From Cenococcum geophilum (lineage: Eukaryota): DNA of 64,000 nucleotides. Made by a program: the position numbers and the translations under genes. The stretch covers positions 19,406,001-19,470,000 of the forward strand of contig CP158635.1 in the NCBI GenBank assembly GCA_050273025.1, read 5' to 3'. Shown here in pieces: positions 1-64,000 of this stretch. The notes under the pieces are model-generated. The model was not told where the DNA came from and ran no database searches. It worked only from the letters and a program-made list of their open reading frames with translations. Positions within the stretch are counted from its first letter, which is position 1. Each line of letters starts with the position of its first letter.

Positions 1-222
1 GGTGCGTAGTTCTGCTAGTACCGTAATAGTCTCCTAGATTAACGTTAGCAGTGCTTAAGAGAAGTAAAGATATAACGCTAACCTTACTAAATACTTGTGC
101 CTAATTTAAAAGCTACCCTAAAGACCGGGTATTACAAGGGGAGCATTAAAGCCACTAGTGAGCAGTTTGTTCTTAAAAGGCTGTTTAAGATCTCGTTACT
201 TAGTCTTGCTAAGACGTATCTA

Positions 223-312
223 TCCCTTATATTGTTAATGTGATATAAAGTGTAGCCTGTGCGTGCGATTACGAACGGGGTACACTTTATATTATATCAA
301 CAATGTAAGGGA
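223..312. mobile_element. 90-bp MITE, non-autonomous derivative of the piggyBac-like family at 51116
   Basis: About 33-bp TIRs (tcccttatattgttaatgtgatataaagtgta vs reverse complement tcccttacattgttgatataatataaagtgta; differences are transitions), flanked by TA at 221-222 and 313-314. Its first ~45 nt closely match the left end at 51116. Confidence 0.85.
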
Positions 313-789
313 TAAGCATTTCTCGGCATATATAGTGTCTAAAGATGTCTTGCTAATATCTTTGTATTGGCTTATTTTCTAATATATTTCGCCATTTAAG
401 AAGTTTATTAAATCCGAATATTCCTTGGACATATTGCGATTTATACCAATACACGCCTTATTCCGGATTATTTCTGTCTTATTCCAGAACAAGTCGTTAA
501 AGAGGAACAATTCGTGTACCGCTTTAATTAGCTCTATTCCGGAACAATTACTTCATTCCAGAAAGGATCTAATACTACTTTAAACTTTTAAGGCTATATG
601 GACCTTTTAAATAGATTTTAGCTACTTCTACGAGTCGATTTAGGAAGTATAGGCAGCCAATTGTTGTAAATAAGGATTAATATATTCTTAATATTATATT
701 TAACCATCTAGTAGAGTATAGTCGCGATATTTAATAATAATAATTCATTGCTTAACGTCCGATTTGGATCCCTATTGGGCCCACGCGGA

Positions 790-3700
790 CTACTCCTTAT
801 ATACATGTGGGGAGAAAACTCTATTTAAGAAAACCCCGTGATCTATCTCCCCGCCTTTTAGGACTCGCCTACGAGGCGCCTACGAGGCGCCTGCGAGTCA
901 CCTATAGTGCTCCTACTACCTTACTTTTTAACCTCCTTAGGAACCACTGCTGCCGTAATAAGCCTACGGACGCGCTAGTATCGTAAACTTTACTCTACTA
1001 CTATAGAGTTAACAGGGGGCACCCGTTGCTCGCTCCCCTGCCTTCTATTACTATTTCCTTTGCAACCCAGAACTGGTTTAGTACATTTTGGCTAATAAGC
1101 TACTGGGTAACCGCCTTAAGGCCTTTTTATATTAAGAGTAGTGTCTTATAGTTCTCTATACTAGCTACTAAAAGCATTACTTCTTAGTTAGTATATAAGG
1201 GGTATAGTAGTATTACATGCTTTAGTGTCTGTCTTAGCTAGCCATATTTGCATCTAGGGCTACCTACTAGGATACCTATCCAGTAGAGCTAGTCTTTTAG
1301 TCCTATTACTCCTGTTCTTAAGAGTGTTGCTATTATATTTTCTGCCTTTATTAGGCCTTCTTAGAGCCCTAAAGTGTTTACCCCCTATAGCGTTAACTAT
1401 GCTACGGCTTAGGTTCTTCTTGCCTTAGTTAGCCTCTATACCTTTAACTCCTATACGCCTCTCTAGCGTTGGTCTAGCTAGTATTATATTATGGTAGTTA
1501 GTTTCCTGGTATTCTTTTATACTTTACTTTAGCTCTTTTTTCTCTCTTACTATTATCCTTGCTGGCCTCTTACGCGTTTCCCTTTCTCCTCTATATAGGC
1601 CTGGGCCCTAAAGCAGTACTATTCTTCTTCTGCTTTCTTTACCTGTTTCTCTAATATATCTTCCCTACTTTGGGGTTGTTAGTTTGTTCTTCTATAAGGC
1701 GCCCTAAGGTCCCTCTATAGTTTATTTAGGCGTGTCTTAATATACTTTATAATATTAAAGTTACGTTCCTTTTACGCCCTTTATATTATAGCGGCTTTAA
1801 TATATAGTTATAGGGGGGGAATATTAGCTTCCTTCTTAAGTAGTGCTGTGGCCGTTCGCTTATATCCGCCTATTATACTTTAGAGGTAGGCTGTTTAGAC
1901 CTTTTGGAGTAGTTTAAGGAGTAATTTAGGGGGGCCTTTTTTAGATTCTCTAATGGCCTAAATACTGGACCTATATGTTATGGTTGGCTGGATAACTGCT
2001 ATATATAGTAGGCGTAACCTCTAGAAGTATGGACCCTATATAGAATTAACGATCCTAGATAATGTGATGTACTATACTTGGCCCTTATAGGCTACTTAAG
2101 CCGTATATACGCTCTACCGGAGCTTACTGTCTACCTATACTCCTAATACTCTTAGGCTTTAAACTAGCTAACCCCTAAAGCCTTAAATGCGAATTATATA
2201 CTAGAGATCTACAGATTGGTTGCGTTTTCTTATAAAATAGATTAGCTAGTACTTCTCTGGTGAGAATTGGACTCTATATTATCTTGCCTATTCTATATAG
2301 GTGTTATAAGCTTTCTCTATTGTTCTACAATTCTCTACGGCTATTAGCCCGTATATAATTAGGTTTATATTATTAACGAAGCCTATCCCCTAGGTCGCCC
2401 CTTTCTTAAAAGAGTTAAGTAGGTTGCTTATAAAGAAAAGGAAGAGTATAGGCGAGAGGGGTGATCCTTGTGGTATTCCTATTGCAACTATAATAGGGGG
2501 GCTTTGGTATCCGCTAAAGACTAGTAATTTTTTTTTTGGCCTATAAACCCTTAAATAAATTATATAATCTATTTTAGGAAGCCTTTTGCTCTAAGAATGT
2601 ATAGGAGACGCTTATAGGGTATGTTATCGTAGGCGCTATTAATATCTAGGCTAAGCATTAATACTATAAAGTCCCTTCGCATTACCTATGCTAATTTAAT
2701 AGTGGCAGCGAGTAACGTAAGTACTAATAGTGTTAAGCGGTTCTTTCTTGCCCCTATTTAGCTTTATAGTAGTAGGGCGTGTTCCTTTGCCGTATCTACT
2801 ATGCGGTCCGCTATTACCCTTTCTAAGATCTTACTAAGGGTATTCTCTAAGGCAATAGGGCGGTAGCTCCCTGGAAATAAGTAGTCTACTTTACCTTCTT
2901 TACATAGGATAAACGTTATTATAGCTCTTCTAAGTCTTAGGTAGTAGCCTATTATAAAGCATGCTTTAGCTATATCCGTAAGCTAAGGTACTATTAGTAG
3001 TCCGCAGGTCTTTAGGGCTTTATTTAGGATTCTATCTGGTCCTAGTGCTATATTATTTAAAAGGCGGCTAATAGTTCTGGCCATTTCTTTAGTTATTATA
3101 TTACTATTAACCCTTAGGCGAGTTACTGGTGCTTCGCCCGTAATATTACTAAGGTCTACTAAGGCTAGTTAAGGGAAGAATCTTTCTGTAAGGATTTTTG
3201 CCTTTTTATTATTGTTGCTTGTGGCTAGTAATTTACCTAGTCTTTGCAAGGGCGGAAGGTGTGGGTCTTTTACTAGATATCCTGCCTTTCTCTTTGCCTA
3301 TTTTGCTATCCTCTAAAGACCTTTATTATGGGGGAGGCTTAGGTTAGTAGTATACTTATTTATAAACCATCTCTAGCTATTCCTTACTTCTTTTTTTAGG
3401 GTATTCTTTAGCTAGTTTCTTATATCTTTATAATGTCTCTCGTCTTTAGGATTATAGCTACTTATATATTTTCTTCTTGCTCGTCATTAGCTAGTAATAA
3501 GAACTATGCATTATACGGACCATACGTGTTGCGTATAGGGGCCCGCTTTTAAGATTAGGCAGTGCTCTTCTAACCTATTTTTAATTGCTGCCTAGATCCT
3601 TTCTAGTCTTTAGTTGATTTTCTTAGGGGTAGCTACTAAGCCTCGCTTATTTAGTATTGGGTGAATTTCTTCTAGGTCTTAAAGTTGTTATTTAACTATA

Positions 3701-6520
3701 TTAAGGAAGCTGTCTATCTTAAGCTTTCTTATTACGTATCTTTTGCTATTTAATTATGCCTTAATATCTAGATCTAGCTATATTTAGATAGGGATATAGT
3801 CTAAAGCGAGTGCCTATTCTTCTTTAGGGTTGCACCTTTTAAGTCTCTAGTATAGGCCTTTGTCTATAAATATAAGGTTAATTATACTTCTGGCGGTGCC
3901 TTATTGCTATATAATTACTCCTAGGGGGGTAGCTAGCTTAAGGCCCCAGGTATCTATAGCTTTTAGTAGGCACTCTACCTATTATTTAGTAGCAATATAG
4001 ATACCCCCCTACCGCGGGTAGTGGAGGTTTATGTCTTCTAATAGGATAAACTCTATGCCTTCGGTTTCTAGTAAGCTTATTACTAATATAATGTTCTCTG
4101 TTTATAGGACCCCTTTAACCCTAGGGTTATATATATTAATAATCTATACCGGTCCCCTATATGTCTAGATTATTATAACTATAATATCTGGGTTAACTGC
4201 CTGCTATAACTATAAGGATAGGCTAATAGCCTTACTAATTATAAAGCACACGCGTATGGCTGCTTTTGGTTTATATAGGAGCTAGAATCCTTAGGGGCAG
4301 TATATTAATTATATGTAGGTATTATAATACGGCTCTTATATAGTAAGGATGTAGTATTTCTTTAGGTTTAAGCTGTCTAGCAAGGGCCTTACAAGATGGT
4401 GGTTTGTGTTGCCGCAGTTATACTATATAATGGATAGGTGGTAGACCCCTAGTAGGGGTCCTTTACCTCTCCTTTACTCCTCGCTTCCTCTATTTCTACT
4501 TTCTCTAGGATATTTAGAGCTTTTATCTCTTATATCTGCATCCTAGTTACTACTTATTTTGTATAGAGCTTTCTATTCCCATATCTTGTGTTCCTAGTAG
4601 CGCTTCTATATCTAAATCTGTTATTATCTCCGGTTCCTCCCCTATTTTTACTAGTTAGCTATATACCCTTTAAGAGTTAGCTGTAAATGTTATGTTTGCC
4701 GTATTAAGTCTAATTCTTAATTATCCTAGTCTTAAGCTTGCTATAGCTATTTATAATAGTCTTCCTATAGGGCGTCCTCTCCCTTATATCCCCTGTAACC
4801 CTTATATCCCTATATAGTCTAGTAATATTGTACGGCGTCGCTTCTGGCCCGTTAAGGCTTGGGATAGCTGGCCTAGCCCCCCAGTATTAAAGGTAGGAAA
4901 TGCTAAAAAGGCACCTATGCCCCCCTAGCTTATCGCCTATTGTTTCTATTTATATAACCTAGCGTGTAGTTATTCCCGTAGCTGTTAAGCCCTTACCTTC
5001 CGTCTCCTATATTTAATGCAGTCTCCTCTTTCCCACGCCTTATATGTGCTTTGGTGGTAGTTTACGTATTTTATTTAGTTTTGATTTAAGTAGTTTCTTA
5101 TATTATGGGGGCCTGCATAGTAGCTGTAGCACACCTATGCTGCGCATATGGATTGGGTGTGTCCCTATTATACGTAGCGGTAGCATTATTTTAGGTAGAG
5201 TTTATAGTTATAGAGCCTTGCGTTATATATAAGGCCATTTATAATAATACCTTTTTGGATAAGGAGTTTTTGCATTCCTAGTATATATATGCTAATAATA
5301 AGGGAGCTATATGTTCGACTAGCGTCTCCCTAGCAAGTCTCTAGCGACCCTTATATTCTTTTATTGTTCTTATTATATACTTAGTTTGCATTTTCCTGTT
5401 AAAGCTATTAGATTTAGGTAATCTTAAGTCCTAGTATAAGGCGTTCCGTTTGTTTTACTATCTTATATATAGTTGCTATATTGTCCGCCTAGCGTCCCTT
5501 TTCTACCCTAAGGCTTAGGGGAACCGCTAGGACTTTAACTAGGTAATCTTTATAGAGCACTTTTATGCCAATATATTCTCCTAGCCTGTCCCCTACCCTT
5601 ATAGCTCGTTCCTTTGCCTATTAGTCCCTTAGGGTAACTCTAATATCTCCGCTCCTAAGGTGTTAAACTGCAACAGCGTTATAAACCTCTTTATAAATTT
5701 TTATAAGGACTTCTGTTTCTAATTATCCCCTAAGCCCCTCTGCTTTCTCTATATTTGGTTATATTATAATTATATATCCAGATATTATCTTTAGGGGGGT
5801 AGGCTCCCTATACTATAGAGGCGCAGCTACGGCAGCCTAGGTACGGTTCGCCGGTATAAAGGGGTTTTATTTATTTTTAATTTTGCTTAGCCGTTGGAGG
5901 ATTTAGTTAAGGGTTTGCTAGAGGGGCGCCTAAGGTTTACTAGATTGGCGGAGCCATTCTACTAGCTGCATTAGTTCGTTATAGCTAACGGTTACTCCCC
6001 CGTAACTACGGATACTAGACGCGTCCAATAGGCTTTATATTTTATTAGATGCCTTCTTAATAAAGGTCTTTCCGCTTTATAGTGTGGTATTCGCCCGTTC
6101 TTATTATAGAGGGCTATTGCTAGGCGTGGTTCTGGTGGACGCGCGTAAGTGCGAACTACCGTCGTTTAACGTGTGCCTCCCCTGCGATGCATGTATTTTA
6201 GGGGGATTCTCTAGGTGTTTTTTAGGGTTCTTTTGGTTGTTTTTGGTCTTTTTAGGCCGGGTGCAGTAAGAGCTCCTCTTATTTTAAATATATATATAGG
6301 TAGTCAATATTTAGTCGCGATATTTAGTACCAAAATATAAGATCTTAATTTTCTAACGAAATTTTATAAGGCTCTAGAGATCAACTTTTACCCCCCCCTA
6401 TAACCACTACACTACTACTAAATTCCATCTAAACTAGATTGCGATGTATTTAGTGGGTGTATTTAAAGGCTTTTCCGCATTATAGATATAGCCTATAAGT
6501 AGTAGAACTAAATTAGGTGG
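790..6520 (-). mobile_element. RIP-degraded non-LTR retrotransposon (Tad1-like LINE): gag-like ORF1 and endonuclease/RT ORF2; boundaries approximate
   Basis: Minus-strand translation gives the RT motif GIPQGSPLSPILFLFFI (~2430-2480) followed by a degraded FVDD (~2370-2385). There is an APE-like GDxNLHHP remnant (~4015-4040), a C-terminal CxC..H..C motif (~1200-1255) and zinc-knuckle remnants (~5040-5220). Many TAA/TAG stops. Confidence 0.85.
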
Positions 6521-6524
6521 GGGT

Positions 6525-9500
6525 GGGTACCTCTATAATACCTTATACATATCTACCTATTTTTACTAACTTAGTAATTAGAGACTAACTATAAGACTAT
6601 AATTTACCGCAATCTATAGCAATTTAACGGCAATCTGCCGTATTCCGCTACATTCCGCTAAGTTTTACTAAATCCTGCTAAGTTCTACTAATACCTAAAT
6701 TTTATTAAGTTCTGCTAGACCTAAATCCTATTCTACTCTATGTATATATTAACTAAGTAACTAAGTTAATAATATATACCCTTTCCTCCCGTTTTCTTAC
6801 CTTCTTTCCTTATATAATGTTTTAACTTCCTTATATAGTTTATATATATAGCTTAATAATATCTACTTTGCTATATATTATTATCGCTTATACTTACTCT
6901 ATAATACTATATTACGTTAACTACCTATACTATTATTAATATGCAGAACGAACCTAAAGCTCCTATAACGGCCGCTGGCATTATATCTATACTTTAAGAA
7001 TAATTAGTAGGGATATAAAAGTTTTTTTATAAACGTCCTTATATAAAACTAAGCTATTTTAAATTAATAATAAGCCGAATAAAAAGTATAATACTGGTAA
7101 TTAATTAAGGACCTCTAAGAAGAAGTCCGTACCCTTAAAATACCTACGCTAGGACCTTAAGACTAAACGCTATTTTTGGAAATAAATATGTGGAATATAA
7201 GTCCTAAACCTATAGTAGTTATTTAACCTAAACTAACTATCGCACTATAATAATCCGAATAACTATTAAACCCTTTAATATTTACTAGTAAATAATAAGA
7301 GCTTTAATTATTTCTAAGCTAGCTTAAAAATAAGCTAACTAGTAACGCTAACTAATACCTAACTAAAGCTAACCAACTCTATTATACCCTAAGTTAACTA
7401 GGAGAAAAGGTAGCTAACCTTATTAAACCTCTTTAGCCAAACTTAGTATAAAGCCTAGTTATGCTTCTTAAAGCTATATACAGTAACCTAAACCGCTAAG
7501 GTACTACTTAAAGAAAGATAAATTATATGGCTTAAGGAATAAAGAGTTTCCTAATATACTTTTCTGAATTTAACTATTATATAAGGGAAACAGGCTAAAA
7601 TAACTCCGTATTAATTAATAGCCTTATTAAATTTCTAAGCCCTAAACTAAAAACCTCCCTAATAGGCGTAGACCTACTAGAAGCCCTTAATACCTATATA
7701 AACGTTATTAATAAACGGTATAATAATATACTACGCCTAATACTAAAACACGCTTCTTAATATAATATAATACCCCTGCGAACATCTACTAAGTTATCTT
7801 AGCTTAAGCACCCTAACGCCATAAATATTAATACTAGGACCCTAAAATACGCCCTACTAAGGTTCTTTAAATAAGAATAACGCATTAAGCTAGGCCCCTA
7901 CTTTAAATATAGAAGTAACTCCCACTTCTCTAACTACTACTCCGCCCCCTTTTAAAAAGATCTATAAATAGTTAACGCTAGCAGTCTACCGCCCTAATTC
8001 TCTAGCTACTATCTGCGATTTTTATCTAGCTCTAGCTTAATAACTAATAAGTACTATTTATAAGGATAAAGCTCTAACTAATGTCCTATAAGAAACCCGC
8101 CCTAATTACCTCTAAAAGGAAGGTCCTAAAGCTAAGTTTTTTTAGGACGGCTCTGCTATAGAATTTTATTAAATATATTTAATGTTACAAACTCTAACTC
8201 TTAGAGCTATAGCATAATTACTAACTACCGTCTTTAGTAGAATAGTTAATAGGCTAATACTTAAATCCTAATTAATATAGGAGCTAGCGGTATAGGATTT
8301 ATTAATGAGATTTTTGCGTAAGATAATGGTTTTACCTTAACCCCCCTTAACCGGTATATTAATATATCTAGATTTAATAGTAAACATAATATCTTAGGCC
8401 GTATTACTTATATAGTAGCCCTAAGACTCTAATACCTAAACCATAAAGAACTAATTAAGCTCTTTATTACTACCTTAGATTACCTAATAATTCTTAGATA
8501 ACCCTAGATAAAGCTATATAAGGTAGTTATTAATTAAAATAACCTTAAGCTTCTATTTACTGCCCCATATTATAGAAAAGAATGCTCTATAACTCGCCGC
8601 CCTAATCCTAAACTAAAATCTAGGAAATCTACTAAGATCTACTAATCTAAGATTTCTACTAATATTTACCCTACGCTTAAGGAATCCACCAGATTCTATT
8701 AGCATAGGAATTTTACTAAATTTTATTAATATAAGAATTCTACTAAATTCTATAAGCTAATATTTAGCACCGTACCGCCCTAAACTAAGTAAAAGCTTAA
8801 GCTTAGTATATAAAACTACTAGAAGAACTAGTACCTATAATAAAAAGAATACTTAAAGAACGTAAACCCGAATCTAATATTAACTCTATACCTAATCCTA
8901 ATCCTAATCCTAAATAAGAAACTATAGACGATCTAAGCGAGCTCGGTACCCTAGATGTCTATATAATTAGAGCTACTTTACTAGCGTAACTCGCTAAAAA
9001 AACCCCAAATATATAATCTTCGCTATCACTATAGCTAATATTAAGAAGGCCTTAGCACTAAAGAAGCACACTAACCCTACTATAAAGGTACTAGTAAAGT
9101 ACTATAACCGCCTAGAGATATTTTTATAGAAGGAAGCTAATAAACTACCGGAATACCAACTGTATAACTACAAGATTACACTTAAAGAAGTAAAGTAGCC
9201 TAGATTTAGGCCCCTATATAGTATATCCTAAAATAAACTCTAAGTGTTATAGAAGTACCTAAATAAGAACCTAAGTAAAGGATTTATTAGAGTAAGCTTT
9301 TTACCCATAGCTATACTAGTAATCTTTATTAAGAAACTGGGCGGCGGATTACGCTTCTACGTAGACTACTAAGCTCTTAATGCCGTTACCGTTAAAACCT
9401 AATATTTAATCCCGCTAATATAAGAGACGTTAAACCGATTAAGGCTTGCTTCTATACAAAGCTTAATATTATCTCTATATTTAACCGCCTCTATATTATA

Positions 9501-12500
9501 AAAGGAGATAAATAGCTTATTACATTTCGTATCCAATATAGATTATTTAAGTATTTCGTAGTACGCTTTAGCCTTATAAATACTCCAAGCTCGTTTCAAT
9601 ATTATATAAATAACGCCCTACGCCCCTACCTGGATATCTTCTATATTGCTTATATTAATAATATTTTAATATATAGTAATAACCTAATTAAATACTAGAA
9701 ATACGTTTATTTTATTTTATAAGCCCTATAAGGAGCTAATCTATAATTAGATATAGATAAATACAAATTCTATAAAATAAAAGTCCTATACCTTAGGCTC
9801 CTTATTTCTATAAATAATATATAAATAGACCTAAAGAAAGTTAAAGAAATTATAAACTAGTAAGAACCTAAGAATATTAAGGATATAAGAGCCTTTATAT
9901 GGTTTGCCAATTTCTACTAACGGTTTATTAATAACTTTTCCGCCCTAATTTTACCCCTTATAACTCTAACCTAAAAGAATAAAGCCTTTATCTTTAATAA
10001 GGAATATAAAAAGGTCTTTACTTATCTAAAGATTATATTTACTACTATACCTATACTCTAATACTTTAACCTAGAATAAATAAGTGTTATAGAAACTAAC
10101 TTATCTAATTACATTACTAGAGGTATTCTATTTTAATATAATAAAGAAGGAGTATTGCACCTTATAGTATACTTTTTAAAATAACTAAGCCCTATTAATT
10201 ATAATTATAAGATTTATAATAACGAATTGCTAGCTATTATTAGATACTTTAAGTAATAGTAACCTAAGCTAGAAGGCGCTAGATTTCTAATTAAGGTCCT
10301 TAGCAACTATAAGAACTTATAATACTTTATAACTATAAAACAGCTAAGTTATTATTAGGCCCACTAGTTAGAATATCTATTTTATTTCTGATTCTTAATT
10401 ATATACTACTTAGGCGTTTAAGGTTAGAAGCCTAATACCCTAACCTAACGCTTATAAGACGCTCTAGCCCTAAAAAAAAGCGCTCTTACTAAAATTAGAC
10501 CCTACTTCGCCCTAAACTATTTAATCCTCCTACTAAAGATTTTATAGTTGTCTGTACGAGTAGAGGTTACGTGGTCATGTCTCTGATTAGTCATCCTTAC
10601 GGTGACTCATCAGCCCCCTATTTAGGCACCGCGATCCTTACGATCCTCTGCGAAAGACACGAATGAATCAAAGAACCTGTTACCTTATATTGCAATTGCA
10701 GTACCCCCGGGTGATACCGACAATAGTATATGTCCTTAAAATAACTAATTAATTAATTAAATAGATTATAGTTAACAAATATCTAAATAATAAGTTTATT
10801 TAAGAGACGCTTAAGCTAATATAAGATAGTATTAAACGCTCTAAAAAGATTTCTCTAAGTAAATATAAAGCCTATAGAAACCGCTTATACTACTAAAACT
10901 ATTTAGTTATCCTAAATTACGATAAACTTAAGCTTAAGCTCCTTAAATATATATACAACTTACTAGTAGCCGGTTACTTAGGCTAAGGAAAGACCTTAAA
11001 GCTACTTTAACGGGAGTATTACTGGCCGAATATATATAATATAACATAAAGGTGTATCTTTAGCTGCTATATCTACTAACGAGCTAAAGCTTTATATAAG
11101 ACGTATAATAGCCTTTTAAAGCCACTACCTATTCCAGACTAAAGATAGAAAAATATCTTAATTAACTTTATTATTAACCTCCCTATAAGTAAAGGCTATA
11201 TAAATATTATAATAGTTATAAACCAACTATCTAAGATATGGTACTTAATTGCCTGCCCTAATATATTAACGCCTACTATCGCCTAACTATTCCTGGATTA
11301 TATATTAAAACTTTATAAACTCCCTAAAACAATTATCTCTAATAAAGGTAGCTAGTTTATCTTTATATTTTAGAAAGAACTAACTAACTAACTTTATATT
11401 AAAGTACTGCTATCTACTATATATTACCCGGAAATAGATAGTTAAATAAAATGTATAAACGCTATAATGGAATAGTATATCTAAATATATACGTTATATT
11501 TATAAGATAACTGGATTAACTAGCTTATATTTACTAAGTTTACTATAAATAACTCTGTTTTAGAAACTATAAAGGTCTCTCTATTTTTAGCTAATTATAG
11601 CTAGCATTTATAAATAGGTTTTAAACCTTTTAGTAATATCCCTTACCTTATTTACTACGTCTTATAAGTTATAAAAGTAAATAAATTTATAGAGAAGATA
11701 GAGGAACTATAATGGTTTCTTACTAATAAAATAATATAGGCCTAATTTATTTATAATGCTGTAGTAAATAATAAACAAATCCTAGTACTAGCCTATCAAA
11801 TTAATAACTTTATTTAGCTAGATATAATAAATCTAAATATAAAACGCCTTACTAAAAAGCTTAATTAAAAGAACGCTAGCCCTTATAAGGTTAAGAAGGT
11901 TATTTCCTCTTACGCCTACTAGTTAAAGCTCTCTAATACGGTTAAAATCTACCCTATATTCTATACGTTAGTCCTTTACCCTACTACTCCTATATTAGAT
12001 ACCCTGTCTAAATAAATATAAGACCCTCCCTTACTAGTTAAAGTAGATAGTAAGAATAAGTACTTTATTAAAAGAATTAATAATATTAAGTATAATAAAC
12101 GGAAACGCTAATATATATACCTTATAAAATAAAGAGGCTTTATTAAGCCCTAATAGGAACCTATTAACTCTATAGGACTTATATAAGCTATAGAAGACTT
12201 TTATAAACTCTACCTAGAACTACTATAGCCCTATCTTATAAAAGCTTAAGTTTAAAGAGGGAGTACTATTATAGGGCACCCCTATAACATCTTATATACA
12301 TCTACCTGTTTTTACTAACTTAGTAATTAGAGACCGACTATAAGACTATAATTTACCGCAATATATAGCAATCTAACGGTAATCCGCCGTATTCCGCTAT
12401 ATTCCGCTAAGTTCTATTAAATCCTACTAAGTTTTGCTAATACTTGAATTCTACTAAGTTCTGCTAGGCCTAAATCCTATCCTACTCCGTATATATACTA

Positions 12501-12655
12501 ACTAAGCAACTAAATTAACAATATATACCCTTTTCTCCCGTTTTCTTACCTTCTTTCTTTATATAACGTTTTAACATCCTTATATAGTTTATATATATAG
12601 CTTAATAATATCTACTTTACTATATATTATTGTCGCTTATACCTACTTCGTAACA
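6525..12655 (+). mobile_element. RIP-degraded Ty3/Gypsy chromovirus LTR retrotransposon (copy A)
   Basis: 5' LTR ~6525-6906 (first few nt missing); 3' LTR 12267-12655 (ends cgtaaca), preceded by a purine tract. Degraded protease, RT (KK.GGGLRF.VDY ~9330-9370, YxDD remnant ~9650), RNase H, integrase and chromodomain-like YLxKWRG remnant (~12120). Confidence 0.92.
10549..10722. mobile_element. 174-bp solo LTR, not RIP-mutated, inserted in Gypsy copy A
   Basis: Termini TGTC...GACA with a 5-bp TSD ATAGT (10544-10548, 10723-10727). The homologous site in Gypsy copy B (~15905) is empty and has a single ATAGT. Confidence 0.9.
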
Positions 12656-14024
12656 CTTTAGTATAATAGCCTTATTTTCTATAATTTATACAAGCTCCTT
12701 TTTTAAACCACTTATTTTGCTATAAAATCCGCCTAAACGTCTTCTATTACTAAGATCCTTAGTTTAGCCTTTACCCCTTAGTCCTTTAATTACTTAATTC
12801 TTAACCCCTAAGTTTCTATAATTTTTTTTCTCTCTTTAGGTTTCTTTAGTACTATTTAGGTCTATTAGCTCTGGTTTGCTATATTATAGTTTCAATACCT
12901 ATTATAAAACTATATTTACCTATATTAGTTTACCTATACTTTTACCGCCCTTCTCTAACTAGTAAAGCCTATTATTAACTTTTATTGATTAGTTAATTAG
13001 TTCTATTATAGTTATTATATATTCTATAGGTATTATTATTATTGAAACTTTAGCCTTTAGCTCTCTTCAGTACTACGCTATTAACGCCCCTTTATTCTAC
13101 TTAGTTTACGCTATTAGCGTTTAGAACTACGTTATATAGTCTATAGCCAATACTTTCTATTCTACTATAACCGTTAATTCTATATCTTTATATATCTACG
13201 TAAGTTTTTCTACAAGTCTATTCTATATTAAAAATATATATTAAACTTTTAAATTAGTTACAGCTAATCTATTAGCTTATATCTCTATAAAATAGAGTTT
13301 AAACTATTCTAGTACTCAATCTGTTAAGAATAATTCTACGTATATAACCTAGTTGGCTAAAATAGCTAGCTTTGTTCCTTTATTCTATATCTTAAGTCTT
13401 ATTTATATAAGAAACCCTTTAAGCTTTAATTTTTTGCCTAAAAACCGTTCGATTAATAGTATCTTTATTTTTATTATTCCGAAGTTTCTTAGCTTGGTTT
13501 TAAAACTTGCCTAATTAATATTAATATAATCTATTATTTCCCTTAACTGGTCTATTATAACTATCTATAAGTTACTGCTTTTTACTAGACTTATATCTCC
13601 CTAAGACCTAGAGGTTAATCCTCCTAACGTTATTATATGTACTATTTTAGGTAGTATCTTATTAACTATCATTTTACTATAACCTATATAATAAAGCCTT
13701 ATAGTAGTTACTATAGTAGACTTATTAATAAGCTAGGTATATTAGTAAATATAATAATAAGATTTAACTATAGAGTAAGTGCTTAATAGACTAACTCTAG
13801 TTATATTCTAAGATTTACTATAAAGAGAGAACTATCTAGGTAAAAACTATAGTACTTTAAATATATAACCTAACTTCTATAAAATATGCTAAGTATATTA
13901 ATACGTCGCGTTTCTACGTTTTTATATTCTTACGTTCCGAATATATCCTTATAACCTCCCACGTAACTTACTTACCCTTAGTCCTATAGTTTAATCGGCT
14001 CTAGCGTCTCCCGCGTTATCGCTA
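12656..14024 (-). mobile_element. Remnant of an older LTR retrotransposon (gag region), host of Gypsy A and B
   Basis: Minus strand reads a gag-like ERFxGxKxKLKGFL motif (~13405-13450) and a degraded CxxCxxxGH zinc knuckle at ~12660-12700 that is cut by Gypsy A. Confidence 0.6.
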
Positions 14025-14029
14025 CTAAC

Positions 14030-17000
14030 TATTACAGAGTGAGTATAAGCGACGATAATATACAGCAAAGTAGATATTATTAAGCTATATACATAAACTG
14101 TATAATAAGGTCAAGACGTTACGTAAGGAAAAAAGGTAGGAGAACGGGGAGAAAAGGGTATATATTGTTAGCTTAGTTGCTTAGTTAATATATACACAGA
14201 GTAGAATAGGATTTAGGTAGTGGTCCTAGCAGAACTTAGTAGGATTTAATAAAACTTAGCGAAATCTGGCAGAATCTGGCAGATTGCCGTTAGATTACCG
14301 CAAATTGCCGTCTTGTGGTTAGTCTTTAATTGCTAAGTTAGTGGAAATAGGTAGACGTGTATAAGGTATTACGGGGGTATCCCATAATAGTACCCCCCCT
14401 TTAAACTTAAGCTTCTGCGAGATAGGGCTATAGTAGTTCTAAGTGGAGTTTATAAAAGTCTTCTGCGGCTTATATAAGTCCTATAGAGTTAACGGGTTCC
14501 TATAAGGGTTTAGTAAAGCCTCTCTATTTTATAAGGTATATATACTAGCGTTTCCGTTTATCGTACTTAATATTATTAATTCTTTTAACAAAGTACTTAT
14601 TCTCACCATCTACTTTAACTAGTGGGGGAGGGTTTTATATCTATTTAGGCAGGGCGGAGAACTAACGTGTAAAATACGGGGTAGGTTTTAACCGTATTAG
14701 GGAGCTTTAGTTAGTAGGCGTAGGAGGAGATAACCTTCTTAATCTTATAAGGGCTAGCGTTCTTCTAATTAAGCTTCTTAGCAGGTTATTTTGTATTTAG
14801 ATTTCTTATATCTAGCCAGACGAAGTTACTAATTTAGTAGGCCGGTGCTAGGGTTTATTTCTTATTCGCTGCGGCTTTATAGATAGATTAGGCCTATATT
14901 ATTTTGTTAGTAAGGAACTGTTATAGTTCCTCTATCTTCTTTATAAATTTATTTACTTCTGCTACTTATAAGGCATAGTAAGTAAGGCAAGGAACATTAC
15001 TAAAGGGTTTAAAACCCATTTATGGATACTAGCCGTAGTTAGCTAGGAATGGGGAGACCTTTATAGTTTCTAAGACAGAGTTATTTATAGTAAACTTGGC
15101 AAATACAAGCCAGTTAATCCAGTTGTCTTATAAGTACGACATATATATCCGAATATACTATTCTATTATAGTATTTACATATTCCATTTAACTATCCGTT
15201 TTTAGGTAGTATACCGTAGACAATAGTGCTTTAATATAGAGTTAGGTAGTTAGTTCTTTCTAAAATATAAAGATAAACTAGCTGCCTTTATTAGAGATAA
15301 TCGTTTTAGGGAGTCTGTGGAGTTTCTATATATAGTTTAGAAATAGTTAGATAACGGCAGGTATTAATATATTAGGGCAGGCGATCAAGTATCTTATTTT
15401 AGATAGTTGGTCTACAACTACTATAATATTTATACAGCCTTTACTTATAGGGAGATTAATAACAAAGTTAATTAAGATGTCCTTCTATTTTTGGTCTAGA
15501 ATAGGCAAAGGCTTTAGAAGGCCGTTATACGTCTTATGCGAAACTTTAGCTTGTCGGCAGATATAATAGCTAAAGACGTACCTTCGTGTCGTGTTATGCA
15601 TATTTAGCCAGTAGTACTCCCGTTAGAGTAGCTTTAGGGTTTTTCCTTAGCCTAGGTAGCTAGCTACTAGTAGGTCGTATATATATCTAAGGAGCTTAAG
15701 TTTAAGTTTATTGTAATTAGGGATAACTAAACGGTTCTAGTAATATAAGCGGCTTCCGCGAGCTTTACATTTACTTAGAGAGATCTTCTTAGAGCGTCTA
15801 GCGCCATCGTAGATTAGCTTAAGTGTCTTTTAGATAAACTTATTATTTGGGTATTTATCGGTTATAATCTATTTAATTAATTAATTAGTTATTTTAAGGA
15901 CGTATACTATAAGGTCCTTAGCGGGAGGGTTAAATAGTTTAGGACAAAGTAGGGTCTAGTTTTAGTAAGAGCGCGCTTCTTTTAGTGCTAGCGCGTCCTA
16001 TAAACGTTAGGTTAGAGCATCTAGCTTCTAACCTTAAACGCCTAGACGGTATATAATTAAGAATTGGAAATAAGATAGATATTCTAACTAGTGGGCCTAA
16101 TAATGGCTTAGCTGTTTTATAGTTGTGAAGTACTATAGGTTCTTATAGTTATTAAGGACCTTAATTAGAAATCTAGCACCTTCTAGTTTAGGTCGCCATT
16201 GCTTAAAGCATCTAATAATGGCTAGCAATTCTTTATTATAGATCTTGTAATTATATTTAGTAGGGCTTAGTCGCTTTAAGAAGTATGCTATAGGGTGCAA
16301 TACCCCTTCTTTGTTATATTAAGACAGAATGCCTTTAATAATATAATTAGATAAGTTGGCTTCTATAATACTTATTCGTTCTAGGTTAAAGTGTTAGAGT
16401 ATAGGTATAGTAGTAAATATAACCTTTAGGTAAGTAAAGGCCTTCTTATACTCCTTATTAAAGATAAAAGCTTTATCCTTTTAGGTTAGAGTAATGAGGG
16501 GTAAGACTAGGGCGGAGAAGTTATTAATAAACTATTGGTAGAAATTGGCAAATCCTATAAAGGCTCTTATATCTTTAACATTCTTAGGTTCTTACTAGTT
16601 TATAATTACTTCGACTTTCTTTAGGTCCATTTATATACTATTTATAGAAATAAGGAGTCTAAGGTATAGGACTTCCGTTTTATAAAACTCGTATTTATCT
16701 ATATCTAATTATAAACTAGCTCCGTGCAGGGCTTATAAAATAAGGTTAACGTATTTCTAATATTTGGTTAGGTTATTACTATATATTAGGATGTTGTTAA
16801 TATAAGCAGTACAGAAGATGTCTAGGTAAGGACGTAGGGTATTATTTATATAATGTTAAAACAAGCTTAGAGTATTTATAAGGCCGAATGGCGTTACTAA
16901 GTATTTAAATAATCTATACCAAGTGCGGAATGCAATAAGCCATTTATCTCCTTTTGCTATATAGAGGCGGTTAAATGCAGAGATAATATTAAGCTTTGTA

Positions 17001-19970
17001 TAGTAGCGAGCCTTACTTAATCGGTTTAGTGTCTCCTATATTAACGAGATCAGATATTAGTTCTTAATAGTAATAGCGTTAAGAGCTTAGTAGTCTATAC
17101 AGAAGCGTAAACCGCCGCTAGGTTTCTTAACGAAGATTACTAGTACGGCTATAGGCGACAAGCTTACTCTAATAAATCCTTTACTTAGGTTCTTATCTAA
17201 ATACTTTTATAGCACTTGGAGTTCGTTTTAGGATATCCCGTATAGGGGTCTAAATTTAAGCTGCTTTCCTTCTTTAAGTACAATCTTATGGTTATATAAT
17301 TGGTGTTTTGGTAGCTTATCAGCTTCCTTCTATAAGAATACTTCTAGGCGGTTATAGTACTCTACTAGTACCTTCGTAGCAGGGTTAGTGTACTTCTTTA
17401 GTGCTAAGGCTTTCTTAATATCGGCTATAGTAATAGCGAAGATCGTATATTCGGGTTTCTTAGTAAGTTGCGCTAGCGGGGTAGCTCTAATTATGTAAAT
17501 ATCTAGGGCATTAAGTAGGCTTTAGTCGTCCGTAGTTTCTTATATAGTTCCTTACTTAATTTTAGGTTTAGTGTTAGGTACGGAGTTAGTATTAGATTTG
17601 GGTTCGGGTTCTTTAAATATTCTTTTTATTATAGAGTACTAGTTTTTCTGGTAGTTTCGTATGCTAAGCTTAAGCTTCTGCCTAGTTCGGGGCGGTATAG
17701 TACTTAGAGTCTGTTCGTGGGGTTTAGTGAAATTTTTAGATCCTTAATAGATATTGGTGGAAATTTTATGTTGGTGGAATTTGGTAGAATTCCTAGGTTA
17801 ATGGAATCTGGTGGATTCCTTAAGTGCTAAATAGACAATAGTAGAAATCTTAGGCTAATAGATTTTAGTAGATTTCCTAGATTTTAGTTTAGGGTTAGGA
17901 TAGTACATTATAAGACACTTCTACTTATAATAGGAAGCGGTAAATAGAAGCTTAAGGTTGTCCTAATTAATGGTTACCTTATATAGCTTTATTTAGAGTT
18001 ATCTAAGAATTACCGGGTAACCTAAGGTAGTAACAAAAAGCTTAATTAGTTCTTCGCGGTTTAGGTATTAGAGTCTTAGGTATACTATATAGGTAATTCA
18101 GCCTAAGACCGTGCGTTTACTATTAAATCTAAATACATTAATATGCTAGTTAAGGGGGGTTAGGGTAAAACTATTATCTTACGTAAAGATCTTATTGATA
18201 AATCCTATACTACTAGCTCCTATATTAATTAGGACTTAAGTATTAGCCTATTAATTATTCTGCTAAAGACGACAGTTAACGGTTATACTATAATCCTAAG
18301 AGTTAGAGTTTGTGACGTCTAAAGCATTTAACAAGATCCTAAGGTAGAGCCGTCCCGGAGAGCAACTTAGCTCTAAAACCTTCCTTTTGGAGGCGATTAG
18401 GGCGGAGTTCTTATAAAGCGTCGGTTAGAGCTTTATCCTTATAAATAGTGCTTACTAGACATAGGGCTAGTACTAGATAAGGATTAGAGACGGTAACCAG
18501 TAAATTAATAAGGTAAACGGCTGCTAGTGTTAGCCGTTTATAAGTCGTTTTAGGACGTAGGTAAGGGGATAAGATAGTATTTTAAGATATAGTCCTTACT
18601 TCCACACTTAAAACAAAGGCCTAGCTTAATACGTCTTTCTTATTTAGGGGACCCTAGTGGGGCGTACTCTAGGGTTCTAGTGTTAATATCTATGGCGTTA
18701 GGGTGCTTAGGCTAAGATAATAACTTAATAGACATTTATAGGGTTGCCGTATTATATCGGGGAGCGGACTTTAGTGTTAGGCGTAGTATATCATTATACC
18801 GTTTATTAATAACGTTTACGCAGGCGTTAAGGGCTCTAGGTAGGTCTACGCCTATTAGGGAGGTTTTTAGTTTAGGGCTTAGAGATTTAATAAGGCTATT
18901 AACTAGTGCGAAGTCGTTCTAGCCAATCTCTTTTACGTAATAGTTAAATTTAGAGAAGTATACTAGGAAACTTTTCGTTCCTTAAGCTATATAGTTTATC
19001 TTTCTTTAAGTAGTAGATTAGCGGTTCGGATTACCGTATATAGCTTTAAGAAGTATAACTAGGCTTTATACTAAGTTTAGTTAAAAAGGTTTAATAAGGT
19101 TAGCTACCTTTCCTCCTAGTTAACTTAGGGCGTAATAGAGTCGGTTAGCTTTAGTTAGGTAGCAGTTAGCGTTACTAGTTAGCTTATTTTTAAGCTAGCT
19201 TAGAAATAATTAGAGCTTTTATTATTTACTAGTAAATACTAGGAGGTTAGGTAGCCATTCGGATCGTTATAGTATAGTAGTTGGTTTAGGGTAGATAGCT
19301 ACTATAGGTTTAGGGCTTACATTCCGCGTGTTTATTTCTAGGGATAGTATTTAGTCTTAAGGTTCTAGCGTAAGCATCTTAAGGGTACGGACTTCTTCTT
19401 AAAGGGCTTCTATTATTTTCTAATACTATACTTCTTACTCGGCTTATTATTAAGTTAAGGTAACTTATTATTATTTAAGGGCCTCTATAAAGGACTTCTA
19501 TATACTTGCCATTTATTTTTAGAGAATAGATATAATATCGGCGGCCGTTATGGGGGTTTTAGATGCGTTTTCCATTTTAGGCGGTAGTATAAGTAGTTAA
19601 CGCAATATAGTATTACGGAGTAAGTATAAGCGACGATAATATATAGCAAAGTAGATATTATTAAGCTATATATATAAACTGTATAATAAGGTTAAAACGT
19701 TACGTAAGGAGAGAAGGTAGGAGAACGGGGAGAAAAGGGTATATATTGTTAGCTTAGTTACTTAGTTAACACGTACACGGAGTAGAATAGGATTTAGGTA
19801 GTAGTCCTAGCAGAACTTAGCAGGATTTAGTAGAACTTGGCGGAATCTAGCAGAATATGGCAGATTGCCGTCAGATTGCCGCAAATTGCTATCCCGTGGT
19901 TAGTCTTTAGTTGCTAAGTCGGTGGAAATAGGTAGACGTGTATAAGGTATTACGGGGGTGTCCCGTGACA
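14030..19970 (-). mobile_element. Full-length RIP-degraded Ty3/Gypsy chromovirus (copy B, same family as copy A)
   Basis: 360-bp LTRs at 14030-14389 and 19611-19970 (the 5' LTR starts TGTCACGGG on the minus strand). Perfect TSD CTAAC (14025-14029, 19971-19975), PPT next to 14389, and internal sequence colinear with copy A. Confidence 0.95.
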
Positions 19971-20833
19971 CTAACCTACTTATGTCTTCTCTAAGTAGTT
20001 GTTCTACTGCTAATATAATGTTTATAGCAATTATTAACTAACTCTAATTTAATTATACTAGTAAGGGTCTAGTACTAGCGAGATTTAATATCTTAGTTAC
20101 TAGCTAAGTCGCTTACTAAGATAAGATTTAACTAAGTTATAGTAGTAGCCGCTATTAATTATAAAATAAACAATGCTAAAAATATATATAAGTCGAACAG
20201 ATTCTAAAATAGAGGTAATTTATAACTAAATCCTTATAAAATCCCTACTAGCTTTATAAAACCCCTGCTAGCATTATATAACCCCTATATTTTAGAATTA
20301 CTATCTTAGTTACTGTTTAAAGGCCCTTAGTATAGAAATATAGGAGAGTCGGCTTATTAATAGAACGCGATAATACTAAAGAGTAATATATCTCTATTAG
20401 TTAATTAGTTAACTACTTTAAAAGGTAATTAATTATATTTTAAGGGCCACTTTATTTATATGTTTTAGCTAATATAAAGTTCTAAAATTAGGGATTAGAA
20501 TTCCTCGACGCCTCTTTCTAAATTAACTCCTTTGTATATACCCCGGCCTAAATCTACCCTTAATGCCTTAAAGCAAGTAGTATTACTAATATCCGTAAGG
20601 TATCGGTTAATATATTTATAACCACTATAGAGATCTAGCCCAGCTAATACCTTAATAACTTAACGCTTAATACCACTCCCAAGTAGTAGATTCCTAATGT
20701 TTTATAAAGAAATTGGTAATAAACCGTATACGACTTCTATAGATAATAGAAGAAATTAAATATAACTGCTGCTGGACTATCTTAGAATTGCCTAACCCTT
20801 TATAACTGCTCTAGTCCTAGCGTTAATTGCTTA

Positions 20834-22655
20834 ACGTAATTCACTACCAAGTGGCGGCCCTATTAAAAACGCGACGCCTTCTATAACTACAACTATAACG
20901 GCCACACCATAATAATAAGAAGCCCTATATAGAGAGGGCAGATTGATTCTAGCTCTCCAGGCCTATAAGTGGGGCCAAATTGCGACCCTTGAGGCTGCCG
21001 CAAAACTATACGACGTCCCCCTAATAACAGCTAGGCGACGCGCTGCCGGTGTATAACTAAAACGCGGTTGTCGCGCATTAAATAACCTCCTTACACCTAT
21101 AAAAGAAGAGAGTCTTAAGCAGTGGATTCTATTAATAGATTAACGTGGTATATTACCTAGGATTGTAACCGTATAGTAGATAGCTAGTATCCTAGCTACG
21201 TAATACGCTGGGTTAGCTACCCCATTACTAATTGGCCTAAATTGAGTACTAAGGTTTATTAAGCGCCATAATTACCTATAATTTAAATATAATTATAAAT
21301 ATAACTATTAACGGGCTAAATATAAAGATTCTGTGCTTATTCGGGCCTAGTTTAAACGCGTTTTAGATACAATTATATAATATAGGATTCTTAATAAGGA
21401 TATTTATAATTTTAACGAAACTGGCTTTTAGATGGGTGTTATTATAACTATAAAAGTTATTACTAAAACCGAGTATACTGGTCGGCCTAGAATAGTATAG
21501 CTAGGTAATTAAGAATAGGTTATAATTATTAAAACTATTAATGCCCTAGGGGTTGTAATTCCGCCACTTATTATCTTTAAAGCAGTAATATACTAAGCTG
21601 CTTAGTATAAGGACGATATTATACTACATAACTAGCTAATTAGTGTTAGTAATAATGGCTAGATAATAAATAAGATTAGCCTAACCTAGCTAATAGAGGT
21701 CTTTAACAAGTATATAAAGGATCGCACGGTTAGCACGCATCGGCTGCTAGTGCTAGATAGCTATAACAGCTATATATTACCTAAATTTAATTAGTTCTGC
21801 CTAGATTATTAGATAGTCGTCCTCTATATATTAGCGCATTTATTACATCTATTGCAGCCGCTAGACGTAGGTTGTTTCTTAGTCCTTAAGCAATTATATA
21901 AACGCCTTATTAAACAGCTTATAGGCCGTGGTGTTAACTATATTAATAAGCATAAATTCCTGCCACCGTATAGGCAGGCTAGGCAGGCAGTACTGTATTA
22001 GAATAATATACGGGTAGGATTTGTAGCTACTAGCCTAGTTCCATATAGCCCTAATCGCATACTAGTATAGCTACATACTAAATATTAAACGCCATTACCC
22101 CAACATTGTCCGCAATTAAATACATCCTAAATAGCTAAAATACCCCATAATATCGCTAAACTATAACGGTACACGGCCCTACTAAAGCGCTATCTTAAAC
22201 GGCGCACGTATAGCCCACTAAGTCTAATAGAATAAGCACTTAGCTAGCTTATTAAGGGATACGAAATAGCGATACTAAGCGCTGTACTACTTATTAGTAA
22301 AAATAAGAAGCTATATATGGAAAAGCAACGCTAGAAAAGAAAGAGGGCAACTAGGCGCACGTATATAGCTAGGGGGGGTGTTCTATCGGGAGCAGAAGGA
22401 CTATCTCGTGCACAAGCTGCCCAGGAGGGGGCAGCAGAGGCAGCAGTCGAGCGACCGCAACGAGCAGTGCGCAAGTGCGGCATGTGCAAATCAACAGAAC
22501 ATACAGCTCGTACGTGTCCTAGACGTCAGATAAGCAGGCAGTAGATAGCTACAGCAAATACAATTATTCGTGGTTGAGGAATTCGCATTTTTGGTGTCGT
22601 AAGTTCTGATGGGGCCGCCACATGGTGGTGGCCGCCACTTGGTGGTGGATTACGT
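20834..22655 (+). mobile_element. Fot1/Pot2-like (pogo, Tc1-mariner) DNA transposon with RIP-inactivated transposase (~20900-22544)
   Basis: TIRs acgtaattcactaccaagtggcggcc / ggccgccacttggtggtggattacgt with a TA TSD on both sides. Motifs YNFxETGF (~21405-21430), HLLQPLDVGCF (~21845-21880) and C-terminal RKCGMCKSTEHTARTCP. Confidence 0.93.
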
Positions 22656-22660
22656 TATAA

Positions 22661-23676
22661 GCAGCTGTCGTGAATACGCTGATGGTTGATCTGAGATTCG
22701 GATCTGGGTACGTAGCGCAAGGTGGTGATATCGGGAGCGAAGTCTCTCGAGCCTTGGGTGCGGTGCATCCCGAGTATAAAGGTAAGTTTATCTATACCCC
22801 TTTTAACACTGATTGTCCACTTGAATCCCTAGATAGCTGTACACAGTAGGTCGGCACCTTGAGTGAAAGAAAATATCAGATATCTAACAGAAACCCCGCG
22901 CCGGTCAACTTCTGCATCATGCCTGAGCCGGAGGGTGTCTCTCCAGACTCCGTCAATGATCTCGAAAAGAAAGGCCTCGTCCCAGCAAGCGAATTCGGCC
23001 GCATCGGCAGCGCATATGCTTTTAGAACACGCAACCCGTCCGAGCACTATCGGCTTGGTTTTGGCGTCGAACCTGCTAGCTCTACTGGCATGGTAAGCTC
23101 CTCTGCCGCAAGTGTCATTGCATTCGATGAAATGACTCCAGACCGACATGGGCATGGCAGGATTGGTGAGAAGCTTCTCGACTGGACCGATGACGATCTG
23201 CCACTCGATACAACTCTTGAAGCCTGGCGCTGGACTGGCTAACTGAGACGTTTCCGCGCTTAATCTACCCTTACCGCTAGGTGAGTTGGTAGCATTTATT
23301 CTCTGCGCTGGCTTGCTTGTCCCTCGTATGGAGGATGCCGATCTAAAATTTTCCCAGCTCCCCACCCCCGGCAATATCGGCGCGCACGAAAACCAAATCT
23401 GGCATATCAATAAGCCGTTTCGCTTTTCGTGGTTCCCGTATGAGATCGCGCTGATACCGAAGGCGTGGGCGGTGACGACGGAAGATCTACCGCCAGCATC
23501 AGAAGGTGAGCTTCTCTTTCTCTGTCACCTCCGCTGCACGTTGATCTTCAACTGGTATTTGCTGAAGGATATACTAAACAATATCCGTAAGGTGGCCATT
23601 TTGCTGCTGTCGAGCAACCCGAGGTGCTCTGGGACAACGTGGTGGCGTTTGTTGGCCGGTCTGGAAGGCTGCTTAA
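22661..23676 (+). pseudogene. Microsomal-type (EHN) epoxide hydrolase pseudogene, 5'-truncated
   Basis: Spliced reading gives GSGYVAQGGDIGS (nucleophile motif), AVHINFC, AYALEHATRPSTIGLVL, WIGEKLLDWTD and GGHFAAVEQP (catalytic His). Lesions: frameshifts near 23020, 23225 and 23657, in-frame TAG at ~23278, and an acceptor reading CGG at ~22904. The N-terminal half is absent after the Fot1 end. Confidence 0.9.
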
Positions 23677-24846
23677 GGAAGCTAATTAGGAATTGATAGA
23701 AGAGAAAGTACATTGAGTAACCTGTGCTTTCGGTGATTCGTTTCAAGAATTGGAATTGACGGTTGGGTAGCTCATAATAGTAAAAACGGGATCACTTTAG
23801 AAATGATGCATAATCTAATGGAAAACAGTATGGCTACCACTATCCCATGCACCGGTTCTGGCGTATACCAGGTGTGGCCTCCATATTATGGCTTCGTAAG
23901 AAACTTCAGGCACTTCAAAAAGTAAAATTATCAGGTCCTTCTTTCTAAGTAACCTTGAGGTCATTCAGGCAATCGTCCAAAACTTTTATGGCGCGGCAAG
24001 GACCTGCTCTACAAAAAGCGTAGAGGACAGGGCTCTTGATGTTACTGTACCATGCAACAAGAAGCTGACAGTCACCCGCATCTGCTTACTCAATTCAAGG
24101 GTGAAAATGGCATTGGCCGTCTTGGTAAAGCTTGTAGAGTCCAAATGAACGAGTGAAATCTATCCTGTCAGCCATCAGTCTAGAAGATGCAAGTTTCCAA
24201 GTGTAAGACCAAGAACACGCATGCAGAATGAGAAGAACTATAATATGAGCACGCCCGCAGAAAAAGGAACTAGGTTTGAGTGACCTGGTGTGCTGAATCC
24301 TCTCCATGCCACGCGATAGAGGACTCGTCAACTTGTTCGATTTTTCGGTTCCGACAGATTCCTCCAAACACGTGGCCCAATATAAAGCCAACTCACCACC
24401 TGGCAACCTCTTCTGGAGAAGATCCGATAAGACACGCCGCACCTCCCGAGTGGCGGTGAAGCTATCGTGCGGCTCTCGACTAGCCCGCAGGAATCATGCA
24501 AGCAGCGAACAGCGATGCCCCACCCTCCTCCCCGGTCAAAAAATATATAAAAAATATAGGCTGATGGGAAAAATGTTCGAGAGAAAAAAATCGATGTAAA
24601 TGTGGTACATACGACTACACTCTTTCGCGCCTGACTTTTTAGGAAAATACGACTCCGTACATAGCCCCAACAGATATCTTTCATGCAGCCGTCCGTCGGT
24701 AGTCCAGAAACGCCACGCTGAATGCCCGCCAAGCAAGCTTACCCGAACGCAAAACATCAATGGGTCATTATAAATAGGAAAAAATGATACCCAGACAGTA
24801 TAGCAACTCCTGGTGTACAAACGTATATGGATGTGTGCCCAGCCCA

Positions 24847-25605
24847 TTATAACCACCACCCCGTATACCCCAAGAAATCATCCACCGCCACGATGAAGTC
24901 CCGCCCGGTCAGCGTCCCCGCGACCCGCTTCTTCCACAGCGGCTCGACGAGACCCTGGAGACGCACGCGCGCAGCCTCACCCGCGGCGGCCTTACCATCG
25001 CACCGCATGACCGTGACCTCTCCGCCTGGGAACCGTTCGCTCAGGTCAATCCTAAAGGTGGCGTCGCCGTCCGCGCAGGTATACGCCTCCGTGTCGGCGG
25101 CGTGCCCGCCCGGCGGGACGGGCCGGAAGTCTCTGCTGCGCACGCTGAGCTGCAGCAGGCGCAGGTTACCCGCGTTGACGTCGCCGATGGACGAGATCCA
25201 CGCCTTGAACGCGTCGTACATGAGCTTGAACTCCAGCTTGATGACCCACGTGTTGTAGCCGTAGAAGATGGCGAGGCTCTCGCTGCGGATCTGGCGGCAC
25301 ACCGAGGCCAGACAGTGCTGCTTGCGGCCCTTGAAGGTCGACAGGCAGTATATGAGTGGCCGTGAGGATATCAATGTGTCGGGCAGCTCGCGGTAGATCT
25401 GGTTCCTGATCTCGGGTGGCAGGTCGAGGAAGCCTGTGGGAGCGCGGACAGGTTCAGGAGGGGGCGGATGGGGCGCTTCTACGACTTCTATGGCCAGTTT
25501 GGCGATTTTGGTCGGCAGCCATTTGGGGTCCACGTCGTTGGGCGAGGGCAGCTGCGTTGCGTCCCGCTTGGGAGGCCGGCGGTCTGAGACTTGGATTGTC
25601 AGCAT
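24847..25605 (-). CDS. Conserved fungal hypothetical protein with an F-box-like/2EXR-like FLDLPPEIRNQIY motif
   Basis: Uninterrupted 252-aa GC-rich ORF containing FLDLPPEIRNQIY...VCRQIRSESLAIFYG, a pattern typical of such fungal proteins. Confidence 0.75.
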   Translation of the reverse strand: MLTIQVSDRRPPKRDATQLPSPNDVDPKWLPTKIAKLAIEVVEAPHPPPPEPVRAPTGFLDLPPEIRNQIYRELPDTLISSRPLIYCLSTFKGRKQHCLASVCRQIRSESLAIFYGYNTWVIKLEFKLMYDAFKAWISSIGDVNAGNLRLLQLSVRSRDFRPVPPGGHAADTEAYTCADGDATFRIDLSERFPGGEVTVMRCDGKAAAGEAARVRLQGLVEPLWKKRVAGTLTGRDFIVAVDDFLGYTGWWL

Positions 25606-26801
25606 TGTTTGGCTGGATATGCACTTCGTCTGGGTATCTACACACCCAAGTCTGGAAATGTAGCGCTCTCACGCGGATTGCTCGGCGTTTGCACGGTAGG
25701 CTGGATTGCAGTGATTTTCGGGGACCGCATACCAACTATGGGCGGCGGGGCTCGGCCTCCATCCAGAATTGTATTGCCAGTGACCGAGTACCGCCGCTGT
25801 AGGGGCATTATGAGCATGGGGAAGTGTGATGGGACTGAGGAGGGACCGGTCGACGAGGAGGTGTGCTGGCGCCTCAGGCAAGCGTGGGCTTCGGTGGGGT
25901 GAATGGGCGGGGTTGAACAAGATGGTTCTGAGGGGTGAGTAGCAGGTGAAAAAAGATTAAGGTAAAGGGCGAGTTTATCCGGAAGAAGAGGATGTCTCAG
26001 AGAGTGAAAAAGGGTTTGATTAGGATTATTGAAGGGGAAAAAATGCATCGGGATGACAGCGTTTCACCCAGCCAAGATGATTCACCCGCATGAGCCTTGA
26101 CCGCGTCAAATAGCGTTGAGGCTTCGCTGTGGCTTAGGGAAAGAACGCCCAAGGCAGATAGCTCCTTATCTTTCTTGGGAAGCCCTGCGAAGTCGCGGCC
26201 GACCATCTACAAGACCATCTACAAGATCATCTACAAGATCATCTCAACGCCATGCTAGCACATGCCAACACCAACGACCTCAGCCTCTCCAATACCCACA
26301 ATGACGATCCACAATCTACATGCACCCTGCCTGTCTATCTGGGGAATCTCGAGACGACGACCAACAAGTCCCTGATTTTCGACCTACCTCACTAGCCTTG
26401 TCAGCAAAAGGTGCAAGGTTACCTCGTCGATAATTAGCCGTGCAGCTTCGACTACGCTGGAAAGATCCGCGCCTTAGTTTTCTCCTATCGCAAGAACACC
26501 ATCTTCCTGGCCTCGTCAGTTGGAATGCGAGTGAGCCAAACAGCAACATATGTTTCTTAAAGTGTATGATTCAACGAAAAAGTAGCAATTTCATCCCGCC
26601 TCTGTCCTTCTGCTTTTCCTCCACGGTCTCTGTTGAAGAAATCTAACCCTGAATCCCAAGCATTTCAAATTCCGTTGCCAGCCATTTTTCCTGCTATGGG
26701 CAGTGTCTATGAACACCACGAGCCCGTCACCTGTTGTCATGGTGTTCAACTCACACCCCATCTCTCATATCCCCTATCAACACCTAATTGGGAGAAGGCT
26801 T

Positions 26802-27733
26802 CTAGGTCTGGCCCCCCCCGCCCCCCATCCCTACAGGCTCTCTCACCATAATGTCTAATTCCACGTCCTTCTCTGCTCGCTGCAGATGGACCTTCCGACG
26901 TTCCTCAAAGCCGAGCTTCCTATAGATCGCCGGATTGATGGCATTACTACTCTCCAAGTAGCATAGTTTGCCGTCATGATCGGCCTTCCTCGTCACATGC
27001 TCGATGAGTTTCCGAGCATAGCCCCTTCCGCGGGAAGAGGGACGAGTGCCAATGTACACAAGGTACCAGGAATCATCATCGTGCTCTCCAAGAACGGCAT
27101 GCTTCGTGTCATGAAGCAATGGCAGAAATTCGGTGAAGAAGCGTTTCTTTCCTTCCGCAGACAACCTGTAGATCAGCCGCCACATTCCGCTACGGAACAT
27201 GGTGAGGTAATCGTCCATGTTTTTGCCTGGGGGCATCCTGTGACCAACCATACGATCAGAATAAACCTGAAGATGGGAATAAGAGGAAATATAACTCCCT
27301 GGGAGAAAGCGAAGCCGAAATCGCCAAGAGTAATGTCGAGGTAAGAGACTTACCAAAGCGCAACAGCACCATAGTTTGGACCTACGGTAGTCACGAGGCC
27401 TTTCAGGCAATGAGCATAGGTTATATATTCGAGAATTTCTACGTGTAGACTCCATCGGTCCTCCTCCGACCAGTGCTCCCGATCGGGAACATCAATGAAG
27501 TAGCGAGCTACATCGTCTTCGGCAAATGCCTCCGCTAAGCAAAGCGCTGCCTCCTTGTACTCCTCAATGGAGATGACGCGAACGCTGTCATTAGCCGAAT
27601 TGACAGCATGCTTCGGCTTTTGCTGCACAATCCTGAAACTTGTAGGAACCTCATTGACAAGGCTGGTTCCGGGGTTCATGGTTGACTTCGGCTCGACAAT
27701 GGAAATTCCTGCTGAGGCAATCGTTTTATCCAT
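26802..27733 (-). CDS. GNAT-family N-acetyltransferase (2 exons: 27733-27354, 27237-26802)
   Basis: A GTAAGT...CAG intron joins AVALW|MPPG in frame. Acetyl-CoA motif YIGTRPSSRGRGYAR and YLESSN...YRKLGF are present. Confidence 0.88.
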
Positions 27734-29661
27734 GACTGTGGTTTGCTGTGACCGCTTTTAAGATTGATGTGTGATCGGCCGCTTTTTTTATGAACCGGGG
27801 TTGTCGAATGCTGAGCCAGCGTGATTGATGGCTACGAGAAAGGCACAATCGCCGTCGAGATATGTCACTTGAACGAGATGGTGTTCACTCGAAGAAACCT
27901 TCAGTTCAAATAGCAATGCTCTGTTGAAATTAGTATTGATGTTGAGAGGTAGAGTTGGCGGCAGCGTGCGATGAGCTAGCTTATAAGCCATGTTATACCT
28001 TTGTCGAAAGTGATTAATCACTTAGTTTCCGCTGGTCTTGTACTATCACCTGTATGAACTCTAGAGAGCTGAGATCTCGAGACAGATTCAACTCGAGAGG
28101 GAAAGCGTAACGAAGTGAGAGCTTGACGTATATCAACCGACATCAATAGCAGGAGCAAGTAAGCTGCCGTGAATGGCAAATAAGGGCTCGGAAAAGGCGA
28201 TTGATGCGGCTCGTTCGGATGAGTGGACAAGCAAGAGGATGAACCTTTATTGAAGACGCAGCCTGGCAGGCGAGGCGAGCAGACGGTGACCGCTGTTTGG
28301 CTGCAGGTGAATGTATTCCTTGCTTTTTCCTTTGATCACGGATCGTCACAAGACCTCAGCCGATAGCAGACTGTACAATAATGACTTGGCAAGGCTCTCT
28401 CTATGGTGAAGCGCAGCGGAGAGGATTCAGTGGACCAAACCGGCTGCAGCGGGGTTCCCGTGCGTCGTGGGGGTGGAGAAGGCAGAGGTGGTGAGAGATG
28501 GCAATGATGCTCCGCACGGTGATACTGGTGCGTTTGCAGGACAAAGATGGGGGACAAGAACCATTGATATAGATTTCCACCCCGATCCTGGGAACACCCA
28601 CGACACCTCTCGCCAAAGGTGGAGGCCATGTCGACCTTCCCGCCGCGCCCTGCCTGGTTCTGGATTAGCCCTCGTGAAACCGACTCTCTCAGTGCGACGC
28701 AGTGCTGCTACTCAACTGCTGTACATGCCCGAGACACGGCGGCAGTTCGGCGGCACGGCAGCAATCGACAGCCCGAGTGTGAGTGGGCGGGCTTTGAAGA
28801 CCTTGCATGCATAGCCGGCGACGTCCTGGCGCCGACCAACAGCTATATGTCGCTGGGGCAAGCTGGTTTGTTGGTGATACCGGACGCCTTGCTGGTGAGC
28901 AAAGTGTGGGGTGCGAATCGCCGTGAAGATGTGTCGCAAGGACCTGCTGCAACGAGGAAGCCAGGAATTGGACCAGCCAGCCTGACTGACAAGGACCAGG
29001 TTTGAACACCTGTTCTCCGACGCCTAGAATTCAGACCTTCGAGAACAATCCACAATCCTCACATCCTCGATGCCCGCGGTGCCGCAACCGGAAAGCATTC
29101 CGCCGTTGCGCTGCTGGGCGAAAGCTCAGCCTTGGGCCGCATCAAAGCCGCATCTGAAGTGCTGGTGGTGACAAAGCTGGTTGTGTGCTGCGGCGGCATC
29201 GCTGATCACCACCCACGCTGTTGGTCAAGGAAAGATATCGATAGCAGCGGTTCATGCATGATTGACTGATAAAAAAAGGCCAAAGGCAATGCCATGACTA
29301 GCAGCGCGTGGGACTGGCAAAACGCCTTGCAGATGCGATGTGCATTTTGACCATCTAATTGACCATCCCATCACCCCTCATCGACTATCTGGGAATGAAA
29401 CTATTCTTTTTGGTATCTAAGTCGAGAATGGGGTCTACCAATCTACCAATCCTGCATCGGCCACACACGTTACTCCGAAATGCAATCCGTTTTCCGGAAA
29501 TGAAATCCATCGATATCAACATAGCCTTGCGGAGTTTGAAACCCTGCAAGCTGTTCGCCCGTAATAGATCTGACTGCCGCTGTAGTTCCGGGACCCGCCG
29601 CTGCCGCCATGCATGTATTTATCGCTGGAATATGAAATCATTGTTGTAGTCAACCCGATGC

Positions 29662-30711
<1,050 letters not shown>

Positions 30712-31147
30712 GATTGCGATTGCGATTTCGATTGCGATTCTATCCGTACCCGTTAAACGATTTCGGTGAGGACTAGAGTGTTGAGATTTTATCGACGGAT
30801 ACGGAGTTTCGGCAGTCAGATGCGGAGTAACATGCAGAGGCCCGCGCCGATTTGGATAAACCCTGGACTTCGAATTTGCGGCCCCTTGCATTTACGCCAC
30901 AAATTCTAGAACTTGCAAACGTGAATGTCTATATAGATTACGGCTTGGAATAAAGGTAGACTAAAAGCTCCTTGAGGCGCTCATAGTTTTCTATTTAACA
31001 GTGACTTTCACAGCCAGGTCCTCAGTTGATCGTGTGAGGCATCAAAAGTGACGTAAACTTTTCCGTATCCCGGACTATGCAAATGCTAGAACCCAAGTCC
31101 GAAAATAGAACACAAAAGAAATCTACAACAACCGGTAACTTAGCGCG

Positions 31148-31560
31148 CTACGGTACAGATTCAGTCCGAGTCTTCTTGGCTATCGGAACCTCTGCTTCAG
31201 CATCAACAGCCGCATTAAGCCCCCTCTTCTCCGGCTCAGCGACTAATCCGGCCTCTGCATGCGCTCCAAATTTGCTGTGTTGATATTTTTGACATAAAGA
31301 GAGCTGTACCTTCAAGCCCAATTTGCAAATTGTTCTCCTTCTCGCAATGTTGATTCGATAATTTTAAACCTAGAAACATTGGATAGAAAGTCGCCCACAG
31401 GCTGGTATGGAGACCTGTAGTGCGGATGTGGGTTGTGGTTGCTGCGAATCGATGTGAAGCCTTCGTGCGAATTGCCGTTTGTGTGGTCATTGGAGTCATT
31501 CACGCCATTAGCATGGTCGTTTGTGCCATTAGTAGGTGCTTCTTCTACTGGAGGACACAT
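31148..31560 (-). pseudogene. LYS20: Homocitrate synthase remnant with the catalytic core deleted
   Basis: The N-terminus DFLSNVSRFKIIESTLREGEQFAN is diagnostic of fungal HCS. It is fused to ICKLGLK in another frame, then after ~50 nt to a C-terminal-like tail (AEPEKRGLNAAVDAEAEVPIAKKTRTESVP*). Total length is only 413 bp. Confidence 0.88.
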
Positions 31561-31622
31561 TATGAGAATTGCAGAGTTGTAGGAAGGAAAAAGAAGCGGT
31601 GGGAGTGAAAGGTTTTTGTAAG

Positions 31623-31629
31623 TGAGTCA
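31623..31629. promoter_or_regulatory. Gcn4/CpcA recognition element TGAGTCA
   Basis: Perfect consensus 63 bp upstream of the ATG of an amino-acid biosynthetic gene; function is inferred only. Confidence 0.45.
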
Positions 31630-31706
31630 GGCCAGTCCGGTGTAGGTTGATACGCTCTAGCCTAATTATTAAATTTTCCTCTTCCAAGTTTTTCTTATTG
31701 TAAAAC

Positions 31707-31894
31707 TGTCGACTTGAATCGGACATACTTATTACCGTCTTACCACTGTCTTAGTTACCTACCTTGACTCGGTTATCGACTCGGTCATCAAGTCGGTTAC
31801 CGACGTAGTCTCCTACCCCTTCTTTATGTATATATAGAGGCTCTAGAGCCACATCTAATAGACAGAGTTCTCATTCCTTATCGTCCGTTTAACA
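31707..31894 (+). mobile_element. 188-bp solo LTR (Copia-like) in the homocitrate synthase promoter
   Basis: TG...CA ends with TSD AAAAC (31702-31706, 31895-31899). The internal motif ttatgtatatatagaggctctagagccac resembles ttatgtatattagggctcttagagccac in the Copia LTR at 42429. Confidence 0.82.
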
Positions 31895-32109
31895 AAAACC
31901 AACTTTCCTAGAGATGCAATAACTCCCCCCGACTTCATTACAGTTATCTGTGAGCTTTACCAAATGGCCTGGAATCCTTCACAAGAGCATAGTAAAGGCA
32001 ATAAGATGGATTTTCAATTTCAATTTGAATGGCATTGATGGAGAGCCGAATCGGCCATCTCCTTTCGTTCTGGACTTTCCCTGGGCACCTACGAACCTGC
32101 ATGAGCCTT

Positions 32110-32735
32110 TCAAGCCCCCTTCTTGAAATCAAATGGTTTCCTCGTAAAACTTTTCCCCTCAGTTCTATCTGTTAGCCACTTGTTACCTGGCAAGTCATCA
32201 GTCACCCCTAGAATTGCATTCTCCATATAAATATGCTGTACTGCTGAACAAATCTCTCTCCCCAGTCCTCCAACCCTGGGAACATGGTGGCCATGCTCGT
32301 CATCCCAGGCCGACGTTTCGTCGCGTTTTCCGCATAAAATGTCTTCGTCAATGACCCCGAGATTGATTTCTGTTTGCTCCTGCTCTTTGTCGTAGTTGAA
32401 AGTCAAAGAGCTTCCGCACGTGCCGCAAAAGCCACGATACGCGAACGACGAGGATTTGTATATCTTGTAGGCAGGGTTCTCTTTGAGAGGGGGAGATATA
32501 TTGGCGGTCGGGAACGCACAGTTCTGAGGCAATATGCTTCCTGTGTGCTTGCGGCACATTGTGCACTGACACGTACCATTCTAGAATATGTTAGGAGAGT
32601 TGTGAAGTTCATAACTTTGAATGGTCCTACAAGGCTGGGAGGCCACTCTGCGTCCTTAGGGAAGATGATAGTAAATCTGACAGCTCCACAAAGACATCCG
32701 CCCGTGATACTCCCTGGTCGAGATGAAGGAGCCAT
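32110..32735 (-). CDS. GFA / Mss4-like (DUF636) zinc-binding protein, intron 32581-32630
   Basis: GGCLCGAVRF, CQCTMCRKHTG and RGFCGTCGSSL motifs; the intron restores the frame. Confidence 0.9.
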
Positions 32736-33767
32736 TTGTAGTTGAAATACGAGTTTTCAAGGTTGTTATTAGAGAAGGAGTTTGATAAGTATTTCCTTTG
32801 GCCGTTACCATGCGATATTTACTATGAGTAAGTCTCCCAGGGCCTTCAAAAAGCGCTCACTAGATCAGTACCAACCTTTGGAGAGGGGGTTGTGAGGGGC
32901 AATATATCAATTCGCGAAGGGCGCGCCAAGGCGATCATACGCAAACGACACGAGAACGTGTGACTGCTCCTGCACGGTTGACGTCGGTGACATGGTAATA
33001 GTATGTAAGTGGCTGAATTAGTCCAGGAAGGCATTGTGGAGGATTGGATGACTATCATTCCCTCACAACTACTACAAGTCTCCCTCATGAACGTCACTAG
33101 AAATGATACGGGTAGAGGAAGGCGTTAGAAAGGCTAGATGTTTTGCAATGGTCTACATTAGAAGCAAGAACATATGTGTCCAAGATAAAAGACTTAATGT
33201 ACGTAAATGCAAATAGGATGTCCCGTATAAACAGAAGTATCTATAGGATTGTTAAGATGCTGATATGCTTTAATAGAGAAATATCGTCGCAGTAGCTGGT
33301 GAATATTAAACGAATGTCCGTGGAGAGAACATTGCATAACCGGTTTTTCGGGCAGATACCAGTAAAGAGGTTAAAGCAAGCAAGTTCTGGAAAAGCGCGA
33401 GCCATTTAAACCAATTACGCCTTCGCAAATAGCTTCAGGCGATCTAACATAGCCGAGAACTATAATTTCAGTGCGGCCCAACGAAACCTTTAATTGCTAA
33501 AGAGAATTGCACAAATTCTTCTGCATGCCCAATGAAGTTCTTCAAATACTCGTGACCATGGCTCCGGGCTTGTAGCCGAGGCCGCCGAAGTTGCCGCAGC
33601 TAAATGACAAACTTCCATCTCAAACAGTCTAAGGACCGCCATATCGTGGTTGACATACACTGTCCATAAAGGGCTAAATCATGTCTACGCTGAAGTTCTC
33701 ATGATTGGCCGGCTGGTCTCATTCTCCAGATTCTATCGCCCCTGTTTAGGATATCTCTTCTGCTGCC

Positions 33768-36693
33768 ATGGAGCACATCAAAGCCGCAACCAATCTAGCT
33801 CAGAGAGCAGGATCCTTCGCTCTCTCTCTTCCTGAATACTTTGATAATCTTCTCGGGAAATTGACAAGTGGCGGCAGTATCATCGCCGAACCTACATCTT
33901 CTAATATCGCGAATACTACCATCATAACCAGCTCCGGAACATTTGCCCAGGACTCACTTCCAGCTGGGGCGACCGCAGCATTTAGCAATCAAGACTCTGT
34001 CAGGAACATGTCCCCATTTCAGACCTTAAAGAATATTGGAGGGTTTTTTAGTTATATGACCTCGAAGTGGGCGATCGCAACCTTTACCACTGTGGGTGCT
34101 TTCCCAGTTTTTACACCTGTACCTGGGCACTATAGTAGTATTGGGGGAGACGCTCGGCATTCATATTAGTTATCGCATTACCAAGAGTAGCTGGCTAACG
34201 TTCATGGTTGCTTCGTAGGCCATTCTTCTCAACAGGACGCAATTCTACGCCTCTTCACGCATCCCTCTTTCGCTCAACCGATGGCACCTAAGACTGTTTC
34301 TCTACATTCTCCCAGCAATCATATTTTTATATCGTATACAGTGGTTGTTACAAGCTATTCGATGCCAAACTTCGCCGGACTGGTCGCAGCTACAATATGG
34401 GGTACTGGGGAAAGAATTGGATACAGACTTCGCCGGAGAAGGCGGGCTACTTTGGCGAATTAGTTCGACTCTTTTGTTCTGGGAGGATGGGCAGGCTTCT
34501 TGTGTGGCAGCCAATATGATGCCTCCGGATAATGACGTGCTAAGACCTGCTGGTTCGCTGGCTATTCTATGGCCCCTGTTCATCTCATTGAGCTTCAGCC
34601 AGTTCATTGAGACCTTGGCTTGTGCCCTCGAGAGCCGCCAACCTATGCCTGAGACGGGCATGACCATATTCGAACATTCCTTGGCATTTGCTGAGGCAGA
34701 AGCAGTCGTGACCAAACCTCTTGGCCTTAATTCATCTACTCTTCTGAAATCTACGACATTAAACGCTGTTGATGGAACATCCCTAACCTTGAGCCACTCT
34801 GCAATCATACAAATTGCAAACGTGCCGCCTGAGGTCCTTGTAATTTCCTTGATATCAAGCTTGAGTCACCTCAGCAGCAACATTCTGGCAATAATTGGCC
34901 TGAGAGCAAGGCTCCGTCTGATTTCAACCGGTATCTGGGGCCTTACTTATATGTCAGCCTTTGTCTGGAGTTTTATCAGAGCTGCGAACATTGCCGAAAG
35001 TTCCGGTGCCCAGATCGGTATCCTGAGGTTTCCTACCGTGTGTATCGTTGGTTTCATACCGCATCTGCTCATTTTAGTTGGTATTATGGCTTGCGGTGCT
35101 ATTTATGCCCTTGCCTTTGTTTTAACAATATTATCACCACCGCCCGGGAGTCACGCCCTGTCATCTTTAACTGACAGGCTGAAATTTGCCTACAGAAATC
35201 TTCAAGCCAATATCCACCTGTCGACTATAACACCAATTAGGATTAATTGGCAGGAGGACTTCTATACTTTCATTCTCAAATGCGGCTTTACTGTGCTCAC
35301 AGCAGCGAGTGAGGCAGTGTACTTGAATGAAGGAACAAGGGTGACTGTCAGTCCCTTAACATGGTTGGAAGAAAAGAGGCTTCAGGAAGTGATCGCTCGT
35401 AGAGGGTTGCTGCAGCAGACCCTTAATCTTGTTCCGGCGGAACTCCGCGGTGATATTATTGCTGAAGGCGTTGGGCTAATCGATCAAGTAGATGATGGCC
35501 GACCAGCCATCTATCAAGAATCTGGATATACCCGCGAGAGAAAAACGCGTGGCGCAAATTCTGCTTTAGACGCATCAGGAGCAGTAGGAAGAGATAATGG
35601 CGTTGGCCTTCAACAACGGCGCGGAAGATGGGCATCGACATACCAGTTTCTGAAAGGCATTTTCTGGCTCGTAATAGCCTTATATTCCAAGGCCACCATA
35701 GCAATCCTACAAAGGCTTCGAATCACATATAGACCTGCTTGGTTGTTGAGGCTTGCTGGCACTGAAACGAGCCAAAAGCGAAAGGCACGAAACCCCGGCG
35801 GTGGAGACACCCACGACCCTAAAACGCTGGATTTCTGGATGATATATGATGACGGCCAGTCGGGCCTTCCATCTGACACTAATGTGGACGTTGAAGCAGA
35901 TGCAAGGCAAAGGCTGGAGGACGCAGGCTTCTACGAACAGGATCAAGAAGAAGCTGAGGAAGTCCTAGACTTCAATTTATACGCATGGTGGAAAACTGGA
36001 GGATGGTGGGGTGAACTCGATACGAGTGGTGATTACGAGGCTCTAAATCAAGACGACGATGCCACGAGCGTTGTGTCTATGGCAACTACCGAAGAACACG
36101 ACTGGTCTAATATAGGCGATAACGACAACGGTGACGGCCAACGAACACCAACACAAGAGTCTCACTCTTACAGCCGAGATACAACACCCTCAGACGAACT
36201 TATCTCCCATCTCTCTCGTCTCCTTGATCCACAAACTCGCGAGCAGCAAGAAGAAGCTCGGCTGCTTGCACGTCACCTTCAAAGCAAAGGTGTTTTAACC
36301 CGCTCAAAATATCGCAAGGCCATCGAAAGAGATCAGAACCGCCTCTTAACCTCTTCCAGATATCGACCAAACGGCATACGCGTCAACGCGCAATCAACAC
36401 CAGAAGAAGAGGAACAATTGTTAGAGCAATTCATTCTTGAGCGTCGTAGCGACACTACTGATGCCTCTGCGAGCAGAAGTAATGCAACGTGGGATGCCGG
36501 AGCGGAAGGTATGGGATCTGAAGGCCCTCAATGCGTGGTCTGTCAGCTTAGTCCTCGCACGATTCTCGTTTGGCCTTGTGGATGTCTAAGTCTTTGCGAC
36601 GATTGCCGCATCGGCCTTGCATCGAGGAACTACACCTCATGCGTTTGTTGTAGAACTAATGTTGTTGCTTATTCACGACTGTATGTTCCATAG
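33768..36693 (+). CDS. Asi1/Asi3-like membrane RING E3 ubiquitin ligase, intron 34092-34218
   Basis: Several hydrophobic segments and a C-terminal RING CVVC...WPCGCLSLCDDC...CVCC; the spliced junction reads FTT|AILLNRTQFYASSR. Confidence 0.85.
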
Positions 36694-37366
36694 GAGGTTT
36701 ATGAAGGATTGCATTATCGATTTGGCGTATTAATGGTTGGGCATGGCGCTGTTATTCACGGCTAGCTTGTTGCATGGAATGGCTTTACTGTACAGTACAA
36801 ACAGCACCAGTAGTCAAAATCTCTGTACCGGAACATCTCGTTCAACTAATATCGATGGCGCCCCCTGACCTGATGAGGAGCTAACGGAACTGAAATCTGC
36901 ATCTCCAGCAGTGATTCCACGTGAAGCTTCCTAGCAGGCCGACTATGCTAGAGAAGGCCCTGCTCAGAATACAAGCGAATTCAATGAGCGTCATGAAAGC
37001 TGCCAAACAGAGGAGATGCCAGTAATACTCCAAAAAAAAGCAGATCTTTTTGCTAATAATGGGCTGCTCTAGTTGACAGCATCTTCAGTATTACTAAAAT
37101 ATAGAATGCTATGAAATTTCATAAATATGTCCATTATATAGAAAACTTCACGCCATTCTCCATTTACGCCGCTCTGACTAACAAGGCATAATCAAGGGGG
37201 AGCGTTACTAAGCACGATCAGTTTCTTAACGCAGAGAACGTCACCTCTTCAGTCATCAAACAACATCAAGCAACAACATCAGTAGCGAAACCGCTCACCA
37301 TATACGACTGACCAGATACCCTGGCTCAGTCCTCCATAATATCACTTTAGTCTTCCCTAGATTTTT

Positions 37367-40300
37367 ATGCAATCAGAGCTTCCTCAAGTAACTCAAAATA
37401 CTTCCCCCAAAGAAACCCTTTCCCCGAACTTTTCAACTTCCTCCCAGCATGGACGCCGCTTTAATGATCAGCCGGCCTCGCCGCTCTCTCATGATGAGGA
37501 GCGGAGAGTGCCACAGCAAACACTGGACGAGGAAAATAATATATCCTCACCTCTTGCCGGACGCGTCGCGATTGACCCGAACGAAACCACGCGACTGAGC
37601 CAAACCTCACCATCGCCACGTAATCGAATTACAGAATATGAGAATGCTTTGACGCAACCAGGGAGAAAGAGATTGGATGGTCCTGTGTTTGAAATTATCA
37701 AGAAAAGTAGGAAATCGGATGACAGTAGTTCGCCCATCGCAAGTCTTCCGAACGGTACGTTGGCATTTCCAAAATGTTCACTCTTCTGAGCCCTACCAAA
37801 TGGGAATATCTGGGTTGGTTATGCTGCTAAATACTGTCGCAACAGAAATCTTGACCCATGCCTTGTCACACTTGTCACCAAACGACCTTTCTGCAGTGTC
37901 TCTTGTTTCTCGTCAATTCAATAGCTTAGTGACAACCCCACATGCTTGGAGGGTTGCATTTGCACGGTATTTTCCTGGCCCTGGGTCTCTTCTGGAATTG
38001 TCGGCCGATCTGGCTCTGGAAGATGAAGGAGAAACTTTACGGTCTGAGAGGCGTTCATTCACAAGACTGACAGCCCTCGCGTCATGGAGAAGTGAATACA
38101 TCCTACGAACTCGATTGTTGCGGTCATTAGCTAGGGGAAAGCCGGTCCAAACTCCTATGTCGCCTTCCGCGATACGATCCGGCTACACTCAGACAGTCAA
38201 TCCAACCATCACGTACAATGCGCAGACGTTCGCAACGGTCAACCATCTTCATGCTACCTTCGGTACCAGCTTGAATAAGCGCCTGCCTCGCTTCATTCAC
38301 GGTGCAGATGACATTGGTCACGCATCCAGTAGTGACCCAAATACAGGTAAAGTGGACAGTTGGGGTTTATCGGATCCCCAATTCTTCCTACAATTTTCAG
38401 AGCGCTTCCCTGGGGATGCCCAATGGGGTTTGGGTCCTGGTGAAGTAGTTGGCTGCCCCAATGTTATGGATGTTAGTCAACCGCATGGCATGGTCTATGG
38501 CGAAGGCTCTCCAGCTGGCTCACTCTATTATCGGCCTGTTGAAGAAATGCGTGGACGTTTCATAGCCATGCCTTCGGATATCTCAATACCAGAACTCGGA
38601 ATTCCCAAACGCCCCTCTATCAACGGTGCTGTCTGCTCTGTATGGTTAGCTAAAACATCGACCATACCTTCCCTCACTGAAGGTCTCATCGGTATCTTGA
38701 CTGGATCTTCTACTGGTATCATCACAGCTTGCAGCCTTGGTTCTGATGGTATGCGTAGCCATCGCCTTCAAAGGGGAGAGCTCACTGCCCGTTGGGTTTT
38801 GTGCCCTGGTGTGCCAATCATTGCAATCAGAGTTGATGAATCATATTCGTTTAAGCGTCGTGCTCAAAACCGTATATGGGCAGTGGCTTTAAACGCGCTT
38901 GGTGAAATATACTACCTCACTAAATTTCCGAATCGTGCTGCAGTACCCAAGGATGCCATCGGGACAGAAGACGCTACCGAATGTGTTGCATGGTTAACAG
39001 GTCGAAGCGTTTATTGGAATCTGGTAGAGCCAAGCAGACGTGCAGCACGTGTAAATCCTTACAATGACTTAGACGTAGATGGAAGTTATTCTCCACGGTC
39101 TTCTTGGGATGGCATGTGTTTGAGCAGAGACCAAATTCAATCAGAAACAAAGGAAATAGAACAATTTCTCCGGAAGCAGCCCAAGGATTTCCGAAAATCG
39201 TGCTTGGGGTGGGATATGAGAAGAGAGTTTGAGGTAGATTTCGCAGGTGATGACGGTAATTACGCGGGAGAGGCCATGGTCGTCTTCGAATGCGGAATTG
39301 AAGAAGGCGATATCGCCTCTGTGAAGAGATTTACCCGGTGCAAGATTCAAGAGAAGGATAGATCTGGTCCCAGTTCGAGGCCCTCGGAACCCCAGGAACG
39401 AGCATCATTATTTGGTGGATCTGTGACGCCTGACCTCCCCTTCAATGGACGTTCAAGCGAACGTACTCGCCGTTCATCCCAACTCTCGTCTGATACATCA
39501 CCCGAGAGGGCAAGTTTTGTCGAAGAATGGCGCTCCTCACATTTTTCATTTGGTGGGCTCAAGTCAACCGAAATCACCGCAACCGCTCTTGACTCATCCA
39601 TATTTGCTACCCTTACTCTATCCGAAGATCCAGCACTTGGTTTCTCGACCGCATCAAACGCTTCTTCCCCTTACGCTTCCCCACAATCTACCACAAGCCA
39701 GCCTGCATCTCCATCGGACATCCCTGGGCAGCGAGCTCGCTTTCTTGCTGCCGGAACAAAGACGGGAAGCATCCTAGTATGGGACGTTCGTGCTCCAGTG
39801 TCCCGCCACTTAGAATTCGTCAATACCATTGACCCAGTTCGTATCATCTATACTGAGTCGCCGGAAATCTCTTGCTTGGCTCTTACAGCTCTCTATCTTG
39901 TTCATGGTGGCAATGACGGTCTTGTACAGGCTTGGGATCCATTAGCCTCGAGCATACAACCAATCCGAACCTTGAATTCACGGTTTTCGTCTCGTGCACG
40001 TCGCCGTCTTGTTCAAGCTCAGGCTTCTCCCCAAGGGGTTGGCATCAACCTTTTTGCTGCCGGTGCTATCTCTCTCGACCCGGATTCCACTGTCCTTCGA
40101 GGAATGGTCTCACTTGGTACTCAACTCCGCTACTGGAGCTACAACTCATCTGCAGCAGATCAGTACAAGAGTCGCAAACGCAAGCTTCGACGTTCTGAGC
40201 GCGGAAGCAATAACGGTGGCGAACGCTTTTCTGGTTACGGGAGACCAAATCTCAAGGACTACATCGCCAATGAAAAGTTCGAGCTTGAGAAGGAAAAGGA

Positions 40301-40811
40301 ACAACGACGTCGTCATACTGATCGGCTCGCTGGACGTTTTGGTATTGATTTGCTCGGTAGTGAGGAAGAAGCTCTGGCCTATGCTGCAATGCTATCTCAG
40401 GAAGCCTTGGAAAACGACGAAAAGAGGCGGCAGAGCCGAAATAACAAATCGTCCAGTACATCGACAAGCGGCACCTTTAGCATCAACACCGTTACTCCTG
40501 AAGGAAGTGTCCTAGACCAAGCTACATCTTCGCCACAGTTGAAGAATAATGATGAGCTTGATGCCGATATTGCTGAGGCTATCCGTCTGAGCTTGCAGGA
40601 TGGTTTCGGTTCTAGCACGTATGGCTCCGGAAGCCCTGAACCGAGTAATAACACCTTTGACGTTCCGATTAGGTATACGAAGACCCGCAAATCGCCCACT
40701 TCGCGCTCGAGGACAAGTCCAAAGTTAGATGCAGGAGCAGGCTCTAGCACGCAGAAGGAGATGACCGACTTAGAATTTGCGTTGCAACTAAGCCTTGCGG
40801 AGGAAAGTTGA
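37367..40811 (+). CDS. F-box protein with WD40-like repeats and C-terminal UIM-like motifs, intron 37755-37845
   Basis: F-box LPNEILTHALSHL...VSRQF spans the intron. WD-like GSILVWD and GLVQAWD; UIM-like EALAYAAMLS, DIAEAIRLSL and DLEFALQLSLAE. Confidence 0.88.
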
Positions 40812-41222
40812 AAAGAGAATAGAGGTGACGGGGGGGGGGGGGGGTTTCTGCCTGAAGTCCTAGCCCTGACTCAAAGGGAAAAGGCAAAGGAAAGGTAGGG
40901 TGTAGAGGAGGCTCGATAGCTATTAGTGTACTTCAGGATTACGTTTCTCGGCTTTAATTCTTACCTTTTCAAAGTTTATTCCCATTTTGTCTTCGTCGTT
41001 CGTGTGGCTGTTACAGTGGATGTTATAATAGTATCGATGAGCTTTTATGTTCAGGCTTCGAGGTCAATAGCTTCGATATCATTTAACTTATTACTTCTGC
41101 TCCGCTTATTCAGAATTGGCCCTTGATATTTTCCGCATTAATGACATGTTACCCACCGTTTCGTAAAACAGGTTAAGCCAAAGCTTTTATACCATCGCCA
41201 GTTTGAAACCATAAAGTAGCCA

Positions 41223-42283
41223 TTACTTCCTTGCACCCAACAACCACCTTATACCCACCGCCAGCTCAATCCCTGCCGCTACTGTCTGCTTAATTTGCGG
41301 AAACTAGACAAACATATTCGGCAGTCCAGCATAGAAATCCGTCCTCGTTTGTACGTCCGCCTTTCGCAGCAGCTCCTCGTATAACCTACCCTCATCCCTA
41401 ATTGGATCCAGCCCATTTATGGCCAAATATGCTAGAGGCAGTCCTTCCAGCGAGCCCCAAACAAGAAAATTCTCACCCCTACGTTTCTCGCTATCCGGCA
41501 CCGCCAGCAAGTTCAGAAAGCGTTGCCAGGACGCCTCGTCCAGCACAGGAGCACTCCCATTCCCACCGAGTGAATTTATCCGCGCAGCCCACTCGGCTGG
41601 GATATCTTCAGGGCCCTGCCACGACAGGACCGTTGGCACGATGAGGATCTGGCCGGTGAGCCTAACGCCGCGGAGATAGTTGCGGACGCGGATGGCGCAG
41701 ATGGCGGCGAGCTGCGCACCGCTCATCGCCCCACCGGCAGTGAAGCCTTTCGGGACGTCGCCGCCAAAGTCAGCCGTGTGTGCTGCGGTCCATTTCAGCG
41801 CGTTTTCGGGGGCGAACCGGTACGAAAAAGAGGTCAGCAGGACGGCGTTGCCGTGTGCGATTATGGCGCGGCAGCCTAGATCTTCGGAGTTGAGGTCGCC
41901 GGAAACCCAGTAGCCGCCGTGGAAATAGAGAATCACAGGCAGTATTGAGTTAGAATGGAGGTTAGTGGGTGTGTAGATACGGATTGGTATTGGATGGAGG
42001 GATCAGAGGGAAAGGATATCATGGTATCTTTCGTGGCGACATTCCCGACTAATTTTTCGAAGGCTGGTTCCTTGAGGGTTGCTTGATATCCTTCTCCTTG
42101 TTTTCGCACTTCTTCACGGAGCTGGGCGATGTCTCTAATATTTGGTATCTTGATAGGTTTAGTTTCTGCAAACTATACATGAATCATTTCATGTCAGTAT
42201 GCAAGTTTCTAATTTTCAAATATGGTGGGTTATGAGAAAGTAATAAGATTTACCTCCTGCCATTCTGCTGGTAAGGGTGACAT
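41223..42283 (-). pseudogene. Alpha/beta hydrolase fold-3 (HSL-type esterase/lipase) pseudogene
   Basis: YFHGGYWV and DPIRDEG motifs are present. Lesions: frameshift near 41990, an apparent deletion after YRFAPEN, and a premature TAG at 41304 followed by a continuing frame (FPQIK...WLLGARK*). First exon MSPLPAEWQE is followed by an intron. Confidence 0.8.
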
Positions 42284-42428
42284 GATTATTGTATACTTTC
42301 ATTCACTGTAGAGGTGAGGCACGATGCGTGAATTTGCTGCCGTACAGCTGTTTCAGGACCCTTACCAAGTCTGGCTTTATGCTTAGGTCTATACTAAATC
42401 TCATATACTCCAAAGTTCTTGAAGAATT

Positions 42429-45400
42429 TGTTGGCCACGGAGGTAGCCCTACTACAGAGGTGGGACGGGTGCTGTTCGACGTCAGTTTCAACGTGTATCA
42501 TCACTCTCTAGGGACCCCTGTAGGGGGTCAATTCTCTTATGTATATTAGGGCTCTTAGAGCCACCTTAAATAAAACAGATCACTCATTCATTTCTATGTC
42601 TCTACCTATCAGCTGGCCTATGTCATCTATCGTGATACCTACCTAGCTAAAAGTTATGAGCCTGGTAACCTTCTGAGCACTAGGGAGATCTTAGTGGCCA
42701 GACGAATACCACTAAGCCTCTTTAAGTATAGTTTGTCACGAAATATTGCGTGCTTTACGCGTAAGCGCGTCTCTTTACGCAACCTCAAGAAAACAACAAA
42801 AGCCACTATGGCACCCACAATAACGGACTCTACCAATCCTCTTTTGCTGACCTAAAAGGACTGGCCTTTATGGTTTTAATTTATCCGCTAAGAAGTAAGT
42901 TTTACAAAGATCTGGGACTATATTAACCCAGATAAGACGGAGAACAAAATTAAAGAAAACAATAAGCTAGACATACCCTCAATAGCAGCAGCTCCTACAG
43001 CACCAGCAGTAGCACCAGTAGTAGCTCCTGCAGCACCCGTAACAGCTCTAGCAGCTCCTACAGCACTAGCAGCAGCCCCTATAGCTCCAGTAGCAACTTT
43101 AGCGTCTACTGGAACAGCTACACCTGGGTTATTAAGTTAACAAGAATAATAAACTCAGTAGTCTTTAGAGACACAGAGAATGCTCTTTAAGCTCTATAAG
43201 CTCTAATAACAAGACTATATAAAGCGGGAAGAAAAGCTTTATACCTTTATAGCACTATTATATACCACCATAGGCACCAACTTCTTAGGATATCTTAAAA
43301 ACCTTACCACACCATATTCGATTTTAAGGCAGCTAAAAAAGGTAGTAAAGCTATCTTAAGCTATATTATAGCAAATAGTATTAGACGATCTTAAGAAACG
43401 GAAACAAGGGCCTAAACGTTAGACTCTGGAATCTTAGCTTTAGCTTTATATTACCATTATATAAAACGGCGAAGAGCTAGAGGAAGGGTTAATAGAGGCA
43501 ATAGAAGGCAGCGTTATACAAGCCTTTATCCAGGACTATAAGGAGATCTATCCAGCTCTATATTATACCTTTATTTAAAAGGTAGCAAAGAGGTTAGAGA
43601 AGCTTAAAATAGCGATAATAATTAAGGAATTTAACCTCCTCTATAAGCATCCGAATATAGGACGTAACGCCTATGCTATATTCTTAGGGCAGCCATCTGT
43701 AGATCCTACAACGTCTACTACCCTAGTACCTTCTTAATTACCTAAGGCAAAGTACTTTGCTTATAGTTTACCCTATAAGTTAAAGAATTATAAGTAACTG
43801 TTTTAGTCTCTTTAAGGTCTAAACTTTATACCAAATAATAAGTATCTAAGGAGGTGTTAGGAATGGCTTAAGGTCCTAATAAATAAGTAGTATTATAATA
43901 AAAGGGTTAAGCAGATTAAGAGGGAAGGCCCTAAGTTAAGAACGTCTATATTAGCTTTATCTACTGCTAAAAAGATTAAAGATCTAAACAGGCCCTAAGC
44001 TATAGTAGCTGTTATAACAACATCCTTTTTATTATTAATATTATTGCAGGATTATTTAGATCTGTCTTTAATTAATACCTAGGGGTACAATACTATGGCA
44101 GACACCCATATTGGCAATAATATTAGATACTTCTGTGACTTTAAGCTAAGCATGTCTATAGTAATAGCTAGAGATTTTGGGGCAGAAATCTATAAATACG
44201 GTAATATTAACTTGGCAATTAAGGTGGGAAAATAACGCCTAACTTAGTATCTAATATTAAGGAACGTAGTATACGCTCCCTATTTTTATACTAATCTAAT
44301 ATCCGCAGCAAAGCTCTATAGGGTTGGAGTAATTATAAACTATCTACGCTATAAAGATAACGGAAGCCTATTTAGTAACCTTATAAAATACGGAGGTCTC
44401 TACCTTATTAATACTATCGCCTGCATACCACCTACTCCTACTGCCTATACTATATATACTAAATTCTTTAAGACCTTAGTATATAACAAAATATAGTATT
44501 AACGCTTACTATACTATAATATAGAGTTAGTAGATTATCTGCCGACTGCGGCAGATGGGGTTAAAGTAGTTAAGATAGATAGAGGAAGAACTCCGTATAG
44601 TGTACCACTTTGTAAACCATATATTCTTAGAAAGATCACATAGCAGACATCTTATAGAATATCCGTAAAGGGAACCTACCCTTTTAAACGTGTTTACTTT
44701 AATATTATTATAAAGGAAGACGGGTTTAATAGAGATACGTATATAGCTTACTTTTGGTATAACTATATAAAGTACCATTATACTTTTCCTATTAAGAACT
44801 ACGAGTAAGAGACACTGCTCCCACTCTTCTAATTAATAATAGCATTTACGAAGAAATTTAATGCTTAAGGTATCCGCATTTAGTATATAGATAAGGAGTA
44901 AGGTATAGGGGCTAGGGTAAAGAACCTTATTTAACTTAACGGAGCTATTATTAAGCAATTAACGCTATATACCCTAGCTTAAAATAGATCTATAAAGAGA
45001 TTAGGGAGAGCTATTTCCGAATAAGTAAGGACTGCTATTATTAAAGTAAAGTTACCCGTAGATCTATGGCCCAAGTTTATACTTCTAGCAGTATTCCTAC
45101 TTAATTAAACTCCCATTAAGTCCATCGACTAAAAGACCCTATTTAAGATACTCTATAAACGGAAGCTATAGCTAGCAGGACTTTATATAGCTAGATCTTT
45201 AACCTATATACTTATTAAACACGGCATTTCTAGGAAGGTAAAGTTTAAGCTATAAGCCTAGGTAGGTTATCTCGTTAGTATAGAAGCGTTAAATATCTAT
45301 AGGATATAGATACTAACTACCAACCGCATTATCCGATCTCGTGATATACGAATTAATAAGTTAAAGAGATATTAATCTCCTATAATACTAAAACACCTTA

Positions 45401-48400
45401 TTATCTTACAGGCTTAAAAAGATCGTTTTTAACAAGTCTAGGACCTATTAGATAATCTTTAAGATAGTAATAAGGACTAGATAGAAAACTTTAATAAAGA
45501 ACTAGATGTAAGACTACCGCATTTAGCAAATATTAACGTTACTTCTACGTTAAAAAGCATTTAGATCTTAATAGAAGAACTCTATTAGCTACCTACCCTA
45601 GAACTAATTCTAGAACCGTCTATCCCTTACATCGATAGTGTACTTAGAGCTGTGGCCCGTGCACGCGATTAAAGAACATCAACTTTGTCGCGTCGCGTAG
45701 AGAATAGATAACTTCATTAATTAATTACACCACCATAATGGTTCGTAACTATATTTCTAATGATATAGATCTTATACAGCCTACTTAATATCCTACCTCT
45801 AGAAGTCGGGTTGCGAAAAAGCCACCGCCAGCTCCCGAACCACTACCTTCCTTTAAGCCTCTCCCTATACACAATAATTGCGAATATAGTAAGCCAAATC
45901 TTCCAGAATATATTAATAATAAGGATCCTTGGTAGATCTTTAGGCTGTTTTAGACTAATGAATTAGTTAATTAACTTGTAGAGTATATAAATAAGAATGC
46001 AGAGCTATACCCACCTCTAGAGGATAAGGACTTCCTATGTAGGTGGACGCCTATATCTAGGCAGGAGCTATATACATATTTGGCAGTACTTATTTATATA
46101 GGGTTACATATAGAAAGCACCATTAAAGACTATTGGTATAAGGACTTCTTATATAGTATAATGCATATTATTCGGAATTATATTGGAGCAAATTAATGGT
46201 AGCAAATTAATTACTATTTCTACTGTACTAAGCTAAGACGTGAGGAGGACGAAGGCTTCTAGAGTACTTTTAAAAGAATTAAGGAGCTTAGTAAGGAGCT
46301 TTATTTTACTTTAATAAAGTTATATAAGCCCGGAATACACCTTACCGTTAATAAAACTATTTAGCGCTTTACTGGCCGTGTACCTGAAATTATTAATATA
46401 CCAACTAAGCCTACGCCCAAAGGCTTTAAGATCTAGCTACTGGCTAATTAGGGCTATATTCTTAATTAGATGTTTTATATAAAAGGTAATAGTAAAGGCC
46501 TAGTAGATTTGGATAATTACTGGGTATTAAAGGAAGGCTTTTTAAAGATGCAGGTAATAGTACTAGATTTTCTAACCTAGGAAGATCCTACTACCGGCTA
46601 CCGTCTCTACTAGCTAAACAAGCATACTATCTGGCTAGATAACCTCTTTATATCTATTAAACTCCTTTATTAACTCCGGCAGCTTAGAATTAGGGGTATA
46701 GGAATAGTCTAAATAATAAGGATAAGACGTAAGGAACTTAATGGCAAAAAGGGATAGAGGGAAGGGCAGGAAAATAGCCAAACTATATTACTAAATAAGT
46801 AGATTGATCGAACGCTTGTAGACCTTAAACTCCTCCACTAAAGCTAAATTAAATGGGGTATACTATACGGGAGGCTTTTAGAGGACGGAACAGTAATGGA
46901 GTTTACTTAGAAGGATGCTAATATGGTCCTATTTATAAGTACTATTAGCAACGGTTTATGATTTAGTTTAACACTAAAGCTCTACGGCTAATGACGTCAT
47001 CTATTGCAGGCTTAAACTCTATCAAACGCGAGCGATAATGGCCTACTACTACCTCCTTAAGCTCTCGGCAGACTCGTAAAGTATTTAGTAACACTACTAG
47101 AAAGTGGTTACCTATATTAGAGTTTATTAATATATACAATCGCTTTATAAAAGGCGTCGATACCGCTAACCAAATGAGATCCTATTACACCTCCCTTAAG
47201 ATTTATCGCCGTACTTAGAAGGCTCTCTTTTACTTCCTTTTTAATACCACAGTCACTAACGCCTATAAGCTATCGTCCTACGCAACTCGCGGCTGGCTTA
47301 ATTACGCTGGCCATAAGGCCTTTCGCAAAGATCTCGTTAATGCCTTATTTAAGCACTCCACCCGACTTCCTTAGCAGTATAAATTAAGCGTTTCTATGGA
47401 CAAGATAATATAGTGCCTGGTAGTAGAGCACGGGTATAAGCCTAAGAGGATTAATAAGACGGCAGTTACTTGTGCAGCTTGCCTACAAGCAGGAAGGAAG
47501 ACTTAAGTTTAAAGAATTAGTCGCCGAAAGCCTCTTTATAAGCTATCACTAAATACTATAAGGAAGCCTCGAAGCAGTAAAGCCTGGAAGAGGCCTTAAA
47601 GGTTTCTACGAACCAAATTTGGGTGTAGATTGTGTCGCATACCCCTCTGTAAGACGGGGCCGTATTGGCAGGAGCACGTAGATCGACTTAACACTAAAGA
47701 ATGAAGCTTTGTATATAATATATATACCGAATTTAATATATTTATAGCCTCATCTACGAGGCCTTAGTTTTCTGGCAGAACGATTGACCGCCTACGTATG
47801 CAGCTTCCTGATTGGTGCGCACGGAGCACAACTCTAAGGACGCGTTTATCGATACAAGGGATACCATTAGCGTCTTTAGCGCCTTAGCAATTACTATCTA
47901 CTGTAGTATTTACGCCATAGACACTATCTACTACTTAGTTATCTTCTAAAGTTACTAAACCACTATTTGTAGATTCTATACCTTATTCTAAATCTTAGAC
48001 AATAGCAGGCTTATTATTAGGGGGTAAGAGACGTTCTAGCCGTAAAAAGCGGTTTACGGTAAAGAAGAAAGATATACTAAATTAGGATCTATAATAACGA
48101 GCCTTTACGGTTTAAATTAATAACAGTAATATTATTAATCTAGATATAACACCATTGGCTTACGCTTTCTATACTACTGCTATAAAGATATACGGACATT
48201 AAGACGACTTTCTACCACCACTAGGGTTATAAAAAGAGATACTAAATTATAAGTACGCTATAGAGTTTAAAGCAGCTGCTTATACCAAGATAAAGGCCTT
48301 AACTAAAAAGTAGACCTAGGACGAGGTACGACTAATTAAGAAGGTCTATTAACTTCCTACTATATAGGTCTTTACGTACAAGGAAGATTTAAATGGCTTT

Positions 48401-50097
48401 ATTATAAGATTTAAGGCTCGTCTAGTTATCCGTAGAGACCTTTAGGCAGTCTTATAAGAGGAGGTTAAAGCTATAACGGCAGCCTATTAAACCTTCCGTC
48501 TACTTTACGCTCTTATCGCTGGCTTTAACCTAGATGTTATACAAATTAACGCCATTAACGCCTTTATTAATGCCTTGGTTAACAATAAGGTCTACCTTAT
48601 TCCCCCTAAGGGTATAGACCTACCGCCTAGATTCTCTCTCCGTCTAAGAAAGGTAATATACGGACTATAGAAATCTCCAAAATTGTAGTTTTTAGAAATA
48701 TCTGCTGCTCTATAAAGTATGGGTTTAAAAGCTATACTAAATAAGCCGTATCTCTATATACACCCTACCAAACCTATCTTTATATTCTTTTACGTTAACA
48801 ATATCCTAATTATAGGACACCTAAGCTGTTATTAGTAAATAGAGGACATCCTAAAGCAGCTATAAGATTAATTTAAGATCCGCTAAATACCTTAGTTTAT
48901 ATCATTCCTAAATACTCGTGTTATGTAAAATCGATAAAAGGGAAAGCTTTAGCTCTGTTTAGATTAATATCTTAAGAAGCTAGTCTTAATATACTATCTA
49001 GAATATCTAAAGCTATTAGCTATACTACTATCGGGCTAGGAATTAACGCCGTATAAGGGAGAAGCTACGCCGAATTAGACGAAAGGATATTAATATTATG
49101 TAGGTTCTGTAATATATCCGGCATCTACTATATAACTAAACATTGCTTTCTTAGTCAGTAGACTAGCTAAGTTCTTATAAAATCCGTTACTAGCTTATCT
49201 TGCAGAGATTAATAGATTACTTACCTATCTCTACAATACCAGATACCTCACTCTTAAGTTCTCTACTATTACGCTATATAAGATAAACTAGGTTCTAAAA
49301 GCTGCTTCTAATACTAGCTTTACTAACAATGCTTTAATATATTAGAGCTTACAGGGTTTCTTAATAAGCTTATTTAATAGGCCTATAGCATAGTAGGCAA
49401 CTAGATAAAAGGTAGTCACTAAATCTACTACAGAGGCAGAACTCCTAGCTCTCTTATACGTCGGTGGGGAGGTTAAGCATATAGTTTGGGTCTTTAAAGC
49501 TATTAAATTCGATCCTAAATAAGTCGTTATTATTAATTGTAACAATTAGTAGTTAGTACGGATTATAATAAAAGAGACCCTTATAGTATCTATAAAACTC
49601 TAATATATAGATATCTATTAATTCTAGCTTCGCCAAGAAGTCTAAAACGGAAGCTTTGTTGTATAATAGGTACCAATAAGCAAGATAGCTGCAGATGGAC
49701 TAACTAAAGCTCTCTTAAAGCAAAATTATTAAAAATTCATCGAAGTCTTGGGGCTCCGCGATATTAGACATCTGGTTAATTAACGCTCGGCAAAGCTTAC
49801 TACTAGCACGTCTCTCCTAACTGCCTAATTTGGTAATCCAGCTCTAACGTAATACGTCAGATCTAAGGGGGTGTGTTGGCCACGGAGGTAGCCCTACTAC
49901 AGAGGTGGGACGGGTGCTGTTCAACGTTAGTTTTAACGTGTATCATCACTCTCTAGGGACCCCTGTAGGGGGTCAATTCTCTTATGTATATTAGGGCTCT
50001 TAGAGCCACCTTGAATAAAATAGATCACTTATTCATTTCTGTGTCTCTACCTATTAGCTGGCCTATGTCATCTATCGTGATACCTGCCTGGCTGAAA
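42429..50097 (+). mobile_element. Full-length RIP-degraded Ty1/Copia retrotransposon
   Basis: 224-bp LTRs at 42429-42652 and 49874-50097, TSD GAATT, gttatgagcc PBS-like sequence and PPT. Domain order is integrase, RT (YVDD remnant ~48791), RNase H (ADGLTKAL ~49690). Confidence 0.95.
45623..47861 (+). mobile_element. piggyBac-like DNA transposon (RIP-degraded; transposase 45738-47704 with intron ~46954-47009), nested in Copia
   Basis: TIRs tcccttacatcgata / tatcgatacaaggga. Motifs RFTGR..NIPTKPTPxGFK, WLDNLF, YNRFxKGVDTANQMRSYY and a Cys-rich C-terminus GCRLCRIPLC. Confidence 0.88.
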
Positions 50098-51115
50098 GAA
50101 TTGATCTCGGAAACCAATTGCGTAGCGATGGCTATGCGTCAACCGATAAAATACGTCCTATTTGGCATCACCAAAAGGACCGGTCTTTTTGGGCCAATTG
50201 GGCGTTAACACTATGTGAGGCGACCCAGGCACTGCAAAGTTAAAGCGGCAAGTTGCAGAACTTAGGCGCTAGATACCCTTGATTTATGTCTCTCGTGCGG
50301 TGCGCATTGCTAACTCTATTAATTAAATTAAATGGCAGCAGGAGAAAAGCTGGCAGGATTCCATAGCAAGTTCCCTTATTGGGCTAGTGGAACAGCTTCT
50401 TGTGAGATATGCACGCCAAGATTCAAGAATTAACACACCGTTGTACCTTTTTCAAAAAATTGGTATTGGATGTCTAAAGAGAGCCTATGAAACAAAATCA
50501 ATAAGCTTCACTTTCGGGAAAGGGCATGTGGTCTTGATTGAATCTTATCCCGCGGAGATATTTATCTCCTTGCTTAGGAATCTTTGAATTGGAAAGTTTC
50601 CATAACCACAGTAATTAGATTCTCGGAAGAGATTAATGCGGAGTAGAGAATTGATTACTGCTTCATTCGTGAGTATCAACCCGCAATAGGTAACAAGGTA
50701 GCCATATGCCTTATAACGTTAAACAATGCAAGCCGTAGGCACAAACGAGCCCAAGAAGGTTTTTTCTTGGAAAGTTCTGGGTCAGTCGGAAGCTCCTAAC
50801 CTAAAGAAACGAAAGCCTAAGCCCCGAAGGTAGAGCATAAGACAGTTAATAAAATATATGTCCTTGCTAAACCGAAAGTATAACTCTAGCTAATTTACCG
50901 TACATAGCTAGGATAATATAACCTTAAAGTATAAGATAGTTAAATTCTCTACAGTGCCTTTTAAGGTGGACGTATATAACGAATATATATTTATTATTTG
51001 TATACGCATTAGTAAGCACGATAATAGCTACCGGATTTATATCACTAACGGCGAAATAATAGACAAGAAGACTAAACATATAACGTACCTTATTGACGTT
51101 AAATCTAAAGGCCTA

Positions 51116-54100
51116 TCCCTTACATTATCGATGTGATATATAATGTGGCCCGTGCGCGCGGTTAGGAACATCGAAACTTCGCGTTAAAGTTGTAAATATA
51201 TAGCTTCATCAATTAAATACACTACAATTATGGTGCGTAATTGTGAAAGTAATAATATAGACTTTGTTCCTTATACCAAACACCTAAAATACGCGTCTTA
51301 AAAGTCTTAAAACCCTCCTCCTAAGCCCTAGCCCTTACCTAATTTTAAACCTCTTCCTATTAAGAACGAAAATACCTATAATAAGCTAAATCTTCCTTTT
51401 AACGTTAATAATAGCAACCCCTATAGCTATTTAAGCTATTCTTTATAGATAAAATTTTAGATTAACTTATAGAGTATATAAATAGAAACGCGGAGCTCTG
51501 TTAAACCCTAGAGAATAAGACTCTAAAGGGACGCCTATGGAAGTAGAAGCTAATATTAAGGGTAGAGCTGTATATATACTTAGCAGTGCTAATTTATATA
51601 GGGCTATATATAGAAAGCAATATTAAGAAGTATTAGTATAAAGACTTTAGTTATGGCTTAATATACATTATTTAGAACTTTATTAGACTTAATAAATTTT
51701 GCTAAATTAACTGCTATTTCTACTACACTAAACTACGAGAAGATAATAACAAAGCTTTCTAAAATACTTTTAAAAGGATTTAGGACCTTAGTAAGTACCT
51801 ACGCGTACTCTATATAAAGCTTTACACCCCTAGTATATACCTTACCGTTAACGAGACGATTAAATAGTTTACCAGCCAGGCTCCTAAAATTATTAATATT
51901 CCTACTAAGCTAACGCCAGAGGGCTTTAAAATCTAGGTTTTGGGCAATTAAGGTTATAGCCTTAACTAGATATTCCACGCTAACGGTAATAAGAAAAGTC
52001 TATATAATCTAGATAAGGTATATATAAAGAAGGAAGGCTTTTCTAAGACATAGGTAGTAGTACTTAACTTACTATTATAGAGAGACAACCTTACTAATAA
52101 GCTACTTTATCCACTAAATAAATATATAGTTTAGCTTAATAACTTATTTATAAGCATGAAGCTACTCTCTTATAACGGCGCTATCGCACATTACCTGCCA
52201 AATTCTGCCATATTCTGCTGACCTACAATTGGCCCGCCTAAAGCTAGCGCCTTAGCGGCTTACCCTACATATTTATTTACATCGGTCCTAGCAACCCCTT
52301 TTCCTTCTCTTTAGCTTAGTATCTTCGTAATATAGTATTCATTCAAGCTTCGGTTTAGAGGCATTTATTTAAGCCGTAACATTATACTAAGCTCTCCCTC
52401 CCTTGCCTAGGAAGGCCTCAATAATATCCCACCCCAAAGAAACTTCGTCTGCAATAACGCATTAACACGCTATACTTAGACACCAAAACAACTCTATATT
52501 GCCTGGGAAGGCCTAGATAATATCCCACCTTATAAGCTAGACAGGACTAGACCTATACCCCCTAAAATTAAAACTAAAGCGTACGATACTAACGAACCTT
52601 AGGAAGCTAACGATGGCACCTAAAGCAAGCTTATTTAAGAGAGCTGCCTCTACCTAAAAGGAACCTAAGATCTAATTAGGATCAGAAATCGAAGACAATG
52701 ATAATATTATAAACGTATGCGAGCAGATTTGCGCCCTTGCAGCCAGCTAGGAAGCCAATTATCTTAAAGCGAGAAATATATAAGAGACTCTATAAGAGAT
52801 CCTAGAAAGCCTTACGGCCCTATAAAATAGCCCGGCTTCTTCTTAAAGCCCTAGCCGACCTATTCACTCCACTAAATGCAATACGCCAGGGAGTATGGAT
52901 ATAATAACGAAGCAATTAAAGTCCATTAAGCTCCCTAACCCCCTACTACTATCTAACGGGATAGACCCTACCTTTAAGAATTAGAGGATTTAAGTACGAG
53001 GAAAGCTCTATGTTAACTATAGCTATTTCCTTTCTAAAGAAGCCAAAATGCTCTACCTCTTTAGTTGAACCACTAGGGACGCCTAACAGCACCTTTAAGC
53101 CAAGTTTAAGGACGACTCCCCTGTCTAATTTATATCTGTAAATAAGATAATACGGTACCTAGCGGCTATCTATATTAACCCAAATAAAGTATAGGATGCC
53201 TATTATAACTATAATTACCTAATAATAAAACTAAATTAACCCTTTACTAAATTCTAGACTTAATTCCTATACCTTATAGAAGAAGGCCAGGTTCCTCTTA
53301 AAAACTACTAATTAGACCTGTATAATAAGCTAATAATCCGGCTATAAGAAAAGATCGTTATAACCTTAAATAACCTACCAACCTATAAAAGACTCGCAGC
53401 TTATTACCTATTATTAGACTCTAAACTAAAGTAGATTAACGCCCGCCCTAATCGGCAAAAGCAACTTTATAATAATTAGAACTCGCTAGCTATACCTATA
53501 GAAGCTAGAGTAGGAAGATAAGTTATAACTACTCTTATACTAAAGGCGGTTATAACTACGCACTAACAAGCCTCGCCTAACTAGCCATATACTACGCTAT
53601 TAACTAGTATTCGCCGTAATACTCTAATTAACCCTACCTCGGCTACGTGCTTTAACTGCAATAAGTAGGGTTACTTTACCTCGTCCTACCTGGAGCTAAA
53701 GGATATAGGTAATATTAAGGAGATAGAGGAAGAAGAAATGTCCAATAAGTTAGGAAAAGAAAAACCCTAGGAAAAGACTCCCCCCTAGGGTACCCTATTA
53801 ATCTTAAAGAGATTAATCTTAGTTAGTTAATAGGTGGAAAGCATTTTACAGTTCTATATATAGTATCTTAAAATAGATATAGAGTTAATATAACCGCCCT
53901 TATTAACACTAAAGCAAATAGCTTCGCCTTTATAAATACTGCCTATATAAATAATATTGCTAAGTTTCTAAATATAGAAGCCATCTAACTAGAGAAGCCT
54001 GTCTAGGTAAAGGGCTATAACGACTAAGTAGGTCGGCCCGTTACCTATATCTTAAAGTTACATATCGCTCTTAACGGACGACGCTAATACGGTATCCCCT

Positions 54101-57100
54101 TTTATATCCTAAACCTAGGGTCTTATAATATAATCCTCGGACGAAAATAGATGTCCTATTTTAATATTTAGTTAAATGTACGAAAAAGACGGTTTGTCTG
54201 GCCGGAGGATAGACTAAGGTTACCCTCCTTTGTTAGGGAGATCTAAACCAACCGCAAGACACTAGCCATAAGGGCTAACCCTACCTACTAGTAGGATGTC
54301 TGGGCCTATAACTTAGCCTTTACCTAAAAAGACGCCCGCCGTAAAGCTAGAAAGAACTCTGTACTAATAAAGATACTCTCCCAAAGCGCTACGTTTAAAG
54401 AGAACTCTATATATAGAAGTAGGACAGATAGTGATATAGATAACGTCTAAATCGCATAGATCTAACCGGTATAGAAAAGAACGTATTAATAGGATATAAG
54501 GGATAACCTTTAAAAGATATAATAGGAGCTAAAAGAAGTAATAATAACGCTAGTACCTTAGAAGTCCCTAAAGTTACATACGCCCCTATTATTAGTTAAC
54601 CCCCTACCGTAAATATTACCGCAATTAGCGCTATAGCGTTCCATTTTAATATATACCGGAAGGATAATAAGGTCTTTATAATAAGCCTATATAAAATTAA
54701 CTAAATTATTAATAATAGAGAGGAAAGGCTAGATAAGGAAACCGATGAGGAACTAGTTAAACGCCTCCTTTTTATCATTTATATAGGCTATAAGGATATA
54801 TTCTTAAAGGCGGCCTTAGATAAGTTACCCCCCTACCAGATATACAATTATAAGATTTAATTAGAAGCCAATAACTCGCTAGGCTATAGCCCCCTCTACT
54901 ATTAATTAACGGATAAGCTAAAAGTAACAAAGTAGTACTTAATTAATAACCTAAATAAAGGGTTTATTAAGCCAAGTTAAGCCCCTTTTACTTCCCCTAT
55001 CCTATTTATAAAAAGTCTAATAAAGGCCTTTATTTTTGTATTAACTATTAAAAGCTAAACGCTATTACTTAAAAAGACCGGTATCCTATTCCTCTAATTA
55101 ATAAGACCCTTATACGTCTAAGCCAGGTAAAGATCTTTACTAAACTAGATATCTGCTAAGCTTTCTACTAAATTAGGATAGACCCTATATCTAAAGATTT
55201 AACAACGTTCTGTACCTATTATGGTTCCTATAAATATAAAGTTCTTCCTTTTAGACTAATAAACGGACCAGCTACGTACTAAAGGTATATAAATAACATT
55301 CTTTTTAATTACCTTAATAAATTCTGTACGGCATACCTAGACGACATTCTTATATACTTAGACAATAAACTTAAGCATTAAGTTTATGTTAAGAAGGTCC
55401 TAGAGAGACTATAGAACGCGGGCTTATAAGTTAATATTAAGAAATATAAGTTTAGGGTAAAACGTATAAAATACTTCGGGTTTATCGTAACTATAGAAGG
55501 AATTAAGGTTAACCCTAAGAAGGTAGAGGCAATCCGTAACTAGAAGCCCCCTTATATAGTAAAAGGAATCTAGTCCTTCCTTAGCTTTTATAACTTCTAT
55601 TACCGGTTTATCTATAACTACGGAATTATAGTAAAACCTCTTATACGACTAACCAGAAAGGACACGCCTTTTATCTTTAATAATAGCTATATAGAAGCCT
55701 TTAAAGAGGTAAAGGATCGGCTTATCTCTCCCTTAGTCCTTTATTACTATAACCTGGACCTTAAATTAATACTAAAAACAGACGCCTCTAATAGGGTTGT
55801 AGCGGGAATCCTATTACAGTTATATCCAGACGGCGAATAGTACCCTATAGCTTTCTTCTTAAAGATAATAGACCCAGCTAAGTATAACTATAAAGTATAT
55901 AATAAAGAAATACTAGCTATTATTTAATTACTCTCCTAATAGCGCGTAAAGCTTAAAGGTATAAACTCCCGGATTAAGATATATATAGATTATAAAGCCC
56001 TAAAGTACTTTATAACTATAAAGCAGCTTATAGGATAATAAGCCTAGTGGGCTAAAATACTCTCCTAATTCTTTTTTACGATTATATATCGTTCTAGTAA
56101 GTAAAACTCTAAGGCTAATACTCTAACCTAAAGAAAACAAGATATAGGACCCTAGGATAAGCTAAAGACCCAATATTAGACGCGCGCCCTCCTCTATCTA
56201 GAACAGCTCGACCCGCGGATCCTTAAGGAGCTAAACTTCTAGTAAAACAAGCTAGCACTAATAGAGAAGTCCTTAGATAAGCTAATAGGGCTAATTAACC
56301 GCCTCCTAACTGCAAACCGCACGGCTAACGCCCTAAGGGCCCTCCGCGAATAAGCCGTAAAAGAAGACCCCAATTTTAAAACAGAGGAAGGATTGCTCCT
56401 ATACTAGGAGCGGCTTATAGTCCCTAACGTCGATAATCTATAGACTAAACTAATCCGCGAAGCTTATTGCTAAGTCTCTATGGCATACCCTAGCAAGAAT
56501 AAGACCCGTAAAATTATTAACTGCCACTACTACTGGCCAAAAATAGTTGTAGATATTAATTAATATATATAGAACTGCGAAGACTACTAGAGAGCTATAA
56601 TCCTATGGGATAAGACCTTAGGACTACTTAAGCCACTCCTAATACTAGAGCGCCCTTAGCAGTATATCTTTATAAACTTCTATAAACTACCTAGGGACCG
56701 TAACGGATACAATATAGTTATAGTTATAGTCAACCGCTTTAGTAAACGCCCGTTCTTAATTCCCTATTATAAAAACATTAATACTAAAGAGGCAGCCTAG
56801 CTATATATCCATTACGTCTACCGAATCTATAGACTACTAAATACTATTATATCTAATTATAGGCTATAGTTTATATCGGCCTTCTAGAATAAGTTTACCT
56901 GGATTTTAAGCATTAAGCTAAAGCTTTCTACGGCTTATTACCCCTAGACAGACAGTTAAATAGAGATTATAAATTAGTACCTGGACTAGAGGCTTAGGCC
57001 CTTTATTAACTATTTCTAGGATAACTGGTCTAAACTACTACCCTTAATAAACTACGCGCAAGCAACCCTACCCTATAACTCCACAAGGTTTACCCCGATT

Positions 57101-59180
57101 TAGCTAGAAATGGGATACTTACCCTATATAAGCTTTAACTGGAAAAGGCTAGAAGAACCCTAGACTATATAAGAGAAGCTATTCTATACTAAGGCCTAAT
57201 AGTACGCCAAACAATTAGAGGAAGCTTGGATGGTAGCCCGCAAGAACCTAGAAAAAGCTTAGAGGTTAATGAAACAGCAGGCGAACAAATACCGTCAAGA
57301 GCCCGATTTTGCCCCTGGTAATATAGTATAGGTTATAATAAGGAATTAGAAGACTAAACGACCTAGCCGTAAGCTAGACTACTAGATGGCAGAACTATAT
57401 AAGGTTCTTAAGAAAATAGGCAACTTATACAAGATAAAGCTCCCAGATTTAATTAGGGTTTACCCTATCTTCTTACTAGATAAGCTACGGAAAGCTATAA
57501 ATAATCTATTACCTAGACAAAAGAACGAGCCTTCCCTACTAGTTTAAGTAAACGGTAATAATAAATAGGAGGTTAACAAAATACTGGCCTATAAGATAGT
57601 ACGGGGAACGCTAAAATACCATATCTAATAGAAGGGCTACAATTCTAACCTAACCTGGTACCCTATATAGAACTTTATAGGCTACCCCCAGAAGCTTAAA
57701 GAATTCTATAACTAATACCCTAATACGCCTAAACCCCTAAAGTACCTAGATAAATAAATAGAATGCTAGTATAATAAAGACAATAAGTTACCGGAAGAAC
57801 ATAGGGACAAAAACGCCCTAAAGCCCTAATATAGCTATCTACCAAATTCTGCCATATTCTGCCGTTTTCTGCCAATACCGTAAAATTTCAGATATTAAGG
57901 AACTTCGACCACCGGTTAAAGTTATCTAATTAGTTAGATCCGTACTAAGACTTTTAGCGGCTACTCTTTCTAGCCTAATACTTCCACTTAGCCCACAATC
58001 GCCCTTTATACTTAGTCTGGACGTACTCGTGTCCCCTTTATCTCCTTATCTTATATTTTATAATCCTACGTTTATAAGCCTAGTGCTACCCTATTTTTAA
58101 CTAAGCCTAAAGGCAGGTTTTTTCTTTTAAAGAGGGGGGTAATATAACGGCGCTATCGCACGTTACCTGCCAAATTCTGCCATATTCTGCCGACCTGCAA
58201 TTGGCCCGCCTAAAGCTAGCGCCTTAGCGGCTCACCCTATATATTTGTTTACATTGGTCCTAGCAACCCCTTTTCCTTCTCTTTAGCTTAGTATCTTCGT
58301 AATACAGTATTCGTTCAAGCTTCGGTTCAGAGGCATTTATTCAAGCCGTGACATCTCTTAGCTTTAAGAGGTGGGAATTAGTGCATTAAGGACTGTATAT
58401 ACTACTAAAATAAAGCGGGAGAAGTAGGAGGAGGCTTTAGGTAAAGTTAAGGCCTAGTATAAAGCTCTAATTAAGTAAATTAGCTCCTCCCTTATAGAAC
58501 TTAAATTGGTATTTAATAACTAGATACTATAGGGTTTCTTATATAAAGAGCTTTCTAAAGACTCTACGGTTACTTAATTTACCTAAGAAGATTTAAATAT
58601 AGTGCTATTTATAAGTACGGTCTTTAATAGTAAGTTTACTACCTAAATAAAACTTAAGATAAGGCTCTATTACTAAAAATAGTATCTAACGTTATCTATT
58701 ATAAAATCTTAATTAATTAAACGGTAACAATAACGCCCTATAAAGACCTCTACTAGTACTATAATAACTTAGAAGATCTTTAGTAGTAATATAGTTAAGG
58801 AGTTATAGATTCCGCTATCTATTAACCTCTATAATTACTAAATAAAAGGCGTTAATACTACTAATTAGATAAGATCTTATTATAGCTCCCTTTAACGCTA
58901 CTATAAGACTTAAAAGTCTCTACTTTACTTCCTCCTTAATACAATTATTACTAATTGCTATAAGCTATCTTCCTACGCTACTAATGGCTAGCTAAGATAA
59001 AATGGCTATAAGAAGTTCCTCAAATAACTTATAAACTCTCTCTTTAAGCTCTCTACCTAAATACCTTAAAGTAATTATATATGGGTCTCTATAGATTAAA
59101 TATAGTGGTACCTAGCGATATATTATAGATATAAGGCAGTTAGAATTAATGTAAAGCAGATAACTTGCTCTATATGCTTA
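51116..59180 (+). mobile_element. Second piggyBac-like element (related subfamily), split by Gypsy C and cut at ~59180
   Basis: Left end TA|tcccttacattatcgat and ATG ~51230. Segments 51230-52170 and 58354-59180 are colinear with the 45623 element. No right TIR was found in the window. Confidence 0.82.
52171..58353 (+). mobile_element. Full-length RIP-degraded Ty3/Gypsy chromovirus (copy C, different family)
   Basis: 211-bp LTRs at 52171-52381 and 58143-58353, TSD TCTCT, PPT agaggggggt. RT motif AYLDDILIY (~55330), plus RNase H, integrase and chromodomain remnants. Confidence 0.95.
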
Positions 59181-62100
59181 CATCGGGAAAATATTCGCAG
59201 GATGAGATTTAAGTAGACTTTGTTTTTCGCGTTTCGCGTAATTGATATACAATTTGACCAACTCGACACGCAATTAACTAACTTAACACGCAATTAATTA
59301 ACTTAATATGCAACTTAACTAACTTAACACGCAATTAACTAACTTAATATGTAACTTAACTAACTTAATACGCAATTAACCAACTTAATATATTTAAAAG
59401 TTAAATAACACGCAGTTAACCTACTTAACAACTTTAAAAGCTAACTGTATATTCCTTAATATATAATTAACCAACTTAAAATTTAAATAACACGCAGTTA
59501 ACTAACTTAATAACTTTAAAAGCTAACTACACATTCCTTAACATGTAATTAAGGTAATATAATATATTATTTTAAAGTTGTATGCCAATTGCGCAAATGA
59601 ATTTTTACTATTTTCTTAGCCTATAGTATGCTAGCTTATAATATATATTAGGATTAAAATAATTTTATATAATTTTATATAATCTTATACAATCTTATAT
59701 AATCTTATATAATCTTATATAGTCCTATATAGTCTTATATAGGTTCTATACTAGCTTAGCTGCTTTTACTATTTGTCCTAGCTTTTATATAATAACGCGA
59801 TACGGGTTCCTTCTTTAAGAAAGTTGTCTAAGTATAGAGTATTATATTGGTCCTAATTAATATAATTATTAATATAGTATAAATCTGGATAAGAAGTAGC
59901 GGCTAGAATAATATGCGCGCTTTATAGAATAGATGGCATTAAATAAAAGCGACTACCTCCAAGTACTTGCCTAGTATTTACGCTTAAGCGCGGCTACCTT
60001 TTTACCTTAACCATACCGTGTGTTAGATGCGGCAGTCTATAATTTAATAGCTAAAGTAGCTCTACTATAGCTCTAGTATACTATATATATACACCATACT
60101 TATCTAACCTTTTAATATCTAGAATAGTAACAATTAGCTAAAGCTGGCCTATAAGTCTTCTACCTAATAGTATACGGCCCTTTCTAATACGGTCGTTGTT
60201 ATCTATATACTCTTGGACCTATACATAATCACGCCTTTACTGGTTAGAATATTGCCAATCTAGTGCGTAATGTACTACCTCACTAATTTGGGCCTTAAGG
60301 TTAGTTGCATTTTTTCCGTCTCGTTTCTAATAGCGGATAGATAGATATATTTTAATAAGTAGGCGCTTAACCTATAAAGGATCCTTCTCTTTTCGGTCTA
60401 TATCGGAGTTCTAGGCATGTTTGCCTTATAGTTTTTGCCTACACTCTTGGATAAATACTATAATGCTGTTTAGAAACCCTGGGATTTTGTAGTAGTTTGC
60501 TATATAAGATATATAAAGCCACGTCTTTAACCTAAGACGCCTCTAGATAAGATCCGTTGCCCTATCTATGTCTTCTAAAGGCCACTAAAGCTTTACAACT
60601 GCCAAATGCTATATTAGTTAAGTAACCTATACCTCTAGATATTAGGAAGACTGTAGTATAAAATTACTATTTATGAAAGCTATTTCGTCTTCCATTGCTA
60701 GTACTGCTACCCGTCTTAAATTATAAGAGTAGATTTAAGATAGCAAATCCTGTTTATTTGTTAAGTTATAAAACGCCTTAATAATATAATGGTGTCCAGC
60801 TTCGCTATTTGCGCTAGTGTAGTACCTATCTGCGTATCCGTATAGGCGGATATTTTCCTTAAAATATATAAGGGCATGGAATTTTAGTATATTAAAATGG
60901 CCCGTATTAAAATCCTTTGCTTTTAAACGGAAACTTTAAAATACGCCTTTAAGCATATTAATTCGATATAGGGCGTGGTGCATATATCATAGTGTCTCCT
61001 TATTATGGGTGCGATACTAAGCTATAATAACAAAGTTATATACGGCTCTTGTAAAATGCATAGTATATAGTTCCCTAAACGACAGTAGTGGGGCTAGCAT
61101 AGCGATAAGTTGACGAACTATAGCTTTTTGTTTATTACCTGTCCATTAAGTAACTTTACTAAATAACAGATTATTAAACCGTTTTAGCCCCGTAAAAGCT
61201 GGGACTTATCTAAAACGCTAATTAAGCTAAGCCTCCGCAGATATATTTATTATAATTGTTTTCGTCCCTCTTCTCTTTTTTTTTAGCTAGATAACATCGC
61301 CTACTAGTTTCTGTACCCATTTAATAAGTTATATAACGATACCCTTTAGAAGCTGATATAGAACATCTACTATTATGCCCTTATAGATGTTAAATAGGCG
61401 ATAATGCTACGCGAAATATTCTACCGGGTGTACCCAGTCGTCTAAGGATGGAAGAATGTTCTCTAGTTGCTGGCGTTTAATCTATCTTCTTGTCTCCTTA
61501 TGGGTGTATAGCGGGTATTATTTCTTAGTTAAGTTCTTACGCTTTAAAGGGGGGACCTAGCATATAGTGTAGTGCTATTGGCTTTTAACACCTATAAGCA
61601 GCACTTGTTTTTTATAGTCTGCTATTATTCCATATATAATTGGATAACATTATTGCACAAAATTATCCGCATATTAAAGGTCTATGCCGCTTTCTATAAG
61701 ATGCTTAATTGCTATTATATTTTAGTTTATGGAATATAGCGTTAAAATACTAAAGCAGGACTTACGTTTAAGTATAGTTCTTATTGCCTTATAATATGCT
61801 TTACTTTTTATATTATTATCCTTTTCTTTAATAACTGGTATAAAACCGACAAGAATATTTACGGGGGATGTCTGTTGGCGTTAAACTTGTCGGTTAAGAT
61901 TACCGATAGTAAGATATACCGGCTAGGCCGATTTGTTACTATAGTGTATTATTAGCTGGGTTTTATTAACTGCTATAAGTATAGGAACTACTATAGTACC
62001 GCTAGGAACCTTGCCTTATATCTCCTACTACTAGTTACCGCTGTATAGCTTGTTATAGACTTAGTAGTTGTCGGCATTATAGTCTCTTTAGTGCATATAC

Positions 62101-64000
62101 TAGTGCATCTTTAAAGGGTTAATAGCCAATTAGAAAGGTAATTATATTTATAACATCCTAGTAAAGAATATAGTATTTCCTCTACTTAGAGCCTTTAATG
62201 TTTAATTCCACCTTATACTCTAATCGGAGCTATTATTTGTCTTATATGCTAAATAGAATAGCGGTAATTAGTTCCTCCTATTAATTTGTAGATTGGAAGC
62301 TAAGTAGGCTATAAAGTAGGCTAAGGCGGGTGTCTTTAAGCAGTGCGTTAATATCTCCCTTTATATAGTAAATGCGGTGCAGTTATATTAAAAAGGCGTA
62401 ATTAAACTCTAAATAAAAAGGATTATATAGTATACTTTGGCTATTGTTATATTATTATATAGTAATATCTAAAATTGTCTGGTTAACTTACTATATATTA
62501 TTATCGGTCTTATATAAAATTGGTTTACCCGCCTTTATATTCTTAGTTACTTTAAATATCTTTACTCTAAGTAATAATAATAATAATAGGACGCTTTTTT
62601 AATATGGTATACCGCATAGAGGCACTAGGTGGGCATTCTGCTTATATTCTACCGCTACTGGAGTATACTTATTAGTATCCGTGTTTATACCGTCTAGTTA
62701 TAATTGCGCGTTATTTAACTAGTTAGAGTGGTAGAATTAATCGCGAATTATAAGTAGTTGGGCCGCAATAAACGTATAAGTGTTATATCTCTCTTCGCGT
62801 GTTTTTTTATAGATATATTAGTAGCTAGGCAGCCGCCTTTTGTAGCACTATAGGTGTTAGTAAAGGCTGCCGTAACTCTTAGGGGTATAAGAACACTATA
62901 GACAGCTTCGCTGTATTATTGCTAATTATATATTAAATAATATAGTATTATTTCTAGGCGTAAAGAGTGCGTATTATAGTACTAACGGTTAATTGCCGGT
63001 ATTTAATCTAAGTGGCTTAGCTTTATGGCTGCTAAAAGTATACCTCTTATTTTTTTACTAGAACTAGTTATACTAAAGCGTAAGTATAACTAGCTTAATA
63101 CCGAGTTTAAGGACTTAAAAGTCTAAGGCAACTAAACTAGACGCTAAAGCGTAAGTGTGACTAGCTTAATACCGAGCTTAATACTAAGTTTAAGGACTTA
63201 AAAGAGTTTAAAGTAGCTAAACTGTAAACTAAAGACTTAATAGTACCTAAAAAACCTTTATCCGTCTAAATAATAATATATAGTATTCTTAGGCAATAGC
63301 TATAGGACTATAGCTACGGCGAAGATATTATTTACCACTAATATTATAGAGCCTAATAATATTAGCTATCTAGATCTGTGATTCCGTTGTTTCTATATAA
63401 GCTATAGTAAGAAAAAAGGGAGGATTAAGGGTAGTGCTAGTTGAGTTAAGATAACTAAATGAGTTAGTACTTAAAACTATAATATCTGGTCTTAGGTATA
63501 TAGAGTTCTAACTAATATTTAACTTAAGCTGCCGCCCGGAAGTCTTATATTTGTTATTAGGGTAATACTAGAGGGTTAGGCCGGATAACGGGTATCGGCA
63601 ATAATATAAATAATTTGAAGCCCGCGAAGTAACTAAATAGAAAGCCCGTGTCTTGTAGGCTAACTACTTATCTTTAACGGCTTTTAAAAGTTTATTTCTA
63701 GAATTCCTTTTAATACCTCCGGTTTCCTGTTAAATAGATATGTTAGTATAAGCCTATATACTACTAGGGTGCGGAGAGCTAAAATATAGTTAGAGCTCTT
63801 TGAATAATTTAGCAGAAAAGAATGGGTTATTTGGGTTAGTTTGTAGATTGGCTAGCTTAACCTTAATATCCTACCCCAGCTTGTGAAGATTAGGGCCATC
63901 TCTACCTAGTATACTACCGTTAATCTGTATATTGGCATCTCCCTTATTTGTAGCGGCTGAAGAAGCTTTAGGTGTCTAGTCTTTAGAAGGCATTATAATG
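59181..64000 (-). mobile_element. Plavaka-type (CACTA/CMC-related) DNA transposon, RIP-degraded, running off the window
   Basis: Minus strand gives KSAxPVYLTIGNL (~61895-61940), DVLYQLLKG (~61340-61370) and KFHAL..F...IRLYG (~60840-60885). Subterminal tandem repeats are present. Left boundary approximate. Confidence 0.75.
59260..59750. repeat. Subterminal tandem repeats: ~20-bp aacacgcaattaactaactt units (59260-59550) and 10-bp aatcttatat units (59661-59750)
   Basis: Directly visible degenerate arrays next to the end of the Plavaka-like element. Confidence 0.8.

Follow-up and report, generated by a model that had tools for sequence, protein, structure and literature searches.

The closest described counterpart of the locus reported here is the functional homocitrate synthase of fungi (HCS; EC 2.3.3.14), which combines the HMGL-like family PF00682 with PF22617 and whose nearest example is that of Glonium stellatum (OCL02389.1). 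In Saccharomyces cerevisiae the enzyme is encoded twice, by the LYS20/LYS21 pair, two HCS genes that both yield active isozymes. Duplicated-gene, or non-processed, pseudogenes form a second point of reference, and a third comes from Cenococcum geophilum itself: decayed pseudogenes of the opposite MAT1 idiomorph have been described from this species, as has extensive structural variation between its strains (Dauphin et al. 2021, PMC9293092).

Here we describe a wrecked HCS gene in a stretch of 64,000 nt of the Cenococcum geophilum genome, hereafter the window. What is left of the gene resembles functional fungal HCS in its exon 1 and last exon (83-86% identical) and in its place beside the gene for isopentenyl-diphosphate isomerase (IDI), and departs from it in having no barrel domain, a continuous frame in no allele seen and zero RNA in X21, a run of raw RNA reads. 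With duplicated-gene pseudogenes it has in common the introns kept, the lesions, the long branch, an expressed family member elsewhere and a strain-variable indel; unlike the usual case, the dead copy is here the ancestral, syntenic one. As with LYS20/LYS21 there appear to be two HCS genes per genome, except that in Cenococcum geophilum one of them is a wreck, and as with the MAT1 pseudogenes of the same species a decayed copy lies beside intact neighbours, at a different locus and in a different gene. We consider it highly probable that the stump is the last trace of the ancestral syntenic HCS gene, long dead and later shortened, and that lysine synthesis is kept by a second, expressed HCS gene elsewhere. 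It would be easy to take such a stump, at a locus so conserved, for the sign of a lost pathway and of a symbiont that depends on its host, but neither other strains nor published expression data support this reading. The locus is an ordinary, old, non-processed pseudogene at its ancestral position, and very probably no sign of a lost pathway.

Anatomy of the stump and its strain-variable deletion

When the whole window was searched by tblastn with the 494-aa HCS of Glonium stellatum (P0003), the two ends of the protein were recovered and nothing in between. The N-terminal match covers residues 1-80, at 31560..31321 of the minus strand (69/80 identical, E 2e-40), and the C-terminal one residues 459-493, at 31258..31154 of the same strand in a different frame (29/35 identical, E 8e-11); residues 81-458, with the HMGL-like barrel, are absent from all 64 kb, and the remaining two matches are noise (E 3.0 and 8.5). 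Pfam recognises no family in either HCS piece (0/2 proteins), and by both methods the barrel domain of functional fungal HCS (HMGL-like, pyruvate carboxyltransferase, residues about 60-330) is missing from the stump. The claim of an initial annotation that the catalytic core is gone with both ends kept is thereby borne out, as is its estimate of some 80 open N-terminal codons: the matched 80 residues lie in a frame of 82 codons that runs from ATG to TGA (MCPP...EGEQFANWA-stop). Its '~40 C-terminal codons' and '~60 nt' gap are both present, and the exact figures are 36 codons and 62 nt. There is no uninterrupted start-to-stop frame in the window's stump; the exon-1 frame closes at FANWA-stop and the C-terminal piece lies out of frame. 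The 62 nt between the two pieces (31259-31320) comprise 11 nt of an exon end and 51 nt of an intron start (Table 1). We also considered whether these 62 nt might be a hybrid intron whose removal would put the last exon in frame with exon 1, and discarded the idea: compared with a longer allele on the metagenome contig L001, the letters are those of an exon end plus a normal intron start, and an apparent 'KF' match is intronic.

Table 1. Positions in the window of the HCS pseudogene, its parts and its surroundings
Feature	Position	Strand	Basis or remark
IDI gene, conserved downstream neighbour, same strand, intact and expressed	29662..30711	-	match to IDI half of P0063; spliced reads
Last 36 codons of HCS (Glonium residues 459-494) and stop codon	31148..31258; stop 31150-31148	-	83% identity over 35 residues
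Junction of strain-variable deletion	31258..31259	-	1,498 nt (L001) or 1,503 nt (X9) missing; one G fits both sides
5' part (51 nt) of intron after ...LGLK (GTACAG...), cut by the deletion	31259..31309	-	L001 comparison
Last 11 nt of exon ending ...LGLK (Glonium residues 124-127), out of frame with exon 1	31310..31320	-	
Word CAATTTGCAAA	31322..31332	-	QFAN in exon-1 frame, (A)ICK in next frame
HCS pseudogene exon 1, codons 1-80 (MCPP...EGEQFAN), still open	31321..31560	-	86% identity to Glonium HCS residues 1-80
Short high-copy repeat, 130-410 nt upstream of HCS start codon	31690..31970	.	contig depth; also in L001
GFA-domain gene, upstream neighbour, intact and expressed	32110..32735	-	PF04828, E 6.9e-10; 191 codons plus stop

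Four public runs were compared with positions 30000-32800: X1, X5 and X9, each as assembled Logan contigs, and X21. The junction, for which the initial annotation had proposed a check with spanning reads, is crossed by contigs of two of them, from 30000 to 31853 in X1 (record 1, depth 30) and from 30704 to 31853 in X5 (record 10), with 0 differences in either case; since the window itself may derive from X1, and X5 may represent the same strain, the independence of this support for the short allele is limited. The X9 contig (record 17) agrees with 30000-31258 and with 31258-31609, but for one difference over both parts together, and carries 1,503 extra nt between them. When JGI metagenome contigs were scanned for a 32-base word of exon 1, a single contig, L001, came up; blastn shows it to match the window at 99.1-99.7% identity over 6.25 kb, with 1,498 extra nt at 31258; within the stump itself the two differ at a single site, located in the intron part. 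A search of public runs placed the window stretch in root and 'fungus' metagenomes as well. Because the separately assembled contigs of X1 and X5 share the junction, and those of X9 and L001 are longer, the missing core is a real strain-variable deletion and not an error of assembly.

On the same evidence, that a full gene is really present here and the assembler dropped 1.5 kb of it is extremely unlikely. Other samples do have 1.5 kb more at exactly 31258, as such a collapse would have it, but two sets of Logan contigs, one at depth 30, read straight through the join, no loose ends occur at 31258-31320 among those listed for X1 or X5, and the longer form would still give no working gene. The intact gene that had been named as the case against a loss did not turn up, the longer allele of other strains being itself broken. 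Rare variants may be dropped from contigs, and a minority of nuclei may carry the long allele. The species is known for its cryptic lineages, and the 1.5 kb indel at 31258 provides a clean presence/absence marker with which strains can be told apart. A separate small indel between strains lies at 31122-31123, between the stop codon of the stump and IDI, where three X21 reads have insertions (9 nt, 2 nt).

Decay of the longer allele and an older 5' lesion

The longer allele restores the core and not the gene. L001 was read in three frames and then aligned to the Glonium protein by a custom frameshift- and intron-aware dynamic programme, which found it collinear with HCS from residue 128 to residue 494, with at least 8 introns kept. 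Along this length small deletions shift the frame at residues 215, 237 and 269, Q403 has become a nonsense codon, and two splice donors are broken, one following residue 151 (AAAGGT) and one within residue 355 (ATATGT); a 4-nt loss at residues 346-347 is probable as well, masked by the programme's choice of another donor; 387/468 matched codons are identical to Glonium, with 3 stops. The HCS gene was dead before its core was deleted, and the long allele, core included, is equally dead.

Its 5' part bears an older wound. The segment of the long allele that should correspond to residues 81-127 cannot be aligned to Glonium HCS; after ...EGEQFAN, the next frame reads (T)ICKLGLK, in which ICKLGLK equals Glonium residues 121-127, and past ...LGLK the L001 contig continues with a normal intron (GTACAG ... 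CTGAC branch site ... TAG acceptor) and then AKILTHVRC. This 5' deletion and its frameshift are common to the window, L001 and the X9 contig, and since all three have them, the lesion predates the 1.5 kb deletion. The word CAATTTGCAAA can fit within the codons for EQFAN as well as within those for AICK, and to judge from these letters the copy at 31322..31332 may be the scar of an older microhomology deletion. By likeness to the read-through ORFs P0010 and P0012, AA/TTGGGC (break after AA) was considered as a mutated donor of intron 1; the ICKLGLK match and the real intron fit a microhomology deletion better. The history that we propose would begin with this early deletion between two such words, in which codons 81 to about 120 would have been lost along with intron 1 and the frame shifted; small frameshifting deletions, a nonsense codon and losses of splice donors would have followed; in the lineage of the window an end-joining deletion of about 1.5 kb, with an overlap of 1 nt, would then have taken out the stretch from the second intron through codon 458, the longer dead allele persisting in other strains; and the enzyme would come from the second HCS gene, expressed from another place in the genome, and lysine synthesis would thereby be kept. 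In short, this is an old pseudogene with a later, strain-variable deletion.

Could the ancestral gene instead have been mutated by RIP once a second copy arose? The initial annotation saw no obvious RIP, and strong RIP is indeed absent from the gene and present in its AT-rich surroundings. The stump lies inside a gene island of ~20 kb (roughly 22-42 kb, 45-60% GC) between AT-rich blocks (26-40% GC), at 1-22000 and 42500-64000, which hold no ORF of at least 130 codons and are strongly RIP-like, with TpA/ApT of 1.6-1.7 and (CpA+TpG)/(ApC+GpT) of 0.25-0.59. The usual thresholds for RIP are 0.89 for the first index and 1.03 for the second. The pseudogene leans slightly towards RIP (0.90-0.98 and 1.11-1.19, against 0.58-0.72 and 1.25-1.36 in the neighbouring genes), but its TpA/ApT barely reaches the threshold, its second index never falls below it, and its GC content of 43-44% is far above that of the RIP-like blocks. 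Of its 53 amino-acid differences, 42 can be assigned to a single unambiguous base change, inferred from the protein comparison, and 24 of these run from GC to AT against 13 from AT to GC, a bias that nevertheless lies within ordinary mutation bias. A second family member does exist, to go by the published gene table (PMC5023957), yet a single C-to-T nonsense codon stands among the counted lesions and the others are deletions and splice-site changes. For these reasons RIP seems to us an unlikely cause of death.

The other way in which the stump might be more than debris is that its 82-codon ORF, or its transcript, has been kept for a new use, for example as a small protein with the HCS N-terminal tail. 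Exon 1 is open, the only site at which window and L001 differ in the stump falls in the intron part, and a model of 83 residues, 666283, is reported in Supplementary Data 10 of Peter et al. 2016 (PMC5023957), a table of regulated genes, as KOG 'isopropylmalate/homocitrate synthase' in MCL family 1085, with an RPKM of 16.75 in free-living mycelium and a 9-fold lower value, 1.8, in mycorrhiza. Against this, RNA depth in X21, of which about 12% of the run was read and whose strain has many fixed differences from the window, is 0 over 31222-31691, compared with 8-37 on IDI and 6-10 on the GFA gene; the published 16.75 RPKM thus meets zero X21 reads on exon 1, and strain or growth condition may differ. 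The difference between strains is below 1% over the whole locus, so that chance alone can be expected to leave an exon of 240 nt open; HCS is at its least conserved in residues 1-49, where functional members other than the Glonium pair are 29-65% identical to the stump; and the tail past residue 80 is a product of frameshift. We therefore regard such a new role as very improbable.

Orthology, synteny and the neighbouring genes

The pedigree of the dead gene can be read from two maximum-likelihood trees (21 and 38 rows) that included the conceptual translation of the long allele, with stops and frameshifts written as X and residues 81-127 left out. In both, the pseudogene is sister to Glonium stellatum HCS, with support of 100/99; its terminal branch measures 0.17-0.22 changes per site, that of Glonium 0-0.001. 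The two proteins are 88% identical overall and 91% in the core, a region in which functional HCS of other orders share 94-97% of their residues with Glonium. To judge by its sequence, the pseudogene is the ortholog of the Glonium gene and has long been evolving without constraint.

Position tells the same story. A fused model of Bipolaris maydis (P0063, HCS + NUDIX) aligns first to the stump and then to IDI, with order and strand kept, and HCS and IDI accessions are consecutive in three Pleosporales, Paraphaeosphaeria, Karstenula and Didymosphaeria. This conserved order and strand of HCS and IDI mean that the stump sits at the ancestral HCS position and is no stray fragment. Neither does it look like a processed (retro-copied) pseudogene, for the long allele has at least 8 introns and the locus is syntenic. 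HCS and IDI are same-strand neighbours across Pleosporales as they are in the window, and at least two public gene models fuse the pair into a single protein (Bipolaris maydis, 665 aa; Paraphaeosphaeria sporulosa KAK7187630.1, 814 aa); it is because of such fused models that IDI proteins are grouped with HCS in 90% clusters. Two further oddities of the databases came to light: one HCS sequence, P0354, goes under two names, Cadophora malorum and 'MAG: Rickettsiales bacterium', while a fungal-type HCS, P0097, is entered under the tree Carpinus fangiana, and both look like fungal contamination.

The genes on either side are intact, as the initial annotation had supposed, and in the RNA of X21 introns are spliced out at 30216-30281 and 30401-30484 in IDI and at 32581-32630 in the GFA gene. 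Beyond these two neighbours lie a RING-finger gene and an F-box gene. Over the 3' half of IDI, 30000-30280, the stranded X21 data also include oppositely oriented reads (depth 9-14), among them reads in which intron 30216-30281 is unspliced and which have their own set of variants; they may represent an antisense or read-through transcript, or DNA carry-over. The short repeat on the other side of the stump stands out by its summed contig depth, which reaches 8,360 against ~30 beside it in X1, 1,870 against ~5 in X5 and 1,890 against ~7 in X9, and suggests hundreds of copies genome-wide. Many contigs terminate inside it and RNA reads accumulate on it in X21; its internal inverted repeats are weak (16 nt, 88%).

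The second homocitrate synthase and lysine synthesis

What had given the stump its interest was the possibility, raised in the initial annotation, that lysine biosynthesis has been lost. The gene was already dead before its core went, and the lysine-pathway rows of Supplementary Data 10 of Peter et al. 2016 (PMC5023957) contain a separate HCS, 659150, with 459 residues, the IPR entry 'Homocitrate synthase, fungi and archaea', the same MCL family 1085 as the 83-residue model, and RPKM values of 165 in free-living mycelium and 74 in mycorrhiza. The same table lists homoaconitase (684652; 830 residues, RPKM 30.7 and 14.1) and saccharopine dehydrogenase (653295; 389 residues, RPKM 59 and 29). The loss of biosynthesis is therefore not supported, and the alternative offered beside it, a relocated or replacement HCS copy, is the one that the expression of 659150 favours. 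On these annotations and RPKM values, lysine synthesis is very probably retained and the active HCS that of another copy, 659150 being the candidate.

Lengths bear on whether the 83-residue model is this very stump. The window's stump has 82 codons plus stop where the table has 83, and the GFA gene 191 plus stop where the table has 192, the same offset of one; the table's IDI model, at 204 residues, misfits the window's IDI, about 265 by hand count. The agreement of stump and GFA gene with the published models is suggestive, not proof.

A true loss of HCS, which would make Cenococcum geophilum auxotrophic for lysine by nature and dependent on supply from its host or from amino acids of the soil, has several things to recommend it. 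In none of the alleles seen (X1, X5, X9, L001) is the orthologous gene alive. Among the best 120 of 7,875 matches to the Glonium protein, and in the 20 clusters examined, there is no HCS named for Cenococcum and no full-length HCS of the Glonium type besides that of Glonium itself. The fungus is routinely cultured on a standard medium that contains casein (PMC5023957, PMC9293092), and casein in the medium means that routine culture is no proof of lysine prototrophy; an amino acid permease, moreover, is among the genes most induced in symbiosis (PMC5023957). Set against this are the strongly expressed 459-residue HCS and the expressed homoaconitase and saccharopine dehydrogenase, since later lysine steps that are kept and expressed argue for a working pathway. 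Even Podosphaera, an obligate biotroph, has an HCS in the match list of the Glonium protein. The database negative, too, is a weak one, for the coverage of Cenococcum geophilum is uncertain: exact look-ups of six window ORFs in the protein database found 0/6, and the best match of the window's F-box protein is a Logan/ENA cluster (98% identity, 62 members). Nor does X21 weigh heavily here: exon 1 attracts no reads from any paralogue at 80% likeness or more, and with a read overlap of only about 90 conserved bases this null tells little about a diverged second HCS. Auxotrophy is accordingly, in our estimate, a distinctly improbable reading, and we found no report of an HCS pseudogene or of lysine auxotrophy in Cenococcum geophilum in the literature searched; 'lysine' does not occur in the main text of PMC5023957, PMC9293092, PMC11799279 or PMC12910237, nor HCS in that of PMC9293092.

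If a second gene does the work, as we favour, its origin invites speculation. Several proteins were considered as the live copy, among them P0185, P0130, P0131, P0044, P0096 and P0135, and set aside, each standing beside a named member of Pleosporales, Mycosphaerellales or Helotiales with the exception of P0185, which alone adjoins the Glonium pair (93/88), yet which nothing ties to Cenococcum geophilum. The working HCS might be an anciently diverged or foreign copy, and hence a non-orthologous replacement of the ancestral gene of the HCS-IDI locus in a lineage turned mycorrhizal. This we put forward tentatively, as a doubtful but not far-fetched idea: the same dearth of full-length Glonium-type HCS among the matches and clusters named above is a hint in its direction, given that another gene of the species, that of the F-box protein, does have its 62-member Logan/ENA cluster at 98% identity, and 659150, at 459 residues, is about 30 residues shorter than the HCS of Dothideomycetes (484-500), which was counted in its favour. 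If true, a core gene of amino-acid synthesis would have been replaced by a non-orthologous copy. As a last observation from the published table (PMC5023957), all four lysine-pathway entries, namely 659150, 684652, 653295 and the 83-residue model, are 2.0- to 9.2-fold lower in mycorrhiza.
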